A DNA stretch of 64,000 bases, taken from positions 1 to 64,000 of the IMG/VR virus record IMGVR_UViG_3300043449_000692; one strand, written 5' to 3'. The notes below the pieces were generated by a model. The model saw only the letters and a program-made list of their open reading frames with translations, made no database searches and had not been told where the DNA came from. A program made the translations under genes and the position numbers. Position 1 is the first letter of the stretch; every line of letters starts with the position of its first letter. The DNA is from a virus. Shown here in pieces: positions 1 to 64,000 of the stretch.

Positions 1-194
1 GGACAGCAGTGGTCATTGCCTGGTCGCACCTTGTCCCAAATACTCCGCAATTCCTTCATGTGCTGCGTGTATTTCTTCATGCACCCCTTGCACTCGGGGC
101 GCAGATACCGTGTGCCGCCAAGCACGGAAAATTCGTCCACCGATTTGGTGGTGCCGCATTTAGAGCAGCAGCGGGTGGGTGTGTGTTCGTCCAT
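1..194 (-). CDS. Partial (runs off window start) Zn-ribbon protein, probably endonuclease VII/HNH-like
   Basis: Manual translation from ATG 194: MDEHTPTRCCSKCGTTKSVDEF...RPECKGC...HCC. The CxxC...CxxC pattern is typical of phage endonuclease N-termini. Not in the ORF track. Confidence 0.55.
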   Translation of the reverse strand, partial: MDEHTPTRCCSKCGTTKSVDEFSVLGGTRYLRPECKGCMKKYTQHMKELRSIWDKVRPGNDHCC

Positions 195-202
195 TGCTGT
201 GG

Positions 203-230
203 AGTGTATGTGATGGGGTGCAGAAGTCAA
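203..230 (-). promoter_or_regulatory. sigma70-like early promoter
   Basis: TTGACT-16nt-TACACT, 8 nt upstream of ATG 194. Confidence 0.55.
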
Positions 231-524
231 GAAAAAAAGAAAACGGTTCTTCAGGCACACACTCGGAATATTTGAAAAGTTGTGGGGGCGTGGTATGGGA
301 ACCCAATATTTGAAAACTTGGGTGGGGTGGGAGTCCCACGGCGATTTTTTGAAATGTGTTTTGTGATTTTGGATTCGCGGTGCTAACGCGCCCACTAAAC
401 CCCACCACAGACTGCCGTACACTGTTGTCCGACAGAGAGCCGCAGAGAGCCGCAGTGTGTGGGTGTGGTGGTGCGAACCTGTAACTGGTGCTTACAGGTT
501 GGGCGCGGAGAAAACTGTGGATAT

Positions 525-560
525 AAAAAAACCCCTGCCTGTGCGTAGTCAGGCAGGGGC
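525..560 (-). terminator. Rho-independent terminator
   Basis: 10-bp GC stem followed by TTTTTTT on the minus strand. Confidence 0.85.
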
Positions 561-613
561 GTTGCAGATGATGGGAGTCGAAACCCCCAAGGCGGCGAAC
601 CGCTTGTCTCTGC
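525..613 (-). ncRNA. Putative late small RNA (3-way junction plus intrinsic terminator)
   Basis: CTAAATA motif at 618-624. A GCAGA/TCTGC stem encloses two UUCG-capped hairpins, followed by CCCCTGCCTG/CAGGCAGGGG and T7. Confidence 0.55.
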
Positions 614-616
614 TTT

Positions 617-931
617 TTATTTAGTCTTCATACCGAGGAAGCCCTGTGCAATCAGCACCCAGCCTCGCGCAGTCAGGTCATTCCATACGGTACGCGCATT
701 GTCAGTGAACAGGGAGATGTGCCAGTCGCGCTGTAGGCGATACGCGCCATCTAGCACTGCGAGTGGTGAGCCGTCCCGCGTGGTGCAGGTGAGCCACACG
801 AATGTGAAGCCACCGTTGGGATCGTAGTGGAAGGTCACAGTGGTGAAGCCTTGACTGGACGGCTCCATGAGGACGCGGTAGTGGGTGCAGTGGTGCTTGT
901 GGGCAGTGGATTGGAATTCTTTAGTGTTCAT
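617..931 (-). CDS. Hypothetical protein
   Basis: 104-aa ORF, co-oriented with neighbours. Confidence 0.6.
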   Translation of the reverse strand: MNTKEFQSTAHKHHCTHYRVLMEPSSQGFTTVTFHYDPNGGFTFVWLTCTTRDGSPLAVLDGAYRLQRDWHISLFTDNARTVWNDLTARGWVLIAQGFLGMKTK

Positions 932-948
932 TGGTGGTGTTTCAGAAA

Positions 949-1030
949 TAGGGACACACGGATTCGAACCGTGACACCTTTCGGTACTTCATTTTGAGTG
1001 AAGCGCGGCTGCCAGTTACGCCATGTCCCC
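949..1030 (-). tRNA. trnL: tRNA-Leu(CAA)
   Basis: GGGGACA acceptor, CTTCA-CT-CAA-AA-TGAAG anticodon arm, long variable arm, GGTTCGAATCC T-arm. No encoded CCA. Confidence 0.93.
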
Positions 1031-1387
1031 ATGTTTGTGCAGTATACGGTGGCAGTTAGCACACAGCAATACGCACTTGTTTATTTCTTCGTTTAGAGTT
1101 TTGGTTCCGTAAGAGAACGCGCTTAATTTCGCAACAGTGGTTTTCTTGGTCTTGGGATCAGTGTGATGAAAGTCCAATCCACACGGATCTTCGTTCCACC
1201 CACAACGAGAACATCCCATTTTTGACTTTAGTTCATTTACCGCTTTCCGATTTCGTTCCCGCAATCGTTGATTGGTTTCCCGAAAGCGGTCTTTGTTGTC
1301 CAGATAGTACTGCTGTGTCTGTGCTTTGGTGCGTTCGTAGTACTCGCGGCGATGGGCTTTTCGTTTTTCGGGGTCGGCATAGGGCAT
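1016..1387 (-). CDS. Free-standing HNH endonuclease
   Basis: CSRCG...LDFHH...CVLLCANCHRILH motif, basic N-terminus, GGAGG SD before ATG 1387. Confidence 0.88.
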   Translation of the reverse strand: MPYADPEKRKAHRREYYERTKAQTQQYYLDNKDRFRETNQRLRERNRKAVNELKSKMGCSRCGWNEDPCGLDFHHTDPKTKKTTVAKLSAFSYGTKTLNEEINKCVLLCANCHRILHKHGDMA

Positions 1388-1433
1388 GGGGTCTAAATCC
1401 TCCACATCTATTTAGAATCCCCATGCCCTATGC
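1377..1433 (-). promoter_or_regulatory. Start-codon-sequestering hairpin containing a late promoter
   Basis: 15-bp perfect inverted repeat 1377-1391/1419-1433 plus inner 7-bp stem; CTAAATA at 1409-1415. Confidence 0.75.
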
Positions 1434-1444
1434 TGAATATTTAA

Positions 1445-1621
1445 TTAGTCAGGATCTTCGTCATCCCACTGCGGCGCGTCCCACTCGTCTTCCCACTCGT
1501 CCTCGTCTTCGGGGCGGCGGATTTCGCGGGGGTCGGCATCGGAGCGGATCGAATTTGCGAATTCGTCCCAGTCAATGGTGTCGTCACGGAGGTCAGCGTC
1601 AGAGATAAGCAGTCGGGGCAT
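1445..1621 (-). CDS. Small acidic hypothetical protein
   Basis: MPRLLISDADLRDD...EDEDEWEDEWD; very D/E-rich. Confidence 0.65.
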   Translation of the reverse strand: MPRLLISDADLRDDTIDWDEFANSIRSDADPREIRRPEDEDEWEDEWDAPQWDDEDPD

Positions 1622-1634
1622 GGTGTGTGGTGGT

Positions 1635-1844
1635 TTAGCGAGTGATGCGGACAGGAAAGGCGTTCGTGCCAGAGCGGGTGATTTCAAAAATGCCTGTTGA
1701 GCCGTTTGTGAACTGCACAATGATTTGATTTCCGCTGATCCAAGCGGTTTGGGCGTTGCGGGCAACGGTTGCGGACGGTGAATTGCTGCCCTGTTGCCAG
1801 AGCAGCACACGATTTTGCGAAACAGTGGTGTAGTGCATGAGCAT
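1635..1844 (-). CDS. Hypothetical protein
   Basis: 69-aa ORF directly downstream of tRNA-Arg. Confidence 0.55.
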   Translation of the reverse strand: MLMHYTTVSQNRVLLWQQGSNSPSATVARNAQTAWISGNQIIVQFTNGSTGIFEITRSGTNAFPVRITR

Positions 1845-1849
1845 TTGAG

Positions 1850-1923
1850 CGTCCCTGAGTGGATTCGAACCACTGACTTATTGCTTAGAAGGCAATTACT
1901 CTATCCAACTGAGTTACAGGGAC
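1850..1923 (-). tRNA. trnR: tRNA-Arg(TCT)
   Basis: GTCCCTG/CAGGGAC acceptor, ATTGC-CT-TCT-AA-GCAAT anticodon arm, GGTTCGAATCC T-arm. Confidence 0.95.
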
Positions 1924-1930
1924 GGATTTT

Positions 1931-2167
1931 TCAGTCTGCGCCTCGCGGATCGTTCCAAGTGTCGATCCCGCTGATGGGATCAACCCACTCCGAGCCGCCC
2001 AAACCGTAGTCGCGCTCCTGCGGCGGCGGTTCAGGGGTCGGTCGGTAGTCGAAAACATCGCAAGCGCGGCGATACTTTTCCAATTCACGGCGCAGACGGC
2101 AGTTTTCTGCCATGAGGTACGCGATTCGTGCGCGCTGAATCTTGATCGTGGTCATTCCGAGTGCCAT
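1931..2167 (-). CDS. Hypothetical protein
   Basis: GGAG SD then MALGMTTIKIQ... Confidence 0.6.
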   Translation of the reverse strand: MALGMTTIKIQRARIAYLMAENCRLRRELEKYRRACDVFDYRPTPEPPPQERDYGLGGSEWVDPISGIDTWNDPRGAD

Positions 2168-2186
2168 TTTTGTGTCTCCGAGTGGT

Positions 2187-2447
2187 TTACTTGATGTTGT
2201 ACTGACCGAACTGACCCATCTGCGGCGCAAATTCAGCCGAGAACTGCTGATTCGAATTCGTGTTTGCACGAATTTGGTAGTTGTTGTCCCAATGTCCCGT
2301 GAAATTGGGGTTGTAGTTGTAACCGTCCGAGCGATTCTCGTAGGTTTCGACCGATCCATCAGGGTGGCGCACAGTGCGGGTGATGTGGGTCTGCGTGTGG
2401 CAACCGCAAAGCGCGGCAGTGGTGAGGATTGTGGCGATCATTCGCAT
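2187..2447 (-). CDS. Putative lipoprotein
   Basis: MRMIATILTTAALCGC lipobox-like signal. Confidence 0.55.
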   Translation of the reverse strand: MRMIATILTTAALCGCHTQTHITRTVRHPDGSVETYENRSDGYNYNPNFTGHWDNNYQIRANTNSNQQFSAEFAPQMGQFGQYNIK

Positions 2448-2461
2448 GGAATTTTTCCTGT

Positions 2462-2863
2462 TCAGGCGTTGCTGGTGACGAATTCGGGCTGTGCAGTGGT
2501 GGTCGGAGCGGTCGGAGGCGTGGTCGGCGGCGCAATTCGTCCCTTCTGATTGGGCGAACCAGGCTTGCGACCGCGCTTGTTCGCGTTCACAGTGAGCGTG
2601 GCGATGTCCGCGTGGATTTCGGGGATCAGATAGTTGCCCCGTCCCGCGCGGCGAGTCTTCGTAGCCGCGATCCACGCGGGAACCGCGATGTACGGCGACT
2701 TCTGAAGCAGTTCCACCAAGTCCTTGCGGCTCACGGTGCAGGTGTCGTACACCGTCAGTGCAGCGCGATTGGTCTGAAGGAACTTGATGAATTCGATCTG
2801 ACCAGGCGTGTAGGAGGCGAGGAGGGGAAGAGCGGCGGTGTTGTTGTTGTTGTTCGTAGTCAT
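2462..2863 (-). CDS. Stand-alone paralog of the AAA ATPase N-terminal domain
   Basis: YIAVPAW...GRGNYLIPE...KRGRKPGS matches YAAVPAW...GRGVYALPE...KRGRKPGS of the 3214-4566 protein. Confidence 0.7.
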   Translation of the reverse strand: MTTNNNNNTAALPLLASYTPGQIEFIKFLQTNRAALTVYDTCTVSRKDLVELLQKSPYIAVPAWIAATKTRRAGRGNYLIPEIHADIATLTVNANKRGRKPGSPNQKGRIAPPTTPPTAPTTTAQPEFVTSNA

Positions 2864-2883
2864 TGAAGGCATTTCCTTTTGTG

Positions 2884-3201
2884 TTAGCGGGACGAAACCC
2901 AGTTGAGAATCTGAAACAGTTCGGTGATCGGGACGAATCCCTTGACTTCTTGTCCGTCCTTGAACAGGACGGCATCGTTTTGCGGATTGTGGATTGCGAT
3001 CTCTACAGTGCCAGCGTACTCCATGTCTCCGAGCGGGGCAGTGATACGCTCACCGCGCTCGTTGGTACTGTACGCAAGTGCGCCATAGATCACACTTGCA
3101 GAGTACCCGTTCGGAAACTTGATCCTGAGTTGGTTGTGTTCGTGAAGCGTTTTCCCCTGTTGGGGGGTGTGGACGATTTTGATTCCGCCGAGCGTACTCA
3201 T
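2884..3201 (-). CDS. Hypothetical phage protein
   Basis: GGAGG SD; FPNGYSASVI...EIAI motif. Confidence 0.7.
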   Translation of the reverse strand: MSTLGGIKIVHTPQQGKTLHEHNQLRIKFPNGYSASVIYGALAYSTNERGERITAPLGDMEYAGTVEIAIHNPQNDAVLFKDGQEVKGFVPITELFQILNWVSSR

Positions 3202-3213
3202 GTGTGCCTCCGA

Positions 3214-4566
3214 TCAGAACGGGCAAGCGTTGGGATCGTTCGCCTTCGCGGTGTTCGCGGCGGCATCGGTCGCGTCAGCGGGCTTCGGCTGCGCGTCCGC
3301 GTCCACCTTCGTGTAGAACTGCACGAACGACTCCTTCGTGGTCGGGTCGAACCGCGACACGCACCGCTCAATCGCGGTCATCTTGTCACCGAACACGGAG
3401 TACGCGAACACGATGTCGCGCAGACGGCGCGTGGTGATGATCTCGCTCACCACCTGCTGCTTGAACGACTTGCGGATGATGTCCGCCCACGAAACGAGAT
3501 TGTCGAGGAACGCATCATCGTTCACGCCAAGCCCGTCCGCGACCTTCTTGAGAATGCGCTTCTCAATCTTCGGGTCAGCGTAGTCCTGCTCGTAGGTGAA
3601 CGCGAAACGGTCAAGGAACGCCTCATTGAGGATGTTCGTGCCAGCGAAACGACCGTCATCGCTGCCCTTGCCCTTCGTGTTCGCAGTGGCGACCACGGTG
3701 AAGCCAGGCGCAGGACGCACATACTTGCCGATCTTCGGGATGAACTTGCCCTTGCCCTCAAGCACCGACTGAAGGCACATGATGAGGTGACCGCCGAGGT
3801 CGATCTCGTCAAGGAGCAGCACCGCACCGCGCTCCATAGCGACAAGCACGGGACCAGGCACGAAACGAGTCTCGCCGCCGATCAGACGGAAGCCACCGAG
3901 CAGTTCGTCCTCATCGGTCGCGGCGGTGAAGTTCACGCGCACACACTCGCGCTTCAGCGAGGCGCACACCTGCTCCACCATCGTGGTCTTGCCGTTGCCG
4001 CTCAGACCCGTGATGAACACGGGGCAGAACCGCTTCGACTTGATGATCGACTTGATCTCGTTGTGGTAGCCCCACGGAATGTAGTTGTCATCCGTGGCGG
4101 GAGTGAACGATTCGCTCTCGCCCTGCGTGATGGTACGGGCGAGTTCAGCCGCGTCCGTGCCAGCGGTCAGAGCGACCGCGCTGCACTCCTCAACGACAGG
4201 AGCGTTCGCAGTCACGACAGGAGCGGGAGCCGCAACAGCCTTCGACTCCGCGCGCTTCGCGGTCTTCATGGACTTGCTGCCAGGCTTGCGACCACGCTTC
4301 ACTTCGGTGATCGTGAACGCGGCATCGTCCGCAAAGAGTTCAGGCAGCGCGTACACGCCGCGACCCACCTTGCGGTCGCTGCTCATGCACCACGCGGGAA
4401 CAGCAGCGTAGCCCGCAGCGTGAGCCGCCTTGAACAGCGGCGAGAACTGCACCGACTGCCCATTGCAGGTGGTCTTCGCAGTGAGTCCGTGCTTCGCAAG
4501 GTGCGAACGCACGGCGGCGATGAAAGAGTGCTGAGTGGACGAAACGGTAAAAGAAGCGGTCTTCAT
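3214..4566 (-). CDS. cobS: CobS/MoxR-like AAA+ ATPase
   Basis: Walker A GLSGNGKT, Walker B LLLDEID, ATANTKG, NEAFLDRF; typical of T4-like phages. Confidence 0.9.
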   Translation of the reverse strand: MKTASFTVSSTQHSFIAAVRSHLAKHGLTAKTTCNGQSVQFSPLFKAAHAAGYAAVPAWCMSSDRKVGRGVYALPELFADDAAFTITEVKRGRKPGSKSMKTAKRAESKAVAAPAPVVTANAPVVEECSAVALTAGTDAAELARTITQGESESFTPATDDNYIPWGYHNEIKSIIKSKRFCPVFITGLSGNGKTTMVEQVCASLKRECVRVNFTAATDEDELLGGFRLIGGETRFVPGPVLVAMERGAVLLLDEIDLGGHLIMCLQSVLEGKGKFIPKIGKYVRPAPGFTVVATANTKGKGSDDGRFAGTNILNEAFLDRFAFTYEQDYADPKIEKRILKKVADGLGVNDDAFLDNLVSWADIIRKSFKQQVVSEIITTRRLRDIVFAYSVFGDKMTAIERCVSRFDPTTKESFVQFYTKVDADAQPKPADATDAAANTAKANDPNACPF

Positions 4567-4573
4567 GTGGTTC

Positions 4574-4602
4574 ATTGTACTGTATTCCTAGGCTTTTTTC
4601 AA
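4574..4602 (-). promoter_or_regulatory. sigma70-like promoter, leaderless
   Basis: TTGAAA-17-TACAAT-7nt-ATG(4566). Confidence 0.7.
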
Positions 4603-4690
4603 TCGCGGCGGGGACAGCGCGTCCGATAATATCCGCCGTAACCTCTTGTAACTAAACGATTTACACCATTTGCAGAAAATGGGGAGTTTT

Positions 4691-7051
4691 TCACACCGCG
4701 AGGCATTCACCGATGTGGGTCGCCACCGTGCGGAGCGAACCCTGCGCGATCTGCGTTTCCATGAACGCCTTCGCCAGTGCGCCCTTCGTGGAGGCAGCGT
4801 CCATGCGCTCTTCAGCCTTGTCAAGGAACTGCTGCGCGGTGCGGGACACTTCGCCGTTCGCCTCGCGGAGGAAGCGGTCGGCATCCACCACGATGGCAGA
4901 GTCCCAACCCCAAACATCGCCGCGCAGGAAGCCGTCACGCTTCCAATTGTTGTCCTTGCACACCATGCCGTAGTGCGAGGGGTCAAGGTTCCTACGGTGC
5001 AGCGTCAGACCGATCCAGTGGATCTTCGCGCCAGTGCGGCGGCGGATGATGTCCGCAGCGATCATCGCGTGGGGATACTGCACGGTTTCGGGAATGCCTT
5101 CCGAACCGAACTGGAAGTAACCCGCGAACTTGCGGTAGCCGTACTCGTCCTTCGTGTACTTGCGGAGGCGCGACAGGTCATAGGTCGCACCCGTGCGCGG
5201 ATCAGCGATCACGACAGCCGAACGCTTGGAGTAGTCGCGGCTGTTGGCGGTAGTGCCAGTGACGGCATCCATGTTGAAATCAATGCAGTCGGTCGGCTCA
5301 CCGTCCGTCAGCACGACAGTGTGCGCGATCTGCACACGGGTACGCTTCACGAAAGACTCCACAAGATCAGCAGCAGCAACGAGAGCCGCAGTGGTCGGCG
5401 TACCGTTGAGCGCGTAGCGGTGGTCGCAAGTACCCATCTGACGCCAGTTCCACAGGCAGGTCTTCGCGGCTTCGTACTCCGCACCGTTCATGCGCGAGGA
5501 CAGGAAGTTCAGCATCGTGACATCGCGGGTGACGAGTTGGGCGTTCTTGCGCCGCTTCTGATCGGCATCCCACGCCGCCTCGCGCTCCTGCACAGCGGTC
5601 GCGCTGAGGTAGTCCTTGCCGTTCGTGTACATCTGATCCGAGAAAGCGTACACTTCGAACGGAACGCCGACCTTGCGGCAGAAGTCCGCGAGGATGAACA
5701 ACTGACCAATCGTGGACTGCATGATCGGACTCATGGAGGACGACCAGTCAAGCAGAATCACGATGCCGTGGTTCTTGCCGTCAGCGATGCGCGTGGTGCG
5801 GCGGAAGATGTCCTCGTTCCACTTGTACTGATTCATGCGGAGGGTATCAAGCGAACCCGTCTTCGCCACCGAGGTGCGCCGCCAATTGTCAGCAGCCTTG
5901 CGGCGGTTGAACGCGGTCGCCATCGTGACCGAGGCGGTGGTGTAGTCCGAGATGCGGACAGGCGCACCCATGTAGCGGCTCATGGCAGACGAACGCATAT
6001 CCGAAAGCACGGTCTTGAAGTCCACCACACGCGCCGACTGCGACAGGTTGTCCGCGCTCACGCGCACGATCTCGTCCACGCCGTCACTCGTCTTCGCAAA
6101 CTGCTCAAGAGCCTTCTCAAGGTTCTGATTCGTCTGCGGGGCGATGCTGCTCTGCATCTCGTTGTTCACGACACGCTTACCGTTGTTGCCCTTCGCGGCA
6201 GACTCGCCGTCTTCCTGCGAATCCGAGGGCTTGTCACCCTTCGACTGCGACTGCTCCTGCGAGTCCGACTTCGACTCGTCACCCTTGCCCTTGCCGTTGT
6301 TGGCTTCGGCATCGCTCTCCTGCGGCTCACCAGTCTCGCCTTCGGCATCCACGCCCTCGCCGTCTTCGCCGTCCTCATCGCCCTCGTCCGAGGGAGCAGA
6401 CACGGACTGCTGATCGTCCTGCTGCTGCTGCGCCTTCGCCGCCTGTTCCTGCGCCCACACGATCATGTCCTGCGCGAGGCTCACGACATCCGCCCAAGTA
6501 GCGGTAGTCTCGCCGCGATTCACAAATTCCTGCTCCTCCGCACTGAAGCGGATCACCGTGCCAGCGTGAACGCCACACTTGAAGTGCAGGTTGAAGCGGT
6601 CAGCAAAGATCATGCTGTTCGGCTTTGAAATATCGCCAAAGAACTCGCGCTCCATCAGGGTCTTGTACGCACCGATGAAGTCCGACTTCAGACCACGGAA
6701 CTTCGCCTGAATCATGCGCTCAATACGCGCGTCCTCAACGATGTTGAGGTACTGCTTCGCAGTGTCCTTGTCGCAACCCGTGGCGGCAGCGACCGAATCA
6801 ATCGCGGTGCGCCAACCGTCCGCAGGAGTGAACAGGGCGTGAGCCACTTCGTGACCCACAAGCATATCGTACAGCGCACCGCTGGCGTTCGACCACAGCG
6901 GGAGGTGCAGACTGCGCGTCTTCAGGTCAAAGAACGCGGTCGGGATGTTCTGGTGGACCACCGAAATGTTTTCAGTGGCAAGCAGACGCGCCAGCATGGA
7001 CTTCGCGGCGGTAGGTGCGGTCGGGAGAGCGGTAGTCAGAGTCGGAACCAT
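4691..7051 (-). CDS. CobT-like vWA protein with N-terminal HExxH metallopeptidase-like domain
   Basis: HEVAH, NIVEDARIE, acidic linker, MIDAS DWSSS...T...TDGE; adjacent to cobS-like gene. Confidence 0.85.
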   Translation of the reverse strand: MVPTLTTALPTAPTAAKSMLARLLATENISVVHQNIPTAFFDLKTRSLHLPLWSNASGALYDMLVGHEVAHALFTPADGWRTAIDSVAAATGCDKDTAKQYLNIVEDARIERMIQAKFRGLKSDFIGAYKTLMEREFFGDISKPNSMIFADRFNLHFKCGVHAGTVIRFSAEEQEFVNRGETTATWADVVSLAQDMIVWAQEQAAKAQQQQDDQQSVSAPSDEGDEDGEDGEGVDAEGETGEPQESDAEANNGKGKGDESKSDSQEQSQSKGDKPSDSQEDGESAAKGNNGKRVVNNEMQSSIAPQTNQNLEKALEQFAKTSDGVDEIVRVSADNLSQSARVVDFKTVLSDMRSSAMSRYMGAPVRISDYTTASVTMATAFNRRKAADNWRRTSVAKTGSLDTLRMNQYKWNEDIFRRTTRIADGKNHGIVILLDWSSSMSPIMQSTIGQLFILADFCRKVGVPFEVYAFSDQMYTNGKDYLSATAVQEREAAWDADQKRRKNAQLVTRDVTMLNFLSSRMNGAEYEAAKTCLWNWRQMGTCDHRYALNGTPTTAALVAAADLVESFVKRTRVQIAHTVVLTDGEPTDCIDFNMDAVTGTTANSRDYSKRSAVVIADPRTGATYDLSRLRKYTKDEYGYRKFAGYFQFGSEGIPETVQYPHAMIAADIIRRRTGAKIHWIGLTLHRRNLDPSHYGMVCKDNNWKRDGFLRGDVWGWDSAIVVDADRFLREANGEVSRTAQQFLDKAEERMDAASTKGALAKAFMETQIAQGSLRTVATHIGECLAV

Positions 7052-7057
7052 GCCTAA

Positions 7058-7086
7058 ATTGTACTGGAAAATAGGCGTTTCTGCAA
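7058..7086 (-). promoter_or_regulatory. sigma70-like promoter, leaderless
   Basis: TTGCAG-17-TACAAT-6nt-ATG(7051). Confidence 0.7.
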
Positions 7087-7416
7087 GCGTCACCCGCCGA
7101 AAATCGTAAATCCTTGTCAAATAAGGGGTTACGGGGACAGCGAGGTCCGATAACCTCGCAGGGGGGCGCGTCTGCCCCGTTCCCGCGCCCCGAATATTCC
7201 AATCGCGCTCACCTGCGCGTGTCCAGGCTGTCGAGAGAGCGGACGGAATGAATCCATTAACACCGCACTTAATGGGTACAGTCACGAGTACTCGTGCGCC
7301 CAGCACGCAGGCAGCCCAGCAGCACCAATTTTTGAATGCGAACTAAAGTAGTTCCCGCCCCTATTCTTCGCGGATTTCCCCTGCTACAATGACAACATAC
7401 AAGTGGAGGATTACCA

Positions 7417-7836
7417 ATGGCTTACCTCAAAAACCCGCGAGTACAGCACTTCCTCAAAACCATCCGATCACAATGCAAGAAGTGTAATGTACGCTTCACC
7501 CTTTCCAGTGGCTACGAAGTAAACGGCGGCGGTGAACGCTGCCAAGGCTATTTCTTGGAACCGTGGCATCAGCGCGGACACCAAGGCGAACTGCGTGTGG
7601 CAATCGGTGGTCGCCGCACCTCTGACTGGCTCTACACCCTTGCCCATGAGTACGCCCACTTTCAGCAGTGGATGCGGGATGACCCCATCTACCGAGAGCG
7701 GGACTACATGACACTAGAAGTACAGACCGAAGCCGAGGCACTAGAACTGTGCAGAAAGTTTAAATTGCCTATTCCACGCCGTGTACTGCTGAAGGAACAC
7801 CGCAAGTACATGAAGAAACTTGCACGGGAGTGCTGA
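7417..7836 (+). CDS. HExxH metallopeptidase-like protein
   Basis: TLAHEYAH...E motif, GGAGG SD. Confidence 0.7.
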   Translation: MAYLKNPRVQHFLKTIRSQCKKCNVRFTLSSGYEVNGGGERCQGYFLEPWHQRGHQGELRVAIGGRRTSDWLYTLAHEYAHFQQWMRDDPIYRERDYMTLEVQTEAEALELCRKFKLPIPRRVLLKEHRKYMKKLAREC

Positions 7837-7871
7837 TTGCGTAGCCATACATAGGTGTAGGAGACTACACT

Positions 7872-8156
7872 ATGCCCACCTATGAGTACCAGTGCCGTGC
7901 GTGTCAACACGCTTTCGAAGACATTCAGAAAATCGCAGACCGTGACCTACCGTGTGCTGCGCCCTGCCCACAGTGCAGGAAGCGCAAAGTGGTGCGCGGT
8001 ATCTCTCTGCCTGTGACAGGTGCGGATGCCACGGTGGGACCAGGCGCAGACTTCAAAGAATTGGCGCGGAAGATGGGGCGTGGTCTACCGAAGAGTGCGC
8101 GGGAAAATATGGAACGCGCTGCCTCTCTGCGTGGTCGCAAGTACGGACCCCAATAA
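7872..8156 (+). CDS. FmdB-family zinc-ribbon protein
   Basis: MPTYEYQCRAC...CPQC. Confidence 0.85.
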   Translation: MPTYEYQCRACQHAFEDIQKIADRDLPCAAPCPQCRKRKVVRGISLPVTGADATVGPGADFKELARKMGRGLPKSARENMERAASLRGRKYGPQ

Positions 8157-8210
8157 ACGCATTCACACGCACAACCCTATTATTCCACAGCATACGAAAG
8201 GTGGGGCGTA

Positions 8211-8444
8211 GTGTCGCAAAGTGGGGCTACATTCTCAAATATTCTCCCAAATCCTCATTCTGGCTGCACCAGTGCGGGTTTCGGTCTAGGCGATGCAATT
8301 TCATCCATTACACACGCTCTAGGCATTCCCGAGTGTGCCTCATGTGGTAAACGGCGAGCGTTCTTTAATCGTTTGCTACGCATCTCCTCTGCATCTACCC
8401 CTCTGGAAGGCTACATAATTTCACAACAGGAGAAACCCCGATGA
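8211..8444 (+). CDS. Small Cys-containing hypothetical protein
   Basis: GLGD...GI..CASCGKRR..FN motif; ATGA overlap with next gene. Confidence 0.55.
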   Translation: MSQSGATFSNILPNPHSGCTSAGFGLGDAISSITHALGIPECASCGKRRAFFNRLLRISSASTPLEGYIISQQEKPR

Positions 8445-8896
8445 ACCCATTCCGCGTAGACCCCAATCCCGATCTGACCCGCACCATCTCTGAAATTGTT
8501 GCTCCAAAAGGCAAGAAGACCCCGAAGGGCGAGCCGAAGGCGACCGACCCCAAAGGTGGCAAGTACGGTGGCAAGGTAGCCGTAGCCGAATCCCACACCC
8601 GCGCCCAATTGGAAAAGTTAAGCACCACCCGTCTGCGTGAACTAAAGAAGAAGTACGAGGCGTTGGTACTGAAGGGTGATCGGGATGCCTCCCGTGAACT
8701 GGCAGACATCCGTGGGATTCTGCGGTCGAAGGGTGCAGGACACGCTCTAGAGGAAGCCTCCGCGTGTGAGCGGGCAGCACTGGCACGGCTGAAAGCCGCC
8801 AATGCCGAAGACCTACAGGACAAGCCAGGTGCGGCAGGAGAAGCCGCCCACAAGCGGCTCCATAAGACCATAGGAAAATTCCTCAAAGGGCAGTGA
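8441..8896 (+). CDS. Hypothetical basic protein
   Basis: AGGAG SD; ORF followed by terminator. Confidence 0.7.
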   Translation: MNPFRVDPNPDLTRTISEIVAPKGKKTPKGEPKATDPKGGKYGGKVAVAESHTRAQLEKLSTTRLRELKKKYEALVLKGDRDASRELADIRGILRSKGAGHALEEASACERAALARLKAANAEDLQDKPGAAGEAAHKRLHKTIGKFLKGQ

Positions 8897-8900
8897 TCCC

Positions 8901-8925
8901 AAACCCCCGCAAGGGGGTTTTTCTT
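8901..8925 (+). terminator. Rho-independent terminator
   Basis: AAACCCCC-GCAA-GGGGGTTT TTCTT. Confidence 0.8.
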
Positions 8926-8929
8926 CAGG

Positions 8930-8936
8930 CTAAATA
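8930..8936 (+). promoter_or_regulatory. T4-like late promoter motif (representative of about 17 copies)
   Basis: CTAAATA. (C/A)TA(A/C/G)ATA also occurs at 618, 1409, 7847, 12054, 19993, 20861, 23200, 28553, 29920, 29932, 30981, 31116, 33063, 37354, 40629, 46674, 54953 and 56171, each upstream of a gene or putative RNA. Confidence 0.75.
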
Positions 8937-8941
8937 AGGGC

Positions 8942-9679
8942 ATGAAGGGATTCCGCCAGTACATCTCCGAGCGTCTTGCCATTGAGGACAACCCCAATGC
9001 GTACTTCCCGCCCACCGAGCGGTACACACCGACCGCAGCGGATCGTGCATGGGATCGCCGCCAGGCGCGCAAGTACGGTGCTGTCATGGCTCGCGCCGCT
9101 GCCCTTGCGATGGCAGCAGCACGGCGCAAGAGCGGTCGCAAAGGGTTCCCGTGGATGGGTGGCGGCAACACGCCAGGCTGGTGGCATCCGCAGCGGGGGT
9201 GGTTCACCTTCTCCCACTCCGAAGACCTGCAACCGCAGTTCCATGTGACGCAGATCGTGAAAGACCCGAAGCGGTTCGGCATCTCCACCGCTGAACTGAA
9301 CAGGGCGTTGGCAGCGGAAGCGCAGTACCTGAACTCGCTGAACCGAAAGTACTACGACAGCGAAGGCACGGACTATCCCTACGATGAGGACTTTACCCGC
9401 GCCGCGATTCTGAACGGCAGCATTGATCTTGCCTACGAGGTGCAGCGTCTGGCGTACAGCAAGGGATGGCTGAAGGTGTACAGCGGCGGCAGATTCGGAG
9501 GATCGCCCACCCTTGAGGGCATGAACAACACCTCCATCCGCGCAGCACTCCGCGAGATCAGCCGCGCTCCTGCCACGCTCAACAGCGCGGACGGCATGGT
9601 GGAGGTGATTCGCGTGGGCGGTGCGCGAGGCACCGAGGTGTACAAGTGGACTCGTCCACGGGAATGGCAGACCGCATGA
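8942..9679 (+). CDS. Putative internal head protein
   Basis: N-terminus MKGFRQYISE resembles T4 capsid-targeting sequence. Confidence 0.7.
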   Translation: MKGFRQYISERLAIEDNPNAYFPPTERYTPTAADRAWDRRQARKYGAVMARAAALAMAAARRKSGRKGFPWMGGGNTPGWWHPQRGWFTFSHSEDLQPQFHVTQIVKDPKRFGISTAELNRALAAEAQYLNSLNRKYYDSEGTDYPYDEDFTRAAILNGSIDLAYEVQRLAYSKGWLKVYSGGRFGGSPTLEGMNNTSIRAALREISRAPATLNSADGMVEVIRVGGARGTEVYKWTRPREWQTA

Positions 9680-10227
9680 GGTCGTTCCGCGACCATCTCC
9701 GCGAAGCCGTGCTTGCACGCAAGCCACTCGTTAAGCGAGCGGGCAAGGTGAAGTCTGATCCTAAAACTGTACAGGCACTGAAAAAAGAGTTTACTCACAA
9801 CGGTGTCACATGGATCAACTACACCGACATTGGACACGACAATCCCATGCCGTGGCTGCTTCAGAAGTGGGGGATGAGTGCCACCGAAACATCACGCGAT
9901 CTCCTGCCGCTGCTGTGGTGGGTGGACAAGAAGGGCAATGTGGTGATTTGGGAGATTCCTCCCGATCAACACGCGGGTGATGTGATCCATGACGAGATTC
10001 CCGAGTACAAGCGCGAGAGCCTGCCCCGCTTCCACGGCATGACGCAGTACCAAGGACGCATTGACCGCATTCGCAAGACCATCACCATGATCTCTGGTGC
10101 AACCGACAGCATACTCGCACAACGCGCACTGCAACGGGGCAAGGGTCGCGTTGCGTCCACGCTGTCACGAATGTTCAAGGGCTACACGATCATTGACCGC
10201 GATGCAGAAGGAGCGATTGAACTATGA
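9676..10227 (+). CDS. Putative internal head protein
   Basis: N-terminus MRSFRDHLRE; ATGA coupling. Confidence 0.7.
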   Translation: MRSFRDHLREAVLARKPLVKRAGKVKSDPKTVQALKKEFTHNGVTWINYTDIGHDNPMPWLLQKWGMSATETSRDLLPLLWWVDKKGNVVIWEIPPDQHAGDVIHDEIPEYKRESLPRFHGMTQYQGRIDRIRKTITMISGATDSILAQRALQRGKGRVASTLSRMFKGYTIIDRDAEGAIEL

Positions 10228-10748
10228 AATCGTTCACCGATCACCTCTGCGAGGGCATGGAACACGGCGACCGCCCGAAGCCGAAGCCCGAGTATTTCAA
10301 GCACCCATTCAGCATCAGCGGCAAGATCGTGCAATTGTATCCCATGTACGGTGTGCCAGTGAAGACGAAGAGTTACATCAGAATACGCTCCTCCATCGGT
10401 GATCGGGAGGGATACGCAGCAGGACAGGCTTCTCCTGGTCAGAAAGCGTATGATGCGAAGATGAGCGTGTGGCGATGGCGCGTTCGCATTCAGACAGATG
10501 AAGGCTGGATGCTCATGGGCTACATCGGCAGCACAAAGACGAAGGAATCGCTGCCGCCCATTCGCTTGGGCGATACCGTTGAAGTCACGAATCTCATTCT
10601 GTCTGTTCGCACAGGCGGAAGCCAGATGACATACGCTGATCCGTTCATCAAGGGCGGCTACAGCACAACTTCAGACAAAGAGGTGGACTACCGCTCCGCG
10701 AAGTTCTCGCGTCAACTCCACGGAAAGGTGAAGCGTAAAGCCGTATGA
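10224..10748 (+). CDS. Putative internal head protein
   Basis: N-terminus MKSFTDHLCE; ATGA coupling. Confidence 0.7.
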   Translation: MKSFTDHLCEGMEHGDRPKPKPEYFKHPFSISGKIVQLYPMYGVPVKTKSYIRIRSSIGDREGYAAGQASPGQKAYDAKMSVWRWRVRIQTDEGWMLMGYIGSTKTKESLPPIRLGDTVEVTNLILSVRTGGSQMTYADPFIKGGYSTTSDKEVDYRSAKFSRQLHGKVKRKAV

Positions 10749-12019
10749 TAGACTTCCGCTCTTATCTGGTCGAACTTTTCGAGCGTCCGTACCCTGTGCG
10801 CGAGTACAAGCGGCTCGGAAGCGGTATTGCCACATTGGAAATCACATACCATGCCCAAGTTGATGGTGGCAAGGACTTGATGATTGACATCACGAACATC
10901 GGCAAGGGATGGGAAATCAACTTCACGCTTGACGGCTCACATGAACTCACTCACGCAGGAAAACCTTATCGCATCTTGGCAACGGTGGTTGCAGCAGTGA
11001 AACTGTTTCTTAAGTGGCATACCGAAGCGTGGGGTGAGTTGCCGAAGCAGTTTGACATGATTTCCAAAACAACCGAAGGCAAGCGCGATGCGGTGTACAC
11101 TGCACTCATGCAACGGTTCGGCAAGGAGTACGGCTACAAGATTGTGAATCGTTCAACCATAAATCGTCAATTCCGTCCCGAAGATCAGCGCACCGTGACC
11201 ACGGCTAAACTGGCAGAGGCTGTTGCTGCTTCCGCCAAGCGCAAGGCTCTCCGTGTATTTGACTTTGATGACACGCTCGTACACACGAACGCGCCTGTGG
11301 GATTGGTGCGTGACGGCAAGCGTGTGCGCGACCTCACCTCTATGCGGTTCCGAGACTACATCTTGCAACCAGGCGAGTCATACGATTTCAGTGCAGCGAA
11401 TGAGGTGATTGATCCGCGACCTATTGGTGCAGTGCTGAAGGTGCTGCGTCAGGTTCTTGCACAGGGCAAGGACACCGTGATCCTCACGGGACGCGCAGAC
11501 GGAGCAGCGGTGCAGCGTTGGTTGAAGACTATCGGTATCACCATTCCCGTGTTCACGGTGGGTCACGCGGATGCCACGCACACATCCATTGCACAGCGAA
11601 AGCGTGACTGGTTGGTTAACGCAATCGAACAGGGCTACAACGACATTGAGTTTTTTGATGACAACGCAAAGAACATTCAGTATGCGAACACACTGAAATC
11701 TGAATTCCCCCACATCAAACTTCGCACCCGATTGGTGAAATACAAGTCCAAGCAGGGAGTGCATGAGGAGCGGGACTACAAAGCCGAATACGCAAAAATG
11801 TACGGTGGCGACAATCCCACTCCAAAGCAACGCCGCGCCATGAAGAAGAAGACTGCGCGAAAGCGTGTGCTTCGGCGCATGGGTCGTGAAGGTCGCTCGA
11901 ATGACGGCAAAGAGATTGACCACAAGAACGGAAACGCACTGGATTCGCGTCCGTCCAACCTGCGATTGGTGGCTCGGCACACCAACAGGTCAAAGGACAA
12001 CAACAAGTGGCGCAAATGA
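10745..12019 (+). CDS. Multidomain protein: unknown domain + HAD phosphatase + HNH
   Basis: MIDFRSYLVE start; VFDFDDTL, ILTGR, K, FFDD HAD motifs; C-terminal IDHKNGN...NLRLV..HTNRS. Confidence 0.8.
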   Translation: MIDFRSYLVELFERPYPVREYKRLGSGIATLEITYHAQVDGGKDLMIDITNIGKGWEINFTLDGSHELTHAGKPYRILATVVAAVKLFLKWHTEAWGELPKQFDMISKTTEGKRDAVYTALMQRFGKEYGYKIVNRSTINRQFRPEDQRTVTTAKLAEAVAASAKRKALRVFDFDDTLVHTNAPVGLVRDGKRVRDLTSMRFRDYILQPGESYDFSAANEVIDPRPIGAVLKVLRQVLAQGKDTVILTGRADGAAVQRWLKTIGITIPVFTVGHADATHTSIAQRKRDWLVNAIEQGYNDIEFFDDNAKNIQYANTLKSEFPHIKLRTRLVKYKSKQGVHEERDYKAEYAKMYGGDNPTPKQRRAMKKKTARKRVLRRMGREGRSNDGKEIDHKNGNALDSRPSNLRLVARHTNRSKDNNKWRK

Positions 12020-12097
12020 AAAATAGAATGCCAACGGCAACCCGCTGGCGTTACTAAATAATGGTACAAGCCAAAACCGCTTACAAGGAGAACTCTT

Positions 12098-12586
12098 ATG
12101 GCATTCACAGCAGGCTCACCCGAACTCGCAAAGGCACTCAAACTGGCATCCATTCTTTCAGCAGTACACCAGACTGGTGCTTCACTGGCAGGATATACGG
12201 GTGCAGTGTTTATCGAAAATCACGCACGGGAACTAGGATTCGGCATCACTGGCATCACTACAGCCGCCGTGTTCCCTGCTTTCGGACAGGCAGGCACCAC
12301 CACGAATGTGGCTGGCGTGCTTGGAGCGGGAAATGGATCGCTCACCGCTGCTTTGCAGAACCCCACTGGTCTGACCCGTGGAATCGGTGGAGTCGTTTTT
12401 GGTCCTCTCGCAGGAACCACAGTGGGAATCTATCTTCACAGATTTGTGCGTGACGGTTCTGATGGCGCGACTGCACAAGCAGGCACCACATTTGAGTCAT
12501 TCCGATCAGGAACCGCTATCAACGGTGGATTCACTGCTTGCGTGTTCTTCGGTGGTGCAATCGGTTCAACTGGAACTGTTTCTTGA
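12098..12586 (+). CDS. Gly/Thr/Ala-rich virion protein
   Basis: Late promoter at 12054, AAGGAG SD, repeated G-x-T motifs. Confidence 0.7.
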   Translation: MAFTAGSPELAKALKLASILSAVHQTGASLAGYTGAVFIENHARELGFGITGITTAAVFPAFGQAGTTTNVAGVLGAGNGSLTAALQNPTGLTRGIGGVVFGPLAGTTVGIYLHRFVRDGSDGATAQAGTTFESFRSGTAINGGFTACVFFGGAIGSTGTVS

Positions 12587-12610
12587 GATAAAAAACAGGA
12601 GAAAAACAAC

Positions 12611-14479
12611 ATGGCTCTACCCAATGACAAGAAAGCCTTACAAGACAGGCTCTCGCGTGTGGCTACTCGCATGGCGCAAAAGTTTGGCGCAAGCGGGTGG
12701 ACGGGTGGAGGTGGTACTGGCGGAATTCCTGTAAGCGTTCTACAGAATCGAATTGCGGGAAAGAAGATTAATATCGACAATCTAGGCAACGAGAATGCTA
12801 ATGCTTTTAGTTTTAGTCTTGTTGATCTAGGGTTGGGAATCACCGCTACCACGAATGATCAATTGATTGTTCGTAACGATGCTTCTTTGCCAAACGGGTT
12901 GTATGGATCTGCTACTCCACTTGTAATGTTGGCTAGACTGAAAGCAGGGCTTGATAGTGTTGATATTCATGTGATCGGTGACTCTAATGCCATGAGTCCA
13001 GGTGCTTACGGATATTCTAAAGGTTTAGCCCGAGGTTTGGTAAACGGAACATCGGCTGGAATGTATGCTACTTCGTTACACCTTCCAGGAGCATCAAGAG
13101 GAATTTCTGGTTCCCCCAACGCTAGTCTTTTTGCTTCTGCTGGATACAGACAAACAGGATCTTTGGGTATGGTGGGTCGTGCAGACCAAGTTGGTCACAC
13201 GATGGACGAAATATACAACGCTCCCGAACAAATTAGATCCTGGTGGGACACCAGAAACTCTTTCGTTGGATTTGGTTACGATTTCCAAGATGTAAGATTA
13301 GGTGATCAACAGGACTACAAGCCAACTCCGATATGGCTTCCTGGTGAAGGTAGAACTTTTGCATACAACGATATCAACGAGATCGCTGAGTTCCGTCCAG
13401 GAAATTCTTCAAACGGAATGGGCTTCGGACTAGACACTGGTTCCACTCTTTCATATCGCATAGTACACACTTTGCTTCCAGGAAATGGAGCATCCGCAGC
13501 ACAGTTGGTGGCTTGGATTGGTGGTGTGTCTGCTGGATATTGCGGATCTAGTGGTATCGCAAACCTTCCTTTTACAGGATACCCTGTTGCTACACACGGA
13601 GCAACATATTTCCCAGATTGCAGCAGTTCTGTAAATAGAGGTGGAACTCTATCTGCTTTTGCTGGATTGAATGGTGTCACAGGAATAACAGTATCAAAAC
13701 TAGTATGGAGAAGTGATTCTACTCGTTATGGAGTAACAATAGGATACAATTGGAACAACAATCAGAGTGGATTTGCAAGGCGCGCCGCTGGACCATTCGC
13801 AGTTTATCTTGAATCAGTTCATTGCAATAAAAAGGGTTGGGCTATTACCCCCATACATGGAGATGGAGGTGCTACCACTGGTGGACTGGCTGAACGATTT
13901 GCTGCATGGGCAACCGAATCATCAAATGGTAACAGCGGACTAAAGACTGTGTTTGAAGAAACTCGTAATCGCCAGATGGAAGCGGGCGGTTCGGGAAATG
14001 TAATAGTTTTCCTGACTAGTGGTGTAAATGATGTTTCTCAATTAGGAGAAAGCACAGCAGTTTCTGTCTATGGAAATCATCTTTCTAGAATGATACTGAC
14101 CTGCAAACAAGCATGGGACTCTCTTGGATATCCAGAAAACGATCTTGCTTTCGTGATCACTGTTACTCATCCGACACAGGATGGAGATGGAAACCTGGAT
14201 CAAATGCGAGTTTCGGGAGTCACCTATGCGACTACACCATCAGACAACAACACCGTATCGCCCTACTCAAATGTCCTGTTTGTAGACATTACAAAACTAG
14301 GGTTGAATGGTATAACATTTGGTGGTTTGTCTGCTGGAAATTCATTTAGTGGTGGAACAAACATGATTGCGAATGATGGATTGACTGTTCACCTTTTCCC
14401 AGGCGACACTGGTGGTTATGCTTATTTGGGTGAATTGCTTGTTCGCCGTTGTTTGGAATATTCTGATATTGCTTACTAA
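12611..14479 (+). CDS. Virion-like protein with SGNH hydrolase motifs
   Basis: IGDSN (block I), GVND (block III), DGLTVH (block V-like). Confidence 0.65.
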   Translation: MALPNDKKALQDRLSRVATRMAQKFGASGWTGGGGTGGIPVSVLQNRIAGKKINIDNLGNENANAFSFSLVDLGLGITATTNDQLIVRNDASLPNGLYGSATPLVMLARLKAGLDSVDIHVIGDSNAMSPGAYGYSKGLARGLVNGTSAGMYATSLHLPGASRGISGSPNASLFASAGYRQTGSLGMVGRADQVGHTMDEIYNAPEQIRSWWDTRNSFVGFGYDFQDVRLGDQQDYKPTPIWLPGEGRTFAYNDINEIAEFRPGNSSNGMGFGLDTGSTLSYRIVHTLLPGNGASAAQLVAWIGGVSAGYCGSSGIANLPFTGYPVATHGATYFPDCSSSVNRGGTLSAFAGLNGVTGITVSKLVWRSDSTRYGVTIGYNWNNNQSGFARRAAGPFAVYLESVHCNKKGWAITPIHGDGGATTGGLAERFAAWATESSNGNSGLKTVFEETRNRQMEAGGSGNVIVFLTSGVNDVSQLGESTAVSVYGNHLSRMILTCKQAWDSLGYPENDLAFVITVTHPTQDGDGNLDQMRVSGVTYATTPSDNNTVSPYSNVLFVDITKLGLNGITFGGLSAGNSFSGGTNMIANDGLTVHLFPGDTGGYAYLGELLVRRCLEYSDIAY

Positions 14480-14490
14480 CAGGAATTAGT

Positions 14491-14973
14491 ATGTCAGAAG
14501 AGTTCGATTTTGGCTTTACAGCGGTAGACGAGGAGGAGTTGGGATTAGCGGCAACGCCCCCAACTCCTCCCGCTCCGTCTGTTTCTCCTGATGCGATTGC
14601 AGCGATCACTGCACAGATTGCTGAACTGAAGGCTGCTGTGATTGCCATGAAGCCAGTGTCACCCACGCAGATGACTCGCGTGGAAGAAAAAATTGACCGT
14701 GTGCTGAACATGGAACTGCACGAACTGAATGCCGCAGTGCAGTCACAAGGCGAAAGCCTGTCCTCGGTGCTGAATGAGGTAGAGGAACGGACGAACGCTA
14801 CGCGGGACGAGTGCAAAGAAAAACTCCAGACCCTTGAGCGGATGATTCTTCCTCTCCTAACTAATCTTATGAAGAATCCCGAGAAGGAATACATTCACTG
14901 GCCCAATCGCAGCGAGAAGATTGCGGCACAGATCGACAAGATCACAGCAATTACACGCAGTTACGGAGTCTGA
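14491..14973 (+). CDS. Conserved T4-like phage hypothetical protein
   Basis: FDFGFTAVDEEEL...ILPLLTNL.KNPEKEYI.WPNR. Confidence 0.75.
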   Translation: MSEEFDFGFTAVDEEELGLAATPPTPPAPSVSPDAIAAITAQIAELKAAVIAMKPVSPTQMTRVEEKIDRVLNMELHELNAAVQSQGESLSSVLNEVEERTNATRDECKEKLQTLERMILPLLTNLMKNPEKEYIHWPNRSEKIAAQIDKITAITRSYGV

Positions 14974-14974
14974 C

Positions 14975-17377
14975 ATGGAAGAACTAGAACCATACAAGAG
15001 CCTACGCACCGTGATCTTTGAGGTGCAGACCGCCACCAAGCCCACGAAGCCTGCGGAGAAGAAGCCATCCTCACAACCCGCACACAAGAGCGGAGAGGTC
15101 TGGAAGACTGCCAGTGGTTCTTTCGGCGCAAAGAACAAGGATGGAGTGGTAGACTATTTTGATTCGGAAGAAAACGCCAAGGCATGGGTCGGTGGGCAGT
15201 TCAAGCCTGCTGGTCGTGTCGAAAAGCCAGGCGACACATCTGTTCCCGTTGAATTGGATCGTGACGGTTACGAAGTTCAGCAAACCGCAGGAGGAAAGCC
15301 AGCGAATGCAAAACCCGCAACAGCCGCAGCAGTCAGACCCGCTCCTCAATCCACAGGAGCCGCCTCTAAAGCGCAAACGCCAACCACTGATACGCAGCGT
15401 CAAGCACAACCGCAAAGTAGCGAAACAGGTGCAGCGGAAACCGAAGAACACCCAGAAGTAGGCAAAGCCAATCCAAAGACCGAGTTTGACCCCCATATCA
15501 AACTTGATCCAAAGGCTACAGAGAAAGCCAAGGCGAAGACAGACATCCGCAAGGCGAATGTGGTTGCAAAGGCGGTGAAGGCTGGCGAATTAGACGGACC
15601 GCAGACTGATGCAGAGTCTGTGTTTGGTGATGCCTCTGCGGAGCAGCGGTTCGTGGAGGAAATGAATCACGCCGCTCTTTCTGCCATGCGTGGAGAAGCG
15701 GCATACGACTTTGAGTTGTGTTCGGAAGTGTTTGCCCACCTTGGTCTGTGCTTTGATCCGAAGACAAAGGAAAAGGTCAGCAAAGGCATTCCACGCGATC
15801 AGATGCCGCAGTTCTCGTCACAGGTTGATCCGTCACGCACGGATTCGCCTGCGTTCATTGCGCTCATGCGCGGCAAGGGCTACACCTCTCCTGATCAGGT
15901 CACAACAGAAGACCTGAAGTCCGAGGTGAACATGGAGCGCGAGTTCCGCAAGGCACTCGAAGACGCAGGCTACGAGATCGCGGACGAAGAGGTGAGCGTG
16001 ACCTCGCTGAAGCCCATTCAAGGACAACTGAAGGGCGAGAAGATTGCGGGAATGTACGGTACGCTTGCTGCTGCACAGAGCGATCCGCAGAACTACGGCA
16101 AGGCAGCAGCGCGTCTGCTTGAACCCATCTATGTGAGCGATGGCTATGTGATTGATGGTCACCACCGTTGGGCAGCACAGGTAGCGATGGATATCGCAAA
16201 CGGAGCGGGTGCAAACGCAACCATGAAGACCCGTACCATCACGAAGAGCGGTAAGTCCGTGCCTGTTGAAGAGATCATTAAGTTCTCGAACAAGTTTCAG
16301 AAAGACATCGGGCTGCTGAGTCAGACACGAGGCGGCGAAACAATTCCAGAGAAGAAACCAACACAGAAGGAATGGACTATGAGCAAGTTTGGAAGCGGTC
16401 GTTTCGGTCGTATCGTGCAGTCACTTCACGAATCAGCGCAGACTCGTCTTGACGAAGGCGCAGTCAAGGCAGCAATGGAAGACTGGTACGAATCACTGCC
16501 CAAAGAAGCAGTACAAGAAATCTACAGATACCGAAAGTACGCTGCTTTTGGACGCGCGCTTGAAGGCGAGATACCTCCTGCATATCGTTCTGTTCTAGGC
16601 GGCAACAGTGTAGAACTTATTACTAGCATTCTTAGAAACCACCGTGTAAAGCCTGGCATCTTTGGAACACTGAAGAAGGCAGCGCAGCACATCAAAGACA
16701 TGGGCTACGAAGATTTCATGGTTCCCATGTTCGACCTCAACGAGGCGGCAAAGCGCAAGTTCGACAGAACTCCCGCACTCGGAACCTTCCGCTCGGGAAT
16801 GCAGATCGACACCGATGATCCGCAGTACTACGCTGGCGCACTGAAGTCGAAGCCTCGCAAAACTGATGCGGCAGGAAACCTACTGAAGACCGCAAAACAG
16901 CAGGACAAGGCTAGTGCGGGCTGGCAGAAGACGCAGCAAACCGTTCAGCAGAACATTGCTACCGCTCAAGACCTGATCGACACCGTAGAGATGAAGCCCG
17001 TGGGAACCACATTCGAAATCTACGGCAAGAAGGGCGGCAAGGAAGCCACCATCAAGGTGAAGAAGGTTATGAAGATGGGAGATGTGGTGTTCATGGTCGG
17101 AACCACGGAGGTGGAACTGTATGCCGCAGGCACGGGTCTTCAGGTGCTGAACAAGAAAACGCGCAAAGCCGTGCTTGACGCTGGTAACGACATGATCTGG
17201 GAGAGCGAAGACTTTACCGATGTGGGTCGGATCGTGATCAACGAAATTCGCAAACTCACGAAGGACGAACTGGCGAAGTTTGATGCAGAGCAGCGCAAGA
17301 AAGTCATGGCTGCAAAGGATGCTGCAATCAACAAGCGTGCTGCTCAAGGTAAGGCTGCTTGGTCTAAAATGAAGTGA
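14975..17377 (+). CDS. Large multidomain protein with ParB/Srx-like domain
   Basis: SLKPIQ...PIYVSDGYVIDGHHRWAA. Confidence 0.7.
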   Translation: MEELEPYKSLRTVIFEVQTATKPTKPAEKKPSSQPAHKSGEVWKTASGSFGAKNKDGVVDYFDSEENAKAWVGGQFKPAGRVEKPGDTSVPVELDRDGYEVQQTAGGKPANAKPATAAAVRPAPQSTGAASKAQTPTTDTQRQAQPQSSETGAAETEEHPEVGKANPKTEFDPHIKLDPKATEKAKAKTDIRKANVVAKAVKAGELDGPQTDAESVFGDASAEQRFVEEMNHAALSAMRGEAAYDFELCSEVFAHLGLCFDPKTKEKVSKGIPRDQMPQFSSQVDPSRTDSPAFIALMRGKGYTSPDQVTTEDLKSEVNMEREFRKALEDAGYEIADEEVSVTSLKPIQGQLKGEKIAGMYGTLAAAQSDPQNYGKAAARLLEPIYVSDGYVIDGHHRWAAQVAMDIANGAGANATMKTRTITKSGKSVPVEEIIKFSNKFQKDIGLLSQTRGGETIPEKKPTQKEWTMSKFGSGRFGRIVQSLHESAQTRLDEGAVKAAMEDWYESLPKEAVQEIYRYRKYAAFGRALEGEIPPAYRSVLGGNSVELITSILRNHRVKPGIFGTLKKAAQHIKDMGYEDFMVPMFDLNEAAKRKFDRTPALGTFRSGMQIDTDDPQYYAGALKSKPRKTDAAGNLLKTAKQQDKASAGWQKTQQTVQQNIATAQDLIDTVEMKPVGTTFEIYGKKGGKEATIKVKKVMKMGDVVFMVGTTEVELYAAGTGLQVLNKKTRKAVLDAGNDMIWESEDFTDVGRIVINEIRKLTKDELAKFDAEQRKKVMAAKDAAINKRAAQGKAAWSKMK

Positions 17378-17385
17378 GGTGACTC

Positions 17386-18621
17386 TTGGCAACCACAGGC
17401 AAGGCTGCTTGGGCAAAATACTTCAACACGGGCAAGAACATTGAAACCGTTCTGAAGAAGCAGTCCAAGATTTTTGATGTTGAAACCGAAAGGGAAATCG
17501 GTAGCCTTGATGTGGGAACCGAGATCGTGTTCATCACCACGAAGGCTTTTGAGAAAAAACCTACGGTCAAAGTTGTAAAGACTAAAAAAGTTGTCCGTGT
17601 CGAGTTTGACAAGATTGCAAAACCTGGTGTTCGATCAAGCACAGCCGCAAGTCTGAAGCCACAGGCATTTGGTGTAAAGGATCAAGAGTATCCGTTCAAG
17701 AGTTATGCCAAACTCATACGCGAAAACATTGAAGAACGAAAAGACCTCAAAGGCGATGTTCGTGCTTATCTGTCTGCTCTGATTGAATACGCAGATGATC
17801 CGTCTGCAAAAAACAAAGCAGCGGTTCAGAAAACCTACAAGGCTGCTGCATCGGTTCCGACAGCAGACATCGTGAAGGATTTCGGAGAGGTGGCTGGACC
17901 GTTTGGTGTATTGAGCGGCAAACTCATCGGTGGTCTATCCGAAGCAAACACGGCAGTGTACATTCCTGCTCGTCCAAACGAGCCGCTGATGGATTACGCT
18001 GTGATCAACACAGCGAAGAAGCGCAAGTATGTGATCTCTGCAAAGTCGGGAACCACATCTAATGTGGTGAAGCCAGCAGACATCATCAACCTCATCAACA
18101 AAGTTCCTTCAAAGAAAACAAAGTGGAGCAGAACCACACAATACAAGGTTCTTGAGATATTGGGTGCAGCAAGCATACTGCACGGACCAGTCCTTGCCGC
18201 TGCATATCTGAACGGTGAAGGATTCAAAGAGTTCGGCGGCATATCACAAAAGGCTGCTGATGATTTCGTGAAAAAGGTAAAGGGTGGTTCTTCCACCGCA
18301 TACGACAAGGCTTTGTTTGCAAAGTTCATTTCAGGAAATGCGTACTTGAAGACAAAGAAGACGCCCACAGCAAACGAAATAATGTACGAGTGTGAAAAAG
18401 CCATAGGTGCGCTGTCGAAGACACCGAAACTCGATTTTACCAAACTATTCCGTGATGCGGTGGACGAACAGGTTTACTACATCAAGTTCGCCATAGATAA
18501 TACTGGCATTCCAGATTTCGATCTCATTGGAGACACGCCTGAAGAACTGAAGGCAACAGTGTTTCTCCGCAGCAAAAACGGATACACACGCGCATCCGAC
18601 AGGATAGGTGTTCAAATATGA
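17386..18621 (+). CDS. Hypothetical protein, possible PD-(D/E)xK nuclease fold
   Basis: DFGEV...PNEPLMDY...ISAKS; TTG start with GAGG SD. Confidence 0.55.
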   Translation: MATTGKAAWAKYFNTGKNIETVLKKQSKIFDVETEREIGSLDVGTEIVFITTKAFEKKPTVKVVKTKKVVRVEFDKIAKPGVRSSTAASLKPQAFGVKDQEYPFKSYAKLIRENIEERKDLKGDVRAYLSALIEYADDPSAKNKAAVQKTYKAAASVPTADIVKDFGEVAGPFGVLSGKLIGGLSEANTAVYIPARPNEPLMDYAVINTAKKRKYVISAKSGTTSNVVKPADIINLINKVPSKKTKWSRTTQYKVLEILGAASILHGPVLAAAYLNGEGFKEFGGISQKAADDFVKKVKGGSSTAYDKALFAKFISGNAYLKTKKTPTANEIMYECEKAIGALSKTPKLDFTKLFRDAVDEQVYYIKFAIDNTGIPDFDLIGDTPEELKATVFLRSKNGYTRASDRIGVQI

Positions 18622-19157
18622 AACCATTCAAAGACCTACGCGACCACGCATTCTGCTCCCTGCAAAGAATAATCTTTGAGGAGTTCGATGCCGAACTCAC
18701 CGAAGAGAAGATCGTGCTTGATATGCCCAACTTCTCCCATGAGGATGTCGTGGACTATTTGGAACAGGAAGGCATCGAATGGGAAGAGAAGGACGGCGTG
18801 ATCTACATTCTTGATCCTGTGGAGGAAGCAGAGATCACCGTTGAAGTGGAAGAGAATGAAGAAATTGATGAAGAGTTTGAAGTAGAGAGTCAGATGTTGA
18901 ACGAGGTCGCTGCGAAGCGTAAGATAGTGGTACGCAAAGGCAAGAAGCGAATCATCTTCAAGTGCGCTCCAGGCTTCAAGAAGAAGGGTGCAAGAGTGTG
19001 CGTGAAGCGTCCCGCTTCTCAACTACGCAAGATGAAACTCACGGCAAAGCGCACCGCACGAAAGACCCGTGGTAAGCGGGCGCAAGCCAAGCGCAAGCGT
19101 AAACTGTCCCTGCGAAAGAGACTCACATTCGGATTGCGACCAAGAAAGAAGAAGTAA
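18618..19157 (+). CDS. Prohead core protein (gp68-like)
   Basis: Acidic N-half and extremely basic C-half (ARKTRGKRAQAKRKRKLSLRKR). Confidence 0.6.
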   Translation: MKPFKDLRDHAFCSLQRIIFEEFDAELTEEKIVLDMPNFSHEDVVDYLEQEGIEWEEKDGVIYILDPVEEAEITVEVEENEEIDEEFEVESQMLNEVAAKRKIVVRKGKKRIIFKCAPGFKKKGARVCVKRPASQLRKMKLTAKRTARKTRGKRAQAKRKRKLSLRKRLTFGLRPRKKK

Positions 19158-19160
19158 AAC

Positions 19161-20003
19161 ATGATTGAGCATGATACAACCGACAGTGGTGGGTCGGTTC
19201 GCGTGAACTGCACAGAGGGCTTTTGTTCGCTCACCTACCAACTGTCTAATCAAATCCGTCCCCTGTCCATGCAGTGCAGCATCGGCAAAGGGTCATCACC
19301 TGATCTAGTATCTGCTGTGGTGGGTTCGCTGTTGGAAAAGCACGAACCCTCGGTGTTGCTGATGAAGTCAAAGGACACAGCCGTTCGTTTTCGTCCAAAG
19401 ATGGGCGACCTGTTTCGATGTTGGACACAGAATGAACAGACAGTATACGCAAAAGCATTCGGCTCACGCAAACTGCTTGAGCGAGTATGCAGTCTTTCAT
19501 ATGCGATGCAGAATGTGGACTTTGTGCGAGTGGAAGGCGAGGAGATACGGCTGTTCGGTTACTACGATGTGGTGAAGCGCATACGCGAAAACACCACGCC
19601 GTTCGAGTTCCTGTCCATCAAAGAAGAGTGCGACTATTCCATGCGAAACTGCTCGGTGGGTTGTCTGCGTACACTTGTGGAATCCGCAACAGCACAAATC
19701 GACAGTCTACCAGAGCGGGATCGTGAGGCGTTTTCTCAAGTGGCAGAAGACTTGATGCGGCAGCAGCAGTGCGAATCGTTTCGATTCGACACGAAATATT
19801 CGTACATACAAGAGGCTGTGGTGGGAATCGTCCTGCCAGCACTGGTGAAATATGGAGCCTCGCATCCGTTCACGGCGGCTGTGTTCACAGAGTTTTCAAA
19901 ACAGGCTTCGGTTTATACCGAAGCATCAGAACAGTTCCTGACTGATTGCTCTGAAATACTAAATGGGAAATTGGAACAGTCCGATGAGGACGATACATAC
20001 TAG
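19161..20003 (+). CDS. Hypothetical protein
   Basis: 280-aa ORF within the operon. Confidence 0.65.
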   Translation: MIEHDTTDSGGSVRVNCTEGFCSLTYQLSNQIRPLSMQCSIGKGSSPDLVSAVVGSLLEKHEPSVLLMKSKDTAVRFRPKMGDLFRCWTQNEQTVYAKAFGSRKLLERVCSLSYAMQNVDFVRVEGEEIRLFGYYDVVKRIRENTTPFEFLSIKEECDYSMRNCSVGCLRTLVESATAQIDSLPERDREAFSQVAEDLMRQQQCESFRFDTKYSYIQEAVVGIVLPALVKYGASHPFTAAVFTEFSKQASVYTEASEQFLTDCSEILNGKLEQSDEDDTY

Positions 20004-20014
20004 AGGAGAACACT

Positions 20015-20194
20015 ATGACAAACATGAGACAGTATCTTGCTTGGATCAAGCAGAACCAACAGAACAACCCCGAGTGGCAAGCCGCCAACCGTTGGCAGAA
20101 TCGCAATCAGACTCCCACGAACACACCGAAGCCCGAAGAGTCCAATGGACTTCCCGAAGGCGCGCAGGAAGTGGAAGAAAAGCCAGAAGAGTGA
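20015..20194 (+). CDS. Small Q/N-rich protein (59 aa)
   Basis: GAGGAG SD, late motif at 19993; MTNMRQYLAWIKQNQQNNPEW...; missed by ORF track. Confidence 0.6.
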   Translation: MTNMRQYLAWIKQNQQNNPEWQAANRWQNRNQTPTNTPKPEESNGLPEGAQEVEEKPEE

Positions 20195-20195
20195 A

Positions 20196-20864
20196 ATGAA
20201 AACATTTGATCATGCGTTCGTGAGCCTGAACGACCAAATTGAAAGCGTTGAAACCCCAAACGGCAGGAGATACCGAACTCCTGACGGCATTCTTCCGTCC
20301 GTGACTACGGTTACAGGATGGAAGAAGCGTGCATTTTTTGCAAAGTGGCGGCGTGAAAATCCTGAAGAATCCAAGCGAGTACTGTCCCGTGGCACCAAAC
20401 TACACGCACTTATTGAAACCTATCTCCGCAACAGTCTTACGCCAACTACGCTCGCTGAAGCGGAGGGAACAAGTGAGGCGGATCTGTTTGCATCCATGCG
20501 GGAAGATATTGACCGCATCGGCAAGATATACGCCATCGAAGTACCGCTATGGTCTAAAAAAGTGGGACTCGCTGGTAGGACGGACTGCATCGGGGAGTTT
20601 GATGGTGTACCGTCAGTCATCGACTTCAAGTCTTCCAATTATCCGAAGTCCGAGGATGCCATTCAGGACTATTTCATGCAAGCCACCGCGTATTCTCTCA
20701 TGTGGCAGGATCGCACGGGTCAAGAACTGCGAAATATTGCCATTCTGATCGGTGTGGAAGACGGTGGTTCACAGGTGTTCACAGCCGATCCCCGCGAGTA
20801 CATTGCTGATTTGGTGGACGCAATTCGCACATACCGCGAGGAACAGGCAGTCCAAATTTCCTAA
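20196..20864 (+). CDS. PD-(D/E)xK exonuclease (Cas4/lambda-exo-like)
   Basis: PSVTTV, RGTKLH, E..L, AGRTDC, VIDFKSS, YFMQATAY. Confidence 0.88.
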   Translation: MKTFDHAFVSLNDQIESVETPNGRRYRTPDGILPSVTTVTGWKKRAFFAKWRRENPEESKRVLSRGTKLHALIETYLRNSLTPTTLAEAEGTSEADLFASMREDIDRIGKIYAIEVPLWSKKVGLAGRTDCIGEFDGVPSVIDFKSSNYPKSEDAIQDYFMQATAYSLMWQDRTGQELRNIAILIGVEDGGSQVFTADPREYIADLVDAIRTYREEQAVQIS

Positions 20865-20885
20865 ATACGGAAGCGGAGGACTGCA

Positions 20886-22094
20886 TTGATCAGATTCACG
20901 GAACATCTCACGGAAGCCTTCAAATCAAAAAGTGGCAAGAATGTCCATTTGGAGCATCTTGAAGACGAAATACTGAATGGTGGCTACGCAGGATTCAGCC
21001 GTGCGGTTTCTGCTATCCGTGGAGTGCTTGATGTATTCGGAGCAAACGAGCCAAGCACATACGACATCACCGTGAAGTGGGACGGCGCACCCGCCATCAT
21101 CTGCGGAATCGACCCAGGCAGCGGTCGATTTTTTGTTGGCACGAAGAGTGTGTTCAATGTGACACCTAAACTGAACTTCACGAACGCCGACATTGATGCG
21201 AACCACCCCGCAGATGGACTGAATGCTAAACTCAAACTTGCACTAAAGCATTTCTCCAAACTAGGAATTCGTGGAGTGCTGCAAGGCGATCTGCTGTTCG
21301 ACAGCGAAACAGTGCAGCGTGAAACGATTGACGGCAATCGGTATCTGACATTCCGCGCAAACACAATCACATACGCGGTTGATCCAAAGAGCGAACTCGG
21401 CAAGCGGATTGCCGCTGCAAAGATCGGAATTGTGTTCCACACAGCATACGAGGGCGACTCGTTGCAGACGATGACTGCAAGATTCAATCCCGACATTTCG
21501 TATCTAAAGAAGACCCGCGATGTGTGGTTCGACAACGCAACTCTGCGTGTGGCAGATGGCAGCGGATTGTTCTCTGCGCGTGATCGTCAAGCGGTAGAGC
21601 GCAGCATCGACACCCTGACACAGCAAGCCGCTGCACTGAAGACCACGATGAACGGTATTGCCAAGAACGAAGGCGTGAAGATCGCCATCAAGACCTACAT
21701 CAACGGACTTGTTCGTGCAAACATGGGCAGCGGTCACGCAGATGTGAATCAGTTGCTGGCAATGATGGCACAGAAAGCACAGACTGCGCGAAAGAAGCCA
21801 AGCACAAAGACCACTCCAAGCATGGATTGGATCAAGCGGAATCGCAACCAGATCAATCAGATTTTCGCCCTACATAATTCGTTGACCGTGCTGAAGATGA
21901 GCATCGTCAGCAAACTGTCTTCACTCAAGAGTGGGATGGGAACATTTGTAAAGGACGGCAAGGGATACCGTGTTACCGCTCCCGAAGGCTATGTGGCAAT
22001 CGACCGCATGAGCAACGCAGCCGTCAAACTAGTAGACCGCCTTGATTTCTCGCGCAGTAACTTCACTGTAGAGAAGACTTGGAAAAAAGAGTAA
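20886..22094 (+). CDS. Conserved T4-like protein with ligase/capping-type nucleotidyltransferase motifs
   Basis: TVKWDG (motif I), QGDLLF, PEGYV (IV), VKLVDR (V); N-terminus MIRFTEHLTE. Confidence 0.7.
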   Translation: MIRFTEHLTEAFKSKSGKNVHLEHLEDEILNGGYAGFSRAVSAIRGVLDVFGANEPSTYDITVKWDGAPAIICGIDPGSGRFFVGTKSVFNVTPKLNFTNADIDANHPADGLNAKLKLALKHFSKLGIRGVLQGDLLFDSETVQRETIDGNRYLTFRANTITYAVDPKSELGKRIAAAKIGIVFHTAYEGDSLQTMTARFNPDISYLKKTRDVWFDNATLRVADGSGLFSARDRQAVERSIDTLTQQAAALKTTMNGIAKNEGVKIAIKTYINGLVRANMGSGHADVNQLLAMMAQKAQTARKKPSTKTTPSMDWIKRNRNQINQIFALHNSLTVLKMSIVSKLSSLKSGMGTFVKDGKGYRVTAPEGYVAIDRMSNAAVKLVDRLDFSRSNFTVEKTWKKE

Positions 22095-22136
22095 CGAGCA
22101 GTTGGTGTCTGAAGTGCAATATCGGAGGTGATCCCC

Positions 22137-23207
22137 GTGGCAAAACAGGTTAGAGGTAAATCTCAGTCTGCGCGACCAGGCAAAACCATCGTGGTTGCAT
22201 TCGGTCGCTTTCAGCCACCTACTTCTGGACACCAACTGCTCGTTGACACAGTGGTGGAGACTGCCAAGAAGCACGGCGCAGAACACGCCATGTTCAGTAG
22301 TCGCACCAATGATCCCAAAAAGAATCCGCTCTCTCCAAAACAGAAGTTCGGATATCTGAAAAAGTTCTTTCCCGAAGGCAACTTCATCGACAACGCAAAG
22401 ATCAAGAATCCCGTGGATATGCTGTTCTGGCTTGCGGACAAGGGATACGATCATGTGCTGTTGGTTGGTGGTCAAGACCGTGAGGGAGCATACGAGGCGT
22501 TCAAGGACATGATGAAGCCCACGGCTACCGAGCCGCTGAAACTGAAGTCGCTGAACATCGTGAGCGCAGGCAAGCGCAACGAGGACGCAAAGGGTGTGCA
22601 GGGCATGAGCGCGTCCAAACTCCGCGCAGCCGTGGCAGCAAACGACATGGCGACATTCAAGAGCGGTATGCCTCGCCGTGCAAACCAACGGGATGTGGTT
22701 GCCCTGTTCAAGGACTTGCAACGAGGCATGGCGGCTGCTCCTGCAAAGCGCAAGAAGACGATGAAGGAAGGCTTTGACTTCCAAGACCTGTACTCGGCTG
22801 CGGCTATACGCCTCATGGAGAGCGACAAGTACAAGCGGCGACCTCCAACGCCTGGTCAGACGGGTGGGTTCTCCAAGCACAACAAAATATTCCCCACACC
22901 GCCTTGTAAAATAGACGAGGACTTGTCGCGGTGGTTCAAGGAGAAATGGGTGAACATTGGTGGGCGGAAAGACCCCAAAACTGGACAGTATCCCCCGTGT
23001 GGTCGCTCTGACACCTCCAAGGGCAAGTACCCAAAGTGCCGTCCCCTCCACAAAGTCAGCAGCGAAACCCCCGAAACGGTGGGTGAGATGACTCCAAAAG
23101 AGAGGAAACGCGCCGTGATTCAAAAAAGGCGGGTGGAACCTGAAACAGATCGCAGCGGAAAAGGCAACGCCCCCCGTATGACGAGCCATCTGAAAAAATC
23201 TAAATAA
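22137..23207 (+). CDS. Cytidylyltransferase-like (HxGH family) protein with C-terminal extension
   Basis: FGRFQPPTSGH, GQDR, MSASKLR; C-terminal DLSRWFKEKWV...CGR...KYPKCRP module. Confidence 0.85.
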   Translation: MAKQVRGKSQSARPGKTIVVAFGRFQPPTSGHQLLVDTVVETAKKHGAEHAMFSSRTNDPKKNPLSPKQKFGYLKKFFPEGNFIDNAKIKNPVDMLFWLADKGYDHVLLVGGQDREGAYEAFKDMMKPTATEPLKLKSLNIVSAGKRNEDAKGVQGMSASKLRAAVAANDMATFKSGMPRRANQRDVVALFKDLQRGMAAAPAKRKKTMKEGFDFQDLYSAAAIRLMESDKYKRRPPTPGQTGGFSKHNKIFPTPPCKIDEDLSRWFKEKWVNIGGRKDPKTGQYPPCGRSDTSKGKYPKCRPLHKVSSETPETVGEMTPKERKRAVIQKRRVEPETDRSGKGNAPRMTSHLKKSK

Positions 23208-23227
23208 AGGGACAACAGGAGACTACT

Positions 23228-24103
23228 ATGGAACCAATGGGCAAAACCCCTGCCATCGCATCTAAACTGAATACCCTGCTCCGCATGGGGTTGGTGTCGA
23301 AGAACAATGTTCGCCGCGCCATGACCCTGTTTGCCGATCCTGATCGTGCAATGAAGAACCCTGCGTACCGTCTGCTTATGCAGGAAATCCTCATGGATGT
23401 TGTAGACCGTGTACTGAACAACAAGACCTTGTACACCGCCATTCGTTCGTCCCTTGCAAAGGAACCCACCACAGTCATCGAAAGCGTTGCTGGTGAGCGC
23501 ACGAAGACTCTCCTCCGCAGCGGACTAGTGAAGAAGAAGGATGTACTCGCTGCTCGCCGCGCATTGGAGTCTCCCGCCAAAGCCAAGAGCATGGGCGCGT
23601 CCAAGGTATACCGAGACATGATGATTACCATGCTCGACTCAATGGTGAGCAAGATCACGGGTTCGCCTGTGCTGTTCAATGCGTTCAAGGCTACGCTCGG
23701 CAAGGAAACCGTTGAAGAGTCGTTTGATGTTCCCACGCAGGAAGGCATGGATCTGTTCTGGTTCTGCGAGGACGCGCAAGCACTCATGGAGAAGAACAAG
23801 CCCACGAAGCCTGAACTGTGGTCACGCGCCAAAGCCAAGGCTCGCGCCAAGTTTGATGTGTATCCGTCTGCCTACGCCAACGGTTGGGCAGTGAAGTGGT
23901 ACAATGAGCAGGGTGGCGGATGGAAGAGTGTCAGCGAAGGCAAGACCTTTTCTGTTTTCTCCAAGGAGATTGCCGAAGGCTCCACACAGATGAACAAGAA
24001 CACCATTCAACAGAATGCAGAAATGCGTAAGAGGGCGAGAGAACTGCGCTACAAACTAGAGAGTGAGCAGGGACAAAAGAAAGATAAAAAGGAAACCACA
24101 TGA
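23228..24103 (+). CDS. Hypothetical internal head-like protein
   Basis: Duplicated TLLRxGLV domain and KFDVYPSAYANGW...GGGW module. Confidence 0.7.
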   Translation: MEPMGKTPAIASKLNTLLRMGLVSKNNVRRAMTLFADPDRAMKNPAYRLLMQEILMDVVDRVLNNKTLYTAIRSSLAKEPTTVIESVAGERTKTLLRSGLVKKKDVLAARRALESPAKAKSMGASKVYRDMMITMLDSMVSKITGSPVLFNAFKATLGKETVEESFDVPTQEGMDLFWFCEDAQALMEKNKPTKPELWSRAKAKARAKFDVYPSAYANGWAVKWYNEQGGGWKSVSEGKTFSVFSKEIAEGSTQMNKNTIQQNAEMRKRARELRYKLESEQGQKKDKKETT

Positions 24104-25995
24104 GCGAACACAAGAGATTCAAGGCATTCCGCAGCGAACTGAACGAGAGCGAGTACAAGGAAACCCTCACGGGCTATCCCAATCGCGGCATTGACACCGA
24201 TGTTGGTGCAGTAAAGCAGGATGCGGACACCATTCAGAAGATCAACGGTGTTCTCGCTGCTCTTGGTCGCTACACCTATCAGCACACTGCTGAAGCCATG
24301 ATCAAGATCCGCACACGCCTCAATCTCTTTATGATCGACTTCCCGTGGACTCCGTGGATGTGGCAGAGCAATCCCACTGGCACATTCACGCTGAACGCCA
24401 CCCTGTACGGTCGCGTAGACGGCGTTGATGGCATGGGCGGAAACATCCGCTTTGACGGCAAGGCTAATCCCAATGCTGGCATGAAGGAGTTTGCGCTTGT
24501 GGTGACCGTGGAGCCTGCCGAAGACGGCTTCTACCGCGTGAACGCCAAACTACAGCCACAGATTGCAGTCATGCCAGAGGGCGTGGAGCATGAAGGCGAC
24601 AGCCTTGACGAAGGAAAGGGTCAGGAAGCCCTTGCACAGCAAGTGGTGAAGCAGGGCAAGAAACTGAAGAAACTGAAGAGCGCGATGAAGGAGGAAGCCG
24701 AACTGGACGAGATGGCACAGACTCCTGCTCGTCAGCGCGACATGGAACACGCGATTCAGCGTGCCGAAGCCAAGGCTCAACGCGGCTACGAAGCCAAGAT
24801 GACCAAGACGGGCAAGGCTGGTGAGCGTGGACGCAAGCAGGAAGCCAAGCACGATGCTGCTTCTCGCCGCCTGATTGCGCGTGACACAAAGGAATACGAT
24901 TCGCCCAAACTGTACGGTCGCGGCGGCAAGGTAGTGAAGGGCAAGCGAAAGCCTGTGAAGGAAGAAGCCGAGCAGATTGACGAATTGAGCAAGAAGACGA
25001 AAGACGCATATGTTGCCAAGCGTGGTTCGCAACTGTCGTCCATGTTGAGCGGACACACCCGTGGCAAGCAACTCACGGGCAAGCAGCAAGCCAATGCCGT
25101 CAAGGGCATCAAGACGGCTATGGGCGGGAACAAAGATAAATCCAAACTCCCCAAACTACTGCCAAGACTGGCTACATTTACATTTGGAGAAGAACTCGTT
25201 GGCGGTCAGAAGCGACTTGATGTCAACAAGAACAAGCGACTTGACGCACAGGACTTCAAGATGCTTCGCTCCAAAAAGAAGCCAGTAGAAGAAGCACTCA
25301 TCGGCGGACAGAAGCGGTTGGATGTGAACAAGAACAAGCGTCTTGACTCACAGGACTTCAAACTGCTCCGTGCGAAGAAGAAGCCAATGCAGGAGCAGGA
25401 GCAGAAGAAGCCGTGGTGGATGACCTCTACCGCAGCAGAACTAGCCGCCGCTGCTCAATCTGCTTCGGACGCTCGTAAGGGTGAAGAAGCGGAGAAGCGC
25501 AAGCGTCATACACAGCAGAACCGCCGCATGAAGTGGACGCTTGCGGACAAAGCGCAGGGAAAGAAGACGGTTAAGGAAGAGACTGTAGAGGAAGCCAAGA
25601 TGAAGCAGTGGACTCCTCGTTTGGACAGACTCTTGAGCAGCAGTCGTGACGCTGTTCGCAGCAAGCCCAAGAAGAAGATCCCTGTGACCAAAATCAAGGA
25701 CGGCAAGAAGGTGTCCACCAAACTCATTTCAGCGTACACGCCAAAGAAGGCTGTGAATGAGTACGCCGAGACTATGGGCGGCATCCCGCTCGCTGTCCCC
25801 GATCCCACCGCTGCGATGGCTGACAAGAGCGGCAAGGGCAAGCGGTTTCACAAGAAGGCTCTCATTTCCGTGAAGGAAGCCGTTGCAAAGGGCAAGAAGA
25901 GCAAGAAGCCAAGCCCACACCAAGGCGCGGCTAATGTGATCGGCAAGCAGAAGGCGATCAAGTCAACCCTGCAAAAGCACGATATGCGTTGGTGA
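24100..25995 (+). CDS. Basic modular internal head-like protein
   Basis: N-terminal RFKAFRSELNE; many E-delimited modules. Confidence 0.7.
   Translation: MSEHKRFKAFRSELNESEYKETLTGYPNRGIDTDVGAVKQDADTIQKINGVLAALGRYTYQHTAEAMIKIRTRLNLFMIDFPWTPWMWQSNPTGTFTLNATLYGRVDGVDGMGGNIRFDGKANPNAGMKEFALVVTVEPAEDGFYRVNAKLQPQIAVMPEGVEHEGDSLDEGKGQEALAQQVVKQGKKLKKLKSAMKEEAELDEMAQTPARQRDMEHAIQRAEAKAQRGYEAKMTKTGKAGERGRKQEAKHDAASRRLIARDTKEYDSPKLYGRGGKVVKGKRKPVKEEAEQIDELSKKTKDAYVAKRGSQLSSMLSGHTRGKQLTGKQQANAVKGIKTAMGGNKDKSKLPKLLPRLATFTFGEELVGGQKRLDVNKNKRLDAQDFKMLRSKKKPVEEALIGGQKRLDVNKNKRLDSQDFKLLRAKKKPMQEQEQKKPWWMTSTAAELAAAAQSASDARKGEEAEKRKRHTQQNRRMKWTLADKAQGKKTVKEETVEEAKMKQWTPRLDRLLSSSRDAVRSKPKKKIPVTKIKDGKKVSTKLISAYTPKKAVNEYAETMGGIPLAVPDPTAAMADKSGKGKRFHKKALISVKEAVAKGKKSKKPSPHQGAANVIGKQKAIKSTLQKHDMRW
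25189..25386 (+). repeat. Tandem duplicated coding repeat (EF-hand-like)
   Basis: GGQKRLDVNKNKRLD(A/S)QDFK x2. Confidence 0.8.
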
Positions 25996-26013
25996 TCCCA
26001 ATGCTTTTTTATC

Positions 26014-26400
26014 ATGGACTTCAAAGTATTGAACCGCGATAATTTCATGTTGTATTGCATGGGGAACTACACGAACCCCGATTGCTTGGGCATGAGCGAA
26101 TTCACAGAAGACTTGGCTCGGATCAAGTATGTGAAACGGCTCCTCAAGCGGTACAAGCGAACGGGAAACCTGCGAACCATACTCCTCCTGAACCACCTGA
26201 TGGTGCTAGGGAATGTGTTTGGCAGGACTCCTGCTGCGCGTATGCTGTTTCATAAATTGGAATGCGACATACACGCACCACTGAAAACAGTGTTGCTGTA
26301 TTTGGACTACATAGATGAGCGGTCTGTTTTTGATGGCGTTTCCGTGGAAGATATTTCAATTGACGAACGGCTTGCACAAATACTCCGAGGACTCACATGA
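26014..26400 (+). CDS. Conserved T4-like hypothetical protein
   Basis: NF..Y....Y.NP.C....EF.EDL.RIKY.KRL...LLNHL..L.NVFG. Confidence 0.8.
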   Translation: MDFKVLNRDNFMLYCMGNYTNPDCLGMSEFTEDLARIKYVKRLLKRYKRTGNLRTILLLNHLMVLGNVFGRTPAARMLFHKLECDIHAPLKTVLLYLDYIDERSVFDGVSVEDISIDERLAQILRGLT

Positions 26401-26879
26401 GCAGTTCAGCAGCAATACCGATGTTTCAAACCACTCCACGGGCGTGGTGTGTGGTTTCCAATCACGAAACCGCTGCTACACCAACCCGAGCATCTTTTGA
26501 TGAAATGAACTTTGTTGACGGCTACAACCTGTACATCAGTGCAGACTCGCAAACCAGTACGACAGGTACGGCAGGTCAAAATAATAAGACATATCAAGGC
26601 GCAATCAAGTTTTCTTTTGTGACACCCATGCCCAACGACAGGTACAAAGTATTCGTGAACGCATATCGTCAAGCAGGACTGCCGTTCATGTGCCATGCTC
26701 TGAATTCAGCGCAGTATCCAAAGACCCGTGAATCGTTCTGGGTTCGTGTTGGGTATTGGCTGACAGGTAGTGTTGGAGTAAATGAGCCAATAACAGGATC
26801 GGGACGCACGAAGAATCAGATTGGAAACATTCGTCTGTGGAGTAATGGATCAACGGTACTCGGAGTGTATGTGCTATGA
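26397..26879 (+). CDS. Virion/tail-associated protein
   Basis: RAWC...FVTPMPNDRYKV; resembles tail-fibre C-terminal modules. Confidence 0.55.
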   Translation: MSSSAAIPMFQTTPRAWCVVSNHETAATPTRASFDEMNFVDGYNLYISADSQTSTTGTAGQNNKTYQGAIKFSFVTPMPNDRYKVFVNAYRQAGLPFMCHALNSAQYPKTRESFWVRVGYWLTGSVGVNEPITGSGRTKNQIGNIRLWSNGSTVLGVYVL

Positions 26880-28381
26880 GCAGTTCTGTATCAAACTTTG
26901 GCTCGTCTGCCACTCCACTCCCTTCCGCTGACGCATGGGGAAATCTAAAACTAGGAACAAGCACTGTTGCTGCATCCGTAGTAAACGGCAGTGGGATATC
27001 CTCTGTTCAAAGAAACTCAACAGGAATACACGGGATCAGTTTCAGTGATCCAACTCGCTTCGGAAGCGGTGCGTATGTGTTTCTTGTCACGCCAGAATAC
27101 GCCTCCAATTCTGTTGGACCGTTTGTGGTTTCTGGTGTGAAGGAAGGTGGAGTCACTGCGCCAGGATTCAGCGCAGGGTTTGCTCTTTCGTGCTACGGTT
27201 TTCAAACTCCTGCTGTTGCAGGTGGTTTTACCATCAGTGGTCCTTTAGACGCTCCCACGAATACAGTTTGGGCTAATGTGGCAGCGTTCTCTTTCAAGAC
27301 CACCCGCGACCTGTACGATCCGTATGTTGCGAATCTTATACAGTACAGCGAAGACTTGACACAGTGGAGTAATATCATATCAGGAACTGGTGTGAATCCG
27401 ATTGTGGAATCAAATGTTGAACCTAATCCTGTAACAGGGGAAATGAACGCAGACAAGATTACCCTGAACATCGGTGCAACATCGGCAAACACGAGTGATT
27501 ATTCTATTCTGGCTAGAAATGTACAATTTAATTCTGATTTCAGGGGAGTGACTGGACCGAACGGATTATTTACTTGGTCGTTTTGGGCAAAGAGTGCAGG
27601 GTTAGGAACCACACTTTCTATTCGTGGACCTGCTGGTGGTGCTTACACTCATATTACCCTTACATCGAACTGGAAGCGGTATAGCGGGACAGAACAGATT
27701 GCAAATTCAGCAGCAACCAGCATGAGTGGAATGAACTTCACTCTTCGCGGTAATTATGATTCAGGTCTGAATCAATCAAAGGTGTCTGCTTATATTTGGG
27801 GAGTTCAGGTAGAGCCAGGCTCTGTGGCTTCTCCTTATGTGAAGACGGAAGGCACATATCCCGTGTTCGGAAACCAAGACGCAAAGAAAAGATTTGTGCC
27901 TGGTGCATCGGGATACGGACTCACTGGCGCAACATACTCGTCAAGCATCACTGCACTGAACTCGACTCGCACACCAACAGCATACGGAACCATCGTGATT
28001 CCTCCGAAGAAGCATGACGGAACCGATGCAAATGTGGTTGCATACATTCAAGACGGCTACAATGTGAGCGGAGTTTCAGCAGGAGACTACTCGGTGTTTG
28101 ATGTCTCGTTCATCAAACCTCTGAACACTGCTAACTACTGCGTGATACTCAGCAGAGAAATCGAACCACAATACGCGGCAGCAGACTACGCACAGACCTA
28201 TGAGTACGCAATCTGCGCGATTGACCGCTCACAGAAGACTGTGAATGGATTCAGGGCTTTCACCCTGAAGCAAATGGAAACCACAAACAACATTCAGAAG
28301 CGCGGAGTGGCTTACGGATTGGGCTTGACGGAAAGAATCCACTTTATGGTTTTCGGAGGAGGCACATATGGACAATCGTAA
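26876..28381 (+). CDS. Tail/virion protein with carbohydrate-binding-like domain
   Basis: NLIQYSEDL..W...YIWGVQVE.GS.ASPY.KT. Confidence 0.7.
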   Translation: MSSSVSNFGSSATPLPSADAWGNLKLGTSTVAASVVNGSGISSVQRNSTGIHGISFSDPTRFGSGAYVFLVTPEYASNSVGPFVVSGVKEGGVTAPGFSAGFALSCYGFQTPAVAGGFTISGPLDAPTNTVWANVAAFSFKTTRDLYDPYVANLIQYSEDLTQWSNIISGTGVNPIVESNVEPNPVTGEMNADKITLNIGATSANTSDYSILARNVQFNSDFRGVTGPNGLFTWSFWAKSAGLGTTLSIRGPAGGAYTHITLTSNWKRYSGTEQIANSAATSMSGMNFTLRGNYDSGLNQSKVSAYIWGVQVEPGSVASPYVKTEGTYPVFGNQDAKKRFVPGASGYGLTGATYSSSITALNSTRTPTAYGTIVIPPKKHDGTDANVVAYIQDGYNVSGVSAGDYSVFDVSFIKPLNTANYCVILSREIEPQYAAADYAQTYEYAICAIDRSQKTVNGFRAFTLKQMETTNNIQKRGVAYGLGLTERIHFMVFGGGTYGQS

Positions 28382-28556
28382 AATCAAGAAATTCTCTGCA
28401 TTCGTAAGTGAAGAATTTCCACCACCAATTTCTGCTCCCACGAATGTGGCTTCTGGTGAAAATATCGCGGGTTTGCCTCCCGATCTTCCGCCAGTTTCCA
28501 CCGCTGCACAGCGAAAGAAGTCAAAAATTCTAAAGCGGAAACTGCCCAAGACCTAA
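28368..28556 (+). CDS. Small protein with CTS-like N-terminus
   Basis: KKFSAFVSEE then PTN...IAGL...PPV. Confidence 0.65.
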   Translation: MDNRKIKKFSAFVSEEFPPPISAPTNVASGENIAGLPPDLPPVSTAAQRKKSKILKRKLPKT

Positions 28557-28593
28557 ATAAAAGGTAAGCCGCTTATAGAAAGGAAGTGACTAC

Positions 28594-29031
28594 ATGATTA
28601 GTCCTGAACTCATTTCGTTGGTTGGTGGGTCTGCAACAGGCTTCCTGTTCCGCTTCATGGCAGAGAAGCGTCAAGACCAAAAAGAGATGTTTGAACGCCT
28701 GATTGCGGCGAACAAGCAGACAACAGAGAACCAAGACAAGGCAGCACAGCGCGTTCCCATTGATGTGGGCAAGGGTATTCGCCAACTCATCGTGCTATCG
28801 GTGCTGTTTGCCACCCTGCTGGCACCATTCATCCTTCCGTTCTTCGGTCTGCCCACATTCGTGGAAGTGGACGCAAAGAATCCCGAGGGGCTGTTTGGAT
28901 TGATCCCCGAGACTACCAAAAAGTATTTCGTTGAGATCAACGGCTTCCTGTTCACATCCGAAACTCGTCAAATCTTGGTGAGCATTGTGGGCTTCTACTT
29001 CGGTAGTGCCGCTGCTTCCAACAAGTCGTAA
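28594..29031 (+). CDS. Membrane protein, holin-like
   Basis: Hydrophobic segments and IVGFYFGS end motif; late promoter at 28553. Confidence 0.55.
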   Translation: MISPELISLVGGSATGFLFRFMAEKRQDQKEMFERLIAANKQTTENQDKAAQRVPIDVGKGIRQLIVLSVLFATLLAPFILPFFGLPTFVEVDAKNPEGLFGLIPETTKKYFVEINGFLFTSETRQILVSIVGFYFGSAAASNKS

Positions 29032-29042
29032 AGGAGCCGCAC

Positions 29043-29339
29043 ATGAACAAGATTCTACTTCTACTTGTTGCTGCGTTTGTTGCGGGTTGCGGAACAGCAC
29101 CCGAGATGCTTCCCGACAACACCACCGACAGCGTGATTATGATGAAACTAAAGCACGAGATCACGAACGGTGACAAGATCACTCAGAACTGGGGATGGAT
29201 TCTTTGGTATCTGCCTGTGCTGTTCTTGGTAGTGGCTTGGGCTTGGAAGGAATTCATCGCAAGGCGTTGCGCTGATGAAGAGGAAAAGGCTGAAGTCAAG
29301 GCAGAGCAGCCACAAGACCCGCAGCAGCCTACGCCTTAA
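29043..29339 (+). CDS. Lipoprotein with C-terminal TM (unimolecular spanin-like)
   Basis: Lipobox VAGC plus WILWYLPVLFLVVAWAW. Confidence 0.5.
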   Translation: MNKILLLLVAAFVAGCGTAPEMLPDNTTDSVIMMKLKHEITNGDKITQNWGWILWYLPVLFLVVAWAWKEFIARRCADEEEKAEVKAEQPQDPQQPTP

Positions 29340-29914
29340 TCGTCCGCCACGCGGACATCTTCAGGCAGACTCTCGTACATCTTCTTGCAGATATAGTACG
29401 AGTCAACAATATCTGAAACAGGACTCACGGACTCCTGACGCTTCGGTGTCAGGAGTCCTTTCAGATCCACTCCTGTTTCCTTCAGCCATGAATCGTACAT
29501 GGCGTTCTTGTCTGCGTTGCCCTTGCCTGTGGCGTACTTCTTCACCTCGGTGGGCGGGATGATCGTGACAGGAATGCTCAACTGATACAGTTTGTATTTG
29601 AGAATGCCAGTGTTCTCTGCGATGTGAAACACCTTGCCGCTGGCAGAGTAGGCGTATCCCTCAAGTGCCACATGAGCGCATCCCATCACGATGTCGATTG
29701 CCCAGTCAGCAATCGTTTCGTAGCGGTGCTGATCACTATCCCAATCGCTCAACCGTTCACCGAATATGTTTAGTGTGCGGATCTCGCTCTGCCGCTTGTT
29801 GTCCGTCAGGAAGTAGAACGAGCAGCCGCTGTAAGAGAATTTTCCCGTAGAGTTTGCGCGGAACAGGCACACGGCTGGACCACAGAGAGAATAATCAATT
29901 CCTGCTATCACCAT
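29336..29914 (-). CDS. RuvC-like Holliday junction resolvase
   Basis: IAGIDYS, ALEGYAY, PTEVKKYATGKGNADK, DIVDSY. Confidence 0.8.
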   Translation of the reverse strand: MVIAGIDYSLCGPAVCLFRANSTGKFSYSGCSFYFLTDNKRQSEIRTLNIFGERLSDWDSDQHRYETIADWAIDIVMGCAHVALEGYAYSASGKVFHIAENTGILKYKLYQLSIPVTIIPPTEVKKYATGKGNADKNAMYDSWLKETGVDLKGLLTPKRQESVSPVSDIVDSYYICKKMYESLPEDVRVADD

Positions 29915-29962
29915 ACCCATATTTAGGTCGGATACATAAGGATAGAAAGGAGGAATCCATCC

Positions 29963-30166
29963 ATGATTCCATCAAATGTGCAGACAGAGAATTACAATGA
30001 GACAGTCCTGATCCCCGTTCTTCAGGACAAGGTGACTACGCTGATGAACCAGACCATTCTGCTTGAAGCCAAGTTGCAGATTGCAGAGAAGCAAAAGGCT
30101 GCGATTCAGAAGCAGTTGGACGAGGCTCTACAGTCCAAGCCAACGAGCGAGCAGAACCCCGAATAA
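29963..30166 (+). CDS. Small coiled-coil protein
   Basis: AGGAGG SD, late motif at 29932. Confidence 0.7.
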   Translation: MIPSNVQTENYNETVLIPVLQDKVTTLMNQTILLEAKLQIAEKQKAAIQKQLDEALQSKPTSEQNPE

Positions 30167-30204
30167 AAAACTGCAAGCCGACAACAGGACTTTTTGCGTT
30201 CGGG

Positions 30205-30975
30205 TCAGTTGCATGGGGTAGCCTCCATTGTTTCGTTGATCCAATCACGGAAAAGATCAAGCCTGGTAGCGGAGTTCTCGAATAGGTGTCCCCTCGTAAT
30301 ACCCAATGAGGAGATGATCCCAACGAGAACTCCGCTATTGTCGTAAATTGCCCCACCCGAATCACCAAACCAGATGGTGCCGTCAAGGGGCAGTATTTTG
30401 AATACGGTGGGTTCCTCTACAAGCGTTCCGTAGTACCACAGCACGCCAGGATTGCTTCTGCGGCGTATTCCACCTCCGTAGCCTATTGCCGTCAGATCGT
30501 CCCCACGCCCCAACTGGCAGCCCTCCTGTGGCAGCGTAGCGGGTGTGGCGGGGCAAGGCGCATCCAGGTGGAGCATGGCTAGATCCACGAAAATCACCCC
30601 TGCAATTTTGTAATGTGGATGCACCGTGACGGAGCGGATCTTGAAGAATTCTCCGCCAGAGATGAACCAGTGAGGCGTTATCCCTTCGGTGCAGTGCGCG
30701 GCGGTGAGAACATGGCAATCCCCCACAAGCACACCGCTGCCGTATACCGTGCCGTCCTCCCGTGCCAAAGCACCCACGGCGGTGTCTTCGCATTCAGAAA
30801 TACGCGAGAAGCCCCGCATGAAGGCTGGCTCCACGGGGGCTTCTACTATTTCAATCTCCCCGCTCTTCGGCGGGGATGCGCTCTTCGGCGCAGTGGCGGT
30901 TATGTCCCATGCACAGGCTTGCAGCAAGACGAGTGCAAACGCCAGGAGAAGAGAATGGACTGCACCTCTCTTCAT
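30205..30975 (-). CDS. Trypsin-like (S1) serine protease with N-terminal signal/lipobox
   Basis: LTAAHC, DLAML, GDSGG triad; LLQAC. Confidence 0.85.
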   Translation of the reverse strand: MKRGAVHSLLLAFALVLLQACAWDITATAPKSASPPKSGEIEIVEAPVEPAFMRGFSRISECEDTAVGALAREDGTVYGSGVLVGDCHVLTAAHCTEGITPHWFISGGEFFKIRSVTVHPHYKIAGVIFVDLAMLHLDAPCPATPATLPQEGCQLGRGDDLTAIGYGGGIRRRSNPGVLWYYGTLVEEPTVFKILPLDGTIWFGDSGGAIYDNSGVLVGIISSLGITRGHLFENSATRLDLFRDWINETMEATPCN

Positions 30976-31020
30976 GTAAATATCTAGTGGACTTGGCGAC
31001 ACAAAAATTGACAGATTTGT

Positions 31021-31054
31021 AAAAAGAAACAACCCCCGCCGAAACGGGGGTTGT
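31021..31054 (-). terminator. Rho-independent terminator
   Basis: ACAACCCCCG/CGGGGGTTGT followed by TTCTTTTT. Confidence 0.85.
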
Positions 31055-31113
31055 CGGACGGGAGATGCGATCTCCCGTGGGGTGTGTTGCTTATCTTAAG
31101 ACAGAGGCAACAC
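31021..31113 (-). ncRNA. Putative late small RNA (two hairpins plus terminator)
   Basis: CTACATA at 31116-31122; GTGTTGC/GCAACAC and ACGGGAGAT/ATCTCCCGT stems; terminator. Confidence 0.5.
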
Positions 31114-31114
31114 T

Positions 31115-33034
31115 TTATGTAGTCAGGTCAACCACTTCGCACTTGTCGCCTGAACAAGCAAAGGTCTGCGTTCCCTTCGTGGTGTCAGACTTCTCGTACT
31201 GTGTCAGTTCACTCCAATCAATGGACTTCGGCAGTTTCGCAAGAGCGGCTTCGTACTGCTCTGCTGTGCAGTCCTGATACGGAGCCTGCTGATAGGTGTG
31301 ATCGGAGTGGGGCAGGAACGAGATGCCGCTGATCTCGTCAAAGTGCGCGTACACCCACGCACCAACCTCCATCCACTCACTCTCACGAACGGTGACCGTG
31401 ATGCTTGGCTTGTGTTCACACCAGTGACGCTGATAGGTGAGCCACAACTCAAGGTGTTCAATCGCAGTCATGTCGTTGCGCGTGACCGATCCCACAGCCT
31501 TCTGCGGGAACGAGAACACCATCGTGTGGTCGGGACGCATGACACACGGCTCCGCAGGGAATCCCTTGTCAATCATAAACTGACACATGGGATCTTTGCG
31601 GTCGGCACGAACAGTGCGGATGTAGTACTCGTTGTGACGAGCATGGATGCCGCTTGCCGCATCCGTCAACTGCGACACCGTGCCGCTTGGCTTCACACAA
31701 GTAATAGCCGCTGCGGGGTTGATGCCGATTTTCTTCGCCCACTCCTTGTTCGTAGCCACCGCGTCTGCCTTGAGTAGTTCAAGCAGCACATTGAGATTGT
31801 CGCCCTGTGTTCGCATGAAGTGGTTGTCAAGAATGCCTGTGAGAGAAACGCCAAGCAGACACTCCTCTTCGCAGTTCTTGCGCCACTCGCTGCTGAGGTA
31901 CGGGAAGTAGGTGAGCGAGGCTTGCCAAGTGCCAAGGATGGCAGCAAGACGCACCTTGCGCTTCAGCGTATCGGGAGTGTCCTCGGCACGAACAATCACC
32001 TCGGACAGATTGCAGAACTCCTTGTCGCGGAGAATGATCTCGGAGCAGGGGTTCGTGCCGAACTCGTAGGAGGCATCACGGCGATCCCCAAGTTTTTCCA
32101 CGGTCTTCTGTGCGGCTTGGCGATTGAAGATGCCGCGCTCACCGCTCTTGCTCTTGTAGAGCGACAGCCACTCCTCCATGAATGTGCCGATCTCGGGCTT
32201 CTCCTTGAAGGCTACGGAGTTGTTGGCTAACGCCCTTTGGGGGTTGTCCAACCACCACTGCCCAACCTTTGCATCACGCATCCTCTCGTCCGTGAGATTG
32301 GATAGCGAGATAAGAGCCGATCTACGGACGCCCCCGACAACGACAATCTCTGCAATCTTACAGATAATGTCGTGACATTCGATGGAGGTGAGTTTTCTGC
32401 CAGCACTCTTCTTAAAAGTGCTGACGGTAAATCGGAACAGGTCTTCAAGCGGCTGAGGTCCACTTGCTCGTCCACCGAAAGTCTTGAGGCGCGAACCAGC
32501 AGGACGAATGTTAGACAAGTCCCATCGTGGGATCTGACCTCCAATAAGTAGGGATACCAATTCTCGGTAGGCTTTTGCCCATCCTTCTTTGGAGTCCTTG
32601 ACCACAATGAGAGTATCGCTGTTCGTAAACTCTTCAGCGATTGTAGGAAGTTTTTCAACATACTGGCGCTCCACGCTAAAGCCCACACCAGTCCCGCACA
32701 TGAGAACATACAGGATCTCATCGAATGCACGAACCTTGTTGACCGCGATGTACGAGCAGTTGTAGCCAGCGGTGTTGTCGCGCTTGAGTGCTTCTCCTGC
32801 GGTCATCAGCGACCGCATGGAAGGCATTACCTCAAGGTTGAGAACCGCTTCACGGAGTTCTTCGCGGACTGCCTTATTTATCTTCACGCCCCGCTCGGTG
32901 AAATGCTCGTCAAAGAAGCGGAAGTAACGGTCAACCGTTTCTTCCCAAGACTCGCGGCGTTTCTCGGATTCAATCCAACGGCTGTAACGGGAAAGATGGA
33001 TAAAATCCTGATAGAGGGTAGGCAATCGCTTCAT
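31115..33034 (-). CDS. nrdJ: Class II (B12-dependent) ribonucleotide reductase
   Basis: PSMR, YNCS, GGVRRSA, TNPCSEI, VKPSGTVS, C-terminal ACSGDKC. Confidence 0.95.
   Translation of the reverse strand: MKRLPTLYQDFIHLSRYSRWIESEKRRESWEETVDRYFRFFDEHFTERGVKINKAVREELREAVLNLEVMPSMRSLMTAGEALKRDNTAGYNCSYIAVNKVRAFDEILYVLMCGTGVGFSVERQYVEKLPTIAEEFTNSDTLIVVKDSKEGWAKAYRELVSLLIGGQIPRWDLSNIRPAGSRLKTFGGRASGPQPLEDLFRFTVSTFKKSAGRKLTSIECHDIICKIAEIVVVGGVRRSALISLSNLTDERMRDAKVGQWWLDNPQRALANNSVAFKEKPEIGTFMEEWLSLYKSKSGERGIFNRQAAQKTVEKLGDRRDASYEFGTNPCSEIILRDKEFCNLSEVIVRAEDTPDTLKRKVRLAAILGTWQASLTYFPYLSSEWRKNCEEECLLGVSLTGILDNHFMRTQGDNLNVLLELLKADAVATNKEWAKKIGINPAAAITCVKPSGTVSQLTDAASGIHARHNEYYIRTVRADRKDPMCQFMIDKGFPAEPCVMRPDHTMVFSFPQKAVGSVTRNDMTAIEHLELWLTYQRHWCEHKPSITVTVRESEWMEVGAWVYAHFDEISGISFLPHSDHTYQQAPYQDCTAEQYEAALAKLPKSIDWSELTQYEKSDTTKGTQTFACSGDKCEVVDLTT
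32227..32661 (-). CDS. Putative overprinted +1-frame gene inside nrdJ (144 aa)
   Basis: GGAG SD 7 nt before ATG; ORF limits coincide with a rare-codon stretch of nrdJ. Confidence 0.45.
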   Translation of the reverse strand: MLKNFLQSLKSLRTAILSLWSRTPKKDGQKPTENWYPYLLEVRSHDGTCLTFVLLVRASRLSVDEQVDLSRLKTCSDLPSALLRRVLAENSPPSNVTTLSVRLQRLSLSGASVDRLLSRYPISRTRGCVMQRLGSGGWTTPKGR

Positions 33035-33080
33035 AGGTTTACTCCTGTTTTGTTGGGTAGAGTATGTAGGGTGCATCATA

Positions 33081-33107
33081 ACAAGAAGAGGGGCTTTCGC
33101 CCCTCTA
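33081..33107 (-). terminator. Hairpin/terminator upstream of the nrdJ promoter
   Basis: AGAGGGGC-GAAA-GCCCCTCT TCTTGTT. Confidence 0.65.
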
Positions 33108-33131
33108 AAGTAATCGGATGAGTATTTGGTT

Positions 33132-33347
33132 TTAGAAGTCGTTTGATGCAACTTCTTCGAAAATATCTGGACTGAAATAGGGTAGGCGTTTCCCGCACAG
33201 CAGTCCTTCCACGATGCAGCGACTAGTGTCTTGTGCAATCTCTCCGAAATAAATGAAACGATCCTCCGCCTTCATGTCGTAGTTGATCGCGTCAGCACAG
33301 GCAGGATCTTTGAGTTTTACTATGGATAGTGGTCTTGGGTTAGGCAT
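33132..33347 (-). CDS. Hypothetical protein
   Basis: AAGGAG SD, 71 aa. Confidence 0.65.
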   Translation of the reverse strand: MPNPRPLSIVKLKDPACADAINYDMKAEDRFIYFGEIAQDTSRCIVEGLLCGKRLPYFSPDIFEEVASNDF

Positions 33348-33357
33348 GAATTACTCC

Positions 33358-34215
33358 TTAAGAGAACAGTAGAATTTCACGATTGCACTGGCGGCGTATT
33401 CTTGCTCCCGCGTAATCTATCAGCAGAAGCCTCGCATTAACACTTGCGGTTCCTGCCTTGGTTACACCAAGCACAACTCCCATATAGTCTGCTGTTGCGC
33501 TGGGATAGCGAGCCACGGTGGTCGGAGCGGCGGTTCCTTCGGTGCTTGTACTACCTGAACGAATCTTGTATGTTGTGGTATAGGTTCCGTCCTGTGCAAT
33601 CTCAACACAGAGGTACAGGCGATATGTTGTGCTTGCCGAAACCGTCACTCCTGTGTCGATTCTTTCTGCTGATGCGTCTTTGGTAAAGACCACTTTCCAT
33701 GTGGTTTCGTTTGTGGTTCCGTTGACCAAAGAACTAAAGTAAACACCGTCTGCTGGCGTTGCGTTTGTTCCTGAGTTCATAAATCCGAATCGGTACTCAC
33801 CGTGAACAGGAGTGGTGTTCTCGAAAATAGTGGAGTCTGTTCTGACCAGTGCCTCGCACTCCCATTTGTTCATTACTCCTGTGTTCAGGGCAGCAGTAAT
33901 TCCAGGCAATATGGATGTGTTGGTGAGCAGAAGAGAATATCCTGTTGCGTTGTTTGTGGTTCCTGTTGAGACAGAACAAGTTCCATTTGCCGCCGTGACA
34001 CCGAAAGCCGTGAAATGGCTTGTGGTGTTGTTCTGCACCGTTCCGCCGTTTGCGTTTGCAAGATAGAAAACACCTCCTTGAGTAGGAGAGGTGGAAGATG
34101 GACCAGCAGACTGAATCAGATCCGTGAAAAATAGCGTGTCCAACTGATTCGGATTTTCCGAGTTGGATGTGCCTGGCAAGACAAACTGATTCTTTGATGT
34201 TACTCCGTATGCCAT
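33358..34215 (-). CDS. Tail-associated protein
   Basis: Thr/Gly-rich, beta-type sequence, downstream of tail fibre. Confidence 0.65.
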   Translation of the reverse strand: MAYGVTSKNQFVLPGTSNSENPNQLDTLFFTDLIQSAGPSSTSPTQGGVFYLANANGGTVQNNTTSHFTAFGVTAANGTCSVSTGTTNNATGYSLLLTNTSILPGITAALNTGVMNKWECEALVRTDSTIFENTTPVHGEYRFGFMNSGTNATPADGVYFSSLVNGTTNETTWKVVFTKDASAERIDTGVTVSASTTYRLYLCVEIAQDGTYTTTYKIRSGSTSTEGTAAPTTVARYPSATADYMGVVLGVTKAGTASVNARLLLIDYAGARIRRQCNREILLFS

Positions 34216-34224
34216 AATGTCTCC

Positions 34225-37200
34225 TTATATGATCATCCAGTTTGTGCCGTTGCTAATGAGATCCACAGCCTGATACTGAGTTGACAGCGGATATGTACTG
34301 TCGCCGTCAATGGTCTGTGAAGCCGTGCATCCAATGGTGACCACTCCTGTTCCGCTGTTCTTGATGGTATAGCGGTTGATGTTTGAAATAGCCGTGGGCA
34401 TCGTGAGAGTGAATGTTCCGCTTGTGGCGTTGTACACATAGTCCGTTCGACTAGATGCAAGTGCGGTTGTAGCACCCGTGATATTGTACACCTCTCTGGC
34501 GTACATCATGGTGTTGCTTGTAAGCGTAGTGAACGATGCGGTATATCCTGTTATCGGTGGTATTATGGCAACACTGTCTGCGAAAACGGCTACAGCCTCC
34601 GTACCGTTTGCCCACAGACGAACTGCCTGTTCATCGTTGTTTACTTCTACCTCGCTGAAACCGCTGTTTCCGAAATAGATTGTTTCTCCAGGAGTGGTGT
34701 ATATTCTGTTTGCTGGATTTAGGAACACACTACCCGTGAATGTGGCTCCTGCTGCACACACACCAGCAGGCGCGTTGAGCAATCCATACACCGTTGCGGA
34801 TGTCTGCGAGGTTGCACCGATCACAGCAGTGTTAGAGCCGCCACCAACAGCGTTGGCTCCGATCACAATTTCATTTATCCGATTCAGAGTTGATCCGCGA
34901 GCGTAGTAACCAATGTAAACACCACCTGTACCAGACAACATCTGATTTGATAGTATTGTTCCTGTTTCACCGTCACCCCAGAATGTTCCCGCAAACGCAC
35001 CAACCGCAGTGTTGTCGTTGCCGCTTACATTATATTGAATTGCACCCGCTCCAACGGCTGTACTGTTGTTTACTGTCGTTGCAGTAAGAGTGTTTGGACC
35101 AATCGCGGTATTGAACACACCCGAAGTGACCGCACCGAGCGCACTTGGACCAATCGCTGTGTTGGATGAGCCAGTGGTGTTCGCAAACAGTGCGCGTCTT
35201 CCCACCGCTGTGTTGGAGCCACCAGTTGTGTTTGCGGTTAGAGCAGAGTTTCCGACTCCTGTGTTGAATGTGCCGCTGTTCAGAGCCAACACATTGACTC
35301 CCAAAGCAGTATTTGATACAGCACCGCTGGTACTTCCGCGACCAACGGTCATGGTGTTCACTCTGATGTCTGCCGCAAATGTGGCTCCGCTGGCAGAAAT
35401 TCCTGCATCAAACGAGTTCAGCGCAGTGAATGTGTTTGCACCGCCAACCGTTACGCCAGTGACCGCACCTGTTAAACCATTGAACGATGTCACTACATTG
35501 GTGGGAGAGGCAGAACCTGCATAGTTGATGGTTAGAGTTTTTCCAGACAGAGATACCGAAATATCTGTCCCACCAGTGATACCAACTGTACCTGTAAGTC
35601 CATTAAGTGACTGAACTCCGATATTGGTGATAGTCACAGATCCTGTAGCACCACTGACAGAAATACCAGTACCAGCCACAGCAGCAGATACGCCTTGCAC
35701 AGCACCAGTGGCTCCGTTGAACGAAGACACCACATTCTTGGTCAGAGCAATAGTTCCTGTGTCATCAGGCACATACAGGAATTGGTCTGCCGTTAAATAT
35801 GTCTGTGCAGTAACGGTGGAAGATCCAGATAGTGTGTCACTATCATCTGTTCTTAATTTGATACCACCAATGAATGGACCAAGAAGATTTTCCTGTCCTT
35901 TCTGTACATCAACAATACCAGTTGCCGAATTCAGAACAAGATTGTCGCTTACTTGTCCAGAAAGAAATATGCTGTTTGATGCAAGAGGAGAAGCATTTGT
36001 AGTGATGCCCTTGAGAAGAATCGAATCACCTTTGTTCGTGATGCTTCGTGTACCGCTCAGGTTGATATTTCCAGTAGCCGTGAGTCCCGTGGCAAAGTTG
36101 TTGCTGCCTGCGAAGTCTGTACGGTTGTTGAAGGTGGTTCCTCCAAACACTGTTAGTGTATCAGTGCTTTGATCACCAACTTGTGTGTTGCCGACAACCT
36201 TGAAGTTTCCAGTGATGTCAATCCGTGAGGCAGTCAATCCGCCGTTGAACCGTGCGGAATCAGTTACATCCACTGTAGATGCAAATGTAACACCGCTGTT
36301 GAATGTCTGCACAGCCGTGAATGTGTTTGCCTGTGCCGCACACACTCCACCAACAGCACCCGTGAGTCCGTTGAATGATGTAACCGCACTGGTCGCTGCT
36401 GTTGAGCCGTTCACTGCGCCCATGAGTTGGGATGTGAGCGCAAGAATTCCCGAAGAGGCAGGAAGCCTATTTGTTATGGTTCCTCCTGCTAAACCAGTAA
36501 GATCATCGCTTGGACGCAGAGTCTGAATGCTGTTGTCACCGCTCGGATCAAAAGCAAACTTCACTGTGTCAGAGGCAACAGTGGTTATTGATTGATATGC
36601 TCCATATCCAGAAACGGTGGAAAATCCTACCGATGATACGGTTGACTCTGCGGTGATTCCAGATCCAGAACACAGACCGCCAATAAAATATTGTGTGGGA
36701 GTAAAGGTGTTTGCCTGTGCAGCACATACGCCCCCGACCGCACCAGTCAAACCATTGAAACTGCTTACATAGTTCACAAACGAAATCGCACCAGTGCTTC
36801 CGTTGAAAGACTGAACACCCGTATTCGTGATAGTAACTATTCCCGTTGCCCCGCTCACGGATATACCAGTGCCTGCAACAGCAGCCGACACACCTTGCAC
36901 CGCGCCTGTCCGTCCGTTGAACGAGGTCACCGCATTGGAAACACTTGAACCAGTATAGTTTACGGTGAGAGTCTGACCAGAAACCACAACGGATATATCA
37001 GTTCCACCTGTAAGTCCAACCGCACCCGTGAGTCCATTCAAAGAACCCACATATTGTGTGATGGATGTTCCTCCAGCAGTGTTTCCGTAGCACAGTCCCC
37101 CGATGTAGTTCTTGACTGCCGCAAGAGTGGGAATCTTGTAGGTGATGCCTGCCGCAATGTCCGCGCTCAAGCCGCTGATGGGTGCGCCAACCCATGCCGC

Positions 37201-37329
37201 AGTGACTCCGTAGCCCAAGCCGATATGGAAAGTATTCAGCGTGGTGTTGAACGCTGGCTCGGCAAGCGTGAGTCCCGACCCTGATGTGGGGTCGTTTTCG
37301 CCTCTGCGGAATATGATCGTGGTTCCCAT
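34225..37329 (-). CDS. Tail fibre protein
   Basis: N-terminal TIIFRRG...LAEP; V.SFNG.TGAV repeats; NTAxG..AL..NTTG beta-roll repeats. Confidence 0.85.
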   Translation of the reverse strand: MGTTIIFRRGENDPTSGSGLTLAEPAFNTTLNTFHIGLGYGVTAAWVGAPISGLSADIAAGITYKIPTLAAVKNYIGGLCYGNTAGGTSITQYVGSLNGLTGAVGLTGGTDISVVVSGQTLTVNYTGSSVSNAVTSFNGRTGAVQGVSAAVAGTGISVSGATGIVTITNTGVQSFNGSTGAISFVNYVSSFNGLTGAVGGVCAAQANTFTPTQYFIGGLCSGSGITAESTVSSVGFSTVSGYGAYQSITTVASDTVKFAFDPSGDNSIQTLRPSDDLTGLAGGTITNRLPASSGILALTSQLMGAVNGSTAATSAVTSFNGLTGAVGGVCAAQANTFTAVQTFNSGVTFASTVDVTDSARFNGGLTASRIDITGNFKVVGNTQVGDQSTDTLTVFGGTTFNNRTDFAGSNNFATGLTATGNINLSGTRSITNKGDSILLKGITTNASPLASNSIFLSGQVSDNLVLNSATGIVDVQKGQENLLGPFIGGIKLRTDDSDTLSGSSTVTAQTYLTADQFLYVPDDTGTIALTKNVVSSFNGATGAVQGVSAAVAGTGISVSGATGSVTITNIGVQSLNGLTGTVGITGGTDISVSLSGKTLTINYAGSASPTNVVTSFNGLTGAVTGVTVGGANTFTALNSFDAGISASGATFAADIRVNTMTVGRGSTSGAVSNTALGVNVLALNSGTFNTGVGNSALTANTTGGSNTAVGRRALFANTTGSSNTAIGPSALGAVTSGVFNTAIGPNTLTATTVNNSTAVGAGAIQYNVSGNDNTAVGAFAGTFWGDGETGTILSNQMLSGTGGVYIGYYARGSTLNRINEIVIGANAVGGGSNTAVIGATSQTSATVYGLLNAPAGVCAAGATFTGSVFLNPANRIYTTPGETIYFGNSGFSEVEVNNDEQAVRLWANGTEAVAVFADSVAIIPPITGYTASFTTLTSNTMMYAREVYNITGATTALASSRTDYVYNATSGTFTLTMPTAISNINRYTIKNSGTGVVTIGCTASQTIDGDSTYPLSTQYQAVDLISNGTNWMII

Positions 37330-37356
37330 GTACTCTGTTCCTCTGTATACGGGTAT

Positions 37357-40300
37357 TTAGGCGAATGTTCCGCCGTCTACTGTGGTGAGATTTTGCGAAA
37401 TCACATTCACCTGATCGTAAAAGTCCACGGCTATTGGTGAGGAACCGTCCACTTGCACCATCAGGGGAGCCAATAGTCCTTGCCCCAAAACCCCACTGTA
37501 TTTGGGATACGAGACAAGTGGAGTGAATTGATTGAACATATTGGTGATGTTCATCAGGTACATTTCACCTGAACCACCAGTATTTTTTCTCTGAACAAGC
37601 AGGAAGTCTACACCAGCAGGATTGTCTGATCCTCCCACCGAGTATGCTTTGATGTCTAGGCTTTGACCGCCGTGTTGGAAATCAATTGCAAAAGAAATGC
37701 CGCTGCCAGACACAGCGTATGTAACTCCAGCACCTGTTCTGAATGTAACCGCACCAGTGAGTCCATTCGCGGACGAGACACCCTGAACTGCACCCGTCCG
37801 TCCGTTGAAGGAAGTGACTGCTCCTGACAGTATTTCGTTCGTGGCATTCGTGGAAGTTATGATCTTCTGCGAATTGTCTGCACTGTCGAACAGTAGCAAA
37901 CTTCTGCTAGTAATGGAGGTGACTGTTGCTGGAAGCGATCCTGACTCATAGGGTGTGCTGAGTAGTGTTCCGATTTTGGTGACTCGTAGAGTCCCATCAT
38001 TCTTTTCATATAAAATATTGTCGCCGCTGCTTGGTGCCGCAGCCGCTATGTTTTCTGCACCCTTAACAAAGTCTATCCTGAAGGTATATGTGTTTCCCAC
38101 CAAAGCAAAAGAAATACCCTGTCCAGCAGACAATCCAAAAGCACCTGTCTTGCCTTGGAAGGACGAAACACCTTGAACCGCACCCGTCTGTCCGTTGTAG
38201 GAAGTGACGGAAAGGTGTGAAGCAGGACTATTTGACCACTGCTGCGTGGCAGAGTCATAGATGATCAGATCATTGTCTTGAATGTTGCTGATCGTGACAT
38301 CGGTGAGATCGTCCAGATTGATTGCCACCGACCCACCGCCGCTTGTGGTGGAGCGGAAGGTTCCTGATTGCAGTATGAGTGCATCTGCGGTGTTCTGTAG
38401 ACTGTTTGCGCCTGCCTTGACGATGAGATACCCAAGGAATATGGCATTCGTACGGGTGTTCTCAATCTCAGAGAACTCCTCAATGTTCAGGTTTGCGGCG
38501 GCTTCGGCAATACTCACATAGGTGGCACGACCATAGTACACACCGAGTATGTCTGGTGTCTTTGGGTAGAAGAATATCCTCTGAATGGTGTACTTGCCGT
38601 TGGGAGCGGTTGACAGCGTTCCAGTGCCATCGTCCCATCCCGTGGGATTGATCTCGGTTTTTGTAATATCTGTTACGAATCCGCCGCTGCCGTTCCTATA
38701 GTAGTAGTAGAACGAGCAGTCCGTTTTTGCGCCATCGCTCAACACGCTCGGGTTGTTTGGATCGTATGCGTAGTTGCGACCCAATACAAACGCGGTTCCC
38801 GATGCGCGATTCAGTTTCAGATTCGCGCCGTTAGCCGAAATGGTGTGTCCCGAAATCTTGATCGGACCGAATGTGCGGATGAACTGCTCGTACTGCTTGT
38901 CTGTGGCATACGCAACATTGGGAATACTACGAGCCAGCGAGATCACGGTGTTGGTGGGATGGATCAGCGCACCAATGGTAATGTTGTTCTCAATCTGATC
39001 GTCTGTGTAGAATGTGGGCTGTTGGTGCAGCACACCGTTGCTGTCGTAGTACAGCCATGTGGTGGGGTGTGTAGCCAAGTAGTCAAGAGTGACCCCTGTC
39101 TGTGCGCCCCAATTCACGAAGGTAAGAGTTGGCTGTGGATCGTGTGTGTATCCTGCACCCGCGTAGTGGATCTGTCCGCGCCCTGCGCTGATATTAAACT
39201 TTGCAGCACACACACCGTTGATGTCTAGTGTTCCGCCGTGCAGTAGACCTGTTGCAAGATTGGATGCGTAAATCTCTGCGCTTACGCCGTACACGGTGGG
39301 TGAACTGATGGCGAGCGTCTTGCCGCTCTGCGTGATGACAACATCTGCCCCTGCGCTCAAGCCCACAGGACCAGTGATGCCGTTCAGCGAGTAAACATAG
39401 TCACCAGACACACCACTGCCACCAGTGCTGCTGATGTTCACTGTGACCTTGCCGCCCACCTTCGTGGCGGTCACTCCTGCGCCAGTGAAATCAAGTGTGC
39501 GAACATCAGGCGTGATCTTGGAGCCGTTGATATACACAGCCACCTTGCCGCCGCCGCCAGTGGATGCAAGCCACCCCATGTCTTGAGCGGACACCTTTCC
39601 GCCACCCATGATCTTCTTCAGGATCTTGTCCAACCGCTCTTCGTCAATGGCGATGGACTTCTCCTGCGGATCGTAGACAAGCGGGAACTTGGCGGTTACA
39701 ACTCCAGTCTCGCCAGCATCTCCCTTGTCGCCTTTCTCACCCTTTGCACCCTTTGCGCCAGCCTTGCCCGCCTTGCCTTCAGCACCGCGCTCACCCTTCT
39801 CGCCCCGTTCGCCACGCGGACCAGCAGCACCATCACGACCGTCAGCACCCGCAGCACCATCAGCACCGCGCTCACCACGCGGTCCTTGCGGACCGACTGC
39901 TCCTGCTTCGCCCTGTTCACCTTTCTCGCCGCGCTGTCCCCGTTCTCCCTGTTCACCTCGTTCTCCGCGTTCTCCTTGCGGACCTTGTAGACCGCGTTCG
40001 CCCTGTTCCCCACGATTACCCTGCGGACCAGGTTCGCCACGCTCCCCTTGCGGTCCACGCTCACCCGCATCGCCCTTTTCGCCCCGTTCTCCCTGTTCAC
40101 CGCGTTCACCCCTTTCGCCCTGCGGTCCCTGCGGTCCGACATCGCCCTTGTCGCCCTGAACGCCTGTGTAGCCACGCGGACCCCGTTCACCGCGCTCTCC
40201 ACCAGTGGAGCGAACAGAGGCAATCTCGTTCAGAACGCCAGCAAGACCTTCACGGAAAGTCTTGAACTGCTCGGCTGTGACATGGCGGGGTGGAGCGTCT

Positions 40301-40623
40301 TCGGCTCCAATCTCCTCAACCACTTCTCGCTGCGGTTGATCAACCAACTCAAAAATAGAGTCAATCTGCGTGTCTCCTGCCTCAATCCGCAGGGGCTTGC
40401 CACGGGGATCTATAAAGTAGTTTTCTCCCACCCCACCAAGAATCAGTGTGTTGGGATCGTGGCAGTCTTCACCCTCTACGAGCATGAACTGATCGCCCAC
40501 AGAGTACGCGGAACCACGGATTTCGCGCACTAAACGAAACACGGAACCGTACTCAAACTGACCACTGGAAACAGCAGCAGTTCGGCGTGGCTCTGTGGGC
40601 TTGGAGTTCGTAGGGTCGTTCAT
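37357..40623 (-). CDS. Collagen-like fibre protein
   Basis: Long (Gly-X-Y)n tract plus SFNG.TGAV repeats; C-terminal DGGTF. Confidence 0.88.
39710..40200 (-). repeat. Collagen Gly-X-Y coding repeat
   Basis: [10 protein letters not shown]...[13 protein letters not shown]. Confidence 0.9.
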
Positions 40624-40631
40624 CCCTGTAT

Positions 40632-41351
40632 TTAGGTGGGCTGGCTGTGCGTCAAAGCCGCCCATGAGTGTGGAAACAGTGGCTGAATGATTGCACCGAA
40701 TGCCGCTGCATACTGCTGGCATTCCCATTGTGCATGGGGATCGCTGCGCTGTGCGTACACACGCGCAAACGCTGCCAGAGAACCTGTCCACCACCATTCG
40801 GTGTAGGTTCCCTGTGGCAGCACTGATCGCGCCTGTTCGGGAGCCACGCCCAACTTCAGGAGTTGTTCATAGGAGAACAGTGCTTCCCGCACACACATTT
40901 CGTAGTGGCGGCTCACGGTGTTGTACGCATCATCTATGGGCATGAAGTCTTCCGACCCCTGCTTCGCGCCGTTCGTGGGCTTGCCGCGCCAATGTGGAAA
41001 ATACACGGTTGGCGGATCACTCACATAGCGGCGGGACACTTCGTTCTCGGTAAATCCAACCTTGTGCTTGAAAAGTTGGGTGCGAATGAAGATCGGAGCC
41101 TTGATCCGCAGGGTGATCTGTGGATGCGCGAACGGAGTCCAGTGCTTGTGCTTGGCAAGATACCCGATGAGTTTCTTGTCCTTGTCGGAGAGTGTGCGCG
41201 GATGGTAGCCTCGCCAATCAGGTTCGGATTCCCAATCGCTCTCCTTATTGAATGAAACACGCGCAGAGTTTACCACAGTCAGGTCATTGCCCATGTGGTC
41301 AACATACTGCACGAATCCGTTGTCCAACACCTTTATGTTCTCGTTTTTCAT
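40632..41351 (-). CDS. thyX: Flavin-dependent thymidylate synthase
   Basis: VNSARVSF, HWTPF, QLFKH, NEVSRRYV, PEQARSVLP. Confidence 0.95.
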   Translation of the reverse strand: MKNENIKVLDNGFVQYVDHMGNDLTVVNSARVSFNKESDWESEPDWRGYHPRTLSDKDKKLIGYLAKHKHWTPFAHPQITLRIKAPIFIRTQLFKHKVGFTENEVSRRYVSDPPTVYFPHWRGKPTNGAKQGSEDFMPIDDAYNTVSRHYEMCVREALFSYEQLLKLGVAPEQARSVLPQGTYTEWWWTGSLAAFARVYAQRSDPHAQWECQQYAAAFGAIIQPLFPHSWAALTHSQPT

Positions 41352-42340
41352 CGCACTCTCCATTGTGAAAACCTCGCCAGTGCAGTCAGACCGCTGCACG
41401 AACACTCGTCAATGATGGCTTGAACCTCTTCGGGAGATCGTCCCGCAAGCACCATGTCGTTGATGTCCTTCTCTCCGATGCTGCTGTTCCACACACAGAC
41501 GGTATAGCCGCTGCGGATCGCGTCTTCCATCTTGTGTACAATCTCGGGATTGCGTGGTTCGTTGTCATATACAACAACGCAATCGCGGAAAAGTTTAGTG
41601 GCGTGAGCGAGTTCGCTCCCAGCAAGAGCAATAGAGTTACGCAGAAATACAGAGTCAATCGGACCTTCAACGGCGTACACCTTCTTTGAATAATCCAACC
41701 GATCTTCGCCGTAGACCGCTCGTCCGTCCTTGGTGAACTTCACGGTAATGTATCGGATTGAATTTTTGGAACCGCTCAAGCAGCGTCCTTGCGCCGCGAG
41801 GAGTTCCCCTGCTTTGTTCACGAATGGTATGACGATACGCTCGTCATTCGGAACGGTAGTGTATGTAGAGTCGATGGAGCGCACCCAATCACCAAACGCT
41901 TTTGAAAAATAGAACCGATCAAGGTGGGGAACCTTGCGGTTTTCCAAATATTGCCGTGCAGGGTTTGTTTCAGGCAGGGTGGACACGGGAGGAAGCCGTA
42001 TCTGTGCCTTTGGAAGGGCTACAGCAGCCTCCACAGGCTTCACATAGTTGCTCTTACCGTTCTCCCCGTTTCGCCACCGTTCAAGCGCGTATTCCTGTGC
42101 CAGAGCAGGAGCCACGGTTTCCAAAAATCGGTACACCGAATGTCCTGCACCGCAGTTGTGACATTTGAAAAAATAGTCGTTCTTCTTGGGGAAGAAGAAG
42201 CCACGCGCCTTGCTCTTGCTCCGCTGTGAGTCACCACAGAGAGGACAACGGCAATTTGCAAGTGCTTGGGTCTTCCACTTGAATCGCTCAAGTTGGGGAG
42301 ACACCATGTTAATGTATTTCTTGTCGATATAGGTGGACAT
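41348..42340 (-). CDS. DNA primase (T4 gp61-like)
   Basis: CPLCGDS...CHNC zinc finger, EGPIDS, DNEPRN, KDINDM. Confidence 0.93.
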   Translation of the reverse strand: MSTYIDKKYINMVSPQLERFKWKTQALANCRCPLCGDSQRSKSKARGFFFPKKNDYFFKCHNCGAGHSVYRFLETVAPALAQEYALERWRNGENGKSNYVKPVEAAVALPKAQIRLPPVSTLPETNPARQYLENRKVPHLDRFYFSKAFGDWVRSIDSTYTTVPNDERIVIPFVNKAGELLAAQGRCLSGSKNSIRYITVKFTKDGRAVYGEDRLDYSKKVYAVEGPIDSVFLRNSIALAGSELAHATKLFRDCVVVYDNEPRNPEIVHKMEDAIRSGYTVCVWNSSIGEKDINDMVLAGRSPEEVQAIIDECSCSGLTALARFSQWRVR

Positions 42341-43335
42341 TACGGCTTGGATTGCTCTCGCTTGAAGTCAGAATCGTACATCATCTTTGCAAGGGAGATC
42401 ATATCGTGCTTCGGCTCCCACTGCAAGACCCGCTTGGCTTTTTCAGGATTACCAAGCAGATACGGAACTTCGTTAGGGCGGAACAGACGGGGATCAATCT
42501 CCACATACTTGCGATAGTCACCAAGTCCCGCGTGGTCAAATACTACTTCCAAAAACTCACGAACCGAGTGGGTGCGGTTTGTTGCCACCACATAATCATC
42601 ACCATGCGGTTGCTGAAGCATGAGCCACATGGCTTCCACATAATCACCAGCAAAACCCCAATCTCGCTTCGCGTCAATATTGCCCAGAAGAAGTTTTGAC
42701 TGCTTTCCCTGTGCGATTCGTGCAGCAGCCATAGTGATCTTACGGGTCACGAATGTCTCGCCACGGCGTGGGCTTTCGTGGTTGAACAGGATTCCCGAAC
42801 TTGCGTGAATCTTGTATGCCTCACGATACACGCGAGTCATGTGGTGAGCGTGGAGTTTAGCCACGGCGTAGGGCGAAACAGGCATCATGCGGCTGCTTTC
42901 AGTGTATCCTGTGTCTCCGTGGTCTGTTGAGTCACCAAACATCTCTGATGATGACGCTTGATAGAATCGTGTCTGTGGACTGACAGAACGAATTGCTTCA
43001 AGAATCTTCAGAGTTCCTCCAGCAATTCCGTCACTTGTATATTCAGGCACATCAAACGAAACAGCCACATGGGACTGCGCGGCAAGATTATACACTTCGT
43101 CTGGCTTGTACTTCGCCAACAGATTGGTCATGGCTCCACCATCAGAGAGATCGTAGTAGCACATCTTGAATTGGGTGCAATCAATCGGGTGGTTGTAGAT
43201 GTGATCGACTCGCTCAGTATTGATAAGCGAGGTGCGCCGCTTCAAGCCAATGACATAGTACCCCTTTGAGATCAGGAGATCCGCGAGGTAAGATCCGTCT
43301 TGTCCGTTTACGCCAGTAATGATTGCTGTTTTCAT
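42340..43335 (-). CDS. gmd: GDP-mannose 4,6-dehydratase
   Basis: ITGVNGQDGSYLA, NLAAQSHV, QASSSEMFG, YAVAK, NHESPRRGETFVTRKI. Confidence 0.95.
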   Translation of the reverse strand: MKTAIITGVNGQDGSYLADLLISKGYYVIGLKRRTSLINTERVDHIYNHPIDCTQFKMCYYDLSDGGAMTNLLAKYKPDEVYNLAAQSHVAVSFDVPEYTSDGIAGGTLKILEAIRSVSPQTRFYQASSSEMFGDSTDHGDTGYTESSRMMPVSPYAVAKLHAHHMTRVYREAYKIHASSGILFNHESPRRGETFVTRKITMAAARIAQGKQSKLLLGNIDAKRDWGFAGDYVEAMWLMLQQPHGDDYVVATNRTHSVREFLEVVFDHAGLGDYRKYVEIDPRLFRPNEVPYLLGNPEKAKRVLQWEPKHDMISLAKMMYDSDFKREQSKP

Positions 43336-44750
43336 TAGATGTTCCAATCGCTAGTGTCACGCTTCTTGCCGAACTTCGCCGTGAAGTCCTTGGCACCGTA
43401 TCCTGATCCGTATCCGTCCTCTTCACCCTTTTGGATGTTCGCATCCATGAGGTCTTCCGAAACGCTGCTGTCAATATCATAGAACTTCATCTTGGCGTAG
43501 TTCAAGCCCACGATGAACTTCTTGTTTGCAGCCTTGCCGTTGTAGCGGTTCTTCAACTGCTTCACCATGATCTGTCCTGCCTTCTCCAACTCATCGGTGG
43601 TGATGAGGGCAATCATCAGGTCTGCGGTGTGGGGCAAGCCGAATGATTCTGAAGTATCCGTGAGGTCAACATCGGTGGACGAGAACCCTGCGCGGTTCAC
43701 CTGTGTGGCACTCACGATGGGAACATCCCGCTCCATTGCCAGACCACGCAACTCCTCGGCAATAGCCTTGATATAGCCATACGAGTTGATGTTGTTGCCG
43801 TGCTTGAATCGTGCAGACGAGCAGATGTTGATGTAGTCCACGAAAATGATGTCGGGGATGAACTGCTTCTTCAGGCGCAACTCGTCCAACAGGATGCGGA
43901 AGTGGTTCACATTCGCAAAAGAGGTGGGGTATTCCTTCACGATGAGTTTACCGCTCACGCCACGGGTCGCACCCTTCAGTCGTTTCTCGTACATCTCAAG
44001 GGGCAAGTCCTGAAGTTCATCCATCGTGATGTCCATGATGTTTGCGTCAATGCGTTCTGCGATGCGCTCTTCAGCCATTTCAAGAGTGATGTACAGGACA
44101 TTTCGGTTCTGCATGAGACACGCAGCCGCATGGTGGCACATGAACAGCGACTTGCCAACGCCTGTTCCTGCCATAATGATGTTCAGGGTCTTCGGAGAGA
44201 TACCGCCCTTGGTGATGGTGTTGAACATCTCCAAGTCAAACGGAACCTTCCGCTCTACCCTGTGGTAGAACTCATGGCGAGACTCGTAGTCCTCAAGGAA
44301 ATCGTGTCCCACATTCGTGTCAAACGAAACCGCGAGAGCCTTCGACAGAATCTCGGGGAGAGCATGGGGAGTCCGCGCCTTGTCCTTGCCGTCTATGATC
44401 TGAATGGATTCAAGAATGGCATTGTAGATGGCTTTGTCCTTGCAGAACTTCTCGGTGGTGTCACTCAACCACTGCGTGTCCTGCTTCGGGGACTTCCCCA
44501 TGTCTCCTACGAGGCTCTTGCACTTGGAGAACTCGTCCTCCGTCAATCCCTTGTTGTCTTCAAGTGCAATAAGCAGGGCATCTTTTGTGGGAATGCCCTT
44601 GTACTGATTCACGAATTCCTTGATGGATCGGAACACAGCCCGATCCACGCGATCAAGGAAGTACTCCTCCTGCAAGAATGGAATGGTCTTCTTGCAGAAT
44701 TCGCTGTCGTTAAGCAGCCCTGCCAGTATTGTCTTCTCGGTTTGGCTCAT
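43335..44750 (-). CDS. Replicative DNA helicase (T4 gp41-like)
   Basis: AGTGVGKS, TLEMAEE, IFVDYIN, SATQ, SESFGLP. Confidence 0.95.
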   Translation of the reverse strand: MSQTEKTILAGLLNDSEFCKKTIPFLQEEYFLDRVDRAVFRSIKEFVNQYKGIPTKDALLIALEDNKGLTEDEFSKCKSLVGDMGKSPKQDTQWLSDTTEKFCKDKAIYNAILESIQIIDGKDKARTPHALPEILSKALAVSFDTNVGHDFLEDYESRHEFYHRVERKVPFDLEMFNTITKGGISPKTLNIIMAGTGVGKSLFMCHHAAACLMQNRNVLYITLEMAEERIAERIDANIMDITMDELQDLPLEMYEKRLKGATRGVSGKLIVKEYPTSFANVNHFRILLDELRLKKQFIPDIIFVDYINICSSARFKHGNNINSYGYIKAIAEELRGLAMERDVPIVSATQVNRAGFSSTDVDLTDTSESFGLPHTADLMIALITTDELEKAGQIMVKQLKNRYNGKAANKKFIVGLNYAKMKFYDIDSSVSEDLMDANIQKGEEDGYGSGYGAKDFTAKFGKKRDTSDWNI

Positions 44751-45111
44751 TTAGTCCAAGTTCCTCATCAAGTCTAGCCAGACGATCCATTGCTTCCTGA
44801 CGCTCTTTGTACTCGGGGGTTTCCCGCAACTTCTCAAAATACTCTAATGCGTCATCTGTAGTAGGGGTATCGTACATTGCTTCGGATCGGTCGTCAATCT
44901 CTTTCTGCAACTTCTTGCCGTCTTCTGAAGCCTTCCATGCTTCAATCGCGGGATTGTCGCATGAGCAGACAAGAGCCTCATGGGAGTTTGGTCCTACGAG
45001 CATACCGTCCCACTCGTAGCAGAAATGCCATCCTGCTGCAATCTCTTCAGGAGTCAGTTTCTCTTCCCAATTGTCCATCAAGGAGTTGTACCGCTCCTTA
45101 CTCATCTCCAT
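44710..45111 (-). CDS. Hypothetical protein
   Basis: GAGGAG SD; GWHFCYEWDG. Confidence 0.65.
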   Translation of the reverse strand: MEMSKERYNSLMDNWEEKLTPEEIAAGWHFCYEWDGMLVGPNSHEALVCSCDNPAIEAWKASEDGKKLQKEIDDRSEAMYDTPTTDDALEYFEKLRETPEYKERQEAMDRLARLDEELGLNEPNREDNTGRAA

Positions 45112-46147
45112 CTGCGGACTCCTCTGCTGGCTTCTCGTCTGATCCGTAGCAGAACTCCTTCTTCGCTGCGGCATCAATGGCTGCAAGAATCTCGTCCGTG
45201 TAGTACTTCTCGGGATTCTTGTTGATCTGCGACTCGAAAGCCGTCTTGCCGTTGGGCAGTTCAATCTTCGTGGACACCTTCTTGAAGATACCGTACTTGA
45301 TGGCGACATCAAGCAGACCATAGTACTTGTTCAAGCCTGTCTCAAAGTTCAACTGCACATCCACCATCTTGTCCTGCTTCGTCAGGCGGCTCTTGTACGC
45401 CTTGCAGTGGATGATGTTGCCCACCACCTCGTTGTCCACCTTGTCCTTCTTCTTGGACAGGTAGATGATCGTGGACGCGGCGTACTTCAGACCGCTGCCG
45501 CCGCCCATCTCCTTCGTGGGAACATACGCACCCACCACATCGTAGGTGTGGTTCGTCATCAGCAGGGGAATCCGTGCATGACCCAACTTGATGGTCAGAA
45601 CGCGGAACGCTGCCTTCGTGACCTGTGCGCGAGTCATGTCGCGGGTGTTCTTGCCCTCTGCGGTGTCGTTCATCTCCTTCTCAGTGGACAACATTCCAAG
45701 CGAGTCAAGCACGATCATCATGCGGGGACGGGTGTCCTTGTCTGCCTCAAGGTACTTGTCCACCGACAGCACACACTGGTGGCGGAACTCCTCCACCGTA
45801 GCCACAGGCAGCACAGCCACGCGGTCGGTGTCAATACCACGGGACTTGAGCAGATCCGAAGTGATCGCTTGCTCCGTGTCAAAGTACATGACCATCGCGT
45901 TGGGATCGGAGTTCAGGAACTCACGCACCACATTGAGAGCAAAGTAGGTCTTGCCCGTGGCTTGCTCTCCTGCAAGAGCCACGATCTTGTTGTCAGGGAT
46001 ACCACCGTGAATCGAACCGCTCAACAGTGCGTTGAATGCATACGATCCCGTGGAGATGAATCCCTTTACATCGCTGCCCTCCAAGCCGTCAGAGGCTACG
46101 GTGGCGTACTTGTTTCCTGCTGCCTTCAGAATGTCCTTCAGTTTCAT
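45098..46147 (-). CDS. uvsX: UvsX/RecA-like recombinase
   Basis: GEQATGKT, VLDSLG, MGGGSGLKYAAS. Confidence 0.93.
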   Translation of the reverse strand: MKLKDILKAAGNKYATVASDGLEGSDVKGFISTGSYAFNALLSGSIHGGIPDNKIVALAGEQATGKTYFALNVVREFLNSDPNAMVMYFDTEQAITSDLLKSRGIDTDRVAVLPVATVEEFRHQCVLSVDKYLEADKDTRPRMMIVLDSLGMLSTEKEMNDTAEGKNTRDMTRAQVTKAAFRVLTIKLGHARIPLLMTNHTYDVVGAYVPTKEMGGGSGLKYAASTIIYLSKKKDKVDNEVVGNIIHCKAYKSRLTKQDKMVDVQLNFETGLNKYYGLLDVAIKYGIFKKVSTKIELPNGKTAFESQINKNPEKYYTDEILAAIDAAAKKEFCYGSDEKPAEESADGDE

Positions 46148-46317
46148 AATCTCTCCAATGCTTTGGTCTGCGTGTCAATGAGAACCATCTCGTTCTCGTT
46201 AGCCCGTATTGTATCCAAGGGCGTGAGTTTGTCAACGATCATCTTCTGCGTTTCACGGCGCAGCAGGTCTTTTCGCGCTGCGAGAAGACCTTTCAAGTAT
46301 TCAACATCTACTTGCAT
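46144..46317 (-). CDS. Small hypothetical protein (57 aa)
   Basis: MQVDVEYLKGLL...; TAATG and ATGA coupled to both neighbours; missed by ORF track. Confidence 0.65.
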   Translation of the reverse strand: MQVDVEYLKGLLAARKDLLRRETQKMIVDKLTPLDTIRANENEMVLIDTQTKALERL

Positions 46318-46646
46318 TATTGGGTTACGAGTTTGAGTCCTGCTGCGGTCGGAGCAACACTCGGAACCACGATGCCGTTGAAAGCACCATTGAATTCATT
46401 TGCAAGATCGGTTGCAGGCTCGGCGGTGAACATCACATAAGACGCAGGAACAGTCATCTTCTGCTCCTTCACCGATGCCATCCACGGCACGACAGCAATA
46501 TTTGCACCGCCGCCCTTCGTGGGCATGGGAACAACCATGCACGGATTCTTGAGAGTGTACGACACAATCTTGTCACCTTCGAAATTTTCGGTGACCATTG
46601 CAATGAGTTCTTCGCCAGTCTGAACCTTCACGATCTTTGTAGCCAT
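46317..46646 (-). CDS. Conserved T4-like small protein (Sm-like fold)
   Basis: KIVKVQTGEELIA...LKNP...PW. Confidence 0.75.
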   Translation of the reverse strand: MATKIVKVQTGEELIAMVTENFEGDKIVSYTLKNPCMVVPMPTKGGGANIAVVPWMASVKEQKMTVPASYVMFTAEPATDLANEFNGAFNGIVVPSVAPTAAGLKLVTQ

Positions 46647-46688
46647 GATGAATCCTTTTGTTAGGGGTTACTGTATGTAGTGAGGCGG

Positions 46689-49241
46689 TCAAGCAAACAA
46701 CGACTCAAGACTATTTCTTTCTTCGGGACTCCATCCAACCGCATCGGTGATGGCGCGTAGAGGCTCAAGGAAAGTCTTTTTGAATTGAGTGTCGTAGTCA
46801 ATGTATTTCTGAAGATCGAACTCCTTCGGCATCGTCACAGGGAATCCGATCACGCCTTCGTGGATGGGATTGGGAGTCTTCAGATAGATGAACTTCATCT
46901 TCTCGCCCTCACCGATGGTGCGGTACTTCTTGCTCAAGCCCATCTTTTTTACAAGCGAGTTGTGGAGCAGGGCAGACTTTACCGCGATGGGCGTACCCTT
47001 CTTGTAGATGGTAAGCGGTGACGAGTATTCCTCCATGCCGTTCACGGATCGGGGAGAGGCGACTTCCTCCACGGGCAAGGACTTGAAGTCTCGTTCAGTC
47101 TTGCGGACAAACTCCTGAAGCGTGGCTTCGTCCTGCATCAGCACCATCTCAATGGCAGTCTTCAGAGACTTGCGGACATAGGCAGGAGTGGATGAACGCG
47201 CTGTTTCCATGCCCATGATCTTGAACTTCGGAGTCTTGTAGCGAACGCCTTCGGCATCCCACACGGACAGCATATACCGCTTCTTTGCCGTCCACACGCC
47301 CTTCTCCGCAATCACTTCGCGTCCCATTGCCATCTTGTTCGCGTAGGCATTGGTGCAGTCCGCAAGGGTGGCGAACTCCTTTTCGATCTGTGGCTGAATC
47401 ACCCGCTCACAGAACTTGTCCAAGAAGTCCACCACCCGTTGCGTATCAGCCTCGCCCTTGAAGGACGACTGCACCACCTTGCCAAGTCTCAAGTAAACAG
47501 AATCGGTGTCGGACGCAATCACATAGTCCTCGCCCTCGGTCTTCAGGACGCGATTGAGAAACTTGTTCAGAGCGTCACCGATCCACTGGATGCTCAACTG
47601 CCCCGACAGCGTGATGGCTTCGGCAAGTGCCACATCAAAGAATCTGAAGTATTGGTTGCCGATTGCGCCGTATGCGGAGTTCAACTGAATCTTTCGCACC
47701 AACTGAAAGTTGTGGTACTTGGAAATCTCGTACTCAATCTTGCGCCGCTCTTCGGCTGGCGCATTCTTGTCCAAGTCCACCAACCGCTTCTGTGCTGCGA
47801 TCATCAGCCCCTTGTAGTGCTTGCGTTCTGCGTACATCTTCTCCATGAGTTCAGGCAGGAAGCCTTGGCGGTCGCGCACGAATGCAACGCCGTTCGCTGC
47901 CACGCTCACGCCTTCCGCCTTCGCGGAGTTCAGATATTCAGCAGGGTCAATGAACTGCTTTACAGTCTCGCCGCGATTCCGTGCCAGCATGGACTCGGGA
48001 GAAATGGCTCCACGCCGCCACACGGGATTAGGATGCTTTGTCTCGGGAGAGATGTTGTACTGCATGATGAGGTGGGGATACAGCGAGTTCAAGTCAAAAC
48101 TCACCACCCAATCGTGCTTGCCTACAAGCGGATCTTTCACATACGCACCCGCGTACTGATCGTCCTTCTTGTGTTCGGTCTTCTGCGGAATCACCATACC
48201 CTTGCTCATCAGGTGGTGGTGGATGATGGCATCCCATGTACGGACTTGCGAGAACACATCCTCAAAGTTCACCCGTGCCGAATACGCCAACGCCACCGCG
48301 AGTTCCATGAGTTTCAGTTTGGATTCAAGGCGATCAACGAGCCGCACATCTTGGAAGTTATACTCCATGAACTTCTGAAAGTTCTGTGTGTAGAACTCCT
48401 GAATGGTTTCGTATTCCGCATACGACAGTTTCTCTTCGCCCAACTCCACCTTGGAAATGTGATTGAGGGAGTAGGACTCCTGCTTCACATAGGTGAAAGT
48501 CTGATACAGTTCAAAGTAGTCAAGCGTGGCAACGCCGCTGATCACATACGCGGTCTGATCGCGTCCCATGCGATTCACCACAGTCTCGCGGAGTTTGCCC
48601 CACGGCGAGAGGGAGTTTCCCCATCCTTCTTCAAGGTAGTTCATCCGCGCCACAAGGTACGGAATATCAAAGAAGCGGATGTTCCAACCTGTCACGATGT
48701 CGGGATCAAGGAACCGCCATAGTTCAATGAACCCTGCAAGCAGTTCTCGCTCGTCATCGTAAGGAATGCAGGAAACTCCCTCGCCGTCAATATGAAAGTC
48801 CCCCAAGCCTAGCACATAGGTCTTGTCGCCCATTGAGATCGTGATTGCAATGACCCGCTCGGTGGGAGCGGATGGCGTGGGAAAACCGCCGTCACACGAT
48901 GTCTCAATGTCCAAGTTGGCTATGCGGAGGCTGCTGAAGTCGTAATCGACTTCATTGGGAAACTCCTTGTAAAGGTACTGGTACACAAAGTTGGTGTTTC
49001 CGTAGATGTCGTAGTTGGAGACATCCTTGAAACGGTCAATGAACTCGCGGGCTTCCCCGATACCGTCAAACTGAATGGGCTGCACGGGCTTGCCGTTGAT
49101 CGTGGTGAACTCTCCCTCGTCCTTGGAGGGGATGTAAAGCGTGGGGCAGAACGGGATGCGGAGATGCTGTCTCTGCCCGTTCTTCCATCCACGATACAGG
49201 ATGTTCTTGCCACGAATATCAACGGAAGTGTAGAAGTCCAC
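46689..49241 (-). CDS. DNA polymerase family B (T4 gp43-like)
   Basis: DIET, FDLNSLYP, KIQLNSAYG, SDTDS, KKRY. Confidence 0.96.
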   Translation of the reverse strand: MDFYTSVDIRGKNILYRGWKNGQRQHLRIPFCPTLYIPSKDEGEFTTINGKPVQPIQFDGIGEAREFIDRFKDVSNYDIYGNTNFVYQYLYKEFPNEVDYDFSSLRIANLDIETSCDGGFPTPSAPTERVIAITISMGDKTYVLGLGDFHIDGEGVSCIPYDDERELLAGFIELWRFLDPDIVTGWNIRFFDIPYLVARMNYLEEGWGNSLSPWGKLRETVVNRMGRDQTAYVISGVATLDYFELYQTFTYVKQESYSLNHISKVELGEEKLSYAEYETIQEFYTQNFQKFMEYNFQDVRLVDRLESKLKLMELAVALAYSARVNFEDVFSQVRTWDAIIHHHLMSKGMVIPQKTEHKKDDQYAGAYVKDPLVGKHDWVVSFDLNSLYPHLIMQYNISPETKHPNPVWRRGAISPESMLARNRGETVKQFIDPAEYLNSAKAEGVSVAANGVAFVRDRQGFLPELMEKMYAERKHYKGLMIAAQKRLVDLDKNAPAEERRKIEYEISKYHNFQLVRKIQLNSAYGAIGNQYFRFFDVALAEAITLSGQLSIQWIGDALNKFLNRVLKTEGEDYVIASDTDSVYLRLGKVVQSSFKGEADTQRVVDFLDKFCERVIQPQIEKEFATLADCTNAYANKMAMGREVIAEKGVWTAKKRYMLSVWDAEGVRYKTPKFKIMGMETARSSTPAYVRKSLKTAIEMVLMQDEATLQEFVRKTERDFKSLPVEEVASPRSVNGMEEYSSPLTIYKKGTPIAVKSALLHNSLVKKMGLSKKYRTIGEGEKMKFIYLKTPNPIHEGVIGFPVTMPKEFDLQKYIDYDTQFKKTFLEPLRAITDAVGWSPEERNSLESLFA

Positions 49242-49249
49242 GATGCTCC

Positions 49250-49513
49250 TTAACGCTCAACTAGTGCAATCCAGTCCTGATGAACCATGTCACCGCCATC
49301 ATGTCCCTGACCTTGGTTCTTGGTGCGATCCCACAGAACCTTGTCTCCAACCTTGATGTCTTCCGTTATCTTATCACCGATTGCGGTAACCGTAGCCCAA
49401 ATGTACTGGGTTTTGACTACTTCATTGTAGATGATGCCTGCTTCGGTTTCCTTCTGTCCGCCAAGGTGCGACTGCACCCAAATCCATTTTCCAATTGGCT
49501 TGAACTTGCTCAT
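49250..49513 (-). CDS. groES: GroES-like co-chaperonin
   Basis: FKPIG..I.V...TEAGII...V.AIG....DIKVGDKVL. Confidence 0.7.
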   Translation of the reverse strand: MSKFKPIGKWIWVQSHLGGQKETEAGIIYNEVVKTQYIWATVTAIGDKITEDIKVGDKVLWDRTKNQGQGHDGGDMVHQDWIALVER

Positions 49514-50466
49514 TCAAATACTCCTTCTAGGGTTTGTGGAATTGATTCTTTAATACGCTCTTCCGCAATCTTCACATATTCGGGATTGAGTTCAGTCCCG
49601 ATGTAGTGCCGATTATTCTTCATTGCCACCACAGCCGTGGTTCCGCTGCCTGTGAATGGGTCAAAAACCACACCCCACTTCGGGCATCCTGCAAGCACAC
49701 ACGGCTCAATCAGGTTCTCGGGGTACACCGCAAAGTGTGCGCCCTTGTAGCCCTTGGCGTTCACCGTCCACACCGACCGCTTGTTCTTCGTGGGATTCTC
49801 TTCCCACTCCTTGCCCTGTAGCCCGTGGTGCTTTAGTTTGGGATCGGTGGTTCCGTCACGCATCTCGGAGCGGTCGCGGGTTCCCCAGTTACGAGCGGGT
49901 TCCTTGACCGCTTCGTGATCGTAGTAATACTTTGGCTTCTTGGACAGAAGGAAGATGTACTCATGCGACTTGGTGCAGCGATCTTCCACGCTCTCGGGCA
50001 TGGGGTTAGGCTTGCTCCAAATAATGTCCTGCCGCAGATACCACCCGTCCGCTTGCAGCGCAAAGGCTACGCGCCACGGAATACCGATCAAGTCCTTTGT
50101 CTTCAGCCCCTTCTGATCCTTGCGATTGGCAGGAACAAAGTCTGAAGGCATTCCACGCTGACCGCCCTGCGTCTGCGGGGGCGGGGCGCAGTTCTTTGCG
50201 CTCATGTACGAGTCACCAAGGTTCAGCCACAGCGTACCGTCATCACGCAGGATGCGGCGCACCTCGCGGAACACCTCGGTCATCTTCTGCACATAGCCCT
50301 CAACGGTGTCCTCCTGTCCGATCTCGCTGTCCCCGCCACCATAGTCGCGGAGTCCAAAGTACGGTGGGGATGTGATGCAAGTGTGGATAATGCCATCGGG
50401 CAAAGTCTTCATGCCCTCAATGCAGTCACCCGTGATGATGCGGTAGTGTGGTTGGTGGTTGGTCAT
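49510..50466 (-). CDS. DNA N4/N6 methyltransferase (beta class)
   Basis: TSPPY and DPFTGSGTT motifs. Confidence 0.92.
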   Translation of the reverse strand: MTNHQPHYRIITGDCIEGMKTLPDGIIHTCITSPPYFGLRDYGGGDSEIGQEDTVEGYVQKMTEVFREVRRILRDDGTLWLNLGDSYMSAKNCAPPPQTQGGQRGMPSDFVPANRKDQKGLKTKDLIGIPWRVAFALQADGWYLRQDIIWSKPNPMPESVEDRCTKSHEYIFLLSKKPKYYYDHEAVKEPARNWGTRDRSEMRDGTTDPKLKHHGLQGKEWEENPTKNKRSVWTVNAKGYKGAHFAVYPENLIEPCVLAGCPKWGVVFDPFTGSGTTAVVAMKNNRHYIGTELNPEYVKIAEERIKESIPQTLEGVFE

Positions 50467-50858
50467 TAGATGTCCCCGTATCCCACACCACGCTCAAAGT
50501 ACCGCTCTTCGTGCTGCTCAAATCCAAAGCACTCCCGTGCGTAGTCAAGAATGATCTGCTTGTCAAACTTGTTGCACGAATACACATCAAGCGTGATGAA
50601 GTGGGTGGGTTCAATGGAGTGAATCTGAATGCCGCTCTCAATAAGCGGAACCCAACCACTTACTCCTGCTTTTTCGGGGAACATCTCTACACCGTAAAGA
50701 GTTGGTGCATGGATCACGAAAGGCTGACTCATGCGGGTCATGCCGATCTTGTCCACCACGCGCTCAAGAAAGCGGTAGTGCAGTTCCAAGTCATCCGCTG
50801 CTCCTGCGCGGCAACGGTACATATCAAGGTAATACGAATATCCGAATGGCTTGCTCAC
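50466..50858 (-). CDS. speD: S-adenosylmethionine decarboxylase-like proenzyme
   Basis: GVSG...LIESGIQIH...LDVYSC; GTG start overlapping the upstream stop. Confidence 0.75.
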   Translation of the reverse strand: MSKPFGYSYYLDMYRCRAGAADDLELHYRFLERVVDKIGMTRMSQPFVIHAPTLYGVEMFPEKAGVSGWVPLIESGIQIHSIEPTHFITLDVYSCNKFDKQIILDYARECFGFEQHEERYFERGVGYGDI

Positions 50859-51241
50859 TTGCTCATCTCCTTTACAATCTTGTTCCAATACTTCACGGTC
50901 GCGCTACGCTTATGACCCCGTGGTCCGCCGTTGTGTATTCTCGCCAACTGCTCAATGGTCGCGTCCTTCGGAGCATACCGCGCCCAATACGCACGAATGA
51001 TCTTTTCGGCATACGCCTTGTCCATGCAGTCTTCATACTTCCCGCCGATGGACTTGTCGTGTTCCACAGCGTCCTGCCAATACTCACGCCAAATCTGATA
51101 CGGACCAATCGCCTTCCCGCCATCACCAACGAGATTCTTACCGCGATTCGACTCCACGGTGTACATGGCATCAAGCAGGGGGCGGGTATCAACGCTAGGA
51201 GGAACGAGGCAGAGAACGGTAGAGAGAATCAAACCAAACAT
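50855..51241 (-). CDS. Lysozyme (i-type/destabilase-like) with N-terminal hydrophobic segment
   Basis: VES...GD...GPYQI...YWQDA...ARIHNGGPRG. Confidence 0.78.
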   Translation of the reverse strand: MFGLILSTVLCLVPPSVDTRPLLDAMYTVESNRGKNLVGDGGKAIGPYQIWREYWQDAVEHDKSIGGKYEDCMDKAYAEKIIRAYWARYAPKDATIEQLARIHNGGPRGHKRSATVKYWNKIVKEMSK

Positions 51242-52158
51242 GGTGCGTAAGCCTTTCTGTATTCAAGCAGTGCCAAGTCCTTTGCCTTGGCTTCAATCAT
51301 CACATCGTACTCTACTGTATCCGACAGCAGAGGTATCTCCTCCCGAATGTAGTCCGAGTGGGCTTGTGGTCGCGCTCCCGCCTTGGACTCCGAATAGTGA
51401 ATCTTCGGAACTTCACAGAACCCCTGCCATGTACGGAACGCCATGTCTGTTGCCTCAAGCAGCGACTCCCGATGGCAGAAGCGGTGGTGGTGAACATCCA
51501 ACACCAACTTCACAGGGCAGTGCTTTGCCACTTGAGTGTACAGTTCCGTCATGCTCCACATCGTGGGCTTGTCATCGTTCTCAAGGGTGAGCCGCCGCTT
51601 GATGCTGTCGGGCAGTCGGGAGAACTCACGCAGGAAGCGATCAGCCGTCTTGTGCTTGTCGCCGTACACGCCGCCCATGTGGATGTTGATGGCAAACTCG
51701 TCACCGTAGCCCAAGATGTCGGGAATGAGGGAGTGCATAGCCAAAGACTTGATGCTTTTCTCCACCGTGTGGGGATCAGGCGAGGCAATGCAAGTGTACG
51801 GACCAGGATGGCACGACAGGCGCATCCCGTTTGTTTTGGCAAACCAACCCGCTTGAATCAGCGATGCGCGAATGGAGGCTTCGTGTTCAGGCAGCAGATC
51901 GGTGATCTCGTAGCCAAGCGTGGGGTGATCCATGAACGGAAACATCCCGCTGCCGATACGAAAGAACTTGATGCCGTTGGCTACATTCCATTGGAGAATG
52001 GGGAGCAGATCGGCGGCGTTCCGCGCACCGAGTTCTCCCACACGCTCCAACGAAAAGCCGTCCATCCGCAGAGTGCGGTCGGTGAACAGCCGATCCTTTG
52101 CCTTGCGCCCTTCGCACAGGGACAGGTTCTGACAGGCATAGCCAAGGTGACGAATCAT
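51229..52158 (-). CDS. uvsE: UV damage endonuclease
   Basis: LGYAC, FFRIGS, HPGPY, LENDD, LDVHHH, HSDY, MIEAKAKD. Confidence 0.92.
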   Translation of the reverse strand: MIRHLGYACQNLSLCEGRKAKDRLFTDRTLRMDGFSLERVGELGARNAADLLPILQWNVANGIKFFRIGSGMFPFMDHPTLGYEITDLLPEHEASIRASLIQAGWFAKTNGMRLSCHPGPYTCIASPDPHTVEKSIKSLAMHSLIPDILGYGDEFAINIHMGGVYGDKHKTADRFLREFSRLPDSIKRRLTLENDDKPTMWSMTELYTQVAKHCPVKLVLDVHHHRFCHRESLLEATDMAFRTWQGFCEVPKIHYSESKAGARPQAHSDYIREEIPLLSDTVEYDVMIEAKAKDLALLEYRKAYAPCLV

Positions 52159-52164
52159 GCTGCT

Positions 52165-52192
52165 AGTATACACCACGCAATATTTGTGACAA
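52165..52192 (-). promoter_or_regulatory. sigma70-like promoter, leaderless
   Basis: TTGTCA-16-TATACT-6nt-ATG(52158). Confidence 0.65.
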
Positions 52193-52196
52193 TAGG

Positions 52197-52841
52197 TTAC
52201 TTTGACTTTTCAATATTACAGTTGGCGATTTCATTTTTTAAATCGTAATAATACGAATCATCTTCACCTTCAATGACCCAACGATCACTCGCGGCTTCGC
52301 ATCGGAACACTTTATCGTCAACTTTAAAGTCTGGGTTTGTGGGAAAGGGGTTGGTGACAAAAGACATATGCTTCCAAAATATTCTATTGTTTGGCTGTAG
52401 CGTGTAGCATCCGTTATCCAACCGTATCATGTGCAGGGACTTGTACTGTGTTGGTTCATCACTGTATGGATTGCCGTACCAATCAAAAGACATCATGTAC
52501 TCGCCCCATAGTTCCTGCTTGTCTTTCAGAACTACTTTTGCTCTTGCCGCTTTCAGATACTCGTATACAACTGCTGTACAGTTCACAGAAAAACAGTCCC
52601 ACAACTGCAAGTAGTCCAAAGACATTTGCGGTGCGGTTTGCTTGTGGCACAGCATATGAATAGGAACCCTGCTGCGAACAAGCCCGTCATCTGTTAGAAC
52701 ATGGAACAGCAAAGCCCTGTCTGGATTGGACTGTGCAGCAAACACACTGACCTTCACAAATTCACCAATGTGGCTCTTGTGCTGGTACATATGCTCTTTT
52801 CTCATGTAGCAGTAGAAATGAGGTATGTTTATGTTCAGCAT
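52197..52841 (-). CDS. Conserved hypothetical protein
   Basis: LQLWDCFS...QPNNRI. Confidence 0.75.
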   Translation of the reverse strand: MLNINIPHFYCYMRKEHMYQHKSHIGEFVKVSVFAAQSNPDRALLFHVLTDDGLVRSRVPIHMLCHKQTAPQMSLDYLQLWDCFSVNCTAVVYEYLKAARAKVVLKDKQELWGEYMMSFDWYGNPYSDEPTQYKSLHMIRLDNGCYTLQPNNRIFWKHMSFVTNPFPTNPDFKVDDKVFRCEAASDRWVIEGEDDSYYYDLKNEIANCNIEKSK

Positions 52842-52849
52842 ATGGATGG

Positions 52850-53176
52850 TTACTTGCTCTGTGATTCCTTGTCCTTCAGATACGCGGCAAGCAGCACCAT
52901 GTAGTTGATAACATCCACACAGGTGTCCATGAATGATTCGTCTTTCACATTCATCTTGCCAGCGCGGACAAACGAGGACAGGCGGCTCATCTTGTCCGTG
53001 AGGCGCACCATGAAGCCCTGCTCGGTTTTACAAATTCCCATTGCCTCAACTCGGGTGAAATTGGCAAAAGGCTCAACTCCTTCATTGCCTGCGTAGTCCC
53101 GATTCTTCAGGCTCATCAGGTCGCGGGCTTCCTTCGTGATCTCTTCGTGAAACTTCAGTAGTTCATCGCGTGTCAT
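52850..53176 (-). CDS. Nucleotide-modification-associated all-alpha protein (DUF1599-like)
   Basis: KNRDYA...PFANF...VRLTDKMSRL...DESF.DT..D.INY. Confidence 0.7.
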   Translation of the reverse strand: MTRDELLKFHEEITKEARDLMSLKNRDYAGNEGVEPFANFTRVEAMGICKTEQGFMVRLTDKMSRLSSFVRAGKMNVKDESFMDTCVDVINYMVLLAAYLKDKESQSK

Positions 53177-53177
53177 A

Positions 53178-53750
53178 TTAGGCTCCTTTGTTAGCGTCCC
53201 ATGAAAACTGTCCCGTGCTGCCAAATCCGCCTTCGCGCTGCGTCTTCCGCTGCGGTGGGTGATTGATCTTCAAGAGGTCAACAGGCTGATTCCGCACCAG
53301 TTCTGCTTGGCAGATCCGCGATCCATTGGGGATGCTCACCAAGCAGTTGCTAGTAGCGGTCACCATCACCTTGAGTTCATCGGTGTAGTCCGAGTCAATC
53401 ACTCCCTCCGCGTTCGCAAGCACCAAGCCTTCCTTCAGCGCGAGTCCGCTACGGGTATGGAGGCGCACAGAGTAGCCTTCGGGGATATCCAAGATGAGTC
53501 CCGTGGGAATCAGGAACCGCCATCCCGCAGGAACATCAAGCACTCCCTGCGTGGGATAGATTTCGGTCTTCACATTCTGCGGACCGTAGGCGATCACTGG
53601 CTTGAACGCATCCCAGTCTGCTTCCGAATTCTCGCGGTCGTGATGGAAACAGGCGCAGATGTCAAAACACGCAGAGCCGTCTGTTGCGAATGCGGGAAGG
53701 GTTGCGCCTGTGTCGGGAATGCAATAGAAGCCGAGTGTGGGCTTGTCCAT
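53178..53750 (-). CDS. dut: dUTPase
   Basis: ACFDI, RSGLA, GVIDSDY, RICQ, REGGFGSTG. Confidence 0.95.
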   Translation of the reverse strand: MDKPTLGFYCIPDTGATLPAFATDGSACFDICACFHHDRENSEADWDAFKPVIAYGPQNVKTEIYPTQGVLDVPAGWRFLIPTGLILDIPEGYSVRLHTRSGLALKEGLVLANAEGVIDSDYTDELKVMVTATSNCLVSIPNGSRICQAELVRNQPVDLLKINHPPQRKTQREGGFGSTGQFSWDANKGA

Positions 53751-53772
53751 GATGAAGTCTCCTTTACGGAGG

Positions 53773-53800
53773 AGTATAGCGTATCGCTCAAAAGTGTCAA
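53773..53800 (-). promoter_or_regulatory. sigma70-like promoter
   Basis: TTGACA-16-TATACT, followed by AAGGAG SD. Confidence 0.75.
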
Positions 53801-53810
53801 GCAGTAAACA

Positions 53811-54365
53811 TCAAATGTCGAGATATTCTTTGGTGATGATCCAGTATTGCGGGTATGGATCTGCTGCGCTTAATGCACCATCCACCTCTGTAATTTCAAC
53901 AGTCATTTCATAATCACTTTCACGATCAATTATAACACCCGTCCACCTGACAGCCGCTTGATTGATACTCTCCAAACCGTAAACGGTTGTTCCGATGTTG
54001 TAGTATGTGTCGATCAGAGACTCTTCTATAACGAAGGTTGTGTCCAATCCTACTTGTATAGAGTCTTCCGATCCAACAGGCTGGTCTGCAACATTAGTCC
54101 ATACTTGAGTATTGGAGTGAACTTGCGGAAATCTGTCTATGGGCGGAAAGTACACGGAAGCCTTGCACACCGTTGTTTGCTTTTGTTTTTGAATCACTAC
54201 TCCTGAACGGCGGTCGTGTTTCAGCACATAGGTTACAGGATTTTTTCTGATCTGCACTCCGTCAGGCTTTGGTTTCACCGAGTAGGTCAACGAATCAACT
54301 ACAATCTTGCCCTCGCTTTGCTTGGGCTTGAGTGAATACTCAACAGACTTTATCTTCAGTTTCAT
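53811..54365 (-). CDS. Hypothetical protein
   Basis: 184-aa ORF coupled to upstream gene. Confidence 0.65.
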   Translation of the reverse strand: MKLKIKSVEYSLKPKQSEGKIVVDSLTYSVKPKPDGVQIRKNPVTYVLKHDRRSGVVIQKQKQTTVCKASVYFPPIDRFPQVHSNTQVWTNVADQPVGSEDSIQVGLDTTFVIEESLIDTYYNIGTTVYGLESINQAAVRWTGVIIDRESDYEMTVEITEVDGALSAADPYPQYWIITKEYLDI

Positions 54366-54784
54366 CGGGTGTTCTTTGGAGCCACCACGAACTGTCCATG
54401 CATGAGTTCTTCCGTGGTTACACCTCGGGTGATATCAAGCGAATATTTCCACGATCCTGCACGAACATAGCCCATCGTGGTGGCATCGGCGGTGATGAGA
54501 ATCCCACCAGTGAAAACTGCACCTGTCTCTCCCTTGTTCAGGAAGATTCCGCCGCTTCCGCTGATGCCAGCAGTTGAGCCAAACTCGCCTGTGGAGCCTC
54601 CGCTAGTGACTCCTGAAGTGGTGATCATCAAGTACAGTTTGCTTGAATCATTGTTTGGACGAACATGGAAACGCGCAGTGTAACCATTAAGGTCAAAAGC
54701 GTTCCCGTTCTCGTCATAGTACTCTGCATGGAAGTTCAGAGTGGAGTACTGCTGTGCGTTGATGTCGTAGTATGCTGATGCCAT
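54362..54784 (-). CDS. Virion/baseplate-type Ig-like protein
   Basis: FDLNGYTARFHVR...YSLDI....L.GQFVV.P. Confidence 0.6.
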   Translation of the reverse strand: MASAYYDINAQQYSTLNFHAEYYDENGNAFDLNGYTARFHVRPNNDSSKLYLMITTSGVTSGGSTGEFGSTAGISGSGGIFLNKGETGAVFTGGILITADATTMGYVRAGSWKYSLDITRGVTTEELMHGQFVVAPKNTR

Positions 54785-54915
54785 TACTGTGCCTTTGCTG
54801 CTGCATTACGGGCGCGATTTGCGCTCTTGACCAGTGCGGCTTCTTTTCTTGCGCGGCGAGTTTTTGCACTTGCAAATCCGCCTTTGCCTTTTCCTGATTT
54901 GCTGCTTCGTGCCAT
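54784..54915 (-). CDS. Small highly basic protein (43 aa)
   Basis: MARSSKSGKGKGGFASAKTRRARK...; GGAGG SD, TAATG coupling on both sides, late motif at 54953. Confidence 0.65.
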   Translation of the reverse strand: MARSSKSGKGKGGFASAKTRRARKEAALVKSANRARNAAAKAQ

Positions 54916-56147
54916 TACTTCCTCCGCTTCTTGAAACTGTGCTGCTTTGGAGTATTTAGCAAAGACGGAGCGGCTGTTACCTGTACAGGCTTCTGCATTT
55001 GCATCTGTGCAGCCATCTGCTGTTGGGCGGCTTCCATCTGCTGTACTTTTTCAATATACGCCCTGTGGTTGTTCTGATTGCGCTCCACCTCGCTCTGTGG
55101 GAGGCGATTCTGCTTCAGGAGTATTTCACAAGCAGCCAATCCAGACTTATAGTCATGCACATAGAACGCTGTGGCAGCGAGTTCATCCAGTGCCATCCAC
55201 TTGTACACATTCGTGTCGATGAACAGGATGTCATGCTGTGGGTACGGGATCTGGGCGGCTTCCTTCGCAAAAAGGTAAGCCGCCCGTGGTCGCCCGTTCA
55301 TCCGAAGAAAACGCGCTATGGCATGGAGAGGTTCGGCACGGCAGGGTCGGTAGTCGTAGGCATCCAAGAACTTCTGCTGAACCACTGGCCAGGCAGACTC
55401 CTTGGAGATTTCGCAGAGCGCGATGCGGAACAGAGAGTAGTAGCACTCCTCTTCCCATCCGCCCATCTCAACCCGCTTGTAGTACGCTGCAATAGCCTTG
55501 TCCCACTGCTGCGAGTCAAAGTATGACTGCGCGAGATAGAACTGATAGCGGGTGTTGTTCGGCTCCTTCTTCAGTTCTTCCTCAAGCAGGATTGCGTCCT
55601 TGGAGTATTTCTCAACTGGAGTAACACCACCGTTTCGCTCCTGACCAAGGGTACGAGCCTCAAGATAGTACTCGCCTTCAATCTTCTCTTGGTGCAGAGG
55701 CTGCTTGTCGCAGTGAGCGTATTCATGGAGAACACCCACATACTTCCAGCCGATGCCTGTCTTGAAGATTTGGTTGCGCCACCACACACAGCCTTCTCGC
55801 CCGCACTTGATGGCATAGGCATCCGCAGTCAGATTCCTGTTGTGTGGGTACTTGAAGTCGCCAACCACCTTGTCGTCTGCGTCAATCATCCAAGCGTAGT
55901 CTGCCTTGCCTGCACACAGATCAAGTGCTTCGCTGCGGTTGTGTCCGAATCCAACCCACGGACGCTCATGCAGTTCACCAGGAATGCCCTTCTCGGCAAA
56001 GTACTGCTTGATGTACTCCTGTGTTCCGTCTGTAGAGCCTGTGTCCACGATAACCCAGTAGTCGATGTTCTTCCAAATAGAATCAAAGCACTCATGCAGA
56101 ATCTTGGTTTCGTTCTTGACGATCATTGAGAGACATACTGTAGCCAT
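54915..56147 (-). CDS. Glycosyltransferase family 2 with TPR repeats
   Basis: LSMIVKNE, DTGSTDGT, IDADD, GVLHEY; TPR C-half. Confidence 0.9.
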   Translation of the reverse strand: MATVCLSMIVKNETKILHECFDSIWKNIDYWVIVDTGSTDGTQEYIKQYFAEKGIPGELHERPWVGFGHNRSEALDLCAGKADYAWMIDADDKVVGDFKYPHNRNLTADAYAIKCGREGCVWWRNQIFKTGIGWKYVGVLHEYAHCDKQPLHQEKIEGEYYLEARTLGQERNGGVTPVEKYSKDAILLEEELKKEPNNTRYQFYLAQSYFDSQQWDKAIAAYYKRVEMGGWEEECYYSLFRIALCEISKESAWPVVQQKFLDAYDYRPCRAEPLHAIARFLRMNGRPRAAYLFAKEAAQIPYPQHDILFIDTNVYKWMALDELAATAFYVHDYKSGLAACEILLKQNRLPQSEVERNQNNHRAYIEKVQQMEAAQQQMAAQMQMQKPVQVTAAPSLLNTPKQHSFKKRRK

Positions 56148-56169
56148 GTTCACGGTTCTCCTTGTACGG

Positions 56170-57111
56170 TTATTTATGCGCTGCGATCCAGTCTTCAAGA
56201 CGAACTTTGGGAGTCCATCCAAGATGTTCGCGCGCTTTGCTGGCATTTGCTAGAGTGATACGAGCCTCGCCTTGGCGAGGAGGAATGTTTACTGCTTCCC
56301 CACCCATCATGGATACTATTTCATTCACGGAGTGATTGCGTCCAGTTCCTATGTTGTAAATCTGACCCCACTCCCAATTTGTATAAACTTGGCAACTTCC
56401 AACATCACGAATATTGTATTCTGGAGAGGTGAACGCTGATGCCTTGATATTGGCTTCCACCACATCACTAACATGAGTGAAATCTCTCCGCTGATTGCCG
56501 TCACCCACGATGGTCATGGGTTCTCCTGCGGCTCGTTGACGCAGGAATATACCGATCACTGGAGCGTACTGACCACGGAGCGGCTGACGCTCACCGTACA
56601 CATTGAAATAACGGAATATGATGGTCTGTAGTCCGTACAGTTTAGAGTACATCTTGCACAACTCTTCGCCTCCCACCTTGCTGACTGAATACGGATTCAG
56701 ACAGTCGTTGGGCATGGTTTCAACAAGCGGAGGTGTGTTCTTCAGCCCGTATGCCGATGATGTGGACGAGTAGATTACTCGCTTGACACCGCAGACCCGA
56801 GCGCACTGCAACACGCTAGCCGTGCCAAGCATATTGGCTTCCACCGCCTTGAGTGGATCAACAATACACGGTTGAATTCGCGCTTCAGCAGCAAGGTGAA
56901 AAACCGTGTCCACACCCTCGTACAGTCTACGAACCATAGTGTAGTCATTGATGTCGTACTTGTAGTTCTTGGCAGCAGGATTCCAATAGAACTGATCATG
57001 TGCATCCGATGATTCGTTGTCAATCACCGTGACATCGTGACCGTCTGCAACCAACCGATCTACAAGATTTGATCCAATGAATCCTGCTCCACCAGTTACT
57101 AGTGCTTTCAT
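56170..57111 (-). CDS. NAD-dependent nucleotide-sugar epimerase/dehydratase
   Basis: VTGGAGFIGS, YSVSK, RYFNVYG. Confidence 0.93.
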   Translation of the reverse strand: MKALVTGGAGFIGSNLVDRLVADGHDVTVIDNESSDAHDQFYWNPAAKNYKYDINDYTMVRRLYEGVDTVFHLAAEARIQPCIVDPLKAVEANMLGTASVLQCARVCGVKRVIYSSTSSAYGLKNTPPLVETMPNDCLNPYSVSKVGGEELCKMYSKLYGLQTIIFRYFNVYGERQPLRGQYAPVIGIFLRQRAAGEPMTIVGDGNQRRDFTHVSDVVEANIKASAFTSPEYNIRDVGSCQVYTNWEWGQIYNIGTGRNHSVNEIVSMMGGEAVNIPPRQGEARITLANASKAREHLGWTPKVRLEDWIAAHK

Positions 57112-57710
57112 TTCCATTCACTCCAATTGATATTGAGTTCTTTGAGCGACCGTCTAATGTATCTTTCTGTTTCAGCATGACCAGGAACAAATTTTGAATG
57201 AAATTCAACGATCAATCGGTCTATAAATCGTATAGTTCCTGTGTTGATCATTTTACAAAGAATAGCGTATTCTGCACCCTCAACATCCAACTTCATAATG
57301 ATTTTTGGAGGATGAGCCTTTCCATTCACATAGGTTTCATACAAATCTCTGATGAAATCTGATGTATCTATCGTAGTTCGCTCAATCAACTCTCCATGAA
57401 TGGGAATAGAAAACTCGTTACTAGGAATTAGAGTGGATGTAGTTCCGTCTTTTTCTCCATATGCATCAGTCTGCATTCTAAAAGTTACTGATTGAACGCG
57501 ATCATATAGAGGAGAATCGGAAAGCGTGATGTCGTAATCACCCCATCGTTTATGTTCTATGCTGTGTTTAAGTTTTGAAAAAGCCACAAAATTTGGTTCG
57601 AACATGAAAACTTTACAAGGCAAGGTAATGAGTCCATTACTACGGATCTCATCAAATCCTTCTCCCCAATGAGATCCCCCATCAATAAAAATGGTAGAGT
57701 ACTCATCCAT
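57108..57710 (-). CDS. FkbM-family methyltransferase
   Basis: FIDGGSHWG, FEPN, MKLDVEGAEY, VEFH. Confidence 0.85.
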   Translation of the reverse strand: MDEYSTIFIDGGSHWGEGFDEIRSNGLITLPCKVFMFEPNFVAFSKLKHSIEHKRWGDYDITLSDSPLYDRVQSVTFRMQTDAYGEKDGTTSTLIPSNEFSIPIHGELIERTTIDTSDFIRDLYETYVNGKAHPPKIIMKLDVEGAEYAILCKMINTGTIRFIDRLIVEFHSKFVPGHAETERYIRRSLKELNINWSEWK

Positions 57711-58665
57711 AGTGCTTTGGATTGTTTAGGATAAACTCCATGTTTTCAACATACCACTGATAGGTCATCTTGATACCATCATATAGATTGATCTTGGGAA
57801 ACCATCCCATCTTCTTTATTTTGTTGATGTTCAATGGACGCTTCATGGTTCCATTTGGTTTTGTCGTATCCCAAATGATTTCTCCCTGAAATCCGACTAT
57901 CTCCTTCACCATCTCTGCTACCTCTTTGATTGTGTATTCCACTCCACTGCTGATATTGATGATCTCGTGATGATCGTATTTCTGCATGACTTCAAAACAG
58001 GCTGAAGACAAGTCATCAATATACAGAAACTCTCTCTCTGGGCTGCCATCACCCCAACACTGAATCTTGTCCTTACCTTCAAGTTTGGCAGAGTAGAACT
58101 TCTGTATCAAACCAGATATGACATGACTGTTTTGTGGATGGAAGTTGTCGCCAGGACCGTACAGATTAGACGGCATTACAGACACGGCATTGAATCCATA
58201 CTGCTTGCGATAGAATTCACACATCTTTATGCCGCATATCTTTGCGATTGCATACGCTTCATTGGTTGTCTCTAGAGGACCAGTCATAAGATGGTTCTCT
58301 CGGATGGGCAATTGCGATTCCTTTGGATAAATGCAAACAGATCCCAAAAATAGGAACTTTTTCACACCTGTTTCATAGGAACTTTGAATCAGATTGCTCT
58401 GTATCATTATGTTGTCGTATATGAACTCAGCGGGGTATGTGCTATTGGCAAGTATGCCACCAACCTTTGCAGCAGCATCAAATACAAACTCGGGCTTTTC
58501 TTGGAGGAAAAACTCTCGCACAGCCTGCTGATTGCGAAGATCCAATTCTTTCCTAGAACGAACAACCAAATTCGTAAATCCTTTGCTCTCCAAACAGCGA
58601 AGGATCGAAGAGCCAGCAAGACCGCGATGACCCGCTACAAAAATCTTGGAGTTAGTTTCCATCAT
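57703..58665 (-). CDS. fcl: GDP-L-fucose synthase
   Basis: VAGHRGLAGS, AAAKVGGI, GSVCIYPK, YAIAK, SHVI. Confidence 0.93.
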   Translation of the reverse strand: MMETNSKIFVAGHRGLAGSSILRCLESKGFTNLVVRSRKELDLRNQQAVREFFLQEKPEFVFDAAAKVGGILANSTYPAEFIYDNIMIQSNLIQSSYETGVKKFLFLGSVCIYPKESQLPIRENHLMTGPLETTNEAYAIAKICGIKMCEFYRKQYGFNAVSVMPSNLYGPGDNFHPQNSHVISGLIQKFYSAKLEGKDKIQCWGDGSPEREFLYIDDLSSACFEVMQKYDHHEIINISSGVEYTIKEVAEMVKEIVGFQGEIIWDTTKPNGTMKRPLNINKIKKMGWFPKINLYDGIKMTYQWYVENMEFILNNPKHYG

Positions 58666-58667
58666 TA

Positions 58668-59018
58668 TCAGTTACCTTTGTAAATCTTTACGGAATCTTC
58701 AGTCAAAGACCTACCATTCAATATCGCGGCATCCACCATGCGATTGATAGCCTGAATATACTGTGGTCGCTTTTGCTTGAAGCAGGTGTCGATTTTTCTC
58801 TTCAGAGAGGCAACTTCTTCATCTGTTTTTGCAACACCGATCATGTCTTCCAAAAACCATGTTCTGATGTGTAGTATACACAGTTTTTCAATAACTTCTC
58901 CCAAATTATCTGTTGCAACTAGATCGTTTGGTAGATCAGGAATCCCATCAGCGTTCAGTGTTTCTCTAATCTTTTCATTCATAGCGGCTTCAATCACACT
59001 AGCAATATCAATACTCAT
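58668..59018 (-). CDS. Hypothetical protein (polysaccharide-locus helical protein)
   Basis: LGEVIEKL.IL.IR.W..ED. Confidence 0.65.
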   Translation of the reverse strand: MSIDIASVIEAAMNEKIRETLNADGIPDLPNDLVATDNLGEVIEKLCILHIRTWFLEDMIGVAKTDEEVASLKRKIDTCFKQKRPQYIQAINRMVDAAILNGRSLTEDSVKIYKGN

Positions 59019-59036
59019 AACAATCCTTTCGTTAGA

Positions 59037-59795
59037 TTAAATCAAAACAGTCCAGTCTTTACTGGTTGCATTCTTACCATGCCCACAAAACGAAAACATA
59101 TTTTCGGCTTGACGCACATACCAATGGATAAACAGACGAACTCTGTCTGTATTTAGTGTCTCTATGTAAGCCCTGAATGAACTTTCCATCAAATGTACCT
59201 GTGTTGCTCGCTCTAGTATGAGTCCAAAGTTCAAAATAGATTCCGAAACATCGTTCTCTATTACCTTTAGGTTTTCAGAGTTGTACTTGGATACCCTGGA
59301 ATAATCAATCAGTCTTCCTCTAGATGAATCACCATGTACGAATATGTACGGTACATTGTCAGGATTCAATTTTTTGTAGACACGCTCTTCTTCTTCATAG
59401 TCTCTTTCATACTTAAATTGGGTATATCTGACAGAAAAATCATATCCGAGAGCAGCGTAAAATCGTTGGTGACAATCAAACTGTGGAAACGCCTGCTGCA
59501 ATTTCCAGTAGTTTTCGTGACCAACAATAAGGGTGTGACTTGGTGCTAATGTTGATACAAGTCTATCGACCTCTTTTCGCTCACCCTCTCCATCAAACTC
59601 TCCTGCGGTAGAAACAGAAACACATTGTATCTTTGGTTCGTCACGATACATTGTCGATACAGTTTGAAGATGCTGCTTCTTGACAACAAGATACAGTTTT
59701 TCAAAATCGTTGTCGAACAATATCTTTCGAACCAATCCGTTACAGGATATACAGTCTCCAAGACCAAGATGATGATACAGCAGAAGGGTTTTCAT
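59037..59795 (-). CDS. Glycosyltransferase-like protein (GT-B/fucosyltransferase-like)
   Basis: HHLGLGD...NGLVR; YIFVH; MESSF. Confidence 0.55.
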   Translation of the reverse strand: MKTLLLYHHLGLGDCISCNGLVRKILFDNDFEKLYLVVKKQHLQTVSTMYRDEPKIQCVSVSTAGEFDGEGERKEVDRLVSTLAPSHTLIVGHENYWKLQQAFPQFDCHQRFYAALGYDFSVRYTQFKYERDYEEEERVYKKLNPDNVPYIFVHGDSSRGRLIDYSRVSKYNSENLKVIENDVSESILNFGLILERATQVHLMESSFRAYIETLNTDRVRLFIHWYVRQAENMFSFCGHGKNATSKDWTVLI

Positions 59796-59797
59796 TA

Positions 59798-60562
59798 TCA
59801 GTTCCTATTGTTGTGGAGATCAACAAAAAACCAATCATCAGCAGAACCGTGTTGTCTCCTCCAATTATTCCCCCATTGAGTAAAATCATCAACACAAGTA
59901 ACGGAATGGAGTTTGCACATCACACTCCATATGGATTGATCATGTCTATTTTCGCAAAATCCTTCTACTTCTTTTTGATGCGTACTGGGACTATCATCCA
60001 CCAAATTTTTCATGCAGGCGTACTGCAAGCAGTCTTTTATGAATTTTTTAGCAAACGCAGTTCCTCGCATCAATTTGAATCCAGATTGTATTTGCTGTGT
60101 GTTCTTTATTTTGTTTCTCTTCTCTTCTTCGAGCGAATCAACGCCAAGAACTCTGAACACATCGGATTTTGTCCACTTCCATTCAACATGGTAGTCTGGT
60201 CTATCTGGAGTCAAAAAACAAATCACACCCTTTGGATCATTCATAACCAAATCAAAAAGAGGTTGTGCAGGCTTGATGAAATTGGCATCACAGTCACAAT
60301 ACATCAATATGTCGGTTTCCTTCAGACCAGACAGTATCTTGTCTTGGAAATAATATTTCCACAACCCGTATCCAGCCAGTCTCTTGCAGTCTAGTATGTG
60401 TTTATTAGATTCGTAAAAGTTAGGATCAATATTCTCTCTCTTCATCTGATAAACGATGTTGAACCCCGCAAGCAAAGCGCACTGAGAGTTCTTTGATTGG
60501 GATTGATAGAACCCTCCATCTGCGTAATTCACCAGTATTTTTTTGTTTGATATGTTAGGCAT
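59798..60562 (-). CDS. Putative glycosyltransferase (paralog of 62152-62862)
   Basis: GYGLWK, YCDCD, NRHDQSIWS. Confidence 0.65.
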   Translation of the reverse strand: MPNISNKKILVNYADGGFYQSQSKNSQCALLAGFNIVYQMKRENIDPNFYESNKHILDCKRLAGYGLWKYYFQDKILSGLKETDILMYCDCDANFIKPAQPLFDLVMNDPKGVICFLTPDRPDYHVEWKWTKSDVFRVLGVDSLEEEKRNKIKNTQQIQSGFKLMRGTAFAKKFIKDCLQYACMKNLVDDSPSTHQKEVEGFCENRHDQSIWSVMCKLHSVTCVDDFTQWGNNWRRQHGSADDWFFVDLHNNRN

Positions 60563-61364
60563 AGTCAGTCATCGTTGATTCTACCAGAGTTTCATGGAGT
60601 CGGAACACTTTGTTGCGACAAGACAGTATTCTACATCCAAGATCAGCCTGACACAAGCCAAAAAATTCATCTGCTGCACTGAATACTGTCTCGTAATCTG
60701 ATATTGATCGTTTGATTTTTTCTAATCCTGATCTGCTTATCATGTATGCAGATGATCCGCTATACCACTGAACAGCGGTTTCGTATACTTCTTCATTGCG
60801 ATACCCATCGGGACTAGCACTATAGTCACGATGGAAGCCTGTTCCCAACAAGAAAAAGTCAAACTCTTCTTTTAAGAATTGTGATAATGCGTTGGTCAAG
60901 AATTGGGATTCTCTGGACACTATATCCACATCGTCTTCAAGAATCAATGCATAATCGCATCCGCTATCATCAAATGCTTTTAAACACTTCATGTGAGATA
61001 TACTACAACCAATGGTTCCAAGATATAGAGCGGTTGTATACGGATTGTATCTGCTGCGAATCATTCCTGGCGGGATATACCTATAAACTTCTACTTGCCC
61101 GTCTGATGGGCGAGTATATTTGATGATGGTTGGTTTGACTACACCAAAAATTCGATCTCCACCCGCCAACACAACTTCATTTAGTTCAATTTCTTTTTCA
61201 GTATGATTGTCCAGCATATGCTTTCGATCTACGCCCTCACAGAAGTTTATTGGGAATCCAACATCCTTCATTTGGGAATCCACGCTCTTTTTTCTCTCTG
61301 GAGAGCGAAGCAAATTAATGCACAGAGGAAGAATAGTCTTTCCTTCGATGGTTGCAATATTCAT
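60555..61364 (-). CDS. Glycosyltransferase family 25
   Basis: INL.RSPERK, GCSISH, ILEDD, AYMIS. Confidence 0.85.
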   Translation of the reverse strand: MNIATIEGKTILPLCINLLRSPERKKSVDSQMKDVGFPINFCEGVDRKHMLDNHTEKEIELNEVVLAGGDRIFGVVKPTIIKYTRPSDGQVEVYRYIPPGMIRSRYNPYTTALYLGTIGCSISHMKCLKAFDDSGCDYALILEDDVDIVSRESQFLTNALSQFLKEEFDFFLLGTGFHRDYSASPDGYRNEEVYETAVQWYSGSSAYMISRSGLEKIKRSISDYETVFSAADEFFGLCQADLGCRILSCRNKVFRLHETLVESTMTDYA

Positions 61365-62155
61365 AGGGTGACCGTTTTTACTGATGCATCAAACATTCTC
61401 ATACCACTGAAGACGAACCAAGACGCGAGATATCTCTCCATCAACCCACCCTGCTGCCTACAGGTCTTTGCAGGATCAAAGCAGTCAATGTTTTTGTTGT
61501 CTGCAACCCAACGCAGATAGCACACCAAATCCTTGAACTCGTTTCTGCCTATGATGAATGACGAGCAAAGTGGCAACTTGTTTTCATCGTGGAGGAAAAT
61601 ATCGTACTGCGTCTTGCGTGTTCCGTAGTACTCGTTGAAGTGTTCAGCCATGACTGAATAGCAGGACGGCTGACCCTGCAAACGCTGTGGATCGGTATAA
61701 TCCATGCAAGTGCGATTCACTGGTAGTTCATATTCGCGGATAGGAAATGTGCGTAGTGCAAAGTACTCACGATCACTACGGATTCCCTTTGAGCCTTGCA
61801 GTTTCCAGTCAAAGAAATCAAACACAGGCATACCAGAAAAGTCAATCTCCATGCCGTGATCATATTGCGTCATGCCAATCCAATCACCAGTAATAACGGA
61901 ATCAAAGGTTGATGGATCGGAAACAAGATTCAACAGGAATTCAAATTCAGCCCATCGCGGACCATACGGAACAAATCCTGATAGCGTATTTGCATCAAGC
62001 ACAGCAGAACGAATCCAATCTCTTTTTACCGAGTATTCGTGGTTTCCTACTCGGACAAAGGTGAACTTGTGCCGAGACTCCTTGTACGGCTCGTAAATGT
62101 CTTCACGAAGCCCCTTGTGAAAGAGGCAGAACATCTGAATATTTGGAGTGGTCAT
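61361..62155 (-). CDS. Glycan-biosynthesis-associated hypothetical protein
   Basis: WAEFE, WIG.TQY, GGLMERY; located in the GT island. Confidence 0.55.
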   Translation of the reverse strand: MTTPNIQMFCLFHKGLREDIYEPYKESRHKFTFVRVGNHEYSVKRDWIRSAVLDANTLSGFVPYGPRWAEFEFLLNLVSDPSTFDSVITGDWIGMTQYDHGMEIDFSGMPVFDFFDWKLQGSKGIRSDREYFALRTFPIREYELPVNRTCMDYTDPQRLQGQPSCYSVMAEHFNEYYGTRKTQYDIFLHDENKLPLCSSFIIGRNEFKDLVCYLRWVADNKNIDCFDPAKTCRQQGGLMERYLASWFVFSGMRMFDASVKTVTL

Positions 62156-62862
62156 CGTGGATCTCGGGTGTGAAAAATGTATTGGTGTTCTTCCGTATTC
62201 TCGCCGTGTTGAACACCCCACTGTGTGGGATCAGGCAATATAGTGATCCCGTGCTTCTTTGTCAAGAGGCTCCATATGGATTGATCGTGGCGATGATCTT
62301 TGAAGTCGGGTTCAACCCATCCATCAGAGTTCGGAGAATCCGTGACCAAATGTGGATTGGTAGCCAAAGACAAGTATTCAGTCAACAATCCCCGTGCAAA
62401 ATCAGTCCCTCTGAAGCACATGAAACTAGCCATTCGTTGGGGGCTATCGGTGTATTCTGAAGAATACATTCCCATATGCAGGAACAGATCCCGCTTCGTC
62501 CATAACCTTTCGGAATGCTTTCCTGCTAGAGTAAAACAAAGAACTCCTCGCTTGTCAGCCCGAACAGAATCAAAAACTGGTTCTATTCTACGCACAAAAA
62601 CTGATCCAGAATCAGCATAAAACAAGATATCATCTTCTCTCATGGTCTTCAAAATGCGTTGAATGAAATACGGCTTCCATAGCCAGTATCCAACACCTCT
62701 GCGCTGATTCAGAATATCACTGTGGCGTGTAGAAAAATCAGAGTCAATCTCATTCCGATTCATCTGATATACCACATTAAATCCTGCTGCAAGACCTGTC
62801 TGACTGTTCTTGAACTGAGACTCCAAGAATTTTCCGTCTGCGTAATTTAGAAGAATTTTCAC
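62152..62862 (-). CDS. Putative glycosyltransferase
   Basis: GYWLWKPY, YADSG, HRHDQSIWS. Confidence 0.65.
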   Translation of the reverse strand: MKILLNYADGKFLESQFKNSQTGLAAGFNVVYQMNRNEIDSDFSTRHSDILNQRRGVGYWLWKPYFIQRILKTMREDDILFYADSGSVFVRRIEPVFDSVRADKRGVLCFTLAGKHSERLWTKRDLFLHMGMYSSEYTDSPQRMASFMCFRGTDFARGLLTEYLSLATNPHLVTDSPNSDGWVEPDFKDHRHDQSIWSLLTKKHGITILPDPTQWGVQHGENTEEHQYIFHTRDPR

Positions 62863-63500
62863 TGCTGCTCCTGTGGAACAAGCGAAGCAGTGGTCTTTGA
62901 GTTGTAGATGTAGCCGTGCAAAGAATCATCAATGTGATGCTCGGTCTGAATCTTCGGATACAGACGCATGAGCCAGTCAATGTCTTCCGTGGACTGCCCA
63001 TTGGCTCCGTAGACAGGATTGAATGCCTCGGTGATTGCAATGTCGCGCCGCCACAGGCACATATGGTAGGGAGGACGCTTGATGCCACCAAGGAATCCGT
63101 CTTCGTCCCGCCACAGATGACCGTGGGGGTTTCCGATACCGAACTCTACATCCATTGGCTCACCGTCAAGGTTGCACCACTGATTGAAAGTAATGCAGTC
63201 AACCCCTTCGTGTTCATCAATGGCTTGCAGAATCTTGCTCATGTAGTCCTTGCTCACGGCATCATCATCATCCAAGAAGGCGATATACTTGCCACGCGCT
63301 GACATGAGCAGGTCATTACGCTTTTCTGAAATGCTTTTGGAGCGGTTGTCTAGCATGACAAGGATTTCCACCGACTTCGGCTGTCCCGTGGCATCGGCTT
63401 GCTTCTGAAGATGCTCCACAGCAGACTTCATGGATTCGATCCGCTCGGGAATGGACAGGATCAGAACACTGAACTTGATATCACTTGCTGGTACTGGCAT
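62859..63500 (-). CDS. Glycosyltransferase family 2
   Basis: SVLILS, KRN, YIAFLDDDD, ED..W. Confidence 0.85.
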   Translation of the reverse strand: MPVPASDIKFSVLILSIPERIESMKSAVEHLQKQADATGQPKSVEILVMLDNRSKSISEKRNDLLMSARGKYIAFLDDDDAVSKDYMSKILQAIDEHEGVDCITFNQWCNLDGEPMDVEFGIGNPHGHLWRDEDGFLGGIKRPPYHMCLWRRDIAITEAFNPVYGANGQSTEDIDWLMRLYPKIQTEHHIDDSLHGYIYNSKTTASLVPQEQQ

Positions 63501-64000
63501 AGAACATAGTCTCCATGTCAAACTTGTTTGCGGCTCGCCGCTTGAAGGTTTCACCATCAACACCATACATTTCTTTGTTCTCATTCCTTGCATGGAGTTC
63601 GTCCCACGGTTCACCGCTCCACTGATGCTGAATGATACACAGGTCGCAGCGGCGCAGTTTACCCAATGCCATGCACACCTGTGTCTGCTCGTTGTCGCAG
63701 TACAGGGACTTGTATTCAGGGTTGTAGATGTAGCCGAAACGCTTGTATAGGGGGAAGCCCATGACCGTCAGAGTCATCAGGGGATCTTCCTTTGGGCGCA
63801 GACCGTCCCAGAACTTGATTGCACCGTCATAGTCGGGGAAAGCCTGCTCGTACACCTTGGCAATGATGTCATCGTAGCCCATCTGCACAGGAACCATGTC
63901 ATCGGACGCAAGCAGCAGCACATCGCCGTCCACGCCCTCTAGGTTAGCGTTGCAGGCTTCGATCTTGCTCTTGGAGTGTCCGTAGAAGCACTCAATGTTT
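63481..64000 (-). CDS. Glycosyltransferase family 2-like, 5'-truncated by window
   Basis: KIEACN...LASDDM...YCDNE. Confidence 0.75.
   Translation of the reverse strand, partial: NIECFYGHSKSKIEACNANLEGVDGDVLLLASDDMVPVQMGYDDIIAKVYEQAFPDYDGAIKFWDGLRPKEDPLMTLTVMGFPLYKRFGYIYNPEYKSLYCDNEQTQVCMALGKLRRCDLCIIQHQWSGEPWDELHARNENKEMYGVDGETFKRRAANKFDMETMFYASTSK

What the first reader, a model, noticed from the sequence alone, without database searches (positions are those of the whole stretch)
525..624. Late-promoter-driven small RNA with a 3-way junction and twin UUCG loops
Seen: on the minus strand, CTAAATA overlaps the stop of the upstream ORF. It is followed by GCAGA-GA-[CAAGCGG UUCG CCGCCUUG]-G-[GGGGU UUCG ACUCC]-CAUCA-UCUGC and then a strong terminator. 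The unit is about 90 nt with no ORF. One stem pairs fully (G-U) only on the minus strand. Inference: an independent structured phage ncRNA. I do not recognise the family.
Basis: partly seen in the sequence, partly recalled or inferred. Interest (0 to 1): 0.75.

Follow-up and report, generated by a model that had tools for sequence, protein, structure and literature searches.

The report
Conserved small structured phage RNA gene
A freshwater T4-like phage and its relatives carry, at the end of a tRNA gene block, a tiny self-contained unit (late-type promoter, about 50 nt of tightly folded RNA, terminator) whose fold is kept by compensating mutations, so it is very probably a real, unnamed small RNA whose job is unknown.

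Summary
On the minus strand, CTAAATA (624-618) overlaps the stop of a 104-aa ORF. A 51-nt three-helix RNA (613-563) follows, then AACG and a strong intrinsic terminator (560-525). Rfam and ARAGORN recognise nothing here.

About 25 related metagenome and IMG/VR loci carry the same unit in seven sequence variants. Covariation supports all helices: 8 of 19 core pairs change on both sides and 94.7% of cells pair, against 33-43% in slid controls. RNAalifold finds the same fold independently. The better-supported fold has a 7-bp P3 stacked directly on P1 and a 5-bp P2. Two variant classes have only one hairpin, so the three-way junction is not universal.

CTAAATA is enriched (12 against 2.3 expected) and is the published late promoter of T4-like phage Aeh1. 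Its spacing puts +1 on the first bases of P1. The same spacing precedes a permuted tmRNA gene in relatives.

The hairpins are swapped like a cassette between near-identical phages. Two hairpins resemble T arms of the neighbouring tRNAs.

No expression data could be obtained and the function is unknown. The closest analogue is T4 stable RNA species 1 (rnaC). This is a new small-RNA family of a known general kind.

The parts
618..624 (-). CTAAATA, a T4-type late-promoter-like motif (-12 to -6) that overlaps the stop codon of the upstream ORF
   Evidence: Sequence. It occurs 12 times in the window against 2.3 expected, always on the gene strand and mostly just 5' of ORF starts. Published as the Aeh1 late promoter (PMC1524935). 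Kept in relatives in three reading-frame contexts.
607..613 (-). P1 5' strand (GCAGAGA); the predicted transcription start falls on its first one or two bases
   Evidence: Pairs with 571-564. Pair 5 is A-U here, G-C in V4 and C-G in V5/V7; pair 2 is C-G here and U-A in V5/V7.
590..604 (-). P2 hairpin: 5 bp with one bulged C and a UUCG loop, preceded by the 2-nt linker 606-605
   Evidence: 100% of cells paired and 2 of 5 pairs changed on both sides. RNAalifold predicts the same helix.
572..589 (-). P3 hairpin: 7 bp (one G-U) with a UUCG loop, contiguous with the P1 3' strand
   Evidence: 5 of 7 pairs changed on both sides. 19 of 21 bases match the T arm and 3' end of tRNA-Leu(CAA) of relative L043, with 0 of 400 structured-null hairpins scoring as high.
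564..571 (-). P1 3' strand (UCAUCUGC, with a bulged A)
560..563 (-). Linker AACG, conserved in variants V1-V3, V5 and V7
525..560 (-). Intrinsic terminator: 10-11-bp G+C-rich stem, 8-nt loop, seven U
   Evidence: Terminator scan. Four stem pairs show compensatory changes among relatives.
617..931 (-). Upstream 104-aa ORF, the partner gene of the module, with a weak DUF1651 likeness
   Evidence: DUF1651 matches 8 of 13 members, best E 0.011. No clear fold match.
948..1031 (-). tRNA-Leu(CAA), 17 nt upstream of the ORF; it places the module inside a tRNA gene block
   Evidence: ARAGORN and Rfam. Same arrangement in relatives.

Best explanation
This is a self-contained small-RNA gene embedded at the 3' end of a tRNA-ORF operon of a T4-like freshwater phage. 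A T4-type late promoter (CTAAATA at -12 to -6) starts transcription on the first bases of helix P1. The RNA folds into a compact, almost fully paired body: P1 of 7 bp with a bulged A, a 2-nt linker, hairpin P2, and hairpin P3 stacked directly on P1. Four bases later an intrinsic terminator ends it, giving an RNA of about 85-90 nt. Early read-through transcripts of the operon would carry the same element as their 3'UTR.

The UUCG caps are generic folding nucleators. The hairpin stems vary freely and are exchanged between phages. P1 and the overall shape are what is kept. The shape resembles the acceptor-stem plus T-arm stack of a tRNA without an anticodon arm, and at least the window's P3 appears to derive from a tRNA T arm.

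I infer that it acts as a stable, protein-binding, tRNA-like RNA, like the T4 tRNA-cluster stable RNA species 1, rather than as a base-pairing regulator.

Shown: sequence, fold, covariation, conservation of the module, promoter-motif statistics. Inferred: transcription start, independent accumulation, tRNA-like mode of action.
For: Structure:
- z = -5.8.
- A model built without the window's variant finds the window element at 38.9 bits, E 4e-8, full length.
- 94.7% of cells pair against 33-43% when partners are slid. 8 of 19 pairs change on both sides, and 0 of 500 shuffles reach this.
- RNAalifold on an unfitted MAFFT alignment gives the same P1/P2/P3 plus terminator, with 9 compensatory pairs.
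- V5 and V7 have P1 = GUAGC/GCUAC and unrelated hairpin stems.

Promoter:
- Enrichment 12 against 2.3 expected, with 0 of 100 shuffles as high. C is preferred before TAAATA in 12 of 19 cases.
- Aeh1 precedent, with the motif starting at -12.
- The motif sits 4-5 nt before P1 in 6 of 7 variant classes despite three different ORF-end frames. Motif and RNA are absent together in L043-45.
- The phage is T4-like: its gp43-type polymerase is 49% identical to T4-like cyanophages.

Module autonomy: downstream genes differ between relatives, and there is a single copy per genome record.

tRNA link:
- The unit lies in a tRNA/tmRNA island.
- P3 of the window resembles the tRNA-Leu T arm (0/400), and P2 of V2 resembles the tRNA-Arg T arm minus AA (3/400).
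- T4 ends its tRNA cluster with the stable RNAs rnaD and rnaC. rnaC has a true T arm closed by an acceptor-like stem.
Against: - No expression evidence. Only assembled contigs of low-share runs were available, and they show no ends.
- V4 carries CTGAATA at a different spacing, so the fold persists without a perfect promoter.
- ACTAAATAA also encodes the conserved C-terminal Thr-Lys-stop, so part of the motif conservation could be coding.
- No gp55-type late sigma factor was found among 20 ORFs scanned. The record is only about 53% complete.
- Only 2 of 11 hairpins resemble T arms above a structured null. The loops are 4-5 nt, not 7-nt T loops. The Rfam tRNA model gives nothing at E <= 10.
- UUCG-capped hairpins are common throughout this genome (55 against 27 expected), so the twin loops are not special in themselves.
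- The covariation rests on only 5-7 distinct sequences. Part of it could come from whole-hairpin replacement rather than stepwise compensation.
Confidence: 0.55

Rival explanations
1. The element is only a 3'UTR feature of the tRNA-ORF104 operon. It would be a cluster of very stable UUCG-capped hairpins, like the intercistronic hairpins of T4, that nucleates folding, blocks 3' exonucleases or marks a processing site. On this reading CTAAATA is kept for coding or other reasons and no separate RNA has a function.
For: No terminator lies between the tRNA-Leu/ORF and the element, so read-through transcripts must contain it. UUCG hairpins are enriched genome-wide and cap other terminators. UUCG hairpins were first found in T4 mRNA and are regarded as autonomous stabilisers (PMC4371310). 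V4 keeps the fold with an imperfect promoter motif.
Against: An 11-bp G+C terminator hairpin already protects the 3' end. The enclosing helix P1 is sequence-conserved and covaries. The promoter motif keeps its -12 to +1 spacing across three frames and is lost together with the element. The same promoter-to-RNA design precedes the tmRNA gene.
Confidence: 0.2
2. It is a trans-acting base-pairing small RNA, a 3'UTR-embedded sRNA with its own promoter, that regulates host or phage mRNAs through a short seed.
For: Promoter-to-terminator architecture with a U-tail is typical of Hfq- or ProQ-dependent sRNAs (own knowledge). The terminator loop (8 nt) and AACG are conserved in most variants.
Against: Almost every base is paired, and the only single-stranded stretches are 2-8 nt. 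The hairpin stems vary freely. No complementary or repeated stretch above chance exists in the 96-kb record: two 11-mers, about as expected. The terminator loop differs in V4 and V6.
Confidence: 0.1
3. It is a decaying tRNA gene remnant or recombination scar in a region churned by homing endonucleases, with no function of its own.
For: HNH and endonuclease-VII-like genes flank it. The window's tRNA-Leu region was replaced together with an HNH gene. Two hairpins resemble T arms. The hairpin segment is mosaic: 40% different next to an ORF that is 1% different.
Against: The unit is kept across ORF divergence from 99% to under 53% identity and in seven variants. P1 pairs are compensated, every hairpin stays paired and capped, and promoter and terminator are kept. 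A dead remnant would not keep pairing.
Confidence: 0.08
4. It is a cis-acting leader. Nascent hairpins (nut/put-like) or a ligand-sensing junction would decide whether polymerase reads through the terminator into the downstream genes.
For: The order promoter, structured RNA, terminator, then genes on the same strand resembles lambda pR'-6S-tR' or riboswitch leaders (own knowledge).
Against: No conserved alternative (antiterminator) pairing exists: P1 changes to GUAGC/GCUAC while the terminator stays the same. The junction has almost no unpaired conserved bases. Downstream genes differ between relatives, lie about 330 nt away and have their own sigma-70-like promoter. One hairpin suffices in V5 and V7.
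Confidence: 0.07

Closest known systems
Phage T4 small stable RNAs species 1 and 2 (rnaC, rnaD) at the distal end of the tRNA gene cluster
   Same: Both are small, highly structured, non-coding RNAs of unknown function at the promoter-distal end of a phage tRNA block that also holds a homing endonuclease gene, followed by a terminator. T4 rnaC is closed by an acceptor-like stem next to a T arm, as P1/P3 are here.
   Different: No sequence or model similarity: R1 gives E > 3 on the T4 region. The T4 RNAs are 119-139 nt and rnaC keeps a true 7-nt T loop. Here the core is 51 nt (or 33 nt with one hairpin), the loops are cut to UUCG(U), and the unit has its own late-type promoter.
C(UUCG)G extra-stable tetraloop hairpins of T4 intercistronic regions (Tuerk et al. 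1988, as summarised in PMC4371310)
   Same: UUCG-capped hairpins in non-coding stretches of a T4-like phage, likely folding nucleators or stabilisers. They are enriched across this genome.
   Different: None of the 13 loops in the seven variants has the C-G closing pair. Closing pairs are G-C, U-A or A-U, and loops are 4, 5 or 7 nt. The hairpins are enclosed by a conserved, covarying helix and have their own promoter.
tRNA acceptor/T-arm minihelix and tRNA-like RNAs
   Same: A 7-bp terminal helix is continuous with a 7-bp hairpin on its 3' strand, with a 2-nt linker after the 5' strand. The unit sits among tRNA and tmRNA genes, and two hairpins match T arms of the neighbouring tRNAs.
   Different: There is no anticodon arm, no 7-nt T loop and no CCA. 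ARAGORN and the Rfam tRNA model do not see it. In V2 the T-arm-like hairpin is P2, not the one stacked on P1.
3'UTR-embedded bacterial sRNAs with an internal promoter (for example DapZ, MicL; own knowledge)
   Same: The promoter lies inside or at the end of the upstream ORF, and the sRNA shares the mRNA's terminator.
   Different: Those act through single-stranded seeds with Hfq. This RNA has almost no single-stranded sequence, and the promoter is a phage late type.

Membership tests
tRNA (RF00005 / ARAGORN) | Cloverleaf with an anticodon arm and 7-nt anticodon and T loops | tested here: not met
   ARAGORN finds only tRNA-Leu and tRNA-Arg. The Rfam tRNA model does not appear even at E <= 10 on 450-700. 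The loops are 4-5 nt.
Any Rfam 15 family | Score at or above the family's gathering threshold | tested here: not met
   No hit at gathering thresholds. The best sub-threshold hit is suhB/mmgR at 25 bits against 41, driven mainly by the terminator.
T4 rnaC / rnaD stable RNAs | Sequence or structure homology to the T4 RNAs | tested here: not met
   Model R1 on the T4 tRNA region with filters off gives a best E of 3.6.
T4 rnaC / rnaD stable RNAs | Position at the distal end of a phage tRNA cluster, structured, non-coding, tRNA-like closing stem | tested here: met
T4-type late transcription unit | (T/C)TAAATA element at -12 to -6, enriched upstream of late genes | tested here: met
   12 against 2.3 expected, on the gene strand. 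27 copies in the 150-kb relative and 11 in the 95-kb relative. Aeh1 precedent.
T4-type late transcription unit | Presence of a gp55-type late sigma factor and a mapped start site | tested here: inconclusive
   No gp55 family among 20 ORFs scanned with PHROGs. The record is about 53% complete. The start site cannot be mapped with these tools.
Intrinsic terminator | G+C-rich hairpin followed by a U tract | tested here: met
   11 pairs (8 G-C), then TTTTTTT. The stem covaries.
Riboswitch / attenuator leader | Conserved unpaired junction or loop bases and a mutually exclusive antiterminator | tested here: not met
   The junction has 2 unpaired nt and the loops are generic UUCG. P1 changes independently of an unchanged terminator.
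C(UUCG)G extra-stable tetraloop | A 4-nt UUCG loop closed by C-G | tested here: not met
   Closing pairs are G-C and U-A in the window and A-U or G-C elsewhere. Many loops are UUCGU.
Type III toxin-antitoxin RNA (ToxI-like) | Tandem RNA repeats, then a terminator, then a toxin gene | tested here: not met
   At most two hairpins, or one in V5 and V7. Downstream genes are variable and about 330 nt away with their own promoter.
RNA anti-CRISPR (solitary repeat mimic) | Similarity to the CRISPR repeat of the host | not testable with these tools
   The host is unknown.

The most novel reading that the evidence does not exclude
The element is a tRNA-derived mini-RNA: an acceptor-like stem plus T-arm-derived hairpins. 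The tRNA machinery would mature it (RNase P or the late start at the 5' end, RNase Z after the discriminator-like A, then CCA addition). It would then act as a decoy or competitor for a tRNA-binding host factor or anti-phage tRNA nuclease. The cassette-like turnover of the hairpin stems between otherwise near-identical phages would reflect an arms race or homing-endonuclease-driven exchange.
Probability: 0.12. Interest if true: 0.8.

Novelty: new member of a known kind. Interest (0 to 1): 0.55.

Why it matters
Phage-encoded small RNAs are few and mostly uncharacterised. The function of the T4 tRNA-cluster stable RNAs has stayed unknown for decades.

This family is compact and has a clear fold, a defined promoter and terminator, natural one-hairpin and two-hairpin forms, and natural cassette variants. 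That gives a simple system for asking what such tRNA-cluster RNAs do. If it proves to be a tRNA mimic or a decoy, it would add an RNA-based layer to phage takeover or counter-defence. If not, it is one more conserved phage sRNA suitable for an Rfam entry.

Tried and rejected
- Rfam at gathering and at E <= 10 gave no family.
- GenBank phages were searched by blastn and megablast. There are no relatives of the region, only tRNA and HNH fragments.
- An exact 25-mer of the window variant is absent from IMG/VR. A gapped P1 pattern gave 30 hits, of which only 3 were real.
- RNA-seq: only 8 low-share runs held as assembled contigs. When laid, one 200-nt contig covers 387-584 and nothing shows ends or strand. 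This is no evidence either way.
- The upstream ORF was modelled with AlphaFold (pLDDT 76). Foldseek found nothing at E <= 0.001. VIA-align gave a best Z of 6.6 (partial CYTH/TTM-like), which is within the noise range the tool states. Only a weak DUF1651 lead remains.
- A search for an antisense or repeated partner of the core in the 96-kb record found only chance-level 10-11-mers.
- No second copies: model R1 finds one copy per record.
- No gp55 was found in 20 ORFs.
- T-arm likeness was tested against a structured null. Only 2 of 11 hairpins stand out, so 'all hairpins are T arms' is rejected.
- UUCG as a specific recognition motif was down-weighted, because such loops are common genome-wide and are known as autonomous caps.
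- A DNA-level hairpin or plus-strand RNA was rejected, because the G-U pairs exist only on the minus-strand RNA and promoter and terminator are on that strand.
- Earlier notes of this scan hold nothing on look-alike sequences elsewhere.

Full report
**What is there**

The window is the first 64 kb of a 96-kb IMG/VR virus record that is about 53% complete. On the minus strand a 104-aa ORF (931-617) ends in ...ACT AAA TAA, so that CTAAATA (624-618) overlaps the stop. Four bases later comes GCAGAGA (613-607). Two hairpins capped by UUCG follow, then UCAUCUGC (571-564), AACG, and an 11-bp G+C-rich hairpin with seven U (560-525). The terminator scan also calls that hairpin.

The 106-nt stretch folds at -44.3 kcal/mol (z = -5.8, 0 of 200 shuffles as stable). 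The opposite strand folds less well. No minus-strand ORF lies in it. ARAGORN and Rfam see only tRNA-Leu(CAA) at 948-1031 and tRNA-Arg(UCU) at 1849-1923. The best sub-threshold Rfam hit (suhB/mmgR, 25 bits against 41) rests mainly on the terminator.

**Relatives**

GenBank phages have nothing similar. The upstream ORF has 12 clusters of homologues at 61-92% identity. With their alignment I fetched 22 metagenome and 4 IMG/VR loci. A terminator pattern gave one more locus, L062. In all but three loci (L043-45) the ORF is followed directly by the same unit. The unit comes in seven variants.

| Variant | Where found | Features |
|---|---|---|
| V1 | window, L035 | two hairpins; P1 is GCAGAGA/UCAUCUGC |
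| V2 | five loci | two hairpins |
| V3 | five loci | two hairpins |
| V4 | two loci | P1 is GCAGGGA/..CCUGC; an extra hairpin before the terminator; CTGAATA instead of CTAAATA |
| V5 | nine loci | only one hairpin; P1 is GUAGC/GCUAC |
| V6 | two loci | two hairpins |
| V7 | L062 | one hairpin with an unrelated stem; same P1 as V5 |

Every one of the 13 loops contains UUCG. Loop length is 4, 5 or 7 nt, and no closing pair is C-G.

**Is the fold real**

A covariance model was built only from V2, V3, V4 and V6. It finds the window's V1 over its full length at 38.9 bits, E 4e-8, with one copy per genome record.

Two versions of the fold were counted on the resulting 5-sequence alignment.

|---|---|---|
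| Cells paired | 92.6% | 94.7% |
| Cells paired when partners are slid | 29-45% | 33-43% |
| Pairs changed on both sides | 7 of 19 | 8 of 19 |
| Covariation score | 0.326 | 0.389 |
| Shuffles reaching the observed covariation score | 0 of 500 | 0 of 500 |

In the second version P2 is 100% paired.

RNAalifold, run on an unfitted MAFFT alignment of eight full-length units, independently returns that second fold plus the terminator, with 9 compensatory pairs. The P1 of V5 and V7 adds two more compensated pairs. The G-U pairs exist only on the minus-strand RNA. The element is therefore a conserved RNA structure, although the number of distinct sequences is small.

**Is it its own transcription unit**

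- CTAAATA occurs 12 times in the window against 2.3 expected (0 of 100 shuffles as high). It is always on the strand of the local genes and mostly just 5' of ORF starts. C is strongly preferred before TAAATA. Relatives have 27 copies in 150 kb and 11 in 95 kb.
- Nolan et al. 2006 (PMC1524935) identified CTAAATA, starting at -12, as the late promoter of the T4-like Aeromonas phage Aeh1. The polymerase here is gp43-like, 49% identical to T4-like cyanophages.
- With the motif at -12 to -6, +1 falls on base 1-2 of P1. The spacing is 4-5 nt in six of seven variant classes, while the linker bases vary.
- The ORF ends on the motif in three different frames (Thr-Lys-stop, Asn-stop, Gly-stop). In L043-45 the motif and the RNA are missing together.
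- A positive control comes from relatives G001 and G003. A permuted tmRNA gene (RF04321, 70.9 and 64.2 bits) begins exactly 5 nt after ATAAATA or CTAAATA, again overlapping the stop of the preceding ORF.

Against an independent unit: V4 has an imperfect motif. Part of the motif is coding. No gp55 was found in 20 ORFs of this incomplete record. Expression could not be tested, because the available runs are low-share assembled contigs without end information. Read-through operon transcripts must also contain the element, so it is both a 3'UTR and, probably, a late primary transcript.

**What kind of RNA**

Nearly all bases are paired. The hairpin stems are free to vary, while P1 and the architecture are kept.

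Between the window and L034 the ORF differs at 3 of 315 positions, the hairpin segment at 14 of 35, and the P1 strands at none. Between the window and L035 the ORF differs at 22 of 315 and the hairpins at none. The hairpin segment is therefore exchanged like a cassette.

The unit lies in a tRNA/tmRNA island interspersed with homing endonuclease genes. The window's P3 and the start of the P1 3' strand match the T arm and 3' end of tRNA-Leu(CAA) of relative L043 at 19 of 21 positions, with 0 of 400 structured-null hairpins scoring as high. P2 of V2 equals the tRNA-Arg T arm minus two A's (3 of 400). The other nine hairpins do not stand out.

A 7-bp terminal helix is continuous with a 7-bp hairpin on its 3' strand, with a 2-nt linker after the 5' strand. 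This recalls the acceptor/T-arm stack of a tRNA that lacks the anticodon arm, but the T loops are cut to UUCG(U) and the tRNA models reject it.

T4 ends its tRNA cluster, which also holds the SegB homing endonuclease, with the stable RNAs rnaD and rnaC. rnaC carries a true T arm closed by an acceptor-like stem and is followed by a terminator. This is the closest known analogue in position and design, but there is no homology.

UUCG-capped hairpins are common throughout this genome (55 against 27 expected). They were first described in T4 mRNA as autonomous, extra-stable folding nucleators (PMC4371310). The twin loops are therefore best read as caps, not recognition sites.

**Rivals**

- 3'UTR stabiliser or processing element only (0.2).
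- Base-pairing sRNA (0.1). There is little single-stranded sequence and no partner above chance in 96 kb.
- Dead tRNA remnant (0.08). Maintained pairing, promoter and terminator contradict this.
- Antitermination or riboswitch-type leader (0.07). There is no conserved alternative pairing. Downstream genes differ, are 330 nt away and have their own promoter.

**Upstream ORF**

The upstream ORF gave no functional lead: a weak DUF1651 likeness and no convincing fold match.

**Verdict**

The reading as a late-promoter-driven, structured, unclassified phage small RNA is supported by comparative evidence but not by expression data. This is a new RNA family of a known general kind (small stable RNAs of phage tRNA clusters), and its function is unknown. 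My best guess is a stable tRNA-like, protein-binding RNA. Interest is moderate.

Noticed in passing
L075 5079-5348 (+) and L070 6478-6771 (-), relatives G001 and G003: The related phages encode a permuted (two-piece type) tmRNA (RF04321, 70.9 and 64.2 bits; ARAGORN tag peptides ANRMAMAA and ATTMIANKLAMAA). It lies in a roughly 20-kb island with about 11 tRNA genes and starts 5 nt after a (C/A)TAAATA late-promoter motif that overlaps the preceding ORF's stop.
   Followed up: partly
window 200-520 (-), and the same region in L033-L062: A non-coding stretch of about 330 nt after the terminator is conserved across all variants. It has two copies of TTTTCAAATATT with flanks, blocks such as TGTCGGACAACAGTG and GGGGTTTAGTGG, and a sigma-70-like promoter at 230-203. 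This holds even though the genes downstream differ between phages. It may be a regulatory hub or an origin.
   Followed up: no
window 952-1438 (-) versus L034 2405-2480: In the window an HNH endonuclease gene plus an 84-nt tRNA-Leu(CAA) with a long variable arm replaces the 73-nt 'tRNA-Leu(CAA)' of relatives. That 73-nt tRNA has a short, class-I-like variable arm, which is unusual for a leucine tRNA.
   Followed up: partly
window 29429-29458 (+), 31028-31055 (-), and genome-wide: Hairpins with UUCG-containing loops are about twice as frequent as in shuffles (55 against 27). They cap long perfect stems (12-13 bp) that look like terminators.
   Followed up: partly
window 59130-59156 (-): CTAAATA inside a coding region is followed after one base by a 7-bp hairpin with a GUUCG loop. 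This may be an internal late promoter with a 5' stem-loop, or chance.
   Followed up: no
window 617-931 (-): The 104-aa ORF upstream of the RNA and its homologues weakly match DUF1651, a family of small picocyanobacterial proteins (8 of 13 members, best E 0.011; Atlas score 0.88). Together with the cyanophage-like polymerase this hints at a cyanobacterial host.
   Followed up: partly
L036 677-754 and L040 2876-2953: Variant V4 carries an extra conserved hairpin (GCGCCG...CGGCGC) between the three-helix core and the terminator, and lacks the exact CTAAATA.
   Followed up: no
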